A DNA stretch of 64,000 nucleotides from Sphagnum compactum. Lineage: Eukaryota. The notes under the pieces are model-generated. The model saw only the letters and a program-made list of their open reading frames with translations. It made no database searches and was not told the DNA's origin. Shown one piece after another: positions 1-64,000 of this stretch. Both the position numbers and the translations under genes were made by a program. Position 1 is the first letter of the stretch. Every line of letters begins with the position of its first letter. Location of the stretch: assembly GCA_965153455.1 (NCBI GenBank), contig OZ234493.1, positions 27,084,213-27,148,212 on the forward strand. The letters run 5' to 3'.

Positions 1-579
1 AATTCGTCTTTCAAAGTGTTTGAGTGTGACTTAAAATATTTTGCCCAAAATGTTTGTGGCTACCTTGAATGGGCAAGTTATTATGATTTTCATGTTTCAA
101 TGTGTATATTGATTTCATTAATTGTGAGATGAAAATGCATTAATCACTTCTTTGAAACCGACTCTTATTATTTTGAAATAAAACGATGTTTTTTTCTTTT
201 TTGGCATCTACATGTAGCCACCCTTGTAATAATGTGATTAAATGAGATTGAAATGATTAAGCATTCTTTTCATGAGATGTTTGAATACGTATTTTGATTG
301 ATTTACTTGTGTTTTAAAAAATGCACTAATCACTTTGCTCAAACCAATCGATGAGTTTTTGAAAATAAAATAAATGTTACCTTTAATAATAATAAGATTA
401 AATGAGCCAAGTAGTTGAAACCCATGTGTAGTTGTGTAAAACATTTGCAACTTTTGGACCAAATGGTTTTCCTTAGGTTATCATTTGGACCCACCTTCCA
501 AACCTTAATATGTCATTAACAAGGCTAATCATTGTTAGTCTAATTAACACACTATTACCCTAAAACCCTAAACAACTAA

Positions 580-793
580 TGGTGCATTCACACTTGATGT
601 TAAATCAATGTTAAATGAAAATCTAGGTGGCAACCTAGATGGCACCCAATGTTAAATGGGCCATAGCTTAATGTTAAGTGAATGTTAAGCTTAACATACA
701 AATTTCATGGTAACTAGGTTTAAGTCCTAAATGGGTAGCATGGTGGTAGGGGACTCAACCTTAGAGTCCCTAACACCAAGTGTGAATGCACCT
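580..793. mobile_element. Tourist/PIF-Harbinger-like MITE
   Basis: Terminal inverted repeats GGTGCATTCACACTTGATGTTA (581-602) and TAACACCAAGTGTGAATGCACC (771-792), flanked by TAA on both sides (577-579, 794-796). No coding capacity. Confidence 0.8.
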
Positions 794-1569
794 TAAGAAG
801 ATGACGCTTTAACATGCAAAAATAAATAAATGTCCATTTTAGGGAGTTGACACTTTGAGGTTCATCTACCTTATTATTTAAATAAATAAATAAATAAATA
901 CCTTATTTGTGAAAGGATATCAAGAGAATTTTTTTTTTTGGGAAAACTTCGTATTGATATATTTCTAAGGCAATTTCATGTGGCATACAATTAAATTGGA
1001 AAAAATAAAAATAAAACCATCATCCTTATGATGAACCAAGAACAATAATAGGTTCCAACATGTCGCCATAACATAGGAGGATTCTTAGGAAAGAAAAGGA
1101 AAAAAAAGTAGGAAAATTTGGCTAATTCCTCTTTTTGATGATCACCTGAATAGCCGCATCAAAAAAATTGAAAATTTTTAAAAAAATTTAAAAATAATAA
1201 TAATAATAGTAACAATTGCCAAGGAGTAGCCTAGTAGACTGAGGGGAAAAACAAGAATAAAAAGAAAAAAGGGCACTTCTTAGTAGAGAATTAGCACAAT
1301 AATAGATAGCAACAAAATGAAAGAAAATCCAGCCAAAACAAAAAAAAAAAATGGCTTTTAAAAAAAAATGGCACCAACAAAATTCTTGTTTTGGTTTTTA
1401 GGGTTTGGTGCTTATTAGGGTTTGGCGCTCTGTAAGAATTGATGTTGTTGGGGATTTGCTTTGCTTTTGTGTGAATTGGGTGTTTGTATTTTGTGGGTGG
1501 GTGAGTTGGTTCTTTGTGTGTTTGTTGTGGGAAGGGGAGACGTGTTGTTTTGTTTTGTTTGCATGTAAG

Positions 1570-2564
1570 ATGAGCGGGAACAAGGAAGCGCCCAGAATAC
1601 TCTTGTGTGGAGACGTCAACGGACATCTGCATGCTCTTTATAAGCGTGTGCTCGCAGTTTAGTGTCTTTTCTTTCTTTGGATTATTGCTTTCGGAAAGGG
1701 ATGTTTGTGGGTTCACATGGAGCTGATGACATGCTTCTTACAGTTGTTTGTTTGTCCCCAAACAAAGAAGAAAATGAGAAAGAAAAATCAGCTGACGTTG
1801 TGGAGTTTTTTGGTCGTGCCCCCACCCAACAGGTGAATAAGAGCAATGGTCCCTTTGATGCGCTGCTGTGCGTGGGCCAATTCTTTCCTGAAACGCCTGA
1901 CGGAATGGATGAAATGGAAACCTATTTTACACTGGCCAAGCCAATCCCACTTCCCACTTATTTCATAGGGGACTATGGAGAAGGAGCCGCTGCCCTTTTG
2001 GCACCGGCTAAAGCAAAGGCAGCGGAAACAGGTATACCCATGGATGGCGTACGCATTTGCGATAACCTTCTCTGGCTAAAGGGGAGTGGAATTCTCAATC
2101 TGAAAGGTTAGAGAAGTTCAACCCCACCTAAACCCTAAACCATAAACCCTAAACTTTCTTAGAACCAATTTGTTTCTGTTTCATCCTGTTCCAGACTCTG
2201 AGATTTAGCTGCTGCTGCTATAATTTTCTACCTGCAATGAATGTGATGAGAGTGAATCCAAGAGTGTTGGAATTGGAATTGCCTTCTGAGCAGTATAATG
2301 GCACAGGTCTTCGAGTGGCATATCTCTCGGGGAAACACAGTGCAGAATTGTATCAAAATGCAAAGGCGGCAGCTGCTGCAGGAGCTCACCATGAGGATGA
2401 CGTGGACACACTGCGGGCTTTTGCAGATGATCCAAGCATTACAGACCTCTTCCTTTCATATCCTCTTTTGTTACTTCTTAGAATTGGAGAATGGTGGAAG
2501 GTGTTGCTGTTTGTTTTAGGTTTTAGGGTTCAGGATTTTGTGTTTCCAGCTGGTTTGCAAAAAA

Positions 2565-2604
<40 letters not shown>

Positions 2605-3138
2605 CTTTCTCTCTTTGATTTTTCTCTTGGAAATTCACTTGGAAGCAACAAGGGTTTCAGTCTTTGACTGTTATTTCTACAAATGAATGGCCACAAGGCA
2701 TCCTTGCCGAAGCGGATTTATCAGTTGTACCAGAGGGGATTGACAGGATGACTACAGGCAGCACTATTTCAGCTGAGCTTGCAAAAGAACTCAAGCCTCG
2801 GTAAGGACACATCATGCTGCTCTGACACTTTGAGAGCAATTCTCATAAATACTATGAATTCACTCATTGTCATGTTATCTGCAAATTGTTTGTCGTGGAG
2901 ATTTCATAGATATATCACTTGGACCAGGAAGTGCTCAGAGATTTTTTAATTTATTTTTGGGTATGGAATCAGCTACCATTTTGCAGGGTCAGAGGGGGTC
3001 TTCTATGCTCGTGAACCTTACCTTAACACAGGGGTTACCCACACAACTCGCTTCATTGGACTTGCAGCTGTTGGCAATGACAAGAAACAGGTCTGTTCCC
3101 TGTTCTTTCTTGTGATTCTTCTTTTTTCGGGATATGTG

Positions 3139-3179
<41 letters not shown>

Positions 3180-5873
3180 TCCATGAATTCAACTGAGCTA
3201 GAGATGCTGGATTCACATACATAGTGGCGCCTTGTTGCTGCTGATTGCATTGCAGAAATTCCTTCATGCTTTGTCTCCAACACCAGCATCTGCCATGCTT
3301 TCTTCAGAATTGGCTGTAAGGCCTCCCAACACCACCATCTCCCCCTACAGGATGGGGACTCACAAGAGCTCAAATAACACAACTCCCTCACGTCCAGGGT
3401 TGAAGAGGGACTTAGTGCACAGTACCAGCATCACCACCACTACAGAGTCTCCTGCTAATGAAGGCCAGTATTGGAGATATGATGTCAATCAGGGAAAGAG
3501 ACAAAGGTCTGATGATGGTGGCAACAGGGTTTGCTTTGAGTTTGTTAAACAGGGCTCATGCTCACGTGGTGAAACCTGTAAATTCAGGCATGATCTCGGG
3601 AATGGAACTCCGATACCCAAGGGAGCTTGCTTTGATTTCATATCTAAGGGGAGATGTGAAAGGGGAGCTGATTGCCGGTACCGGCACTCTCTTGAGGAAG
3701 ACAAGAATGTGGGGGAGGGAGGGGATGCTCTTCCCCCTGGTGTATGCTTTGACTTCTTCAGGAAAGGACAATGCGAGAGAGGATCAGACTGCAGGTAATG
3801 CTTGGTGAATTTGAATACTTGCTTTGTAAGCTGACATTCAGTAGCAACCCGTCTTCAAGCCATGTTTGACAGGCCAGTTTATCCAAGCTAGTCTCTCATT
3901 TGTTGTTCTTTCTTTGTTGACTCTTGTGGAAATCCTGCCCACAAAACACTACCACATGCAGCAACATTGTAACCTCAATTTGTAGAGTAGGGTTTTCTGT
4001 CGGCATTTGCTCCTAGCTGATAGTTGCTGTTGATAAAGATGATGTCTTTGTTTTTGACCAGGTTCAGTCATAGCCTAGACAATGCACGGCCGATAAGGAC
4101 TCCTCGTCCACCGCCAGACGCCTGTTGGTTCTGTCTCTCCTCCCCTTCAATTGACACACACCTTGTAGTTTCTGTTGGTGACCACTGCTATTGTGCTATA
4201 GCCAAAGGCCCTTTGGTTGATAGCCATATTCTGATCCTCCCCATTGAGCATCACCCATCAACCATCTCACTGCCTGCTGATGCTGAATCTGAGCTGCAAA
4301 GGTACAAGGATGCACTACAGAAATGTTTCAAGACTCAAGGCAAGGCTACTGTGTTCTTTGAGCGCTACTTGCAGCTACGTGCTGGAACTCATGCACACCT
4401 TCAGGTAATTCATACCACCTGGCACCTTACCTTTTCTTCCAGTAGGATGTAACCCACTGGAAAATTTCTCTCTCTGCTAAAGTGGTAGGATGAGCAGAGT
4501 AATGGTTAAACCCTGCAAGGTCTGGAGCAAGAAAATATTCTTGGAAACCCAGAATTCCTGATAGAGTTGAAAATGCTTGCAGGCAGTCCCTGTTCCATTA
4601 CAAAAGGCATCAAGTGTGCGAAGTGCATTCGTGTCAGCTGCAAAGGAGGTGGGGTTTGAGTTTGATATCATTTGCCCATGTAAGAAGCAAAAATATCACC
4701 ATGCCTCTTCCCCTTATAAAACCTTTTGGGTGCATATAGTTTGAGCTGGTCACTTGTCACTCATTATACCATTGTGGGGAAGGCCCTCTTTATTGATGGT
4801 AGAACAGAGGTGTTTTCCTTTGGATCAGATATTCTTATCTGTGAAATCCTTGTTGATTAGAGACTAGCATTCATGACATTGACAGTGGGTGGGCTTGCCT
4901 TTGACTCTCTGCAGCTGACACAGATCCACAAGCCAGACAAGCATTGAAAGAGGTGGTTGGAGGAGGAGCAAACTTCTTTTTCGTTGAGCTGCCTGAGGGC
5001 ACCATACTGGCTCACAGACTTGCTCCAGGAGAGAAGTTGCCAATGCAGTTTGGTCGCGAGGTGAGGACATATGATCTTGCTGTTGGCTAGGTATTTTTTT
5101 TCGAGAATGGATTTTCTACCACATTCTTGTTGGATAACTTGTGCTTGCCTGATCTTATGCTCACTCATTTTCTCAGTGCATCTGCCCTCTCCTGTGTTTT
5201 GTACTCTCTTTCTGTTGAAGCTTACCCTCCCAAGCTTGTTGCTGTATGAATGAGGGTACTATTGACTTTTTTGGTTAGCTATTTCTCTTGAGTGCTAGCC
5301 AACCTCATGACCAAATCTTCCCATTGCCTTTGGAAATGGAACAGAAACTCGGGATCAGGTTTTGTATAATGGTTTGCCTTAATCCTTCCAAAGTGAAAAC
5401 TTATCTACATCCATCACCATTGGGAGCTGATAAAGTCAGTGGGTACTAGTCATGGCAGCTTGTGAGTGCCAATTTGTGATGAAGATGATGGTCTGACACT
5501 TCACATGAGCAACTCTCACAAGGTTATGACTGCACTGATTGTCATGGTACCTTCAAAGAGTTTTTGTGGAGATTACTCTGCAATCTCATGGACACATACC
5601 TGTATTATTGAACAGCAAACAATGAATTGTCAGGGTTGATGGGACCACCAACAGCAAAGATCACATTCACTGTTACGAGTCCTCCACGTCTATTTTCATA
5701 TTCTAATGTATTTGTCAGTTGTCCTGGATCTGCAGGTGATGGCTAGCTTACTAGGGACACCAGAAAGGGGAGACTGGAAAGCATGCAAGTTGGACATTGA
5801 AGAGGAGACATCCATGGCTGACCGATTCAAAGAGCAATTCCAAAGTTTTGATCTTATGCAATCACTGGTATAG
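1570..5873 (+). CDS. CWF19L1: CWF19-like protein 1 / zinc finger CCCH domain protein 64-like (inactive metallophosphoesterase N-terminus, CCCH fingers, CwfJ C-terminus)
   Basis: Exons 1570-1656, 1833-2106, 2307-2457, 2681-2800, 2973-3090, 3256-3794, 4062-4404, 4583-4679, 4915-5060, 5736-5873 join in frame. Motifs ILLCGDV, GPFDALLCVGQFF, DLFLSNEWP, KPRYHFAG, three C-x8-C-x5-C-x3-H fingers, CWFCLSSP, AKGPL, HAHLQAVP, QFGREV, DWKAC; TAG at 5871-5873. Confidence 0.93.
2458..2680 (+). other. U12-type (minor spliceosome) AT-AC intron
   Basis: 5' end ATATCCTC at 2458, branch-site-like TCTTTGAC at 2661-2668, 3' end AC at 2679-2680. Removal restores DLFLS-NEWP in frame. Confidence 0.9.
2568..2601. 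repeat. (CT)n microsatellite inside the U12 intron
   Basis: Direct reading of the ctctct run. Confidence 0.9.
3145..3177. repeat. (TG)n microsatellite, intronic
   Basis: Direct reading. Confidence 0.9.
5405..5550 (+). repeat. Dispersed intronic element, most complete copy (others at ~2811-2874 +, ~13285-13325 -, ~16555-16660 -, ~38128-38266 +)
   Basis: Shared core TGATGAA-x-x-TGATGGTCTGA-x-x-CTT and downstream TGACTGCACT-x-ATTGT, aligned by eye across copies. Confidence 0.7.
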
Positions 5874-6589
5874 TGTACTGCGATTCATTTTAGCTTTCAT
5901 GTCAAGCCATGCCTTAAGACAATTTTGATTTTTTTTACGTAGACACCCAAGAAAGTCTTGCCTCCAAAGAGCCCACTTGATTCACTCTCTGACAAAAAGG
6001 TTGAATGTGTTTTTTTCTTGTCATGTCTTTCCTTTCCTTTCCTTTCCTTTCCTTAGCTTGTTTGGACTCTTCCTCCTCAACAACAAAGGAAATTCAATCC
6101 ATTGTTGATAGCTTGTGTGTGGTCAAGTATCTTGGGTCCTTTAAGAAAAACTTTGATAATTGACAAAATTGGCAAAAATTTATCTGGGACAAGAAGAGGT
6201 TTAACTTAAGGTTTTAACTTTGTTAGAGGAACTTGGGTATGACTCAATTTGGGTATAATGATACAATAGTCCCGGAGCTTTTCTTCAACCGCCATTGTCC
6301 CTTAAAAAAACTGTGCAATTGCATTCTCTATGACTTCGTCAAATGAAGAAGAATCAAGTGTACAACCAAAGTCAAGTTTCAAAGTGCAATTACCTCCAAA
6401 AAACCCACATTTGAAATAGAAAATAAAGAGAGAATATAACACTAGAGCAAAGCCACCGACCAAATATATACACGTACGGGAATGAGTCGCATTTCACTCC
6501 TGGTTTTGAAAAAAATTCATTTGCCGTTGGATCTCCAATCTACCGGTGCAGAAGAATACACGATAGCAGTAATCTTTGCGGTGAATCAA

Positions 6590-6720
6590 CCGCCCCCGTC
6601 CCGTCCCGTCCCGCCCGCCTGCCCGCCCGCCCGCCCCTCGGCCCGCGGTTTTTTCTGCGGTTTGCCGTCGCGGTTGCTGCGCGGATCTCCCTCTCTCTCT
6701 CTCTCTCTCTCTCTGCAGCC
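6590..6720 (+). promoter_or_regulatory. GC-rich, CpG-rich promoter/5' leader of the RabA gene with (CT)n Y-patch
   Basis: CCGCCC repeats followed by a (CT)n run, about 600 bp upstream of ATG 7296. Confidence 0.5.
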
Positions 6721-7244
6721 ATCGTTCTCCGTTCCCGCAGCAGGAGCTTCTTCTTCATCTTCTTCTTCTTCAGGGTTTTTCTCCTCCGTCCTGCGTCTCT
6801 TCTCTCAGTGCGTGTCTCCCTGGAATGGCTATAGCTTTGTAGATCCGTATTTTGTTGCTCTTTCGTCTGTCTTTTTTGCAGTTTTCTGGTGGAAGGATTT
6901 GAGTATCGCAGCAAGGGAGGAGGAGAAGGTGTTTTCGTTCTTGAACTTCATCGCAGCGGCGTTATCTGCCAGAGTTCGCGCTCTTGTCTCCGGCTTCCGA
7001 CTGTTTTTGTTGCTGCTGCTGCTGTTGGAGTGTCATCCAGTTGGATCTTCGTTCGAGTTTCAGGTTGGACCTCCTCTTTGTTCCGCTTCTCTTTTTTTTC
7101 CCTTTTTCCCCCCAGCTTCTTGTGCGGAGCTATTTTCTCAGGCTTGTTTTCTGTTGGATTTCTCGTGTGCGTAGTTGTCAGGAGGTGTTTCTCTTGGAAT
7201 TTTTTGCTCGGCTGCTATCTTAGATCCAAGCGGCGATCGTCTGA

Positions 7245-8820
<1,576 letters not shown>

Positions 8821-10848
8821 ACATAGCACTTGGCCACAGCAATGTCTGGAGTCTTTTTGCCACACTTGCAGGTGGGACATCTAATATGGGGTGAGATTTG
8901 TTTCTTGTGAAATACCAGGAAATTTTTTTGGTGTGCTGCTTGGAGACTTGCTTGCTCATCACTCTCTTAGAAGGGTAGTGGCAGCATCAGGTTGAAAGCT
9001 TCACCCTGTTCAGAGGCTATGTACAACATTTTCTTGGTGAATTTTCAGTCACCCACCCAAGCCATGGTAGATTCTAAAGACCTTCCTTTCTTGTAGAAGG
9101 CTGGGATCATCAGGTCAGAATGTTTACCCTATCATAGGTTCACTAGAGAGGTTCCTGGTAATGATAAACAGTCATCCACCAAAAAATACTGTAGTTTCTA
9201 GAGACCTTGATTCCAGTTCTTTGCTGAACCAGCAAGGCCCGCTTTAATCCCATGGCTGTTATGACCACAAGCAGAAGGGGTGGGTTGGCTGATTGGTTAT
9301 CCAAATAGTGGGGATGGGTGCATAAGTATCCATTATCAATTAGGTATGTGTTTGGGTTTGTGGAATTTGTGCTCATACCTACATGTAAGGAAACTTGAAC
9401 AGGAAGGAATGTGTTGTGGGTATTGTGGGACTGAGTTGCTGCTTATGGAGAGTATTGTAAGTGAAAATTTGTCAAGCTTTTATATGCTGTTTTTTCTGGG
9501 TGGCACAATGCTGTTAATTAAGTGCATACCTTTAATTTATTTTTCACTGGGAAGTCCAAGATGGACTTTCAGACCAGACGTGGTAACTAAGATTTGTGGG
9601 TCTGTGTAAGTAAAGTCTTGTTTGTCAAATGGTTGGATATCTCCATACTTATACACATTATCTTTTTTTCTCTTGGTTAAATTAGGTGCAAGGTTTACTG
9701 AGTAGAACAAGTATCACCACATCTCTTGACCTTTTCTAACTTGTTGCATTAGTTTCCACAAACCTTCTTTGGAGCTATCTCCTGTCAGGCTCTTCAAGTT
9801 TGATAGGGAGGGAGGGAGATGAACAGGAGCTTTGAAGAACAGGCACCCACAGAGAACAGTTTGCTGAAGTCGCTGTGATTACATATACTCTAAGGAATAT
9901 TGATGTTATTATGAGAAAGGCGTTTCTTGGTTTCAATTGTTTGCAAGTCAAGTCACATCTCATGAGTTGTGAAAGTGTCCAAACACATTCTCTCTTTGTG
10001 TTTTAGAGTAATACTATAGTAGGATGCCAGGCCTTAATTTTATGCTTTAACAGACTGCAACCTTTGTTGAGCATTGTGAGATATGGCCAAATGGCTGGAT
10101 ACAGTACAAGGGATGTTATATACGGTTTATTGTACAGTACTTACCTCATGGTGACCTACTGTAACTATTTCTGCAGAGAGTTTGGTTGTTGGGAAACAGA
10201 TGTTCACAGAAAATGGCAATTTGAAGGACTCTGAAGATATGCAGTGATCTTTTCAGTGTACCCGAGTGGAGCAACCATCATCTCGGGTGGACCATTATCT
10301 TGACACATTTGACAGCAAGTGGGACCCACAAGGTACGGTTCTGTACTCTTGGTACTCAAGAAGAACAAGCAGTGTGATAAGTGGCACCTCAAACAGTCAG
10401 CAAAAAAGCAAAGTTGAGATCCGCTTGACCCGTCCTGCCTTTCATGTCCTCAATGGAGAGATGGGTCCAGAGTCTTTAGTTCTTCTTGGATTCTTTGAGT
10501 AAAAGGTCTTGTCCTGTATGGGTTTTTACCCAACACTGTCAGCAAAAACATAAGCAACTGTTCCTTTGGGAGAGATTATGTACAAGACTTTCATGTTAAA
10601 ATTTAAGCATAATAAGAAGACCTGGCAACCATGGATTTTAGAGGATCCTTTGCCTTTTCTCACTGAGCTGAGAGAGAGAGAGAGAGAGAGAGGTGGTTAG
10701 GAGACATAAAATCCCACATGAAGAAAATTCCACAGTAAGTAGCCAGCAAAAGGAATTTTGCTGCTGTTTCTGATCCCTTTATGTTCACAACAAACACAAG
10801 TTATTGCAAATGGCATTACTCTATCAACGTGGTTGGGATTGCACTCAC

Positions 10849-13800
10849 CACAATGTTTGTTATAATGGGAGATGCTCCAAAGTAGTGGTTTAACAGAAAC
10901 ATGATCAACACAAGCCCTCCCCATCCAATGACATGAGTCACTCCAATAGTGGAGTCATTGAAGTGCAAGTGGTTGGTGTGATAGTAGAACATAATTGTTG
11001 ACATGTTTGGGATCAGAATCTGGGATGTCAGAAACCATAGGATTGGTCTGCAACAACAAAATGGGCAATAGGAAGAATGCTTGCATGAGAGCAACATAAT
11101 CCCATTCACTAACAACAAAAGAGCAAGGATTGATGAGCAGCATTTCAAGTTTTAAGATAGAGACGTGAGGTGAAAACCAAGATTTCAACAAACACAAAAT
11201 CCATATTGATGTCTGATGGATCTGTTTCTTCATGAGAATAGTGAGAGGGAGAGAAAGACACCTACTGCATTACAGTAGGCTGCCTAACTGCTTCCAAAAG
11301 AGATATAGTTGCTGACATGAGTCCACACTTCTGTAGCTCCCACTGACCTTGGAAAGGGACCAGCTCCTCATCACTTAGGTATTCATTTTGTTCATGTAAT
11401 TCTTGAGCCTATGATGCAGCAAACAATGTCATGATCGTGGATAAGATCTGGTACCTATTTTGGCAACTCCATCAATTGGCTTTCACAGAGCTTGGTCACA
11501 GTAAAGAAAACATCTCAGGAGAACTTAGAAAAATATACCTCAACAAGTTTGAGCTTTTCCATTTGTTCATTGATGTTGAACTTAGCTGAACCTGTTCTGT
11601 TTGTAATGACTGCCAAATTGGGACTAGGGAACTCAATGATCATTGACTCCTTTTCCAACCCATTGGATTCAATCTGGATCCAATCTTCTTCATCTTCTTC
11701 TATGAGACTAGACTCACATCCTTCCCTGACAATCTCAGTCTTGAGCCTCTCATTACTTTCTCTGACTTCTGTAAACACATAAGAGTACTGAAGGTAAGTC
11801 AGACATTGACAATATCAAAGGATCAAACTCTAGCCACCCTTTTGACAATATATATTGGCCATAGCAGAGCTCAAGTGTAAAGCTGTCTGAAAGAGCAAAT
11901 AACAGCAAAACTATGAAAGGTTTGAGCACCTGAACCAAGAGTATGGGTCACATGGATTTCTGTGCAGACAATATAAACATCCTTGTCACTCAGGTTCAAC
12001 TCAGTGGTGGTACTGAAGGCTTCTTCCTTGGTACAAACGATAATCGCATAATTACTGCTGACCAGTGATGAATCTCTTTCCACTTCTGTAACAACATCCA
12101 ATCCATACCGGGTAGGGCACTCCAAAATCCTTTCATTGGCATCATCCTCAATCCTGAAAGCCACTTGACCTAACATTCTCTTGTCCATCAACCCACAAGC
12201 CACTAGCTGCAGAAGGGGGAGTATTGAGAAAATAAGAAAGATTCCCTCCACGTTCAGGACTGATAGACCACCCAGCCCAGCGCTTACACTACCCACTATG
12301 GCTCCGCACACTGTCGCTAGCCATGAAATTGCTTGTAATGCTCCAGTGAACTCAAATCTGGCAAGGCATCATAACAATACCCCACCTTCCCCCATGCTGT
12401 TAATACTTTCAATCATACAGAAAGACTTTACTCACTTTTGCCCAGTTCTTAGGCTCCGTGCTAGTTTGCATGGAGCAATAGGAATTTGAGGAACCTAATT
12501 TGCATGGAGCAATAGTTTACCCTTAAAAAAGTGTTTTGATGAATTTCTTACATGCTCCGGATTTCATCTAGAACAAATGCCTGGACACAAGCATGAAGCT
12601 GCTGTGCTACCACCAATCAAAGAGTTACTACCCTAGCCATGCTAGGGTTTCAGGCTTTAGCTCAGAGACATGCTAGAGTAGGATCCAATTTATGCAGAGT
12701 TGAGAAACTCAGTTTTCTCTGATGTTTTTTGTGGACAGACCAGCTCACCACTCAATGAGAGAGTATTGCAAACTTTGCACCGAAAAAAGAGATCTTGGTA
12801 GTCATCCAATTACTATATGCAATTTATACCCTCATAGGCTACTCCTGAACTGGAAAATTCTACAACTCATAATCAATCCCCTGAGAATCTCTTTTGGGTA
12901 AGGAAGGATATGGGGAAGAAACCTTTCTTTATGTGCTGCAGTCTCTGCAACAATTGCATCCATGACAATGTCTGCCATCGCAGCTCCAACATTCTGAGTT
13001 GTAATAAGAAGCACAGTCAAATATGCAAAGGATGATGCCCTCAAAGCCACAAAGTGCGCAAGAACAAACCATGGTACAAATGACAGTACAACTGCAATGA
13101 TCAAATGCGGAACCCGCCTGCTCCCTCCAATTGGCACATAGTCTGATAATATGCTGTGTGTATTGCACAACCACAATCAACCAGATAGAAACCATGTTAA
13201 AACTGTCACAGGTTCATGTTTAATCTTGTGAAGCTGCGGATTTTTAGTTATATGATTATGCTCACTGGAAGATTAAGTTATTATTGGCTCTGTGACATCT
13301 GAGACCATTTCAAGCTTCATCTCGTCTCTGTGAGGTTTGGGAAATAAAGACCTACCCGTGGATCATTGGCTTCACACTCCAGGGAATGAATGCTGCAGAG
13401 ACCAGAAATTGAGAAACAGAAGGACTGGGTTTAAGCTCATCTTTCATTTGATAAAATATGGCCATCCATGCAAATGACCGGAATCCCTGCAAACAGGAAA
13501 AAAAAATGAAAATGAAAATAATTAGAGAGAAAGAGAGAGAGAGAGAGAGAGAGCTTGTGCTATCTATGGCTTGCTTTTTTCTTCTTTTTCCCCCCAAATT
13601 TGTGTTGTGGGTGGGTTGGCAATCATGCACACGAGGACTTTGCCAAATTTGGCTAGGCATTAGAGGGGGAAGCAGTTTAGGATTTCTCATATATTTTGGT
13701 GACTTGTTGGAACCTATTCTCTAAAATATGGCGACTTTAGATTTTAAAAGGAAATTTTTTTAGATTTATTTTTTCCTCATAATGTAACAACTTGGGCCCA

Positions 13801-14047
13801 TTTTTTTTTTTTCCAAAAAACACCCATCATTGTACCTTTTGCAGCTTCCCTTTATTTTTCTTGCCAAGGATGCAAAAATTCATGGGGGGAAAAAAAACCA
13901 CTAGAACTAACTACTATTATGAGTTTGTTGAGAAATTGGCAAAAGGGAAGAGATGGAATAATGGGATACCCGAGCCCAGTAAATGGAAGTGATAAGGAAC
14001 AGGAATGGTACTCCAAATGTAATTCTCAGTCTTTTAAACCACTTCAT
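10849..14047 (-). pseudogene. Folate-biopterin transporter (BT1/FBT family, FBT4-like), probably 3'-disrupted
   Basis: ATG 14047 (MKWFKRLRITFG). Exons encode GFRSFAW..YQMKDEL..PWSVKP, GILSDYVPIGGSRRVP, QNVGAAMADIVMDA, FTGALQAISW, AVRQPTVMQ-PILWF..PNMSTIMFYY. Near 10860-10881 there is an apparent +1 T and a TAA in the family-like frame, and no recognisable C-terminal exons follow. Confidence 0.7.
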
Positions 14048-14073
14048 TGTTGTTGTTGTTGTTGTTGTTGTTG
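14048..14073. repeat. (TGT/ACA)n microsatellite immediately upstream of the FBT start codon
   Basis: Direct reading. Confidence 0.85.
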
Positions 14074-15496
14074 CTTCTGTGCTGTGCAGCAGAGATAGCA
14101 AAACAGTCTTCCTCCCAGTGTGTGTGTGTGTAAGTAATTTGGCTTGATTATTGTTGCCTTTTTTGTATACTTGATTTTCTCTTCTTCATCCTCACCTTCA
14201 CACAGTAGTAGCCTCTTATGTAACGTTGTGACTGTTGGTGGGAAATGTCACAACCTTCTTCTGCTTCCATCAGCAAACCATTCGTGCCCCGTAATAACAA
14301 AATATGATTTTATTTTTTTTTACCACTAAATTTTTTTGGTGGCGAATTTTCTCCATTTTTCCAAAAAAATACTTTTTATATAAAAAATAGTATTCTGTCA
14401 GAAATACCCTTTTTTAATAATAAAAAATCTCCATAAAATTTTTTTAAAAATTTAAATCGCTACACAATTTTGCCTACAATATGAAAAAGTTACTTAAGAT
14501 TTTCTATTTTTCATACTTTGAAAATCGCCAAATTTGACTCAATATACTTACGGACAATTGCCACTTGAGGAACATCACAAAATTGAAAAAAGAAACAACC
14601 CCTCCCAAATTCAACTAATTTTGCTAAGTTTTTTGAAATTTTCTCCTATTTTTCAATTTCACAAATTTTTATTTTCTATTTGGGACTCAATCAGTGTGTT
14701 TTTTTTTTGGTGGTGAATTTTTGAACTGTGGCGACCAAAGTAGACCCAGTGCAAATTATACAAGCGTTTTTGTTTTTGGAAAATAACTGCAAAAGTCCCC
14801 ATATTTTGATGAAAAAAAGTCACACGTCGCCATATTTAGACAGTGAGTTCCTATTGGTTGTCAGAACTAGGCGAGAATCTTTTTAAAATCTTCTTTAGTG
14901 TCTGACATTTAGCCAAATCTGGCTCATTCCTCTTATGGATGGTCACCATTCCACATAATTGAAAAAATTGGAAAAAAAAAAAAAAAAAAAAAACCCTGTA
15001 CTGACTAGCAACACAATAAAATCTTGAATTCATTGTATTTTGTAAAATTCTTTGTATAGGGTAGACCAGTTGATGACCGAACACTTAAGCACTCAGGGCA
15101 GGCCAGATCGAAAGGGAGGGCTCCGTTGTTTCTGGTTTCCAAACAAAACTTGAACCCCTCCTCTTGGCACATCTGACACACTAACAATCATCGAAAATGG
15201 ATTAGAAATGAGAAAGTTATGAGCCTCCCAAAGCAGAGGGGTCAAGAACTTAAAAAAACAAACCATCGAACATTACAAAGGCTGATTCTCAAACACTCAA
15301 AAAATTCATTTGATGTTGTTCAGTTGCTATTAGAGTTCAAAGATAATTTGTAGAACTTCAGATGACACTCTTATAGGCTAGCACTTAAAATTGTTTAAAA
15401 TGATCAACAAATAAGAAAGTTATGAGGTTTGAAAATAAGAGAGGTTCAAAGAGAAGAAAACAGAAAAAAAATTGCTTTTTGTAAGTTGGAAAGCTT

Positions 15497-15643
15497 ATTT
15501 TTCTTCTTGTTATTTTTTCATTAATCCTTTTCCTTTGCACTGCAAAGATGATTTCTAGAGCTTGAGGTAATTTTTCTTCTTGTTATTTTTTCATTAATCC
15601 TTTTCCTTCACGCCTCAAAAATGATTTCTAGAGCTTGAGGTAA
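15497..15643. repeat. Tandem duplication of about 73 bp
   Basis: TTTTTCTTCTTGTTATTTTTTCATTAATCCTTTTCCTT...ATGATTTCTAGAGCTTGAGGTAA occurs twice head to tail. Confidence 0.85.
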
Positions 15644-17093
15644 CGCTCCCTTATTTATGAGAGCAAAATAGAAAAAAAAAAACCCTGAGCGATGGACATT
15701 GAAATCTTGAACTCATTGTATTTTGTATTCTTCATATTCATATAGTCCGTAAGTTCTTCATGCTCAATTTTTAAATGTGAGGTCAATGCACATTAATTGA
15801 CATTTTAATTCATTGGAATTTTTATTTCAGAATATATATAACCAACCAGTTTTGGCATAAAATTGTATTGAAAGAAATGAGTTTAGCAGCCTTGCTTTTT
15901 AAAAACTTTGACAGTTTCAGAAGGGGTTTGCGGAAAATAAACCCTCCATTTTGCAATGCACTCTGGTTCAATTGTGGCTATGATCATACTTCTGCATTTC
16001 AAAGCATCTTTCCAAGCAACTTGGATGCATTTCAAAGCATCTCAAGACAAAGACCTGCATCCATTAATTCAGCCACATTAATGCCATCCTTGAAAACCTG
16101 CAATCTTCTTTTCACCTCAATGCATTATTCCAGGGCAGAATAGCAACAGTTTTTTTTTTTGGGGACAACTTAAGTTGGTGACCTCATATATATGCCCTCT
16201 AATAAATGCAAGAACCAAGTCGCCACTCATAAGATGGTGAGGCAAGAGACTGCAAATGCTCTAAAACTATTTCTCCCCTTCCAAGTCTCTCAAATTCATG
16301 CATCATTGACCATTAAAACTCTGAGTCAAAATCAACCTTCCATGTGGCCACAGTAACACTGCACAGTACCAAGGGAAAGAAACAGCATGCCACAAGAAGT
16401 GCTGTATCAACCACAAAAAAAAAGACTTTTCTAAACAGGTTCAAATACAGCAGTGTTATGATAGACATATCTACAAGATTGCAGAGCAAAACCCCACTAG
16501 CATTTTGAAGGTCATGGATCCAGCATATCCACCAAAGCCAAACCAAAAGCCCCAACAATGAGTGCAGTCAAAAGTACTACTTACAAAGCATCAGACCATC
16601 ACCTTCATCATGGATAGTAGTGATGAGCTGCTATGCCTCTCCACTGTCAGTGAATGTAGACAATTGTATAACAATCTGCCAAAAATTTCAAGCAAACAGT
16701 TATACATTCATCTGCATCCTGAGTTTCTCTTGCTTTTCTATTGGATTTCCAGAAACAACAGGAAGACTCAGTCATGATGTTGGCGAACACTTAAGAGATG
16801 CAGCTAATCAAAGAGTCACTGGTAACCTCATTCAAGCAATAGCAAGCTTGCAAGGGCAAGCTTCATTTCATTTTAGCTTGTCCCTACCATTTACACAGGT
16901 TCATTGTAAACAGTGCATAACTGACCTAAGCTGAAGGAGGTCAGAAGCCTGGGTATTAAAAAAAGCCATAAGTCAGTGTCATGGCAGGATGAACAATTTC
17001 CACAGACAAATGAGATATTATGGATATTTTACAATGAAGGGGTGTAACAGAAAGAGGAAGGGGGACCGATTGGAATGAAGAGAGAGAGAGATA

Positions 17094-18389
17094 TTAGGTG
17101 TGAAGGTAATTGGCAGCCATCATCAACTCAAGAGTCATTTCTGGATCAATGTGGAACTCTGTCTCCTTGCCACTGCACAGAAATGTAACCAAGCTTGTCA
17201 TCAGAGTCCATTTCCTTCCCTGCTTATATACAATCTTTCTCCATTGTGCTACCTGTACAAGTACTTGATGCTTGATCCCCTTTTACAAAAACTTTCAATT
17301 GAGGGCTCAGCACTCCCTACTGATTTTAAACCTAATTATACACCCCCACACAACCCCTTCCCCCCCCCCCCCCTCTTCTTGCTCCCAAACCAAATGTGCA
17401 TAATTTCACAACTCCAAATGCTAGTGAGTTGGAGCAAGAGACTAACCTAGCAAATTGCAAGGACCAGTAAAAGTACTGGCATACTTTCTCAAGAATCGGT
17501 GCACTGATCTCCGGGAACCTCACTTCTCCCAACTGAGTCTCTGTGAAACTACCTGTACAAGAGGACATCAGCTCAATAACTCTGTTTATATGTTCCTCTT
17601 CAAAGAAAGGACCTGATGATCACAGGAAAAAGTCTCCCAAGATTACCTTACAGTACCAATGTCCAGACTCCAGAACAATGAAATTGAAGGGATCATGCAA
17701 ATTGTCCATAGTTTCAGATTTTTGCAAGCTCAATCTCTCTGGACATAACCAAATGGATAACAAATACAGGACATGGGCATTTGATGATATAAGAAGAAGA
17801 AGAAGTGCTATAACCTAGAGAAATCCCCTCCCATTTTCAGAACCCTAGAAGCAGATTGCAAATCTCAATTGCATATGAGATGTCGACCAACGAGTAGAAT
17901 CGTCAAAGAGACATCATCATTTCACGTTTCACACACAGGAAAGCCAAGCAATATATTCCTTTAAGAGGGAAAAAAAAAACACATACAAACACACGCACAC
18001 CTGCACACAAACCCTAATCCAGTCCGAGAAACGTGAAGAAGAAAAATGGAGCGAAGGAACACACTTCCCAGCCAAGTAGTAATACACACGACACGACTAG
18101 GAAACAAATTGTGAAGAACTGCAAAACCCTAGTCAATAAAAACACAGAGAAGAAGAAAGCAACGGTCTAAGGAGCTTGATATAGGGCATACCATCTCCAC
18201 AGAAGAAGAAGACGAAGAAGAAGAAGAAGAAGAGAAAGGCAATGGAAATCGAGTCAAGGATTTGATTTCCGCACCAGTTGAAGTTAACATATTCTTCAAC
18301 GTATTGGAGACCAGCGCCGCCTCCCGCTCTATAACGAACTCGTAACCTTCGGCGCTTATGAGCCTCACCGTATCCTCCTTTCGCACCAT
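17094..18389 (-). CDS. ELOC: Elongin C (transcription elongation factor B polypeptide 1)
   Basis: Exons 18389-18275, 17552-17447, 17172-17094 give MVRKEDTVRLISAEGYEF...GSFTETQLGEVRFPEISAPILEKVCQYFYWSLQFASGKETEFHIDPEMTLELMMAANYLHT*. Confidence 0.95.
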
Positions 18390-18929
18390 CCTCTCCGCCG
18401 CCGCTGTTCTTCTTTTCCGTCTGTCTCTTCTTTCTTCCTTCTTCCTTCTTCTTTCTTCTTCTCTCCTCAAGTGTTCAACCCTAATACCCAAGACTACCAA
18501 AAACGCTTCACTAACTTTTGTATACAAGGGAAAATTGCAGGCGTACTAATTAATATACATATGGGATTAAAGCTAGGTGCTATTGGGAACACCTTTTGGG
18601 AACACATTGAGAACCTAGGGAAACCCAAGACTATTTCAAACATTTTATTTGAACAATTTGAACAAACTATTTTCATCTATTAGCCAATTGAATGCACTTC
18701 AAAAGCTTCACATGGTGAAAGGAACAAAGCAAAAATGAAAAAAATCTTTTATATAAAAAAAATCCATGAAAGATCTAAATGTAAACCTTTTGCATACATA
18801 AAAATACAATGGCCTTTTTTTCCTCAAAAACTAGGACCTTTATGAAATGTAAGGTTCTATTGACCATTGATCAGGATCTTGTGTAGGTCGTAATATTCTT
18901 GCATGAGGTTTACGCCTTCACAAGCCACA

Positions 18930-19188
18930 ACAAAATAGAAAGGGAAAATGATGATTGTTTTTTTTTATGTAGGTGTGAAGATTTTTTTCCGAGCCAATGG
19001 GTATTGTTGAATTTCTTTTCTTACTTATCTTTATTGAAGTAACAATCCAATGTGTAATACAAAATACAAAGGGAAAATGATGATGGTTTTTTTTTTAATG
19101 TAGGTGTGAAGATTTTTTCCAAGCCAATGGGATTGTTGAATTTGTTTTCTTACTTATCTTTATTGAAGTAACAATCCAATGTGTAATA
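18930..19188. repeat. Tandem duplication of about 128 bp
   Basis: AAAGGGAAAATGATGAT...GTAGGTGTGAAGATTTTTT...AACAATCCAATGTGTAATA occurs twice. Confidence 0.85.
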
Positions 19189-22100
19189 TTGAAATACCTT
19201 GGCAGCTTCAGCACAAATTTTTAATTTTGTCGAATTTTTCAAAAAATAATTAGTTTATTACGTCGAATAATTCAAAATTTATGGTCAGATTTGAGCCCTA
19301 GTCCTCTCCAATATTGTAGAAATGTGTGGAAACAACAAAAAAAAAACTTTTCGATAATGGAAGTAGTTTTATTATATTTAATTTGTAGTTGTTGAAATTT
19401 TCAAAATCAACATTAAATTATCAAATTAAATTCTCAAAATTAATTATTTGACAAAACCAAGGTATTACACTAACTATTTATAGACAAGGTTCTTGCATTC
19501 TATTATAATTAAAAGTTGATTTGAAACTTCTAAAAAAAAAAGGTCAAATAATTTATTTATTTAAAAAGGTATATAATTATTCTAAACATGCCCAACACCA
19601 CACATAGGTTTATGATTAAACACCTACATAGTGTAGAGTGAGGTCAACAATTAAATGTTCACAAGGTAACCCATTGTCGAGATTAACATCTATTACCAAA
19701 TGCCCAATTTTTTAAATGTGTTTGGTTTTTTTTCTCCACAAGGTTATAATGGGCTTATATTGTATTCGAGTTTTTTTTAACAAGGTCAAAATGAGTTTTT
19801 TTGTGTATTTGGTTATAGGTGTAAATCTGGGCAATTTAAGAAAATAGTGACCACTATTATGGTGCGGTAATGTTTTGTTAAGAGGGTTGAAGTGACCAGA
19901 CAAATATGTACAATTATCCATAAATGAAACAAGCGCAAAAAAGAAGGGCTTATTTATTTGTCTTTGGTTTTCGGTGTGTTGTAGGTTAATTTCTAAAATC
20001 ACCCATATTAACTTGAGTTAATCTATTGTTTAGTGATGGGGATTGTTAATTTAATGATAGAAAATGAGTTGAACATAAATGTGCAAAAACCTTAAATGTG
20101 TTCCCATGTTTAAATGTGAAGCAACACAATTAAACACAACAATAAGGAGCTTCGATTTTCAATAGTCAAGTCGAAACATTTATGATCATCTTAAAAGTCA
20201 CACCATTTTTGTAAACATTTCATCCCCGCCAAAACAAATCAACACATTTACAATTTAATTAAAGTTGATTACAATCAAACATCCACTTATCATATTCCTA
20301 ATCTCAAAAAATTTAACATGTTTGATCTAGCAAAAAAATATCCAAAATTAATTTCGATGTTTTTTTTGTCAAAAAATGAGTTCCTAATGCCATTGTTTTG
20401 AAAGCTAAAATAAATGATGACAAACCAAAGCTCAAAGTGGAAGGTGTTGAAAGTGTAATCAAGTATGAAAATAAATGTAGACATATTAAAACAAGTTCAA
20501 AAAGAGCATATTATAGTACCTTTACCATTTAAGCCATAATTAAAATAGTAATAATAATTTCAAAATTTCAAAATTTTTACTAACTACCTTGTCAAAAGTT
20601 TTACAAACTTAATTTTGAAAATTTGAAAATTATGGATCATTATGTTCATTTGTCCATGAGCACTTCTGATTTTAGCCATCACACATGAATTCTAATAATA
20701 AATATTTATTTGAAATCAGTACATGCCTTAAATCATTATAATTGATTGACTCATTTTGTGAGAGTCTAATTTAACAACATTTAAACTACTTATTTTTTTA
20801 ATACCCATATAATTACATAAATATTTATTGCAATAATATGCTAGATTATTATTTTTCATTTTTATTATATCCAATTTTTAAAAAAAATTGTGATTATAAG
20901 GCCAAAATGAAAAATAAAATTCAAAATGGTAAAAGTATTATGGTACATAAACAAGGATTGCAAAGAACAATACAAAAGTTGAGACAAAAGTTTTATTAAC
21001 AAGGGAAGAGGATGCTGCAATAGTTGCATGAATTTTTGCTATACAAAAAATAAGATTATCAATATGAACATAGCAAAACTCAAACCTTGACCACCACCAT
21101 TTAAAATTTTAATATTAGGGAATAATTAATGATATTAATTGAAACATTGACACCCATAATTGACTATTTATTGTCTTGAGCATAAAAATTACCATCACAA
21201 CAAGATTTCCAAATGACACAAAAAAAACCTTAAATGTAAGCTCAAACATGAAAACAAGATTATAAATAATTCCTAATAAAGAGCCTAGTGGTTACCTTTG
21301 TGGCCTTCACAATTACTAAATGTGCAAAAAAAATAAATGGATTATAATTACATTATATAAGTATTCAAAAATTAAAAATAAAATTAAAAAATTCATTTTT
21401 TTATAAAAATAGTGGTTTAAAAATGGTAGTTACACCATGCAACAAAATTATTGCTTAGTATGTAATAATATTATCTTAAGAAGGAAGGAAAAAACACACA
21501 TTTTTTCAAACCAGTGAAAGAAAAACAAAAAAGACAAAGGTAGTTTACAAATAGTTATTTTACCTTATAACATAATTATCACCTAACATAAATATTTTTC
21601 AATTAAAAAATAAGTGAAATTTTTTCAACAAGGTGGTCAACTAAAAAAAAATTAAAATAAGTCCATAAGTACCTTCAAGTTTTCTTATTACAGTAACAGC
21701 TTTTTAGGTTCAACAAAAATTATATTATTTTTTAAATGCCAAATTTTAAAAAAATTATGGTCACTTCCTGTTGAATTTTTTAAAACTATTTTTTATTGAA
21801 GCAAAAATTTCATAGGATTCTTGAATTATTTTTTAAAAATTTCCTTTGCCACTAAACACCCCTTAAAGAGAATCCAACACTTCTTACAAGCTTACTAGTG
21901 TAACCTTACAAAGAACTGCATTGTTTTGCCATGGTTTTTCATTTTTTTCCCTTTTTGAATTTGTGTATGCAATAAATGTAAAAAATGAACCATGTTTTTC
22001 AATGCCTAATGGTATGCCAATGGTTAGTGCCATATTTTTTACAAGGGAAGATCTAGCATCAAAACTTGTGCCATGAATCAAAACATTTGTGTTGAACATT

Positions 22101-24043
22101 GGTGATGAATAACATGCGTTTCCAAACCATATCTTCTTCATTATTCCACCAAAGTATTATGCATGTGCATCTTCCATTATTAATGGAAAAATATAACAAA
22201 GTGAAATTAATTTTTTTTTAAAAGCAATCATTCCCATTTTCCTTTAGTTTTCAAATCTTTCATCATTTTCCTTCTACATAATAGTTTTTTCCTTCAAATC
22301 TAATCCAAAATCCTTACATTTAATGCAAACTAACCTATCAAGTAACATTTTAAAATTAATTAAAATTAACATCATTTCCTAATTTAATGAAAGTAATAAG
22401 TGAACCTATTATTGATTATTTTTACAATTATCAAGTTGCCCTACTAACCCAATTCAGTAACGAGTTTAAGTAGAATTTACCTTTCAACATTGATAATCAA
22501 AAACAAAAAACATAAAATGTGTAAAAAAAAATTTTAAACATAATTTTATTAAAACAACGTAAGAAAACATAAATTTGAAGTGAAGGAAACAAAACTATGG
22601 TGCACAATCATACTTCAAATTGGTGTTGAACAAATTAAAAATAATTATGAAAATTATTTTTATGTATACACACATTTGGGAACTTAATTCAAAGAAACTC
22701 CCATATAAAAATATTTGAAAATATGGATGAAAAATGGTCATTCATACATGATGATGTTGGCAATGATGTTGATGATGATATTAGCAATAACTTGGGGAAC
22801 TATTGTGAGACATTATTTATAACATTCATCAATCGAAAGGATTATAAAGCACAAGGACTAACGATTTAACCCTAATAAACATTATATATACAGATGGACA
22901 AACATTGTACAATGAACCCAATTATTTTGCATACCACATTTGAAATTTAAATGAATATATAGTTTAAGTAAACAAATAGGCAAATGTAAAGTTATAGCTA
23001 CATGTTTTGGACCAACAACATGATTCATGATGTTCTCAAAACATGAAAGAACAAACACAATGCACATTTTGCAAACCATGAAATGCATATGATCACCTAT
23101 TTTGTTTAAACAAAACAAACAATTTTTATTTATTTTTAACATTGAATCTCCATATATATGAATTGAAAATAGAAAATTCATGAACTAACATACCAATGGT
23201 CGATCATTTTAGCCAACGACTAGATATTTTCTTACAACTTGAAATGTTTATAAATATTTGTCCACCCCAAGACAGTGCTCAAAACTGAGCAAAATTTTGC
23301 CTCACAATTGCCCTAAAATACGAAGGCAAACAAGAACACGTTTTGTTACATGTGGAGAAATTTCCTAGTCTATTTGGAGAGCACCTTACAAAAGAGAGGA
23401 TATTACGCCTAATCCCTAAGAGTGGGTCGGATCTTAGACCTGCAAGCCTAAGGTCTGTAAGAGAAGTAGATGGCATAAGAAGGCTCCCCTTCATATGCCT
23501 TGTGATCAACATATGTTTAGGTTCATGATAACCTTGGCTTTGCCTTGTGCTCTCCATTGGGTAAAGCCAATGCGTTGGGTACAAGTCCCAAAATGTGGGG
23601 CCAAGCCATGTAGTAGTATTAGTACCTATGTAGTATATTTGCAAGAGCACCGTTGAGGAAGGTGATAATTGTCCCAACTCTGAAAGTGTAGAAATATCTC
23701 TCATAAGAATGAAGAAATCTCCATTCTCAAGACTAAGAAAAGGCAAAGCAAGGTTAACACTTCTTCAACCAGCCGCAGAGAATTCCAAAGAAGAAAAGGA
23801 AAAACAGAGAACAAAGCACCAAGAAACAAAACAACATGAAAGCTGTAGAAACTAGGGAGTCCACTAGCAGACTCCATCCACACAGTAAGGTGGGGGGGGC
23901 TGTTACCCAATGTGTTGGTTGGAAAGGGCAATTCGTCAAGAGACACATGCAAGGGGTTTTATGACCATTCAGGCACAAGGATCATCACCACCCCCACTGC
24001 TGGTTTTTATTGATCTGACAAGAGGAGCACCACCACCACCACC

Positions 24044-25400
24044 ATGGACATATGTCCCCTTCTTGAGACATGTGCAGCACAACACACTCTTCTCACCCCT
24101 TATCAGATCAGAGAGCTCTGTCTGTTTGCTATGAACTCATCATACATATGAGAAAGAAACATAAAGTCCCACAATGCATAGAGGGCAAGATTCATCATAA
24201 TCAAGACCCCCGAGATGTTTGATGACAAAGACCTGTCTCTGCCCGGTCCAAGAAGGGTTCTGATATGTGCAAAACATACAAGCAAATTGTGTGTCTCAAA
24301 AGGATGCTCACCTGCCTTCTCCTGTGCAAACAAGGTCAAGGTTTCACCTCTGCGATTGTCAGATTGGTGTGATGTGCCTTGCTCATGTCCTAGCTCTCCT
24401 TCTTCAGCTCTTCTTTGCTCTAATCCTGTCTCAAAGCCTTGCTTAAGACTGAACTCCCCTGCTGGCTCTAGACCCACATCTCCTATGTTAGCTCCTTGCT
24501 CCAGTCGTACCAGTTGTGTTGCCTGCTCAAGACTTGTGTCTCCTGCTCATTCAAATTCCAACTCTCCTCACTCAAGGCCTGTCTCTCCTCCTCATTCAAG
24601 ACCTCCCTCCCCTAGTAAATGCCAAAGATCCATCTCCACCACATCTGGGGGCTCAAGGCCTGTCTGCACTTCTTGCTTGTTACCTTTCTCTGGTCCTCTC
24701 TGCAGACCTATCTCTCCTTGCTCAAGATCTGTCTTCTCTCCATGGCCAAAACCTGTTGTCCCACGCAAACACCCCTCTGTCACCAGGGGACGTGACAAAA
24801 GTCCTTCCTCACAACAAGATTCATCACTACAATGTAAGCTCTATATTCCTTGCAGAGACTGCCACTGTCACAAAGTCTGGACTACTGCTCATGGACGTCC
24901 AGCATCCTGTTCAAAAACAACTCTGTGTCGAAACTGCCCTTGTCATAATAAGAAGTCAAGTCCTTCTAGAGGGAGGAAAAGCTCAAATGTCAACAGACCA
25001 AGGTCTTCATAACACCCAGATAGACGTCATGGTAGTCCCTCTAAAGGAAAGCTGGTGACAGCAGAAAATGTGGGATTGACTCCTACATCTACAAATCCAT
25101 CTTCCCCTTGTAAAGCAACTCCTTGAATTGTATCTTCTTCACCAGGCTCATCACCACCCAGAGTGCCAACAGAGAGGTGCTGTCAAATTCAGTCCATTGG
25201 CAATCACTTCAGAATCAATGAATTGGAATCCCTATCTCCGAATTGCACAGCTTCATCCTAAAATGTGTGGCCTTGAAAGCTCAGTCAACCTTTCACCTGA
25301 CGCTTCAAAAGGAATTAGTCCCAATGAAGTTAAGCCAAAGCAACAATGCTCCCAGCCTGCAACACCCAAAAGGTGAAAGCAGCAACTCTCACAACAGCCA
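24044..25400 (+). pseudogene. Decaying orphan Ser/Pro/Cys/Arg-rich reading frame with SRP[VIT]SP repeats
   Basis: Open frame 24215-25012 (265 aa). The same frame continues up- and downstream with similar composition but scattered TGA/TAG/TAA codons. No recognisable domain. Confidence 0.45.
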
Positions 25401-26457
25401 GCTTGAATGATGATCTGAGGGTGGGAAGTGGCAAAATGCTGCTGCTGCGCTGCTGCTCCCTCATGTGCTGTTACCTTGATCTGTGAGTAGAGGACCTTGC
25501 AGCACATGGAGGTAGGTGTGCCAGATCTATGTTCTTCCACCTGTTTCTCTACAATCCTGGAATTGATCTTAAGACTCTCTCAGCAGAATTTGCAAGAACA
25601 CACTGAACTGTGTAAACTTTGACACTGAAGCATATAAATAACTGTCTATCTCTTATCATAAGATCAGATCTTTCTTCAATAGCAGAAGTATCCTAGACTC
25701 TTCAAAACTGGCTCCATAGAAGCAATGGGGAACAGTGCAGAGCACATAAGCTCAAAGTGGATAACATTTCTCAATTTCTGTTCAGATGCACAGTGCAGGT
25801 AAGCAGTAAGTAGAAAGTTTAGTGTTATCCAACAAATGCCACTGCAGGCTTTGAGCAACAAGCTGAACAAAAATTGCATAACAAGCAATATAACTGAACT
25901 GAACTAGCACAGTATCTCTGCAACAGCATTCGATTCCAGTTTCAATGCTGATCAAAGAAGTCACTTGAAATTCCAGAGCTTCTCCCATTCACCAATTGGG
26001 AAATGCTGATGATGGTGTTCATAGTACGTATCAGGATGCCTAATGCTTGTCAACTTGCAACATCCACAAACTGTCTCAGGAAATACATGTCTACTGAGGT
26101 TTGTCACTTAAGTAGTGATCAACCTGAGTCCTTAGAACCTTGACAAGAAGGCATCTAGAAGGCTAAAATGCAAATCAAATGAGACAACACGATTGATTAG
26201 CAGGAGCCATAGCAAGGATGCTATTGAGCAAACCACCCTTCAACAAAATATGGTGATTCTCTTTCTCTTGCTCAATAAGATATAAGGAGAATTCCTGCCA
26301 TAAAACTCTGATGGTTTGCAAAGCACTGCAAACCACCATCAACCTTGAAGCCTGGCAAGATTTGCACCCTGTAAGTATTAGGAATGCATTGACAAGACAT
26401 CAGCAACACTCTACTGTAAACCCAAAGTGTGCCGTATGTGGTCAATATGTCACACTT

Positions 26458-28264
26458 TCAGCTTGAACGCCTGCTGTCATAGTCCAAGATCTCTTCATCT
26501 GTGACAGACTTTGAATGCCGAACAATAGAACGCCCAATAGAGTTAATCCAGTCCTCTTTTTCCTGAATTTGAGACACAATTGAACATGTCAAGCAAAGCT
26601 CTGGACATGCTGTTAATGCTCTAAACACAAAATCTTAAGTCTGATTACAAATGCACCATGACCATATTTCAGCAAGCTGCTGATTTCTGTGAAACTGCTT
26701 AAACAGAATATATAATCACCTTTCTTTAACACACATGCTCTAACAATTCAGACATTGAATGAAACAGAAATGAAGAGGAACCAAATAAAACCATTGATGT
26801 CCTATTCAGAGTTCAGACAAAGAAACAAAGAGAAAGAGAAAGCTCTCCAATACAGGAAGATGGGGGGGAATGAGAAAGTAGTTGCCAAAGGGGCCTGCAC
26901 AACACCTTGTCTGTATCAGCAATAAAATACATTGTTTCCTTGCTTGTAGAAATCTCAAATGCAAATTGCTTGTTCAACACATCCTCAGCACCCTTCACTG
27001 TTAAACAGTTGCGGACAAGAATCACCCCTCTTGGCTTTGAATTCTGCATCACCTCCAATGATGAAGGTTCAACTATTACAATTGGGAAGCATAAGTGATC
27101 AACAGCTTCTAGCAGCAGTATACAATGTTATGTTGACCTCGACAGATGAAATCTCATGTCATTGACAAACCCCTTGCATGGAGCATTGAATATGACCACA
27201 AGCATTGTTACTGTGCAAAATAGAGTTTGTATGCAGTTCTGTTGCAAATTCATAGCAAAGCCATGTAAAAATGCTGCTGCAGGAAGGAGAAGCATCCTAG
27301 ATTTCTTAGGGGTTTGGAAGCAATACGATCCTTTACCGGAGACACATAGTTCTCTTTGAACCAGAAAATGTGGCCTTCCTTCAGCACAAACCATCTTCTA
27401 CGCCATGTCTTGATATATTCTCCTGCAAATTGCAAACAAAGCCTGCTCAGATGATAACCCCAAAAACCACACACACACACACACACAAACAGTTCAATGG
27501 ACAAGTATATGAACACTAGTGTGCATTTAGTCACTTCACATTTTTCAAGGAAAGGAAAAATGTGAAGATGAAGAGACCCTGCTTCAAAAGCCAGCCTGAT
27601 CGCTCTGGGTTGTTCCAAAATTGTACCTGCCAAAATTCTAAACTGTCAGCATGCTACCTCCATTTTCTTTGCCTTAGAATTTCTTTCTCTGGGTGCATAC
27701 CTGCACTCTTTGAAAACCTTGCCCATCTGTCGTATACCCCTAAAATCCAAAGCCACAAGTTTGAAGAGACTGTGTGAAACCTAATTAATACGAACATTTT
27801 GATACAACATCTTGTGACAATCCCAATTTTTCTAGCTTCTTGATTGCTTAAAAACAAAGATCACAAAGTCCTCTCCGACCTAACCCTAATTTCTAGACTC
27901 TAAATGTTTTATGTTTGAATGACACAATCCAGCTTTGTGATACTAGAAAACTGAGGATCTCTATTCTGTTCTCACTCAGGAAATTGGATGTCCAGCTTCT
28001 TCGCCATCTTTAAACTCTAACAAACCACATACAATTCGACCCCCAATCAAACACAAAAATTGTTCCCTGCAACCCTAACTTTTCTGTTGGCCTTTCCCGC
28101 ATGGAAAAAAAAAAAAAAAACCCTAAAAAGAGAGATGCACAAACACAACAACAACAACAACAACAATAAAAAAGCAAAAGATCCTGTAAACCCACAGTTT
28201 GAGATTTTACCTGAACCTCATCTTCCTTCTTCTTGTCGGTGAAATAACTCGTCAGAGCTTCCAT
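26458..28264 (-). CDS. PH1: Pleckstrin homology domain-containing protein 1 (AtPH1-like)
   Basis: Exons 28264-28211, 27626-27578, 27422-27337, 27043-26906, 26562-26458 give [29 protein letters not shown]...CLTVKGAEDVLNKQFAFEIS...MYFIAD..KEKEDWINSIGRSIVRHS...LDYD; TGA at 26460-26458. Confidence 0.93.
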
Positions 28265-28714
28265 CGCCCAGTGTTGAGAAAACAAAACCCCACTCCCCCA
28301 AAGAAAAACAAAACAAAAAAAATCACAGACGCTGGAGGATTTTTAAATGGTTTTGTTTTTTCTTTCTCGCTGCGTCCACCCAAACTTACAAATGGGTGCT
28401 TAAATTTGCGAGAAAGATTTTTGTAGTTCAGAGAATTCCCTTCACAGACACTCTGCTCACCCCCCCGGCCCCTTCTCTCTCTCACTCTCTTTTACACTGA
28501 GAAAGCAGCGCACACGTTTAATGAAGCACTGCTGGCAGAAAGTAGGAGAGAAAAGGAGTACGAAGTTGGGGGGGAGTTTCGAACTCGTGTCCTTTCCATC
28601 CTAATCTCCCACCCCCACTTTTTCCCTTACGAATTCTCCTTCTCAATCTGGGCTCCACAAAAATAGGGACCGATTTCCAAAAAGGCCATGAAAGTGCGGA
28701 GCAAAGGGCCATCA

Positions 28715-31600
28715 AAATTTTGGCTTGGACCAAATTTCATGTTTTTACAACTTAACCAACAAGTTTCAAAAGATTAAACACATTTTTTAAGTGTATATTT
28801 GTCTTTTATGGATGGTAATATATGTCATTTCGAGATGTTGCTAACTATATGTTTCTAAGTGTATTTTTCTTAGTCTATGTTTGTAAGATGCATGCTCCTA
28901 ACATGATCTCTTAGCATTTTGTTTTTCATGTGGGGCATATTTATGTTGCAACCACTATGAACTCTACAAGGTCCTATTTTTTAACTTCACAACGAGTTCT
29001 TACATTTAAAAGTCCATGTTTTGAATGATCATGTTCCTGTGCAAATTCTTTTTCCTTTCATTCTTTATGTTTCGTTCATGTTACATTGTTTTTTTATTAT
29101 TAGGTTTAATTGTAGTAAACTTGTTTCTATGATGTTTTGTAAGATATTTTCCATCAATTATAAGCGATGCCTCTATAATATTACAAACAAACAATGTCGT
29201 GTTTAAAAATGTGGTGGCTAAAAACCAGTGTTATCTATTATTGAACATTCATTAAAGTTTTGGTAATGTCTAGGTTTTTAGGTTTCCATCATGTTTCATA
29301 CCCGATTTTCAAAACCCTTGATTCACAACACAATGTGTCGTGTGTTCCCAACATTATTGTGAGTTTTGGACTTTATGTTTCGTTGGATGTTTCTCAAATT
29401 CAATGAACATCCGCTTGTTCCAAGAGGTTGTGATTTAAAACTATTATACATAGGGATTGTCCTAGTATGGTTTCGGAAAACATTGTTTTCATTTTTATGT
29501 TTTTCTTGTTTGGAGGGTTTGATATTTCTGTAGTTTTAAAAATATGTTTTTTCATGATTCTGTCATGTTTCTTTCACGTTCCATACAGGTTTGTTACATG
29601 CTTCTTACAACTTTCTTCCATGTTTTTCCAATTTTGTATAACAAACTTTTGCGTTTTTTTTGTTCATGTTTCCAATATTCTAATGTTTTGTAAGTTGTGA
29701 AACATGGTTTGTGGTGTTTTTATAAAAACATTACCATGTTGTTACCATGTTTCAGAGGTTTTGAAACATGTTTAATCAAAAAAAAATTCATATTCCAAAG
29801 GTATGTTCTAGATGACTTTTTGAATCAATACAACAAAGTCACTGATGTACCAAGTTACAATACTTCACCCAATGTTCGAAGGTAATTTGAAGTTAACCCT
29901 CAAATTGTCTAGGAACACTCAAGTTGTGGGAGGAGCACAACAATAGGATAACATGACTTTGTTCAACAAAAACATATTTGAAATAATGGTCAATAGATAG
30001 TAAGTGGATGTTTGAAGATAATGTGTGGAAAGACCACATCATTTCTTTCAAACGTCCACCTTCCTCCTTCTATTATTCATTATAAAGTCTTTCTAATAGA
30101 GAACCATAAACATAAAAAGATCTATGTACAAAAAACTACTTAACAACATGGGTTAAAACCTGAAGCAAATGGTATCTGAAAATTTTCATTCAACTGGATA
30201 GTCAAAACTTGTTTATAGAAATAGAAAACATGGTATGAACCTTGAGCCAAACGTTATTTGAAAACTACTAATCACTGAATAGTTGAAACATGTGTACAAA
30301 AATTTAAAACTTACAAAGACTTTGAAACATGTAACTAGAGCATGTTTCGAATGGTACATTCCATCAAATCACCTCAACTGGATTGTTGCAATTTTTTTTT
30401 AAAGAAACAAAAAAATTGGAAACCCAAACAACGACAAGAGAAATGATCAAGTAAAGAACAAAAATACAACAATAAACGACAAGATAGTGCAAACCCAACA
30501 ATGCGGGAAATGAACACGATACAAGTGGATTGTTGCAAAGAAGTGTTTACATAAACAAAAAGAACAGAAATCCAAACAATAAGCGAGAATCGAACAAGTA
30601 GATAAAAAGAAGACAATGACAAAAAACATAACAATGCAAATTGAAACAAATAATGCAAAAAATGAACACGATACAAGTGGATTGTTACAAAGAAGTGTTT
30701 ACATAAATTTTTTAAAATAGAAACCTAAACGATAAACGAGAATCAAACAAGTAGAGAATAAGAAAATAACGATAAAAAACAAAATAACACAAAAAATGAA
30801 CATGATAGAAAAAGTAAACTCGTTATCTTTGCGAGCAAATATTTGGCATGCAACTTGTCAACCTTTGACACAACATGTGTCAATTGCCAGAAACAAAATA
30901 AAAACAAATATCCATTTACATACATCAAGAAACTTCAATAAGGTTAAACAAGACCTGTTACTGGTTTCTAAAACTGTTTTTGCACAATACTATTGTGTTT
31001 CAAATGGAAAACTGAAAGTGAAGAAAATTGCAGATAAGAGCATGATGATGATCTAATGTGGGTGAAAAGATAAAACTTGCGTAATGCCACCATGAGCTCT
31101 TTTTGTTATCAAAACCCTAACTAAACGTCTAACGAGGGAACATTGATGAAGATGTTAAAGTTTGGTAGAAAAATACACGACGACAATGCAAAGTTGAAAA
31201 AAGGTTTAAAACATCATGAATGGGGATTGCATAGAGGAACATGGAAGATGGGCGGATGGGGCTGAAACATAGCTCCCGAAATGTTACATGTTTCGGTGGG
31301 ATATGTTTCAAAGGCTCAGGCTATTCGAGCATTGAAACACATGTTGGGCTGCTTGTCAAAACTTGACATGTTTCGATTGGTGGTAAGTTTTGAGGTTCTT
31401 GTTTCGATGCTCATGTTTCATGGTGCGTGATTTTTGACAAGCGAAAACGAATGCCATGCCACCACCAAAACACGACATGTTTCTATGTCGGTTTGTTTCG
31501 AGGCCCTCGCTGCTCATGCGTGGAAACCCGTGCCGAGTCGGCTCGAAGCGAGCAACACATTGTAAACCCCATGAAATCAAAAAGTATTTAGCCAAAAAAA
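28715..31600. mobile_element. Degenerate transposon-like relic rich in AAACATG/CATGTTT motifs
   Basis: Weak inverted termini (TTTTGGCT...ATTTCATG..TTTACAA versus TTGTAAA..CATGAAAT...AGCCAAAA), many CATGTTT motifs and internal direct repeats. Confidence 0.35.
30375..30810. repeat. Degenerate tandem repeat, unit about 130-150 bp
   Basis: AAATGAACACGATACAAGTGGATTGTT-x-CAAAGAAGTGTTTACATAAA at ~30508 and ~30660, with partial flanking copies. Confidence 0.75.
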
Positions 31601-32187
31601 ATTCAAAAATTCAAATTGTTTTGAAATTTGCACCTTTTATGAACTCATGCAGAATTTTGTGAAAACTGGCTAGTACCTATTTTGTAGATATAGGCTACTA
31701 ATTAGATTTGATAGGGAAAAGAAAAAGAAAAGGTTTTTGGGGGACGAAGAAGGGGCAGCCACTTCTCGGGCAGAAAACAGGGCAGGGCCTTCGGGCATGC
31801 GTTGGGCCTGAGCCCCGCGCGCGCGCGCCGCTCTCTCATCTGGTTCTCGCTGGTGCGAAATTCTGCGGAACCGGAATCCATCGTCCGTGCGGGCGCACAT
31901 CCTCGTTTGTTATTCCGTTTTGCCTTCTGTTTGTCTAGATGTCAGTGAAATTCTGCGCAAAATTTCTCGCGGAACACATGTCGGAACGTGAAGTTTGAGC
32001 GGAAATTCTGCGGAAGATTAGTTGCTGCCTAAATCCATCGTCTGTGTGTGCACACATCCTCCCTCGTTTGTTCTTCCGGGTTTTTGTCATTAGTAATAGC
32101 AGATTTACAGACACCACATTGGTAGGACAGACACAGAGGCACGCACATAAAACAAGTCCGCACAGGAGGAGAAGGAAGGAGACCAAG

Positions 32188-35100
32188 ATGAGGGAGGGAG
32201 AGGTGGAGAAGCTCAGGGCCGTGGTCAGGGATTGCTTAGGCAAGCATTTGTACTCTTCTGCCATCTTTTTCGCGGATAAACTCGCCACTTTAGCTGGCAA
32301 TGCTACTCAAGACCTCTACATGCAGGTTCTTACACTCTCGACATCTTTCAATCGGCTTAGCGATTTCTGATCAGAAGCTTTCGGAATAGTTTCTCTCTTT
32401 CGAGATGCTTTCCTTTCCCCTCAGTTTCTTAATTTGTAAATGAAGCAGCAAAATCTGACTACTGCAATGTCGCAGTGCTGGCCTGAAGAAACTGCCGAGT
32501 TGCCAAAACCTTAGCTGACCGGAACAGGTTATTTTAACCTAAAACTGCTTGAGCACAGTTGTCCTGCTGTTTACAAGAACTTGTTCTTTGCAATAACATC
32601 TGCCTTGCCTGCCATGAAGCTCTCTCTGTTTTGGTTATCATTGAAGTTGCTTTCTCTAGGGTTTAGGGTTTAGGGTTTATGTGAATTGATAGGTAGAAGT
32701 TGTGGACTTTCGCTGTGGGATGGAGCTGCTTGACCCTGGAAAAAGCAAGTACTGTTGTCGGGGACTAAATTGTCAAGAAAGGAGTTTGCACTTTCTTCTG
32801 CCAAGGAGTCAGAGTGGGCATGGCATGAGCCATTTGTGTCTATTTCTTTCTGATCAACAAAGATGATCTGTAGGATTTGTAGGATCCTGAAGTTATTGCT
32901 TGTTGGTCCTGTAGAGGTCAACATTCTGGCACTATTTAATCTGCTGGGGTGTATTTGGGCTTTGTGGTCTTAGGTTTTCTGTTCAGCATTGTCTTCTAGG
33001 TGCTTTAAGCAGATACAAAGCTGTGGTGGTTTCAGGCACAGGCCCTGTATCTGGGTAAGCAATATCGAAGAGCACTGCATCTACTGCGGCGGCATCACTT
33101 GGTATCTGCTGATTTGCGTTTTCGGTATCTGGCAGCAAAATGCCTGGTACATTCTCATATATGCCATTCCAACTTTTGTTTGTTACAACAGTTCTCTATC
33201 CCGACATCATGTCTCTCTTGTGTCTTATCATGAGTCTGGGCTGACAAGGAGACAGCAAGTGAAGTCTACTCGATGCATAGAAATTCTCTGCTCCTCTTTT
33301 TATTGGTTCGTGATTGGCTCAAGCAGCAAGACACTTGGAGGGTATTTTCTCCCAGAAACCATCTTGTTGCCTTATCTATAGTTTACAACAGATCCTGGTT
33401 TAGACAATGTGCTTGGACTGACTCTGGTACTCAGCTGAATAGATGACACTGGCTTAGACAGTGCACTTGGACTGCCGTCGATACTCAGTTGTGTAGATGC
33501 TGCTAGCTTTTGTAATGTAGTTCTGTATGTTGACATAGGAGGAGGTGAAAGAGTGGGACGAATGTTTGGCCATGCTCGGGGATGGAGAAGTTGATGAGGA
33601 AGGGAACGTGCAAATGACTGATGACCAAGACACAGAGTTTCTGGACAGAGATGTAGAGGAAAGGGAAATAAATGTGAGCTTGAAAGTTCTGCCTGTATGT
33701 GCAGTCATTTTCTTGTTCACAGAATACAATCAACTGTGCTTCCTGCTTGTATTCTTGCTTCTTTCTTGGAGATTGCTTTGGTTTTTTTCTGGTTATGGTC
33801 TCATAACAGTAATCAGTATGTTACTGGAACTGACACAGTGTGCTTACCAGATTGGAGCTGCCATATGCTTGTTGCGAGGCCGAGCTTTTGAGGCCTTAGA
33901 AAATCGTGCTCGTGCTCTTCGATGGTAAGCATTGAACAGTGCTGAATCAATGGGTCAATTGGTGTTGACAGAATCAGTTTGAAGCATTTCTAGCAAGTAA
34001 GTTCAGAATACTGTGGTTGGTCTATTTCCCCAACATTCTCTACCAGCATCCAAATGTGGTATGACCCTTGTGTGATTGGCAGGTTCAAAGCAGCATTGAA
34101 GGCAGATCCCTATTGCTATGAGGTACACTTAACTCCACAAGAGAACTGGTATGAGGCAACAAAAGGTTTCTGGTGTAGCAGTATATCTATGCCTCTCTCT
34201 ATACATCACTTGGTTTTCTGAAGGTAGAATCTGTTCCCCCAACATAAATTTGCCTCCTCCATCAGATCCAACGCGGTCTAACTTGTGTGTGTCTGATGAT
34301 GGGGATTTTGACTTGTGCAGGCGTTTGAGCATTTAGTAGACAACCATATGCTGACCAGCGATGAAGGTAGGCTCATGTAAGGTTACCACCCTCTTAAATA
34401 CTTTTGATAACACCTTTTATTCTCTGTGCTTTAAATGAAGGGCAAGAGCTATGACTGTGTAATGCTTGTTTCTTGTTTTCTATATGTTTGGCTCAATAGA
34501 AAGGTCATGACATCTCTGAGAAGCCAAGAATACCTTATAAACATTAACAGTAACAATTTTTGGTGTCTTTTCCAGAAGCAAGCCTGTTATATTCACTAAA
34601 GTTCGATCCAGAGGATCACTGGCTATCATTATTGTATTCCTGCCGTGCCAAAAAGGTTGGTGTCTGGCATTAATCCTCAGTTGTCTCTTGCCAGTATATT
34701 TGGGCATGAACATCAGCTATCTATACAGTTAATAGGGTGGGCTCGTTGAGCTAGATGTCAGTCCATGCTGAAGGTGCATCTCATCTAGAGATTAGAGTGG
34801 CAAAATCAGGAGCCACCTTTTACACAGAAGCAATTGACTTTGCAGGAAGGAGACCTATGAGAAAGTTTTGTGAAGTTGTGGAGGCATCTGAAGCTCTTTT
34901 ATATTAGATTAACTCAACAGGTTTAACCCTCTGTTATACTTGATTACTGATTGTGTTCAGTATGGGCAACTTGCCGCCATTGAATCCAAATTTGCGGAGC
35001 TGGAGAGGGAGCCTGATGAATCACAACTGGAAGATGATAGTGTGGGTTGCTCACTAAAGGACAACAACGATGTGGTGGCCTGTAGAGCTGACTTGTTGTA

Positions 35101-38100
35101 TCACCGTGGGGAGTTTCAACGTTGTTATGACACTACTAAAGCGTATGCATGAACCCATTAGAGACCATACTTTTGTGCTGAACCTTGTGTAATTGGATAG
35201 TTGTTGGAGTTTCGCAGTAGCAGTTCTGAGTCCAGCTTTTATGCCATATTTGATCATCTTGCTTATTACTTGGATCTGTGTTGTATTCACATGTCCCTCT
35301 TTGCTCTCCTATGTTGGGATTGCCAATAAACAAAGAGATAGGGTGCAGGCTGCTGGAGAAGGATCCGTATCATCTAACCTGCATGCCTTTGCATATCGGT
35401 GCTGCTTTGGAGCTTGGGCGTAAGAATGAGCTCTTTCTTAGAGCTCACAACTTAGTACAAGAATACCCAAACAAGTAAGAGTGCTACTTCATGCCAGATT
35501 TTCATTTGCAAACCTAATACTTGGCCATTTGCATTTCACATGGTTCAGAATGGTGGTTACAGAAGCTCTTCATTTCTATGTGGTTTCTGCTAATCTCCTG
35601 GGCCACTAAATCTGTGCCAAACCAGGAGCTAAATTTGTGCAGTGTCTCATGTTTTAAGGCTTCTGGTCACAAACCTTCAGCAGGTGTTTCCTTCCTTTTA
35701 ACTGTTTTGGGGTCACCACTATTGTGCTTCGTGCTTTGACTAGTAATGTCACCATGCTGTGTGCAGAGCAATAGCATGGTTTGCTGTGGGGTGCTACTAC
35801 TATTGCATTCGGCAGTTTGATCATGCACGCCGCTATTTCTGGTATGACTTCTTTTTGCTTTTTGTTGCTGTTGGCTTTTACTTCAGAATATTTTCATTCA
35901 TCTAAGTTCTTTCCAAACCTGAATACATGACTCCACCATCATGGAGTGGTAAAACATTGGAAGAGTCCTTCCCAGAATTATTCCACGATATATCTCAAAG
36001 TAGGTTTGCACAAGTTATGTCAAGACTTCTGTAATTTTGGGGAATCATGTAATTATTCAGGTGGATGTTCTAAGTAATTAACAAGCTTACAAAGCGCTGG
36101 AGGTGGTCGAGACTTTTCTGAACTTGTTGATGCATGACAGTAGGAAATGATTTTGTTGTAGTTCCTTCTTGGAGTCATGGGTCATTGCAACTATAAGAGG
36201 GCCTGGCTGATATGCAAGTATCATGCAGCAAAGCAACAACTTTGGAGGGGTCTTTTGCACCAGCCTGGCTTGGTTTTGGCAATGCATATGCAGCACAGGA
36301 TGAGAGTGACCAGGCGATGGCTGCATATCGAACAGCTGCCCGTCTCTTTGCAGGGTACTATATTGGCTTTGTCCTCTACTATTTATGGGTTCATAATGGT
36401 TTATGGCCCATTCTGACTTTTCAGAATTTTTTTGAACTTTTGTGATGCAATTTGCTAATAGAAGTTGCCTTCATGGTCACAGTAAGTGTGCATTGTCCAC
36501 CCTAACATTCTTCATGATTTTCCAATTGGGGATGTTAATTCTTTCTTGTTCAGTAAAACTGCTCTCCAAGCAGAGCTAAAATGTCTTATTTGTGCTTCTT
36601 TGTACGCAGTTGCCATTTACCAGCTCTTTGCATTGGGATGGAGTATCTACGTACTAATAACCTCACTCTTGCTGAACAAGTATATCAATACTTTCTCACT
36701 GGCTTCAAGTTGTTGTGTACATGAATTGTTGTCTCTCTCCTTGTGGACAGACTGCACCATCTGTGCCATTGTGCTTGGTGATTAAACTTGCATACATGGG
36801 GTGCTGCAGTTCCTCACGCAGGCCAAATCCATCTGCTCAACTGATCCAGTTGTGTACAACGAATTGGGTGTGATGGCATTCCGCAATAAAGAGTAAGCTA
36901 ATCAATTGGATCAGGAAAATAAGAGATCCAGATTGCCATTGGTTTTATGATCCCTCGATGTGGAACTGTAAATCTTTGGTAAATGATACAGCTGATATAT
37001 CAGTGCAGTTGTCCTTGGATCTGTTTACCACTTTTCTGCATAGAATCCATTATGACCAATACATCATGAAATCCGTGATCACTGTTTTGAACTATTCTGA
37101 GAATTCCAGGATTTAGTTTGGACTTTGTATGTGCCAGCCTGTGAGTTTGCAATATCTTTGGTGGGCACCATGCTTTGTGAAAGTGTGCAACTTGATGTAA
37201 AGGAAACAGCCAGGATCCTCTCTTTCTATTCTCTGCAACTGACTCCACAAAGTTTCAATTTGGGATTGATTGTTGCAGTTATGAGGCAGCAGCACGCTGG
37301 CTCCGCAAGGCTCTCTCACTTGCACCTCCTCCCCTTACAGAAGCCTGGGAACCAACAGTTGTCAACTTGGCCCATACTCTACGCAAGCTCAAGTATGATA
37401 TGTGTGATGTGTCCATTTTTTTGCCTCTTTATGCTTGTATGCTGAAAGTATCATATGTGTGATCTATCCCTTTGCCTGCCTCTGTATGCTTGTATGCAAG
37501 TCTTTGCCTCCAGTGTGCACCAGATTTGTGACTCAAATAACCAGTCTTCCACCTCTATGTCTAACAAGTGGATGATAATTGCAGGTCTTATGTGGAGGCG
37601 ATAAGCATGTATGAGAAGGCACTTGCTCTATATCCCAAGGGTGCCTCCACATATGCTGCTCTTGGTTTCACTCACCATCTCCAGGTATTTTCATGCTCCT
37701 ACTGTTATCTATGTAGCAAGCACCTCAGTGCATAGCTATCAACCTTTTCTGCTGTTATTGGGTCCCTTCATTATTCTCAGCTGAAAAAAGGGTCCCTCAC
37801 AAGGCACAAAATATACTTCTTCCATTCATCAATGATGTGCTCCAATAATACATTCAAGGTGCAGGAGGCCCCTACCACTACCAGCTATGTAGGCCTCTGT
37901 ATGCACAGATGCTTGCTATTGGAGGGGCAAGCTGAAATGAAATGGAGGTTGCCCTCATAACCTTGATGCAGTTTGATGAGGATACTGTTGACTTTTTTTT
38001 CAGTAGCTATGCCCAAGTACTGACTGACATTGTGCCTGCATCTTTGGATTGCTTCTGGATAGAGTAACAGAAACTTGGTGCAAATTATGTTTCATTGTTT

Positions 38101-38964
38101 ACCCTGAATTTTGAGCAGATTGTTATATACATATCCATGCCCTCTGTAGGGAGCTGATGCGGTTTGGGGAGTAATGGCATCTAGTAATTGCCATTTGTGA
38201 TGAACATGATGGTCTGACACTTTGTGACTGACAATCACAAGGTCGTGACCACATTCATTCATGATCAGTTTGTTTTGGTTTGACCAGAACTGGCAGAACA
38301 TTTGTCTGGTTACATTACATGCTTTTGTGGACCTTTCTCTGCAATCAGATTGCTATTCTTTGTTTCAGCTTGCATTCTTTCCTTGCTGCTGTATCTTGAC
38401 TACTGTTATACCTTGTTGTTGCAGGGCAGCACAGGCAAAGCCATTGACTTCTACCACAAGGTATGTTGGTTCTGAAGAGGGTTAGCTTTGCTCCTGAGAA
38501 TCTGTTTGACTGAGTGATGTACAGTACAATGAAGCTAAAGAATTTGAGTTCTTATCCGTGTCCTTTTTTATTAGAACATTTGCCAAACCTTCCTTAGCAT
38601 ATGTCCAGTTGCAGTGCTCAAAACAGCTAGAAAGTTTATTCTATTAAGAACATGACACATGGTAAATAGTTATAACAAGGGCCTCTCTATATTTCTCATG
38701 TCAGTTGGAGCTATCTTGGTAGTCACATCTAGTGGGTATGTCTTTTCTCTGGTCCATTTGTGAGTTAGGGCTGCAATATGTTCTTCTGCATCACTGCTAG
38801 GCTGTCCCTGATGAGGAGTATATGGTGACATGCAGGCTCTTGGATTGAAGTCAGATGACACTTTCACAGCTGAGATGCTAACAACAGCTCTAACAGAGGA
38901 GTGCACACACCTCAGCTCAGCACCAGACTCTCAATTTTTTTCACTGGGTGTTGGCCTCCCTTGA
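32188..38964 (+). CDS. APC6: Anaphase-promoting complex subunit 6 (CDC16), TPR protein
   Basis: 17 GT-AG exons: 32188-32325, 33036-33146, 33539-33673, 33851-33924, 34083-34122, 34321-34366, 34576-34655, 34961-35142, 35349-35474, 35767-35841, 36229-36354, 36610-36679, 36810-36892, 37279-37392, 37585-37684, 38425-38460, 38836-38964. Motifs KHLYSSAIFFADK, LLEKDPYH, AWFAVGCYY, ESDQAMAAYRTAARLF, WEPTVVNLAH. Confidence 0.95.
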
Positions 38965-40540
38965 TCAAGAGGCACAGCAAATAGTGCCTTTTATTATCAT
39001 TTGTTCTAGTTTTGGTTTGTTTGCTCTCTTGATGTTGGGTCGTGTCTTCTCTTCCTGTCCTTGCTCCTTCTAAACAGGTTGATAATGCTGGCAATAACAC
39101 TAAGGCAATATGAGTCTTAGGAGTAGTATCAAGATGCTAACCCAAATTCCACTACACTCAAATATTCACAAAATACAACACTCTCTTGATGACATACATC
39201 CTGATAATGGTTGTAACAAAAAGTTGAAATTTTCTTTTCAATACAACTTGGTGCAGGCTGTTCCATGTTTGGTCACTGCCTGTAGCTATGGGTCTAGAAA
39301 TCAACGACCCATTTGGAACAATATGCCTATGCAAGTACATTGGAGGTTGAACCTGCCATAGATTCCAGGTCGAACATGCGCAGTTGGAAAGGCAAGAAAG
39401 AGCTAAAGTTTGAGATGAAACTAACTGAATGGTAGTGGAACTTAGTACTTGAGCCTCTGAATGCTTGGAGGTTCTGATTTTCAATGATCTAGTTCAGAGA
39501 TTGTAAAATTTTTGCTCCTTCAAATCTTGGTGTGCATTATTGCTTAGGGTCCTCTGAGTAAAGGTCACAGCACCCCTATGTTCACTAATTCCCATCATCA
39601 TGCTCAAAAAGAAAAAAGCTTCACTTGTTTCAATTGTTTGTTCCCATTGTGGGTATCAGTGGACATTCTGGAGTTTGATGGTCATAGAGATCAATAACAC
39701 AGGTCTGAAATTCTGCACCCTGAATACAACCCAATGGGAGAAGAAATTATCACAGCAGCAATCTGCATTTTGTTTCCTGTTCCTACCACAGGGGAGACAT
39801 ATCTCAAACTCCAATTTGCAGGTTGTGCAATGGTGGAGATATTGATCATCAATTTATACGTTTGGAGAGTTCGTACAATCTGTAATTCAGCTCTTGTAAT
39901 GGGGTGGCATTATGTAATGGGTCAGACATTATGTAATTGTGTTGGTAATGGGTCAGACAGAAGGAAAATGCACTGACTTCACTGATCATGAGAGCTCGAT
40001 AGCACATAATTTCACCTCATTTGAACAAAACAAAATACACAAACAGGATCAATCCAAAGAGGGATTGAAAACTGGAACAATGTGGCAACACTATTATAAA
40101 AGTGGACTGGACTCCCAAAAACTTATGTTACATGAGGAAGAAGTTTGACTTGTGTCCCGAAGCACCTTTGGCAGACCATGTCATGGTCTAAGGGCATGAA
40201 GCATTTACCCATCACACCTTTTGTGATATCATGATTTGCTTAAGCTCTTAATGGACTCATTCAAACTCCAGGTCCAAGTACCAAGAGACGTATACACACA
40301 ATTAACTCTCGAGTTCCATCAAGGGAGCTTGATCCAATGCCAAATGGATGCCATTGCTGGTAAGAAATTGGAGGCAGGTTGATATAAATGAAACTCAAGG
40401 AATTGCATTTCCTATTGAGGATGTGACAATGTCTTGGTTGTGGGATAAGATAATATTTGAGTGTGTTTTGTATAGGAGAAGGTTTTCATCTAAATCCTCA
40501 AAATCCAAAAGGTAATGGAAGGAAAACCTTCCCCTACATA

Positions 40541-40949
40541 AAGACCTGGTTGATTTTTCTTTCCATTGAAAAGATTTCTCTTAGCTTTGTTGTTGGTTGT
40601 TGCTAGTTTTTTCTTCAAACTGTGTGTTCATTTGAAAATTGAATTTAAAAATATATATACTAACTTCAAATTTTTTTGTATTTATAGTTTTAAAAATCAG
40701 AAATTAGTTTAATTCAATTTTAAAAAGAAAAGAAAAGTCAAAAAAAGAAAGAAAAGAAAGGGGGAAAATTTTATGTAAAAGAAAACATTTTTTTAAAATG
40801 AGAAAAAGATGAATAAAAGAACAGTACCTTCTGTATTTCATAAGGTACAGTCAAAGAGTTGATGTACCTTCCGGATTTCAGAAGGTTTAATGATAAATTG
40901 AGGTAAATAATCATCCTAAATATACACTACAAAAAATCAACCAGGTCTT
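40541..40949. mobile_element. MITE with 18-bp terminal inverted repeats
   Basis: AAGACCTGGTTGATTTTT (40541) and AAAAATCAACCAGGTCTT (ending 40949), flanked on both sides by TACATA. Confidence 0.8.
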
Positions 40950-41415
40950 TACATAAGATGTCAATTTGAATAACTCTTAAATACACAATGAAATGTTACT
41001 TGTGTGTTTACTTACTCCATCACTCATATGCAATTGTGTGCCTCTCTAGACATTGATGGGTTGTTGTTTTACTTAGATGAATCATCTGCTTTAATTCTCA
41101 ATGGTTTCTCTTCTCTTCCTTTTTGCTTGTTGCTTTTGGTTTCCTTTTATCTTTGTGTTCAACCCCTTTTCTCCTCGTTTTCTTGGGCAAATGTTGATTA
41201 CAATGTCCCATCCCCTACCCATGCCCCTTAATTTGGTAGATTGTGACTCCTTAAAAGTTTTTGGGCAAGAAGTGAAGTGAAGCATATATCATGGTTGAAG
41301 CTCACCTCTATATCATGGGTCCGGTTGCTTGGTCCATCACAAAAAGTAGAGAAAGTTTTAAAGCTTTTGGACATGTTCAAAGTAGAAGGATAAAATTCTA
41401 GTGAGAATATGACTC

Positions 41416-41501
41416 ATTGGAATTGGTTTTGGTAAGACAACTTTAAGGTCCAAAAAACAACTTATGGAACTTAAAGTTGTCTTACCAAAACCAATTCCAA
41501 T
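41416..41501. repeat. Long near-perfect inverted repeat (hairpin)
   Basis: ATTGGAATTGGTTTTGGTAAGACAACTTTAAG pairs perfectly with CTTAAAGTTGTCTTACCAAAACCAATTCCAAT. Confidence 0.9.
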
Positions 41502-44500
41502 TTGGAATTGGTTTAAAGCCAATTCCCAAGTAAAGGGGAATGGAAATGTGTTTTTATTTATCTATGTTTTTTCTAAAAAATAGTTCAACATCAAAGTCAT
41601 GATCAAAATTTTAATATTTTTTTGTACCAATTTGCATATCATTTCTTTTCAATTGAATTTGAATTCAATCTAATTTGAATTCCATTCAATGTATTTAATC
41701 AATTTGATTAAATTCATTTGAATTTGAACTAAATTTAAAAATTGGAATTCAATCCAAATTGTTGCAATGCCATTCAATATTTCATTTGAATGCAACTTAA
41801 CTATGACAAAATGAATTTTTTTTAATCATTTGATCATAATTGGTAGTGCATAGCAACACAAAGCCCAAGTTGATATAACATTTCCATTTTGCCCTACTAT
41901 GTAGCCTTTTTTTTTTCTAATGGACAAACAAGATGGGAGGAAATGTGATGTTATTTATGACCACTCTAGGGACACATGGGAACTATGGGAACATATGGAA
42001 CATTTAACAAATAATGTGCGATAACTTTAAGAACAAATTTTGGGGATATATGGAAACTTTGGGAAGAACACAACGAACTTATGACAAACATATAAGATAA
42101 AACTAAAAACACATAAGGTCCATGCGATGATATTTATATAAATTTTACTTTAGTTGAATCACATTTTTAATTTATGTCAAGCAATATGAATGGTTGTCAT
42201 TGACATAAAATTCATACAAGTATCCTCATATTCTTTGACATAAAATTAAAATGCGATTCATTCAAAATCACATAGGAAGAAATTCAAATGAAATGCTTAG
42301 CAATGGAGTAGATTTTTGAAATAAATGAAACATAAAATCAGTTGCCTCCCTTTACATATTTCTAGAACTTTGAATTTAAGGCATTCAATGTAAGTTATTA
42401 TGGATTTTGATATAGGCATGTTTGAGGATCACATGTTTATGTCCATAAGGTCTAATCTACCTTTCGTGTTTAAGTGTTGTAGATGCAAATGAATGTGTAG
42501 TCCTTGGCTGAAAGTAAGGCACAACAAATTGGGAGCATCTTTAAAAAAATTATTAAATGATAAGTTAAAACTCATCTTGAAAACACATTCCTTGTATATG
42601 CTATTGAAGTTAAGATTAAGGATAATATTGAAGCTTGTTTTGTGATCTTGTACCTTATACATTCTGCATACTAATGTACCAAAAAAAGTAGAAAAACATT
42701 CAAAAAACCCAACAAAAGCCTTAAAATGCATTTTGCCAAGTTTGTACACATTTCACTCATTTTAAAATTAATTTCAAATTTGAACAATGTTGTGTTTCCT
42801 TTTAAAGAGAACCTCTAGTTGCGAATTTGACACTTTATTTTCTTTTTGGGAGGTTCTCCGAATGTGGGTTTAAGGATGGTTTTTTCAATTTTTAAACCTT
42901 TTGGTTTTGATTAGGGTAGATATTTCAAATTCAAAAGCCCATTCCAAATACAAAAGGGTTTGTTCAAAATGCTTTGTGTATAAAATTTTACAACAAATTA
43001 AGTCCAAGGATTGCATAGGTATTAAGTTGAGCAATTAATTAACACTAGTATTTAAATATAATACACTTGTCTTTTTTTTTTAAATTCACCTAGTCTACCT
43101 AAACAACCTAATGAATTATTTTTTCTGTCTATGATGTCTTGATTGGAATATGTACGATTTCAATTAAATTCATGTAATTATCATGATATAATTTTGAATA
43201 AATTATATAATTTAAATGTATTGAACATGAACATTCATGTATATCATTCAAAAACAATATTTCATTTGTTTGAATATTTAAAATATTTTAATAACAAAAG
43301 ATTCATGCAACTTTTGTACAAACCTATGAAAATCAAATTCTACACAAAATTTGTACAAACTTTTGAAACTTTGATAAATCTGTGTTGTAATTTGATTCTA
43401 CATCACAAGAACCTAACCCTAAACCCTCATATTTAACAATGCCAACCGAGGTTTTTATTCTCCCTTGAAAAGAAATTATTTTACATTTTCACATAATTTC
43501 ACCATTAGTTTTAATAAATTTACATTTTTCTGTTTTCAACCCCTTAAAAAAAATCATATTCCACATTATATAACCTTGATGGAAGTTATGGAATGAGAAA
43601 GAGGCCACGAGCTACCAGAAACAACTGAGTGTAATGAAAATTAAAGTTGTGCTCCTTTCATCCACGAAGAGAGCAGCTATGACCTTGTCCCTTGTGCTAA
43701 TGAGTAGGTCACTAATGAAAGGAAGGTTGAAGGTTATGGCTCATAACTCATGACCTGATAGCCAATCAGAGCATCGAGATTCTCATTAGGGTCAGATATG
43801 AACCGTAAGAACTACACTGGGTTTTGGACTTTTTACAAGGTTGACAAAACTGGGAAGAAGGAACAACACAAAAGAGACGAACTCAAATAAAGAAACAATA
43901 GTAAAACGAAGGGAGTGCAAACACAAGTAGCAGTTCATGTGCCCAGAAACAACCATAGACATCTCCGGACCTGTCCTTCCCCTACACTTGCAATCCATGT
44001 TGTTCTCTCAATGTGCGTGTTCTAAGTTCTCACACACACTTGATCCACAAGCCATGACCTTGTTCGCCTTGAATCCCCCCTTTCTACAAACATATCACAG
44101 CAAAGAAAAAAGAAGGGTGAATCTTCAAAGATCCCAATTCCATAAACATCTATCTTTAAACTAAGAACTTTGCTTGGGCAATGCACAATTTCCCATCAAT
44201 AACCTTATCTTCTCAGATACGATGTACAGAAGTCTCCTGCATAAACAAACAAGATATTTCCCCTTTTTAAGCCCTGTGGGTATCTAACAACCCACGTGGC
44301 TGGGAACTGACATTAGTCCTAGGGTAAAATGCAACCTTCTGCCTCATATGTGACTTAGCAATGAACTAAAAACCTTTTTTCCTTGTAATAAAAACAGTTA
44401 TTTTATGTCTGGGAACAGGGGTGAAGAGGCCCTTACTCTATTGTGTCAACCTTGCATCTGCCCTACTGTTACAATCCCTCCTCCACTTTTGATGTGTTTG

Positions 44501-44995
44501 TGGTGATTTTGTACCCACATAAATGGGAAGGCCCCCTCACTTGACAAGCAATCCCCTCCTTCCCCCTCCCAATTTTTTTGGACTTCTAACACAGAGCCTA
44601 AATCTCACTTCCGGCGAATGGACCCCTTCCTCTTTGGGGGTCTCACCAGTTGCAACCACCCGATGCTTACGCTTTTTAAACCCTTCTCTTTTCATGTGTT
44701 TGTTGTCCTAAAACAACACAACAAACACCATACATTCCAAGCACCCCCACACAAAACACAAAAAGAGAACCTCACCCACCCCTCCCCCCAGTTGTGAATG
44801 TGCAACTCAGTTCTAAAAAAGAGCTCCAAGCCACTAGAAAACCACCATCACTTGGAAACAATTTGCCATCTGTACACTAAACAAAGGTCATGAAAAATTT
44901 ACAAACTACAGAGACCATGCAAGCATTGACCACATGCATGTTGTCATCACATGTATAATTAAGCTAGTAGTGAATCTGTATGTTGAGATTTGAGT

Positions 44996-47900
44996 CTAGC
45001 GCCAATACTGAGCCCACCGATGTATGGTCTCCACCACTTGCGGAAACAGTGCACTCACACTGTCATTAATCAAAGACTGGAAGAACTGCACTGCTTCTTC
45101 ATCATCCAGGTCTAGTCGGAATTTCTCTTGCAACTGCAGGAATATATCCAGAAAAGAGGTTGGTACAACTGAAACAATGCCATAACAGCTATCCCTGTAG
45201 TCATACCCTGAAACAAGCAAAATTACAACTTTCAATTTTTTTTCACAAAGAATGTCGTACACACCTTAAGGATGCCCTTTTCAGGGTCTGAGGCTATGTC
45301 TGGAATGTTTGCTCCCGCCATCAAATGGAAGAGATTGAGGATGAGGTTGCTTGATTTCCTCAGAATATTGTATGCCTCACAGCAATAGGACTTGAACTTC
45401 CCATAGTGCTGACTGTACATGGGTATACAGCCCAGGCCATACCAGGAGGAAGAGCAAATCAGAAATGCCACTTTTTATAGAGGCAGTGAGGAGCATAAAG
45501 TGTAACAATGTTCATGCTCTAGAACTGGACTTAACAGTCTGTGCAGACAAAGTCACACTAAGAAATTTGGATTGAATATCTTGGGAAAGAGATTGTACCT
45601 TTCTGCACCACCCATTGCTTCAACCATCTCCTTGCACAGTTTCATAGGAGGTGGGAAGGGCTTGGGATCACGCCCTAATATGAAACCAAAGTCTATATGG
45701 AAGAGACGCCCGTCCTTTGTGAGAAGCAGATTATCCAAATGCCTATGGCCCATCATCCAAAAACTCTTGAGAGATGATTGATATGCAATGTCAATGTCTG
45801 CCAACCATGCCATTGAGCAGCGAAGTGTGATAGCACAATTAAATTTTTAATGAAAGCATAACTTGACATCAGATAACTATCAAGAGAAGAACTGTGCTAG
45901 GCATTGCAGTATGGCATCAGAACCAATGATGTTTGGTTGCAGCAAAGAAACAGTTGGTATGTGTACCCACCTGTCACCAACACCAAGGATGTACATAATT
46001 ACACAGTAGCCTGCACAGCTTTTCACAAATGTTTCCAGACAGGCAGCAGTGATGCCAAATGGTCCCTCCTCATCAGGATGGAATTGATGGAAATAGCTCA
46101 CAATTGTTTTGTGATCTGCCAAAACCTGCAGAAGTATAACACACAGTTCAGCCTAACATTGAATATTTGTGAACAAATGGTGAGAGCAGAGGAAACATAC
46201 ATATCCAATTAGCAAATACTACTCCTGCACACAGATTACTACTTCTCTTCATGGACAACAGGTATAAGCCTGTACTTGTGCAAGTGATATAGAAGGAACA
46301 AACTCCACCATGCCCTCATCTTGTGCAGTCGCCAGCACACGGTAGGGTGTGAGTTGCAGATCAAGGTTCTCCAGTTTAAGAAGCCTATCCATTAAAGACA
46401 ACATTTGAATAACCTGCAATACCACCCACACCAATACACAGCAGTCAGTTGAATGAGTGATCAAACTGGCACCAGATGGAAAGAGGGAGAACACAGGAAG
46501 ATTATTGCAGCTGAATAAACCACTGTGCTAGGAAATATATCCACATGTCCATTTGAGGACCATGTACCAGCTGATCTTGCCGTAAATCATCCCCCTTCTT
46601 GAATATGATCTTGCACTTTCCACCACCTTCAGTTCTGAATGTAAGGCGAAGGGGATGCAGAGCACTCTTGAAAATGGATGATTCAGACGGAATGATTCCA
46701 GTAATCATGGTTTGAGGCTCCAAGGGAAGGGGTATAGGCTACAACAGGAAATAGCTTTGTATCAGTATGTCTGCTAAAAATGACAAGCATTTGTACTCAT
46801 CACAGCACCAAGGAATATAATTCATTGTTCTCTCCAGCATTTACTTGCATAAAGAGTGGGAATAAAGGAAACATCAATTCACCTCATCAAAATAAGTTAG
46901 TTCACTTAATAGACCAGAGAGAAGTTGTCGAAGCTTCTCGATCTTCTTCTGAGTTCCACCTCTCACATTCTTGACATCTCGCATGATGGTACAAATTTGT
47001 GCTATTAGTTCTGTTTGATGGACCAAGCACTGCCATAGTTTCTCTCCCCCTTCATCTGCCTCTTTGCTTTCAAGCCTTGCCTGCAATATGGGCCAGATTA
47101 CATGAGAGCCCAACATGAGGCAGCAACATGCCCAACAGAATTACGACAATTAGGATCACATAAGGACCCATAACCTTTCAAGTCTCAAAGGCTATATTTC
47201 AATTGGTTCTGACTGAGGCAAACAGGCTCATGCCTGCGATTATAAAAAAGAAGACACAAGTAAAACAATTTCTGCTAAGAAGAGCATAAATCTTCAATTA
47301 CCTTTGTCATGCTATCTTCAAATATCTCATAGATGGAGTAAAACCTTTTTGCATAACCAGGGTCATGAAGCTCCACTGTCACATACCATCGGAGGAAGCT
47401 TGCAAGTTCAAGTTTTTGAGTAGCTGCATTTGCATAAGCATGGGTTAATCAGCCAGATGACTCAAGATTCTGGCAACATAATAAGCATGTCCCCACTTCC
47501 CCAATAGCTAACACTATGTAAACTAAAGGGCCAGAATAAAAACTTCAATATCAGTGGAATCAAGGATTTTCTTTTGAGTTTTAACAAACCAAGAACCCTT
47601 TGTGCATATACTGGTGATTAAGATCTAAGTCTCTGCAAACAATCATTATGTCCAACAGAACATGGTGGAGTATACTGCAGGGTTGGGTTTTTCCTGCACT
47701 ATGCAGTTATTGTTTGTCAACATATGGGAGGGTTAAATAATCCTACCTCTTTTAACAAGAAAGAACGCAAGTCGGGACTTGTCAGAACGTTCAAAGCGAA
47801 GAGCCTGGACTAGCTGGAGTAAGTAGCATTGTAGTTCTTCATCCTCTGCTCCCTCCAGCACTGTAACAGCATGTCCACGAACCTACAAAACATTCTGGCT

Positions 47901-50900
47901 TCAGATAAGGAAGCAGAAACTGCTATCATCCCCACAGTATGTGTGCCACATATAGCAACCATCACTTGAAATGAACAATCCATCTTCACACTCTTTTTGG
48001 AATTGAGAAAGTCATGTAAAATGTGCAAACAATCTTCTAGCCTTCTTCTAGACAGCCTAGTTCTCAAGACCACAAGACAAGAGACAACCATTACCAAAGC
48101 TGACCCCAGCATCATCAACAACCAAAATCAGGATGAGGAGCATAAACATAGTGCAAATCAAATACCTCTTCACTCTCAAACACTGGGGAGAGAAGCTCCA
48201 GAGCATCCGCAATATCAATAGGTGCCCATCTTCTCATTAGGTCAACAGCTTGTTTTGCTTCCTGTGCAAGTGCAGGTCAACATTTCTCCAAATGAACGCA
48301 CAAAAATCAGGCAGTAAATAGATATTCTGATATATAATCAAGTGATCCTTGCAATCTCATCTATTGTATCAAGTGATCCAAGAAAATGGTATAGAAAACA
48401 TACTTGGGCATCTGTCCAGTCAACACAACGGAGGAACTTGGTAAGTGCACGTTTTTCTAACATCAGAGAGAACCTAAACTTCCACAGGAGCTGTCTCTCC
48501 TCACCACTCAGACTTCGTGTTGGTGGATGGTTCAGAATCTTCTGTATCTCCCTGTAGTTTAGCACAACAATAACTCAATATTTTAAGATATTCATCATAT
48601 ACTTAGACCTCCAAAACATACAGATGGAGGTCAAAAGCAATTCAGCATTGGAAACACAAGGCCTGTCCCATTATGCTCCATAAAAAGTCTATTATTTGTG
48701 CATAAGTCTGACTGAATGTAGGCAAAGATAGAAAAGAAAGAAATGCCAATACTTTCTCTCATTAATGTTGGGCTTCAAGTCACGGTCAATAACGACCCGT
48801 GTTACGCTGCGGGCAAGCTTCAACTGTTTGTTCTCAGATGGGTTTTGCCGGCCAACTTCCGGGTCCCACACAGTTACAAGCTCATTGGAAGGAGATATGG
48901 GTGACTGCATTAACAAATTTGCCCCGAGTTCCTGCAATGAATGCACACTTGTCTGTTAAGGATGAAACAGATATGTGGATAATATGAAACAAAAAATTGA
49001 TTTTCATGCTCACAACATGCCAAACCTTTGGGTATGAACATAAAGTTTTGCCTGTCTTCCAATATACAAAGCAAAGTGTGTGCATTCAAATTCAGATTAG
49101 ATAACCTGAAATGCTACAGGATGCTCAAAAGTGCGTAGATCAACAATTAGATGGAGATGAGTACTCCCATTGCGCTTGCTCTCTTCTTCCTTGATCCGTT
49201 CAATAGCCTTGAAAGTAAGGGAATCCAGCCACTCAATGTGTGCAACCTGCCCTCTCTCAAACTTATTCATGAGCTTTTCAAGGCGTTCCAACTCACCCCG
49301 TTCATGTTTGGGCACCTGAGACCTACTTCCCAGTCAGCCACTGTTTCTTGAAAGCAGCAGTATTATCACAGCAATGGATTGCAAAATGTTTGCAAAACCT
49401 CTCAGAAAAACCTTGTCTGCATTTTTCTTGTATATACACAAAAGGTCTGGACTCCTCACCCTGTACATAACAAATACCTTGCCAGGTGTACTTGTAGGCA
49501 CAGAGCCATCAGCCTCTCTGCCACGCCACAAACGTAGCTTCTGCTTTCCTGTCTTCAACTGCTTCTTGCTGCTGAACAGGCCCAGTGTGGCACTACCAAC
49601 GGCCACTTCTTGCCTTGGTGAGGAGACATCCCAGACCTGATAAACTCCACCAAAGGAGGGGAAAGTCTTATCTTGAAAGTTGTCATCCACAATGAACAGC
49701 TATGATAAAGCTATTATTCCTAAGAGATTCAATACTCATTCAAATTCGTACCACATCCCAGGTTGGAAACAATGAGACCTATCAAGATTTTCCAGCAACC
49801 AATTCCACAGATAAAGCCATTCATATGGTAACAGAAGTAGTTTCAAATCAATAGAAGTTAGACCAGAGCTTGTGTCAAGAACTCACCGTGAGTGCAAGCT
49901 GTGCATTGTCTGTCAGGTCACGATACTTGGCACTAAGTGTAATCAGTTCATTCCACCGAAATGGCTTCTCAATTGAAGCTAGCCTGCAGCGATCACAAGC
50001 CCAGATGCCCACAAACTATTCACATTATGCAACACCAGCACAATGTTCACAGAAAGAAGAAGAAGAAGAAGAATGATGTGAAGTTTGCCAATTAAGCACA
50101 ACTGACTGTCTCTTCACCCCTAGGGTTACTGCCTCATTGTGGACATGGTCAATTCCTACCAATTATAACAAGAGCCTGACATTCACCAAGGTTTACCCCT
50201 AGGTACTCATGTCTCATCAAAGTGACCTGTTTAACCAGCGGCCCCACTAGAGCTGGGTTGGCTATTGTAAGACCTATCATGTCCTAGGGGTGAATGAATC
50301 CACAACCACTTGCAAGGTGCCCAACCACTTGGGTTACCAGCTTCATGCTCATAGGATGAATACTAGTCTGCTTTTGGCCTAGTGTACAACTACCTCATTT
50401 GTTCACAGTGGTGGACAGATTAACACACAAACAGAAATGCAAAGGTCTACTAGGTATTGCGGAACCTGGTCCGTGTTGGAAGGCCAAAGAGAACACCATC
50501 GATGTAAAGTGCACACTCCACATAAAGCTCTAGTGTTGAGTTCACTGTACCATTCATGGTCTCTGGAGAAAGAGAAAGAAGAGACAGGAGGGATCAAATT
50601 TAGATGCTTCACGGCTTAGAACACATAAAACATACTCAAAACAGCACATTATTAGGTCTTTGAATTTTTGGTCTCATGGGTTTGGATCTGATGATGCAAA
50701 ATTCAATTGCACTGCCAAAAAGCAGCTGGAACTTCTTTGATTGGCAGTTGAATGGTCGAGAAACAAGAAAACCTAACTCCAAACCCTAAACCTTCACTCA
50801 AGTTAGGTCCCAAAGCTTGACAAAATCTGCCAGGCAGAAGAGAAGCAGTTGTGCAAATCAAATGTTACTTTGAAACCCAAATTGAGAATTGCAAATAGCC

Positions 50901-51499
50901 ATCAGAAGGCAACTCCTTCTGCAACAACTTTTTTTCTGAGTAAAACTGCAGAAGCTCTTAAAAAGAAGTCTTTTTCCCATACACCAAAAGAAGGTGGCAT
51001 GAACCTGGATCCATCAATTCAGATTCCTCACAAACTTGGCAAGAATATTAAATTTTTTTCCTTCAATTCCTTTGAATTTCTTTAGGTGTATTCCCAATTG
51101 GATGGTGTTTTGTCATATCCAAATCTTTGTAAACCCTTGCTGGCGTCAAAATGCGGTTCTGAAACAAGGCAAAACCCTGTTCCAAAAGCTTCAAATTCAT
51201 GCACGGTCTACATATCACTCTGCATGCGAAGATGATGCTGTGCCGCTTGAGGTCCAGGAGGGATCAATCATCATCCCTAAGGACTCCTGTTATTGAGGCA
51301 TAAATTTAACAAATGGCTTTTCATGGACATGTGACTGGAAACCACAAAATTCACAATGCGAAGGGGGGGGGAGAAGCAGGTCAAGAAACAGACCTGCAGG
51401 AGGACGCACAGGCGTGTCTCCATCCAAAGATTCGATGCGGAATGTGACTGGCAGGTTAATGTCACAGGAAAGAAAGAATCTGAACTCGTTTCCACTCAT
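44996..51499 (-). CDS. VPS34: Phosphatidylinositol 3-kinase class III
   Basis: Exons 51499-51394, 50562-50466, 49983-49887, 49636-49478, 49315-49106, 48931-48753, 48551-48404, 48261-48166, 47882-47747, 47423-47302, 47080-46883, 46738-46568, 46413-46276, 46125-45971, 45742-45599, 45412-45265, 45133-44996. Motifs [67 protein letters not shown] and terminal HRWAQYWR*. Confidence 0.97.
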
Positions 51500-52223
51500 C
51501 TCTTCCCCCCTCCCTTTTTCTTTTTTCTTTTTTTGCTTATACAAAACACGTCCAACTATGTTTCATCTCCTTCTCTCCTCCGTTTCATCTTCTTCGGACG
51601 CTTCTCTGAAACAAACACACATGGTCAAGAGCCAAGACCACACCACCAGTTCCAAAAGCGAAAAAACCAATTCCAGACCCAAAAAAAAAAGAAAAAGAAG
51701 AAGAGAGGAGAAGTCGGGGGGTGGGACGCCAAAAAAAACCGCTTGTTCTCTTCAGCAGCAGAGTATCAGATTGTCTACTGAAGTCGGATAGTTGCTCGTT
51801 GCAAGCGCTTTGTTCACCGCAATGCACACAAAAGCGTCGCCTACAACGCAAGCAAACGAAGAAACAAAGACACGGAGCTTTCCTCGTCTCTCTTCCCTCA
51901 CGCCATCGGTGGATAGATGAATGAATAAGTAAGGAAGAGGATGATAGCAAGCCGAATGGGATGACGTCCACGAGGAGCGCTCACGGCTCCAATATTCATT
52001 CATCTCCTTTTTGTTCATTTCTCATTTCTTTACCTTTTTTTGGTTGTTCTCTGAATTTAAATAAAGAAGCCATGGATTTCCCAACAATAGTAATAATAAT
52101 AATATTATTATTATTTACATTTATCATATATAATTATGATAATAATTATATTATTATTATTATTTTAGGCTTGAGATTTAGATTAAGGTGTGTGTGTGTG
52201 TGTGTGTTTTTTGTGTTTCTTTC

Positions 52224-52373
52224 GATGGAATTAGCCTTTTGGTAAATTTGGAGCTAACATTGAAATTGTGAATGATGGAATTAGCCATTTTGGTAAATTT
52301 GGAGCTAAAATTGAAATTGTGAATGATGGAATTAGCCTTTTGGTAAATTTGGAACTAAAATTGAAATTGTGAA
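52224..52373. repeat. Three-copy tandem repeat, unit about 50 bp
   Basis: GATGGAATTAGCCTTTTGGTAAATTTGGAGCTAA-x-ATTGAAATTGTGAA occurs three times. Confidence 0.9.
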
Positions 52374-52749
52374 AGAAACTTTTCAACAGGTGTTGAAGTT
52401 CTTTGGGTAGGCAAATTGAACATTATTGAAAAATCGTTAAATTGGTTAAACTTTTTAAATAGGTAATTAATTTTTATTAATTGTAAAGCATCACAAAACT
52501 TGATACTTATAAAATCCCCAACCTTGGAAAATGTGTACATGAAATCGTACACAATTTTCAAACTAAGCCCAAGGTTTTCAAACTTGGAAATTTTTGTCGA
52601 AACCAAGACTACATAGTTCAATGGTTGCTAGGTTTTGCTAGTAGGTGCTTACAACAAAGGTTTGCCCAATCTCAAAAAAAAGGTGAAAAATGGATGGGGA
52701 AAAAAAAAAAATAATAATATTTATTTGGGGAAATCCATGGGGTAACTTC

Positions 52750-54020
52750 GCATCTTGTTAATAAAATATAAAACATTTGTGTATCATTGCATGATCATAA
52801 TTAGATTTTTTCATTGCAAATGTAAAAAAATGTAAGTGTTAAAAATATCAATCGGTTATTGTCAAAAAGTGGTGGGAAACATAGATTAAATGTAAAATTT
52901 TCATATGTAGCCACTATTTATGAAATGTGTAATATAAATAATACATTTAATGTATTTTTCACACAATGTGCCATTAACATATTATTGTTTTTCGAGTAAA
53001 TAAAAAATTATTTTACCTTACCCATAGACTTGGAAACATGACAATCTCTTGTCCATGTTTTTTTTAATATAAATTCCTTGTTATGTCTAGACACATGTGC
53101 ATGTCAAATTTCAATTGAAAGAAAACTTAATATATCAAAATATATTTGTATATAAACAAATTCATATTGCATGAAAAAACAAATGACAAATAACAATTGA
53201 TTATTTTTGAAAAGTTTTGGAAAATGTAAACAAGGTGATAATTTTCAATATGTAACCATTTATTTGTCATTTGTGAAAATATTCATGATACATAAATTGT
53301 AGTTGTTCACACAAGGTGAATGTTTTATTGATATTTTTTAATACATCAATGATTACTTTATAATAACCATATACCTAGAAACATAACAACCTCTTATTGA
53401 TATGTATTTTCATTTTTTGGTTTGCTTTTGCTGTATTTAAGACAACAATTATTAATTGAACAAATCCTCAATGTACTATATGTATATATATAAAAACATC
53501 TTCAATTTATTTTTAAAATGAAAAATAACAAATATTGGTTATAGTTGAAAAGTGATCGAAAAAATAAATTAAATGTCATTTTTCACATGTGGTGATATAT
53601 AGAATGTATTGTTCACAAATGTGTGAGTAATACATTTTTATTAAATTTGATACATGAACAATTATTTTATAGCATCCATAAACATAAAAATGTGGCAACT
53701 TTTTGTCCATGTATTCCTACCTTTATAATGTTTAAAGATGCATAACAACTTTAAATTGAATTTTTTTTTATATTGTATCAACAAATCTTTAACGTATAAA
53801 AAAAACACATGGCAAACAATAATTGGTTATTGTTGAAAAGTGGTAGGAAATGTAAACTAGGTGTCAAGATTTTACACTTAATCATTGATTTGTCATGTGT
53901 GAAAAATAATCATTCATAGGTGTATCGATCACACACAATGTGAATATTAACAATTTCTTATACGCTAACAACTTACAATAGCCTTAAATATAAAAATGCA
54001 ATAGCCCTTATATATGTATT
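52750..54020. repeat. Old degenerate tandem array, about four units of ~290-340 bp
   Basis: A G[G/A]TTAT..T.[G/A]AAAAGT anchor recurs at ~52854, ~53199, ~53537 and ~53825, usually followed by TTCACA and [G/A]CAA..T-TGTCCATG-like blocks. Confidence 0.55.
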
Positions 54021-57000
54021 TTAGGGTTTAGGGTCTCCTTTCTTATTTTTAAACATGCATGATCATTTTCACTTTGCTTTTGAGACATATGGAAAGATAA
54101 ACACCATAAGAGATGCCCTTGAAATTTTCAAAAATAGAAGAAGCATTAATATCTTCATTAAGTTTTGCACCTTACATGGGAGCCTTCCCAACACATCTGC
54201 GCATAGTAGTTTCAATTTTGCAAAAATTGCATCACGAATATTGTAATGTGCTAAGGTTATTAGGGATTTTTAACGATTTCAAGTTCGAATGGGCAGTGAT
54301 GGGTGCATAAAGTGATTGAGGGTTAAATGAGATGGAGGGTTAATTTTCTTTGACAAAAGTTTCTAATCATAATTTTAAAACTTCAATTACATAATTGAGG
54401 TGAAAGGTTTTTAAAAGGTTGGGATTGGAAGCGATTAATAAAATTCATAACATTTGATAAAATGTTGATATCATTTTACTATTTAAAGAATAATGGTGCA
54501 CGAAAACCTAAGCAATGATGATTTGAAAATCTTAAAACATTTAGGGGTGTGACAATGAAGGTGTTTAGTGAAAAATAGGTTAAAATAATCTTCAATCATT
54601 CTGAGCACGTGAAATTAATTTAAAACAATATAACAATTAAAATGAAATAAAGGCGCACTTTTCTAAATTCAAAATTTTATCACGAGGGTGTTGAAGTAAT
54701 GAAATATTTATGGACAATTCTTGGGGCGATTATTCGTTCACTTGTGAAGCTCGTGAGATGTGATCATATGTGATGCTATGAATTTTTTTTAAAAAAATTA
54801 ATTTAAATTAACTTGGCAATGAATGTGTAAAAAATATGGTACATCAAAACATGTGGGTGCAATTTATAGCTCAAGGGAAAAAAAAGAATAATGGGTCAAA
54901 GCATGGTTGAGGTACTCAAAAGGACTATTTCATTTTATATTTATTAAATGCATTCACTTAAACATATTATTCAAACTTAATGACACATTCACATGGAAAG
55001 TTATTTTTTATTGATAAATAGATACACTATAAAAATATTACTTTATGCATATAATGTCAAATTTGAATAAGTTTAAATATTTTTATTAAGTCCTTGAAAA
55101 AAATCCAATATTTTATTTCATGAAAAAATATTCAAAGATTCATAGGGAATGTCTAAATAAATTTTTTTGACCCAAGAGTTTTATCACAAACATCTAATGT
55201 GTTAATGTATATAAAATGTATGAATATGAGAAAAGCCAAATGCCTTGTTGTAATGTAAAAAGTCTTAAAATGTCAATTTTTTGAAAATGTTGGGCCACTG
55301 ATAAAACAACGCCCACAATGGATAAATTTTACTATTTTCATTTTCATAAATGAAAAAAATACTTTAAAGGTTTATATAAAATTTGGGAAAAAATTATTTC
55401 ATTGGACACGAGAAGAAATGGTGTAATGTAAAACATGTCATTGGAAAAATGAAAAAAAGAAGAATTTGGAAGTCTTTGGAATGAGTCTTTAAAGTTCAAA
55501 TGAGGTACCACAATCATGTTTGAACAGTAATGCAAAATAACTTTTTTAAAATCATAATAAAACTAAACCGTAAAATCAATGGCAATAGGGTTCAAGGAAA
55601 ATCTTTTGGGGCTGAAAGTGAAAGGAAGTGCAAATGATACCTTTTATTTTCTTTCTCATTTTAAAGGTCACAAAATAAAAATGTTTTTCCATTGGCCAAC
55701 AAGTTTGGAACCTTTTGTTAGTCACCAAGATTAGATTTATTCAAGAACCATCAACCTTGGATCATTTCATTGATCACCAACTTTAGGTTTTTCTTTGTTG
55801 CCCTCCCTTTTTTTCTTTTTAAAGACACATTTTGATAATTTGTCTATTTATTTTAGAACGTGATTTCTAATTTGAACTTTTAAGAACTTATTCATATAAT
55901 TTTCCTTCGAAAAAAAAATTTAATTAGTTGTAATAGATGGTGAAAATAAAATAAATATAAATATTATATATATATCAAATCATAATCGAATCATAATAAT
56001 ACCTTTGAAATGATGAAAATGAATAAGAATGGGTTTCTAGTTTAAAATCTTGAAAACATTTTATAGAACCCTCTTCGATTATGTAACATAATTTTTTTTT
56101 AATTTAAGTGCATAATTTGCGATTTGATGAATGAATGCATTTTATAGTTAATTTTTCAATGAAGTAATGTAAGTTAAATCTGAATAAAGTGTGTGATGAA
56201 TATAATGATTTAATTGACTGGAAGTCTACTATCCATGTGAGCATTTGTAACATAACATTTTTTTAATATAATTTAAAACCTTGAAATTTGGTGAGTAGAT
56301 GCGCCCTTTAGTTCATTTTTCAATAATTAATGTAAACTATATTTGGATATATAGTATGTGATGGCAACAATGTTTTAAGTGAAAAAAAATTCCAAAAAAA
56401 TATTCAAGTATGTGAAATTGTTTAATTCATCATGGTTAAATGTTTATATAAATAAAAGAAGTTGATCAATGTGAAGTCAATTGTTATGAAAACAAATTAT
56501 ATATGATGCATACGAAAGAAACTATTTGTATTCAATTACAAACGTAACTTAATGTCTAGATTTGTATTCGTGCATTTTTTCTTCATTTATCGCATATGTA
56601 CCTTTGACTATATATATCATTTCATAAAACCGAGAATAAAGGACAAAAAGTTGTTTCACATTACATAATTGAAAAAAAATCGAATTAATATTTAATAACA
56701 AATGATTTTAATAATAATACATTGGCATATTATGTAATACATTGATATGTAAAATATGATATACATTCATTCATATAATCTAATTCAAACTACATGATGC
56801 ACTAACATATTAAATTTGATGTTTATATTAAAAAATTTATACATATATAATTTTATGTAATTTGCACAATAATCTAACAAAGTGGGAGACATTTGATACA
56901 TTTGTAAATCTTGTGTGTTTTTTAAAAAATTTCATCTCATTGTTTTCAAATTTTCATTTGATGATTCATGTATTGATACATATAATTTGATATGTACTAC

Positions 57001-57090
57001 ATGATATATTAATATATAGTATATTTGATGTGTACATGATACATTGATAAAAATGTTTTGGTGTATTAATATATATGTAGTTTGTTAATA

Positions 57091-57327
57091 CTAGTGTGAA
57101 CCCGGTGCATAATGCACCTGTCGAGCTCCCCCCGCCCGGTCTTTCTCATTGCTCACTTCGGTTCTTTACCCCGTCGACCCCCCCCGTTGTTCGCATTTTT
57201 CACTCTGATTGTTTAACCCGTTGATCCCCCCCCCGCCCCGTCACCTGTCACCCGCTGCTTCACCGACCTCTCCCTCCCCCACCCCCAAAACCCCCATCAT
57301 AGACAGACAGACTGTCTGATATGATGA
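57091..57327 (-). mobile_element. Short non-autonomous Helitron
   Basis: Minus strand: A|TC... 5' end, subterminal hairpin GGTGCATTATGCACC ending 9 nt before a CTAG|T 3' end, no TSD. It forms a GC-rich island in AT-rich DNA and has an internal (AGAC)n run. Confidence 0.75.
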
Positions 57328-60300
57328 TTTAAACAATAATAATAGAAAGCAAAAAAACTCTCACATCTTTTGTGTGCATCTTATTAATTTTTTGTTTCAT
57401 AGTTTTCATTTTTTAATTTACCTTTTGAAACATATAATTTGATATATTAATATATTGATTTTTATACGTTAAAATATATTTGATGTGTTCATACCTAAAA
57501 TATGTTACATTGATATATATGTAGTTAATAAAACAAAGTGAAAATATGTCACATCTTCTTTTTTGTTGACGGATCATATATTAGATTTATAACATTTTTT
57601 AAATTTGAAGGTTTTTAAAAAAAAAATTCAAATGTTTTTTAAACACAAAAATATTTTTATCACTTAATTTACATAATTTGTATTTTTTTCTTAGTTGGAT
57701 AGGTTTTTTTGATCTGAATTTTAACTTTCTCATATGATAATTCAATTTTTTCAATATTAAAAAAATATTGAAATCAATAAATAATACATTAAAATACATT
57801 AAAACATAGATTAATGTATAACTTAAAACATTAATAAAATCCACCATGGTATGGTGGATAAATAATTTAAATAAAATATTCTATTTTTATAAAATAAATG
57901 AAAACATAATTAAAATATGAAATGTTTGTGAGCAATATATATAGTGTTTATATAAAGGATTCCTATGTTAATTCGCATCAAATTTTAAGCTTTGATTTAT
58001 AGATAAAAAATTAGTCATTTTTAATTTGATTACATTTTTAATTTAAGATTTTTCATTGATAAAGTATGTTTCGACTTACTAGATCCCAAAAAAAAAGTCA
58101 TTGTTTGAAAAATTTATAAGACGACAAAGAACTATTTTGAAAATTTGAATAAAACTCTCGAATAACAACCTATTTGTTCACACACCTTGGACCATTTTCA
58201 ATAACACTTAATTTTTTTTTATACGAAAATTTATGACAATGTTTTTTGGATAAAATGATTTAAATGAATAGACCTTCACATTGATCTATTATCAATGACA
58301 CTCAAAACCTTTAAACATAAGAAATATGTAATAATTTCATACATAAAATTTGGATTTTAAAATATATGTTTGGATTCTACATAATTGTATGTTGTGTTGA
58401 ATTTTTATCTAAACATTTTTGTTTTAATATAGTCATCAAATTTGTTACATGTACCCATGATTATTCATATTTTTAGTTCAATAAAAAATTTGAATTTCGA
58501 TAAACTTATTAGATTTTTGGTTTGCCCTTTCACAAAATTGACCATAATATTCATTATCAAAGGTTTGTTCATACTCTGACTACAACAAAAATCCAATGAC
58601 AAATAACAAAATCATATTTTTTTCACATTATTTGAGCTTTTATCATAAATAAAAAATTCTATAATGCACCATTAATTTTAATATGTGGAGAAAAATAATG
58701 ATATTTTTGGTGGATAATTAGATTTAAAAGTGAGTGTTTAAATATGATTGAATGATAGATCGATTCAACTTTACCGATGATAATATATTTATTCAACTCT
58801 AACAGTGACAAATGTATTTATTCGTATGTTGTATTCCATGTCAAAAATGTTAGATTTGGGAGATTTTCAAAAGATGTTTCACATCATATTTTGACATTTC
58901 AAAATGAAGTAACTTCGAATTTCATTAATAATTTTTTATGAAATAAACATACACATGAAAACCTTTTGAAATATGTATACTAATAATAAAAATCCATTTA
59001 CAAACCAAATTCAACACATAGTGTTTGCTTTCAAATTCATTTAAAAAAACAAATTAGTCGAAATGGTATCAAATTTGTTGGGTCTCATCATCTATAGATA
59101 GAAATCAATAAAATTAAAGAAAAATGAAATTTTCGTACTTTTAGGAACTTTGTTAAAATATGATTACTATATGTGAAATGTTTATTTTTATACTTATTTT
59201 TAAGAATATTTTACAACACCAAGAGTGATTAGTTTATGTTCACATTTAGTTTATTAAACATCAAATATATGTTTATTAAAACAAATATTCATGACATGTC
59301 ATATTACATTTAAAAGGAAATGAATTTCACTCTCAAATAAGAGTATGTGATGTTCATATGGTCTTCAAATCTTTCACCTTTCGAATTTCAAAAGTGAATT
59401 AATTAAATCAATTTTATTATTCAATTTTATTAACATTTTCAACTTAAATTAGTTTCAAAACATTATGCAACAAATTTAAAAAATCATATTGTAATTTTTG
59501 AATACAAGTGAAAAACATCTTTTATTAATTTTATAGCAATACCCTTGTTATGTATGAATTTATAATAAAATGATTATCTTAATGTCTTATTCAATTTTGT
59601 CTGCAAAGTTTTGTTTAGTTTCACACATTTTCTCATCATATCATTCAATCAAATCATGTGTGAAAAGGGTTTTGTTTAAAGTATTATTTGAATTTTTTAA
59701 AGGTTGAATTATTATTATTTTTTCTTATTAAGAGGCAATAAATTGTAAATTTTTTTTCAATATAAATTTGTACGAAGAAAAAATGTTTTCATGTTCAAAT
59801 CCTATTGTAATGATCTAGAGTAGTATCATTTATTCTTATGAAATGGACTCACTTCAAAACACGATACAAATTATTTTCAAAAAGACCCATGTTTTCATCC
59901 CTTCACACTTTTTTAATTATGATAGATTGTTCGTTAAAATGATTTCATTTGTTTTAATCAAATTCAATGGTGATATATTTTTTGAACTTTCATTATAGTC
60001 AAATTAAAGGATTGAATAAAAAATATGATGGCTATGAAAATAATGGTGAATTTTGAAAAGGATTATTCACAAACTTCATTGTAATTTGTTTTTCAAAATT
60101 TATGATTAAATTCCTTCTCTTGTTCATCACATGTTCACATTTGATCATTGCATGAATATTTATGACCAAATATTGACATTTTAAATTAAAAAAAAACTTA
60201 TTCTTTTGATAGCCTTGCCATACTTTCATAATTTAAAATTTTATTGTATTCATAAAAACTTTTTTTTTTCCAAATGCAAAATCAAAATTCTTATCATCAA

Positions 60301-63166
60301 ATGTGAGAACAAATAAATAAGAAAAAAGAAGATGATGAAGGACATTAATTAATATATGTGCATTTAAAATGTGAACAATCTCTTTTCATTTTTTAATCCT
60401 ATAGTTTTAATCATTTTTCTTATAAGAACAAAAACATTATAACAAAACATTTACAATATTGATAAGATAATCAGTCAATAACATGTGAAATTCAATAAAT
60501 TCATTTTGATGAATAATTTAAATGACATGAATCACATGAACATAAAAAAACTATCAAACATAATATAGAATCATATTTTCACTTTATAACCTTTCAAAAA
60601 AATTAGTTATTTACCATCTTTTAATAGGTTTATGTTTATTGTAAATTATATAATGCAAATTTAGTTTTCACCTTGGATAAGTTGAATTTTTAACTTTAAT
60701 ATGTTTGTTTCAAAAAGTAATAATCCAAAGATGAAACGTACACAAGGAGCTCATAATAAATTTCAATAAAAATTAAATTTCAATATATCAATCCTAACAA
60801 ACTTTCTTCAAAACATTTTAGAATGTAGAGGTTTTTTTATAATGTTTTCAATTACAATAACAACCTCTTAACAATTTTATTTTTATAATTACAATAATTT
60901 TTTAATTTGCAAGTACAATTGTTAAAAAAATCCCCAAAACAGTCTGCGATCAAAATATCTCCCACAAGGTTTTAATCATAATGACAACCTTAGTAATGTT
61001 CTTTAAAAAATTATAATAAATGTCAATTGTCAAGGACAATCATTAAAAAAAAATCAAAAGATTACTTTTGGGCTTAATGTCAATCATAATAAACATTTCA
61101 CAAAATATTCTGAAATCAATAGTACAATCACAATGTTTTTAATCACAAATGATAATCTTTTGACAATGTTGTTTTTGCAATTATAATAAAATGTTAAATT
61201 TCAAATAAAGTTTGAAAAAAATCACCTAAAAAATGCCAATTCAAACATACTAGTTTTAATAAATATTCCCCAAAACATTGCATTCGAGCTTAATGCTAAT
61301 TCAAATGCATTAGTTTTCATGAACATTCCCAAAAGATTTTGGAATCAAAAGACTAAGTACAAAGTTTATAATGCAATGACTGCTTCAAAAATGTTGTTAT
61401 TGTAATTACAACAAGATGTCAATTTAAGTCCCAAATATCCTTCCCCACAACATTTCATTCAAAGTTTGTTTGTCAATGTGACAACAAAATGAACGTTTTG
61501 CCCACGTGACAACAAAATTGACAATTTAAGATTAATCAAATTTTACAAATAGAAGTTTTTCAACTTTCACCAAAGAAAAACAAAGATGTGGCGAATGAAA
61601 AGTCAAATTTAAAAATTTAAAAAATAATAAAAAATTATTATTAAAAATTTAAATTTTTAAAAAAAACATGGCTTCATGATTAAGCTGTTGAGAGTTCAAA
61701 TAGTTGCATTCAAGTGCGGCTACTTGTAAACAACCTATAGCCACAATCAACCGAAAGAGGCAAAAGGTGGTTGTGAAAGTCAACATTGCAATCTTCACCA
61801 AGTCACTCCTTAACACATGGATATAATTGTTATTAACTTGATCACACCTATTCATCATAGACATATGGACGAAGCCACAAGATAAGGTGGGGTAGCAAAC
61901 ACACACCTCCTTAATGTTGTGAAGGGGAAAGAGAAACAAAGAAAAGGTGACATTACAACGTACCTCCTTGTGTTCTCAACCAAGGGCGGCGGTACAACTA
62001 CAATGTTGCACCTCTTGTTCATTATGTCTTTTTACTCAAAGAAATAGTTAAGAAACAAAAAAGGAAGGAGATAGACAAAGGTGGCCTTGCTAAAGTAAAA
62101 GAAATAACCAAGAAACAAAGAACAAAGAAGGAGATAAATAGGAGGTGATACGGAGAGGTGAAGAAAATGATAGAACAAAGTAAAGACATAAAAAGGGATA
62201 GATATGTTCCTACCCTAAACCATAAATTGGATCATGCCAACCAATTTTAACTTTTAAAAATTTGATAACAAAATTAGTTTATTATCAAACAAAACAAAAC
62301 AAACACAAATTCCAACAGAAACCCATTTTCTTTCTTGAAAATAGAGAAGTTTTGCCCCAACAATCCAATCTCAACACTTTTTTTTATGGTTACATGTAGC
62401 TAAAAAGCTATATAAAAATCAATGATTCCAAAATAATGTGATTTAAAAAAAATTCAATAGCCATAATTACTCCGAATTTAAAACCACTTTCATACTTTAA
62501 TGGTTCAAGCAAGTAGCCAAAAATATAAAAGGACATATCTCAAAAACTTTAACTTACTATCATATTTAATTTGTAATCAAATTTGAGAAATTTTTATTAT
62601 GTATCATCCTTCACTTGGGTTCCATCACAAATTTCACAAAGAAAACATAGTAAAACCCAACCCAACATCATTTCCCACATTAATAACATATTGCAAGACA
62701 CTAATGAAACTGTTAGGTCACAATACACCAAAACTCATGATACAATCCTCAGTGCAGGTTGTTGTAGTAAAGAATCCTCAACCCTATGAATAGTTGAAGT
62801 AAAGAAATCATATTTACCCAGTCCCAACCTTTTCAAGAATTTTAGTGCAAGTCCTCGTAAGCACTTGTCATCAAAACTTGAACAATCATTTTATGCTTGG
62901 GCCACATAAAACGAGTGCTAGGTTTCACGGCCATAAGGTGAAGTATCTAGCCTAATCCAGAAGAGAAAGAAACGCAGCACATCTTGGTGAACAAAAACAA
63001 GGTAAATCTAACATTCAGCTTTGAGTCTCTGTATGACAAATATTGAATCAAAGGGTAAACAGAAAAACACTGAATTGAACATCTCATTCACAGTACAGAG
63101 ATATATGCTATCAGATCTGACAACACGGGAGGCTTTGGTCGTCAAACCTATCTTACAAAAAAGGGC

Positions 63167-63521
63167 ACCAGTATTGGGTAGGTAAACAGGTTAGAACCCT
63201 GATACTAGCCCTGGTATCATCAAACCAGGCCCACCTGTTATGACCTGAAGCGATACCAGCCACCTACCACTACCTGCCGTGTTAGGGACTAGGAACCTGA
63301 CACAATATCAGGCTTCATACCAAGACTGTATCAGTCTCAATACCAGGCATATATAGCCTCATACCAGTGAAAAATCGGCCTTGGACACTAATACCAGGTC
63401 CCGGCTGGTATGCAAGCTTTAAAAGCAGATCCAATACCAGGCTAGTATGAATTTTTTTTCAAAAAATCCAAGACCAGTACCAGCTGATTCACTCAAAAGC
63501 CAACACCTGCCCAACACTGGT
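63167..63521. mobile_element. hAT-like non-autonomous element
   Basis: Imperfect TIRs ACCAGTATTGGGTAGGT and ACCTGCCCAACACTGGT, with many internal ATACCAG/CTGGTAT subterminal-like motifs. No clear 8-bp TSD. Confidence 0.55.
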
Positions 63522-63588
63522 TTGTACCTCCTGAAGAATGAAGGAAAATAACACTGCAACTAACAAAGGGGAAGAAAACCAGACTCAC

Positions 63589-63774
63589 TAAGCAGGCACT
63601 CCTTCCTGTCTTGGTAAAGAGAGCTTGGCACAGATGGAAAGAGGGGATATCCTTTGTTGAAGTATAAGCTGGAATCATTCAACGTGAGAATTTCACCTGT
63701 CTTTGTGCAGAACTGGGGATGGTTGAAGATGGATATCAGCATTGAAAGTAACTCTCCACAAAATCCCAAGAGAC
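63589..63774 (-). other. Possible exon of an unidentified gene extending beyond the window
   Basis: AG acceptor near 63775, GTGAGT donor near 63588 and one open frame (LLGFCGELLSMLISIFNHPQFCTK...). No family recognised. Confidence 0.25.
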
Positions 63775-64000
63775 TAATAAAGTAGTGAATAATGTGGGCT
63801 TTCTACTCAGGTGACAAAGATCTAGTTTGTGCAACGTTGGCCCGAGGTGATGGACTGCAAAAAAGTTCAATACAAAACACATGGTCAAAATTTGATAACT
63901 TGGTAAACACAGACAAGTTAAGGTTGCTGTTCATGCTAGCACCCATTCTGCCAGAACAAACATGCATGCCCATGAGGAGAGCAAAACAGAAACACTGGCA

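What the first reader, a model, noticed from the sequence alone, without database searches (positions are those of the whole stretch)
5405..5550. Dispersed structured element found five times, always sense to its host gene, with a box C/box D-like core
Seen: related sequences in CWF19L1 intron 4 (~2811-2874), CWF19L1 intron 9 (this copy), FBT intron 2 (~13285-13325, minus), downstream of the Elongin C stop (~16555-16660, minus) and APC6 intron 15 (~38128-38266). All five match host transcription direction, and I noticed none in the AT-rich spacers. The three best copies keep RTGATGA-N10-CTGA (5476/5493; 38197/38214; 16611/16594 minus). This copy has a second CTGA at ~5535 closed by a short CAA/TTG stem. 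Established: RUGAUGA and CUGA are the box C and D motifs of C/D snoRNAs, which bind Snu13/L7Ae, and such RNAs are often intron-encoded in sense orientation. Inference: this may be an undescribed family of intron-borne structured RNAs or snoRNA-derived mobile elements, or an old TE with strand-biased retention.
Basis: partly seen in the sequence, partly recalled or inferred. Interest (0 to 1): 0.75.

Follow-up and report, generated by a model that had tools for sequence, protein, structure and literature searches.

The report
Moss Penelope-parasite retroelement, sense in genes
The "snoRNA-like" repeat is an old fragment of an abundant, non-coding jumping element of a moss that borrows the enzymes of a Penelope-like retrotransposon, lands almost always in the same direction as the host gene, and appears to be copied from a circular RNA.

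Summary
Four of the five claimed copies are real; 13285-13325 is not a member. They are longer than described. They are decayed, 5'-truncated copies (75-82% identical) of a 544-nt non-coding retroposon with thousands of genomic copies. Young copies have a fixed 3' end and 8-24 bp target-site duplications (58 of 72). The element shares a ~200-nt structured domain and a terminal hairpin with the 3' UTR of a young Penelope-like element (PLE) that has an N-terminal GIY-YIG (Chlamys type). It is therefore an MRC1-like non-autonomous PLE, not a snoRNA. 'Box C' is one strand of a helix, and box D is absent from 72 of 78 young copies. The sense bias holds genome-wide: 20 of 20 loci with an identified gene, and 66 of 69 by flank skew, against 60-67% predicted from target sequence. 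Of 29 young copies that reach the unit start, 28 run on head-to-tail (up to 2.55 laps). Laps of one insertion share rare variants (14 of 28; 0.93 expected). Two RNA runs assemble the unit as a closed loop. A circular RNA template is the best explanation but is unproven, and no canonical ribozyme was found.

The parts
5216..5601 (+). 5'-truncated old copy of the 544-nt non-autonomous Penelope-like element (unit positions ~160-539); contains the finding
   Evidence: 81.5% identity over aligned columns to a young unit; no TSD recognisable
5292..5495 (+). Structured domain shared with the 3' UTR of the autonomous Chlamys-type PLE (basal helix plus four hairpins)
   Evidence: (E 1e-25 to 1e-27)
5303..5309 (+). 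5' strand of the basal helix that pairs with the 'box C' letters
   Evidence: alignment A1 columns 16-22
5427..5433 (+). Decayed copy of the conserved hammerhead-like CUGAUGA word (loop of the third hairpin)
5476..5496 (+).
5564..5583 (+). 3'-terminal hairpin, also present just before the fixed 3' end of the autonomous PLE; likely RT recognition site (inferred)
   Evidence: folds of PLE tail, young unit tail and window tail
5061..5735 (+). Host intron of the CwfJ-domain (CWF19L1-like) gene; donor at 5061 (or 5091), acceptor ending 5735
   Evidence: Pfam CwfJ_C_2 halves either side; splice signals read
2813..2924 (+). Short old 3' fragment (unit ~427-535) in an apparent intron 2801-2986 of the same gene
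16460..16913 (-). Old 5'-truncated copy (unit ~137-540), downstream of a minus-strand Skp1_POZ-like gene
37826..38363 (+). Old, nearly one-lap copy (unit ~35-540)

Best explanation
The finding is a dead fragment of a 544-nt non-coding retroposon that parasitises a Chlamys-type Penelope-like element (PLE) of the same moss genome. SHOWN: retroposon anatomy; homology of unit 223-434 and of the terminal hairpin to the PLE 3' UTR; the same insertion signature in both; near-exclusive sense orientation in genes; head-to-tail copies whose laps come from one template sequence. INFERRED mechanism: (1) host Pol II transcribes longer-than-unit copies that sit sense in introns; (2) a one-unit RNA is released and closed into a circle by an unknown step; (3) the PLE protein binds the shared domain and terminal hairpin, nicks the template strand of a transcribed gene opposite TT, and primes at the U-run after the hairpin; (4) reverse transcription goes round the circle and stops at variable places, giving 0.2-2.55 laps between 8-24 bp TSDs; (5) copies longer than one lap can seed new circles. 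Sense insertion in genes would keep a promoterless element transcribed. My odds: PLE parasite about 0.9, circular template about 0.65.
For: High copy number: 2131 first-look candidates; 6 profile hits in 400 kb of evenly spaced genome (some may be PLE tails). TSDs in 58 of 72 young insertions, first two letters T in 90% and 84% of 50 sites. PLE partner: shared domain E 1e-25 to 1e-27 in 12 of 12 PLE loci; RT look-alikes RVT_1/HTH_animal; GIY-YIG upstream of the RT, E 3-4e-4, just under cut-off; fixed 3' end, T next in 11 of 12, clear TSDs in 7 of 12. Six both-side changes between PLE and young unit keep two helices paired. One template: 28 of 29 young copies reaching unit position 1 run on; 27 of 27 junctions carry the same T6; 14 of 28 last-lap variants recur in the upstream lap against 0.93 expected; old copies cross the junction too; no long array among the top 40 hits. 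RNA: runs X1 and X2 each give one 573-nt contig closing on itself (543+30), depth 53.9 and 15.5 against 2-5 for their other listed contigs. A circular template for PLE tandems was proposed in PMC4209133 (passage). Sense: 20 of 20 loci with a Pfam exon, of 50 examined; 66 of 69 by skew; 26 of 26 neighbouring copies co-oriented.
Against: No known ribozyme (Rfam; motif scan). The hammerhead words are in permuted order without helix II, so how a circle would be cut and closed is unknown. A closed contig can also arise from collapsed tandem DNA or pre-mRNA; no raw reads were laid, and X5 and X8 show about 3- to 10-fold more depth at the 3' end, as truncated genomic copies would. 14 last-lap variants are not shared and 17 are upstream-only; I attribute them to post-insertion mutation, untested. 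6 of the 14 shared variants are C>T or G>A, which can recur. Among 33 mostly decayed copies covariation does not exceed shuffles (287 of 500); the structure rests on one PLE-versus-unit comparison. The whole-unit minimum-energy fold was not supported between age classes (1 both-side, 11 one-side, 14 breaking changes). The RT has no Pfam or PDB sequence hit. Unit 1-220 matched no PLE head I fetched. 3 of 69 own loci, and 1 of 6 sampled hits, have A-rich flanks.
Confidence: 0.65

Rival explanations
1. Same PLE parasite, but the template is linear: the RT re-initiates on the same RNA, or copies a longer-than-unit (pLTR-type) transcript, with no covalent circle.
For: Partial tandems are standard for PLEs, and non-autonomous Chlamys often form head-to-tail multicopies without canonical hammerheads (PMC8557442, passages). 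Four of the five longest own young insertions start at unit 217-239, which could be a transcription start in a pLTR. No ribozyme was found.
Against: No pile-up of 5' ends at the junction (1 of 29) and an invariant T6 junction without added bases. A purely linear two-lap lineage would let the laps drift apart, yet several haplotypes are shared by both laps. One copy has 2.55 laps.
Confidence: 0.25
2. Sub-rival on orientation: insertion is only mildly biased, and antisense or intergenic copies are removed by selection or deletion.
For: Target T-richness alone gives 60-67% on the T-rich strand. Efficient selection in a haploid-dominant plant is plausible (own knowledge). Only fixed copies in one assembly were seen.
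Against: The bias is already 55 of 57 in young copies. AT-rich DNA holds 40% of predicted targets but 0 of 69 loci. In Chlamydomonas mutation-accumulation lines all new Chlamys insertions were intronic, more than expected (10.1101/2022.05.23.493040, passage; orientation not given in the passages seen).
Confidence: 0.3
3. A Pol III SINE with a T tail, mobilised by an RTE or L1 LINE.
For: T-starting TSDs and a T tail are features of Au-like SINEs (PMC6007223). LINEs with long ORFs exist on the chromosomes.
Against: No defined 5' end; internal T6 runs at unit 214-219 and 331-336; no tRNA, 5S or 7SL match; no T excess at -10 (0.36; the peak is at -5); 8 chromosomal LINE loci share no sequence with the unit, whereas the PLE does.
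Confidence: 0.04
4. Family of intron-encoded box C/D snoRNAs or snoRNA-derived retrogenes.
For: The motif is present in 3 window copies and in 22 of 79 old copies; sense, intronic location; weak Rfam C/D matches (E 0.26-6).
Against: Box D position is CTGT in 72 of 78 young copies; 'box C' pairs in the basal helix and is replaced in the PLE; C/D scores of 13-19 bits against gathering scores of 36-50; retroposon ends and TSDs.
Confidence: 0.02

Closest known systems
Non-autonomous Chlamys Penelope-like elements, e.g. MRC1 and Chlamys-N4 of Chlamydomonas reinhardtii (PMC8557442 passages and section 15; PMC9940879 passages; 10.1101/2022.05.23.493040 passages)
   Same: Non-coding; 3' similarity to an autonomous N-terminal-GIY-YIG PLE; 5' truncation; head-to-tail multicopies; no canonical hammerhead; intron bias.
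   Different: Moss host; ordinary T-starting targets with clear 8-24 bp TSDs instead of (CA)n or (C)n microsatellites; near-absolute sense orientation; sequence evidence that laps come from one template; closed-loop RNA contigs.
Non-LTR retrozymes of animals (PMC7229834 and PMC7761336 passages; 10.64898/2026.07.22.740005 first fifth of the text)
   Same: Works alike if my model holds: small structured non-coding unit, head-to-tail copies, long TSDs, PLE-derived, circular RNA template.
   Different: No type I hammerhead; 544 nt rather than 150-450; plant host; genic and sense, whereas the 2026 preprint reports vertebrate retrozymes enriched between genes and excluded from introns.
Plant LTR retrozymes (as summarised in PMC7229834 and PMC7761336 passages)
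   Same: Genome-encoded, non-coding, longer-than-unit plant retroelements with circular RNA.
   Different: No type III hammerhead; GC about 44% rather than above 55%; variable 5' ends and 8-24 bp TSDs rather than LTRs with 4-bp TSDs.
Au-like T-tailed SINEs of the RTE clade (PMC6007223, first sixth and passages)
   Same: 3' stem-loop, T tail, TSD starting with T.
   Different: No Pol III head, no fixed 5' end, no T stretch at -10, and the partner is a PLE.

Membership tests
Box C/D snoRNA | Conserved box C and box D in functional members | tested here: not met
   0 of 78 young and 22 of 79 old copies have both
Box C/D snoRNA | Box C free to form a kink-turn with box D next to a terminal stem | tested here: not met
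   Letters pair in a basal helix; the PLE homologue has other letters with the pairing kept
Box C/D snoRNA | Match to a known family | tested here: not met
   Rfam
Box C/D snoRNA | Guide complementary to rRNA or snRNA | not tested
   No rRNA at hand; the quoted 10-mer is not the family's common spacer
Non-autonomous Chlamys PLE | 3' similarity to an autonomous PLE of the same genome | tested here: met
Non-autonomous Chlamys PLE | Partner has GIY-YIG N-terminal to a PLE-type RT | tested here: met
   GIY-YIG E 3-4e-4, 21-22 bits against cut-off 22.6, upstream of the RT in L328 and L329; RT look-alikes; PLE-type RT motifs are recalled; no tree was built, so Chlamys versus Naiad rests on host lineage and on earlier notes
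Non-autonomous Chlamys PLE | 5' truncation and partial or head-to-tail tandems | tested here: met
Non-autonomous Chlamys PLE | Microsatellite target bias (common, not universal) | tested here: not met
   TSDs are ordinary T-starting sequence
Non-autonomous Chlamys PLE | Mobilisation by the partner protein | not testable with these tools
   Inferred from the shared 3' domain and the same insertion signature
Retrozyme (LTR or non-LTR) | Self-cleaving hammerhead in each unit | tested here: not met
   No Rfam ribozyme hit; core words present but permuted and without helix II
Retrozyme (LTR or non-LTR) | Abundant circular monomer RNA | tested here: inconclusive
   Closed contigs in 2 of 4 runs laid, junction contigs in the other 2; contigs cannot prove a covalent circle
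Retrozyme (LTR or non-LTR) | Longer-than-unit genomic copies between TSDs | tested here: met
Pol III SINE | Structural-RNA-derived head with a defined 5' end and no internal terminator | tested here: not met
RTE-related SINE | T stretch about 10 nt upstream of the TSD and 3' end shared with a LINE | tested here: not met
   (50 sites; only 8 LINE loci compared, all L1/Tx1-like by my reading)

The most novel reading that the evidence does not exclude
A land-plant genome encodes an abundant 544-nt circular RNA retroposon that needs no canonical ribozyme. It is opened either by a permuted hammerhead-like fold (all core words are conserved between the element and its PLE partner) or by host processing. 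Its PLE helper inserts strand-specifically into transcribed genes, so that the promoterless element is always read in sense. This would be a new route to retrozyme-like circles and transcription-coupled, strand-specific retrotransposon targeting.
Probability: 0.3. Interest if true: 0.8.

Novelty: new variant of a known kind. Interest (0 to 1): 0.55.

Why it matters
How Penelope-like elements make their partial tandems and retain introns is an open question. A circular template was proposed in 2014 (PMC4209133), and in 2021 PMC8557442 still called for an in vitro system. This family is young (97-99.7% alike), small, present in RNA libraries of many studies, and has an identified helper, so the circle hypothesis can be tested directly. 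The near-absolute sense orientation in genes is unusual for a retroposon and is not explained by target sequence. As a snoRNA candidate the finding has no value.

Tried and rejected
Rfam at gathering threshold on the window: 0 hits. E-value scans of the young unit, the PLE tail and the window copy: nothing near threshold. Motif scan for hammerhead and hairpin cores on both strands of the circularised unit: none in canonical order (that unit had two flank letters at its end, corrected). Twister and HDV-like folds were considered by eye from recalled consensus and did not fit. An apparent long-range covariation and the 255/423 change within the family look like CpG decay and were discarded. A cleavage site at unit 264 would give 5' ends piling up at 265; none of 35 unselected copies start between 240 and 320. 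Back-splice or lariat origin: the junction resembles a 3' splice site, but no donor lies in register; not supported and not tested on reads. LINE partner: RVT_1 search gave mostly hits with a short RT span that I read as Gypsy-like; endonuclease hits lay mostly on small contigs; 8 chromosomal LINE loci share nothing with the unit. Unit 1-220 against the PLE heads in L325-L330: no match. The unbiased genome sample is 400 kb only, so the copy number is rough. No TSD was found for the window copy itself. Literature searches found no paper on this family, on Sphagnum circular retroelements, or on sense-oriented PLE insertion. The library lacks most subscription journals and Repbase/Dfam. I did not open the supplements of PMC8557442, whose family list may include moss entries.

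Full report
1. Observation. The motifs are at the stated coordinates. Self-comparison shows four related stretches: 2813-2924(+), 5216-5601(+), 16913-16460(-) and 37826-38363(+). The three long ones are 63-66% alike by blastn. The claimed copy at 13285-13325 is not found by blastn, nhmmer or the family profile; its score is reached by 0.1% of 1919 random 70-mers. The finding lies in an intron between two CwfJ_C_2 exons on +.

2. A high-copy retroposon. A search of the own genome (382 Mb) gave 2131 first-look candidates; all 40 scored ended at or within 10 bases of one point. Young copies are 97-99.7% alike, have a fixed 3' end followed by TT, and variable 5' ends. TSDs of 8-24 bp were found in 58 of 72 young insertions from the own genome and from metagenome contigs. 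The unit is 544 nt and folds better than shuffles (z -4.6 sense, -3.7 antisense). Forty evenly spaced 10-kb stretches held 6 profile hits and reversed decoys 0. That suggests a few thousand to about ten thousand copies by my arithmetic, and may include tails of the partner. RNA holders are moss, wetland, soil and plant metatranscriptomes (24 rows, 19 studies), so the host is a moss, probably a peat moss (inference).

3. Not a snoRNA. No Rfam family reaches threshold. The box D position reads CTGT in 72 of 78 young copies. Both boxes occur in 0 of 78 young and 22 of 79 old copies. 'Box C' is the 3' strand of a basal helix (section 4).

4. The partner. Earlier notes on this genome pointed to Chlamys-type Penelope-like elements, and I tested the lead. 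Unit 223-434 matches the 3' UTR of an RT-coding element in 12 of 12 loci (E 1e-25 to 1e-27). That element has the same terminal hairpin, a fixed 3' end followed by T in 11 of 12, clear TSDs in 7 of 12, and T-rich flanks in 11 of 12. Its RT has no Pfam or PDB sequence hit. Its Atlas look-alikes include clusters with RVT_1 (16% of members) and HTH_animal (14-84%). A GIY-YIG domain lies upstream of the RT in two copies (E 3-4e-4, slightly under cut-off). Between the PLE and the young unit, six base pairs in two helices change on both sides and stay paired, four of them in the helix that holds 'box C'. This is a single comparison; across 33 mostly decayed copies covariation does not exceed shuffles. 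Eight chromosomal LINE loci share nothing with the unit, and the RTE signature (T stretch at -10, PMC6007223) is absent. Craig et al. describe non-autonomous Chlamys such as MRC1 with 3' similarity and head-to-tail multicopies (PMC8557442), so the element belongs to that kind.

5. Head-to-tail copies from one template. Of 57 distinct young insertions, 29 reach unit position 1 and 28 of them continue into the unit's 3' end; the longest has 2.55 laps inside one TSD pair. All 27 junctions examined carry the same T6. Old copies also cross the junction, with different letters. Internal T6 runs argue against Pol III. In 23 multi-lap insertions (L002 left out because its upstream piece is an older copy), 14 of 28 last-lap variants recur in the upstream lap, against 0.93 expected if laps came from different molecules; 8 of the 14 are not C>T or G>A; 17 variants are upstream-only. 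No long array appears among the best 40 hits. In RNA runs X1 and X2, one 573-nt contig closes on itself at the junction with depth 53.9 and 15.5; X5 and X8 have junction contigs of depth 211-5297 but are 3'-enriched. Contigs cannot distinguish a circle from collapsed tandem DNA or pre-mRNA. A circular template, as proposed for PLEs in PMC4209133, is the simplest reading (about 0.65). Re-initiation on the same linear RNA is the main rival.

6. Ribozyme. None canonical. The words CUGAGUC, GAAA and CUGAUGA, and a possible helix I, are conserved in element and PLE, but the order is permuted and helix II cannot form. PMC8557442 lists similar 'half cores'. 5' ends do not pile up at the putative site. 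The element therefore fails retrozyme membership while plausibly working like one.

7. Orientation. Of 50 loci examined with three ORFs per strand, 20 had a Pfam hit, and in all 20 (19 genes) the element is sense; five have hits on both sides. Flanks are T-rich in element orientation in 66 of 69 own loci (55 of 57 young) and 42 of 50 metagenome loci; no own locus has flank GC under 0.356, although 34% of sampled DNA is under 0.35. A target matrix from 50 sites predicts only 60-67% on the T-rich strand and puts 40% of targets in AT-rich DNA. 26 of 26 neighbouring copies are co-oriented. In Chlamydomonas all new Chlamys insertions were intronic, which favours targeting; selection against antisense copies is not excluded. 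These loci are best hits, not a random sample; the small unbiased sample gave 5 of 6.

8. Verdict. The finding itself is ordinary decayed mobile DNA and the snoRNA idea is wrong. The family is a new variant of a known kind: an MRC1-like PLE parasite in a moss, with strict sense targeting and signs of a ribozyme-less circular template. Ten literature searches found no description (see Tried and rejected). Other agents of this scan met the same family independently; their notes were used as leads only. Papers seen: PMC8557442 (passages, section 15), PMC4209133, PMC7229834, PMC7761336, PMC9940879, 10.1101/2022.05.23.493040, 10.1101/2022.07.19.500677 (passages), PMC6007223 (first sixth and passages), 10.64898/2026.07.22.740005 (first fifth); no supplements.

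Noticed in passing
G000 small contigs C61, C325, C339 and others (L247-L261): The best LINE endonuclease hits lie on small AT-rich contigs and look like arthropod LINEs (my reading); the assembly probably contains non-moss contigs.
   Followed up: partly
L302-L309: Chromosomal L1/Tx1-like LINEs end in a short GC-rich stretch without poly(A); three of eight are followed by the same other repeat, suggesting a preferred target.
   Followed up: no
L023, L026, L041, L052, L170 (unit 217-239): 5' ends of long copies cluster just upstream of the PLE-shared domain, with none between 240 and 346 in upstream laps; could be an RT stop pattern or a transcription start.
   Followed up: partly
unit junction, e.g. 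L031:1490-1515: The junction resembles a 3' splice site (branch-like word, pyrimidines, YAG) in young and several old copies; no donor in register.
   Followed up: partly
L002, L028, L064: Young copies have inserted inside or directly beside older copies of the same family, in the same orientation.
   Followed up: no
L325:1341-2803 and 6030-6701: A PLE copy sits inside a tandem repeat with a period of about 583 bp.
   Followed up: no
window 7888-8236 and 19008-19233: Short related repeats in two places of the window, unrelated to this element.
   Followed up: no
window 41416-41501: An 86-bp near-perfect inverted repeat.
   Followed up: no
window 30375-30825: Local tandem duplication of about 150-bp period, 73% alike.
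   Followed up: no
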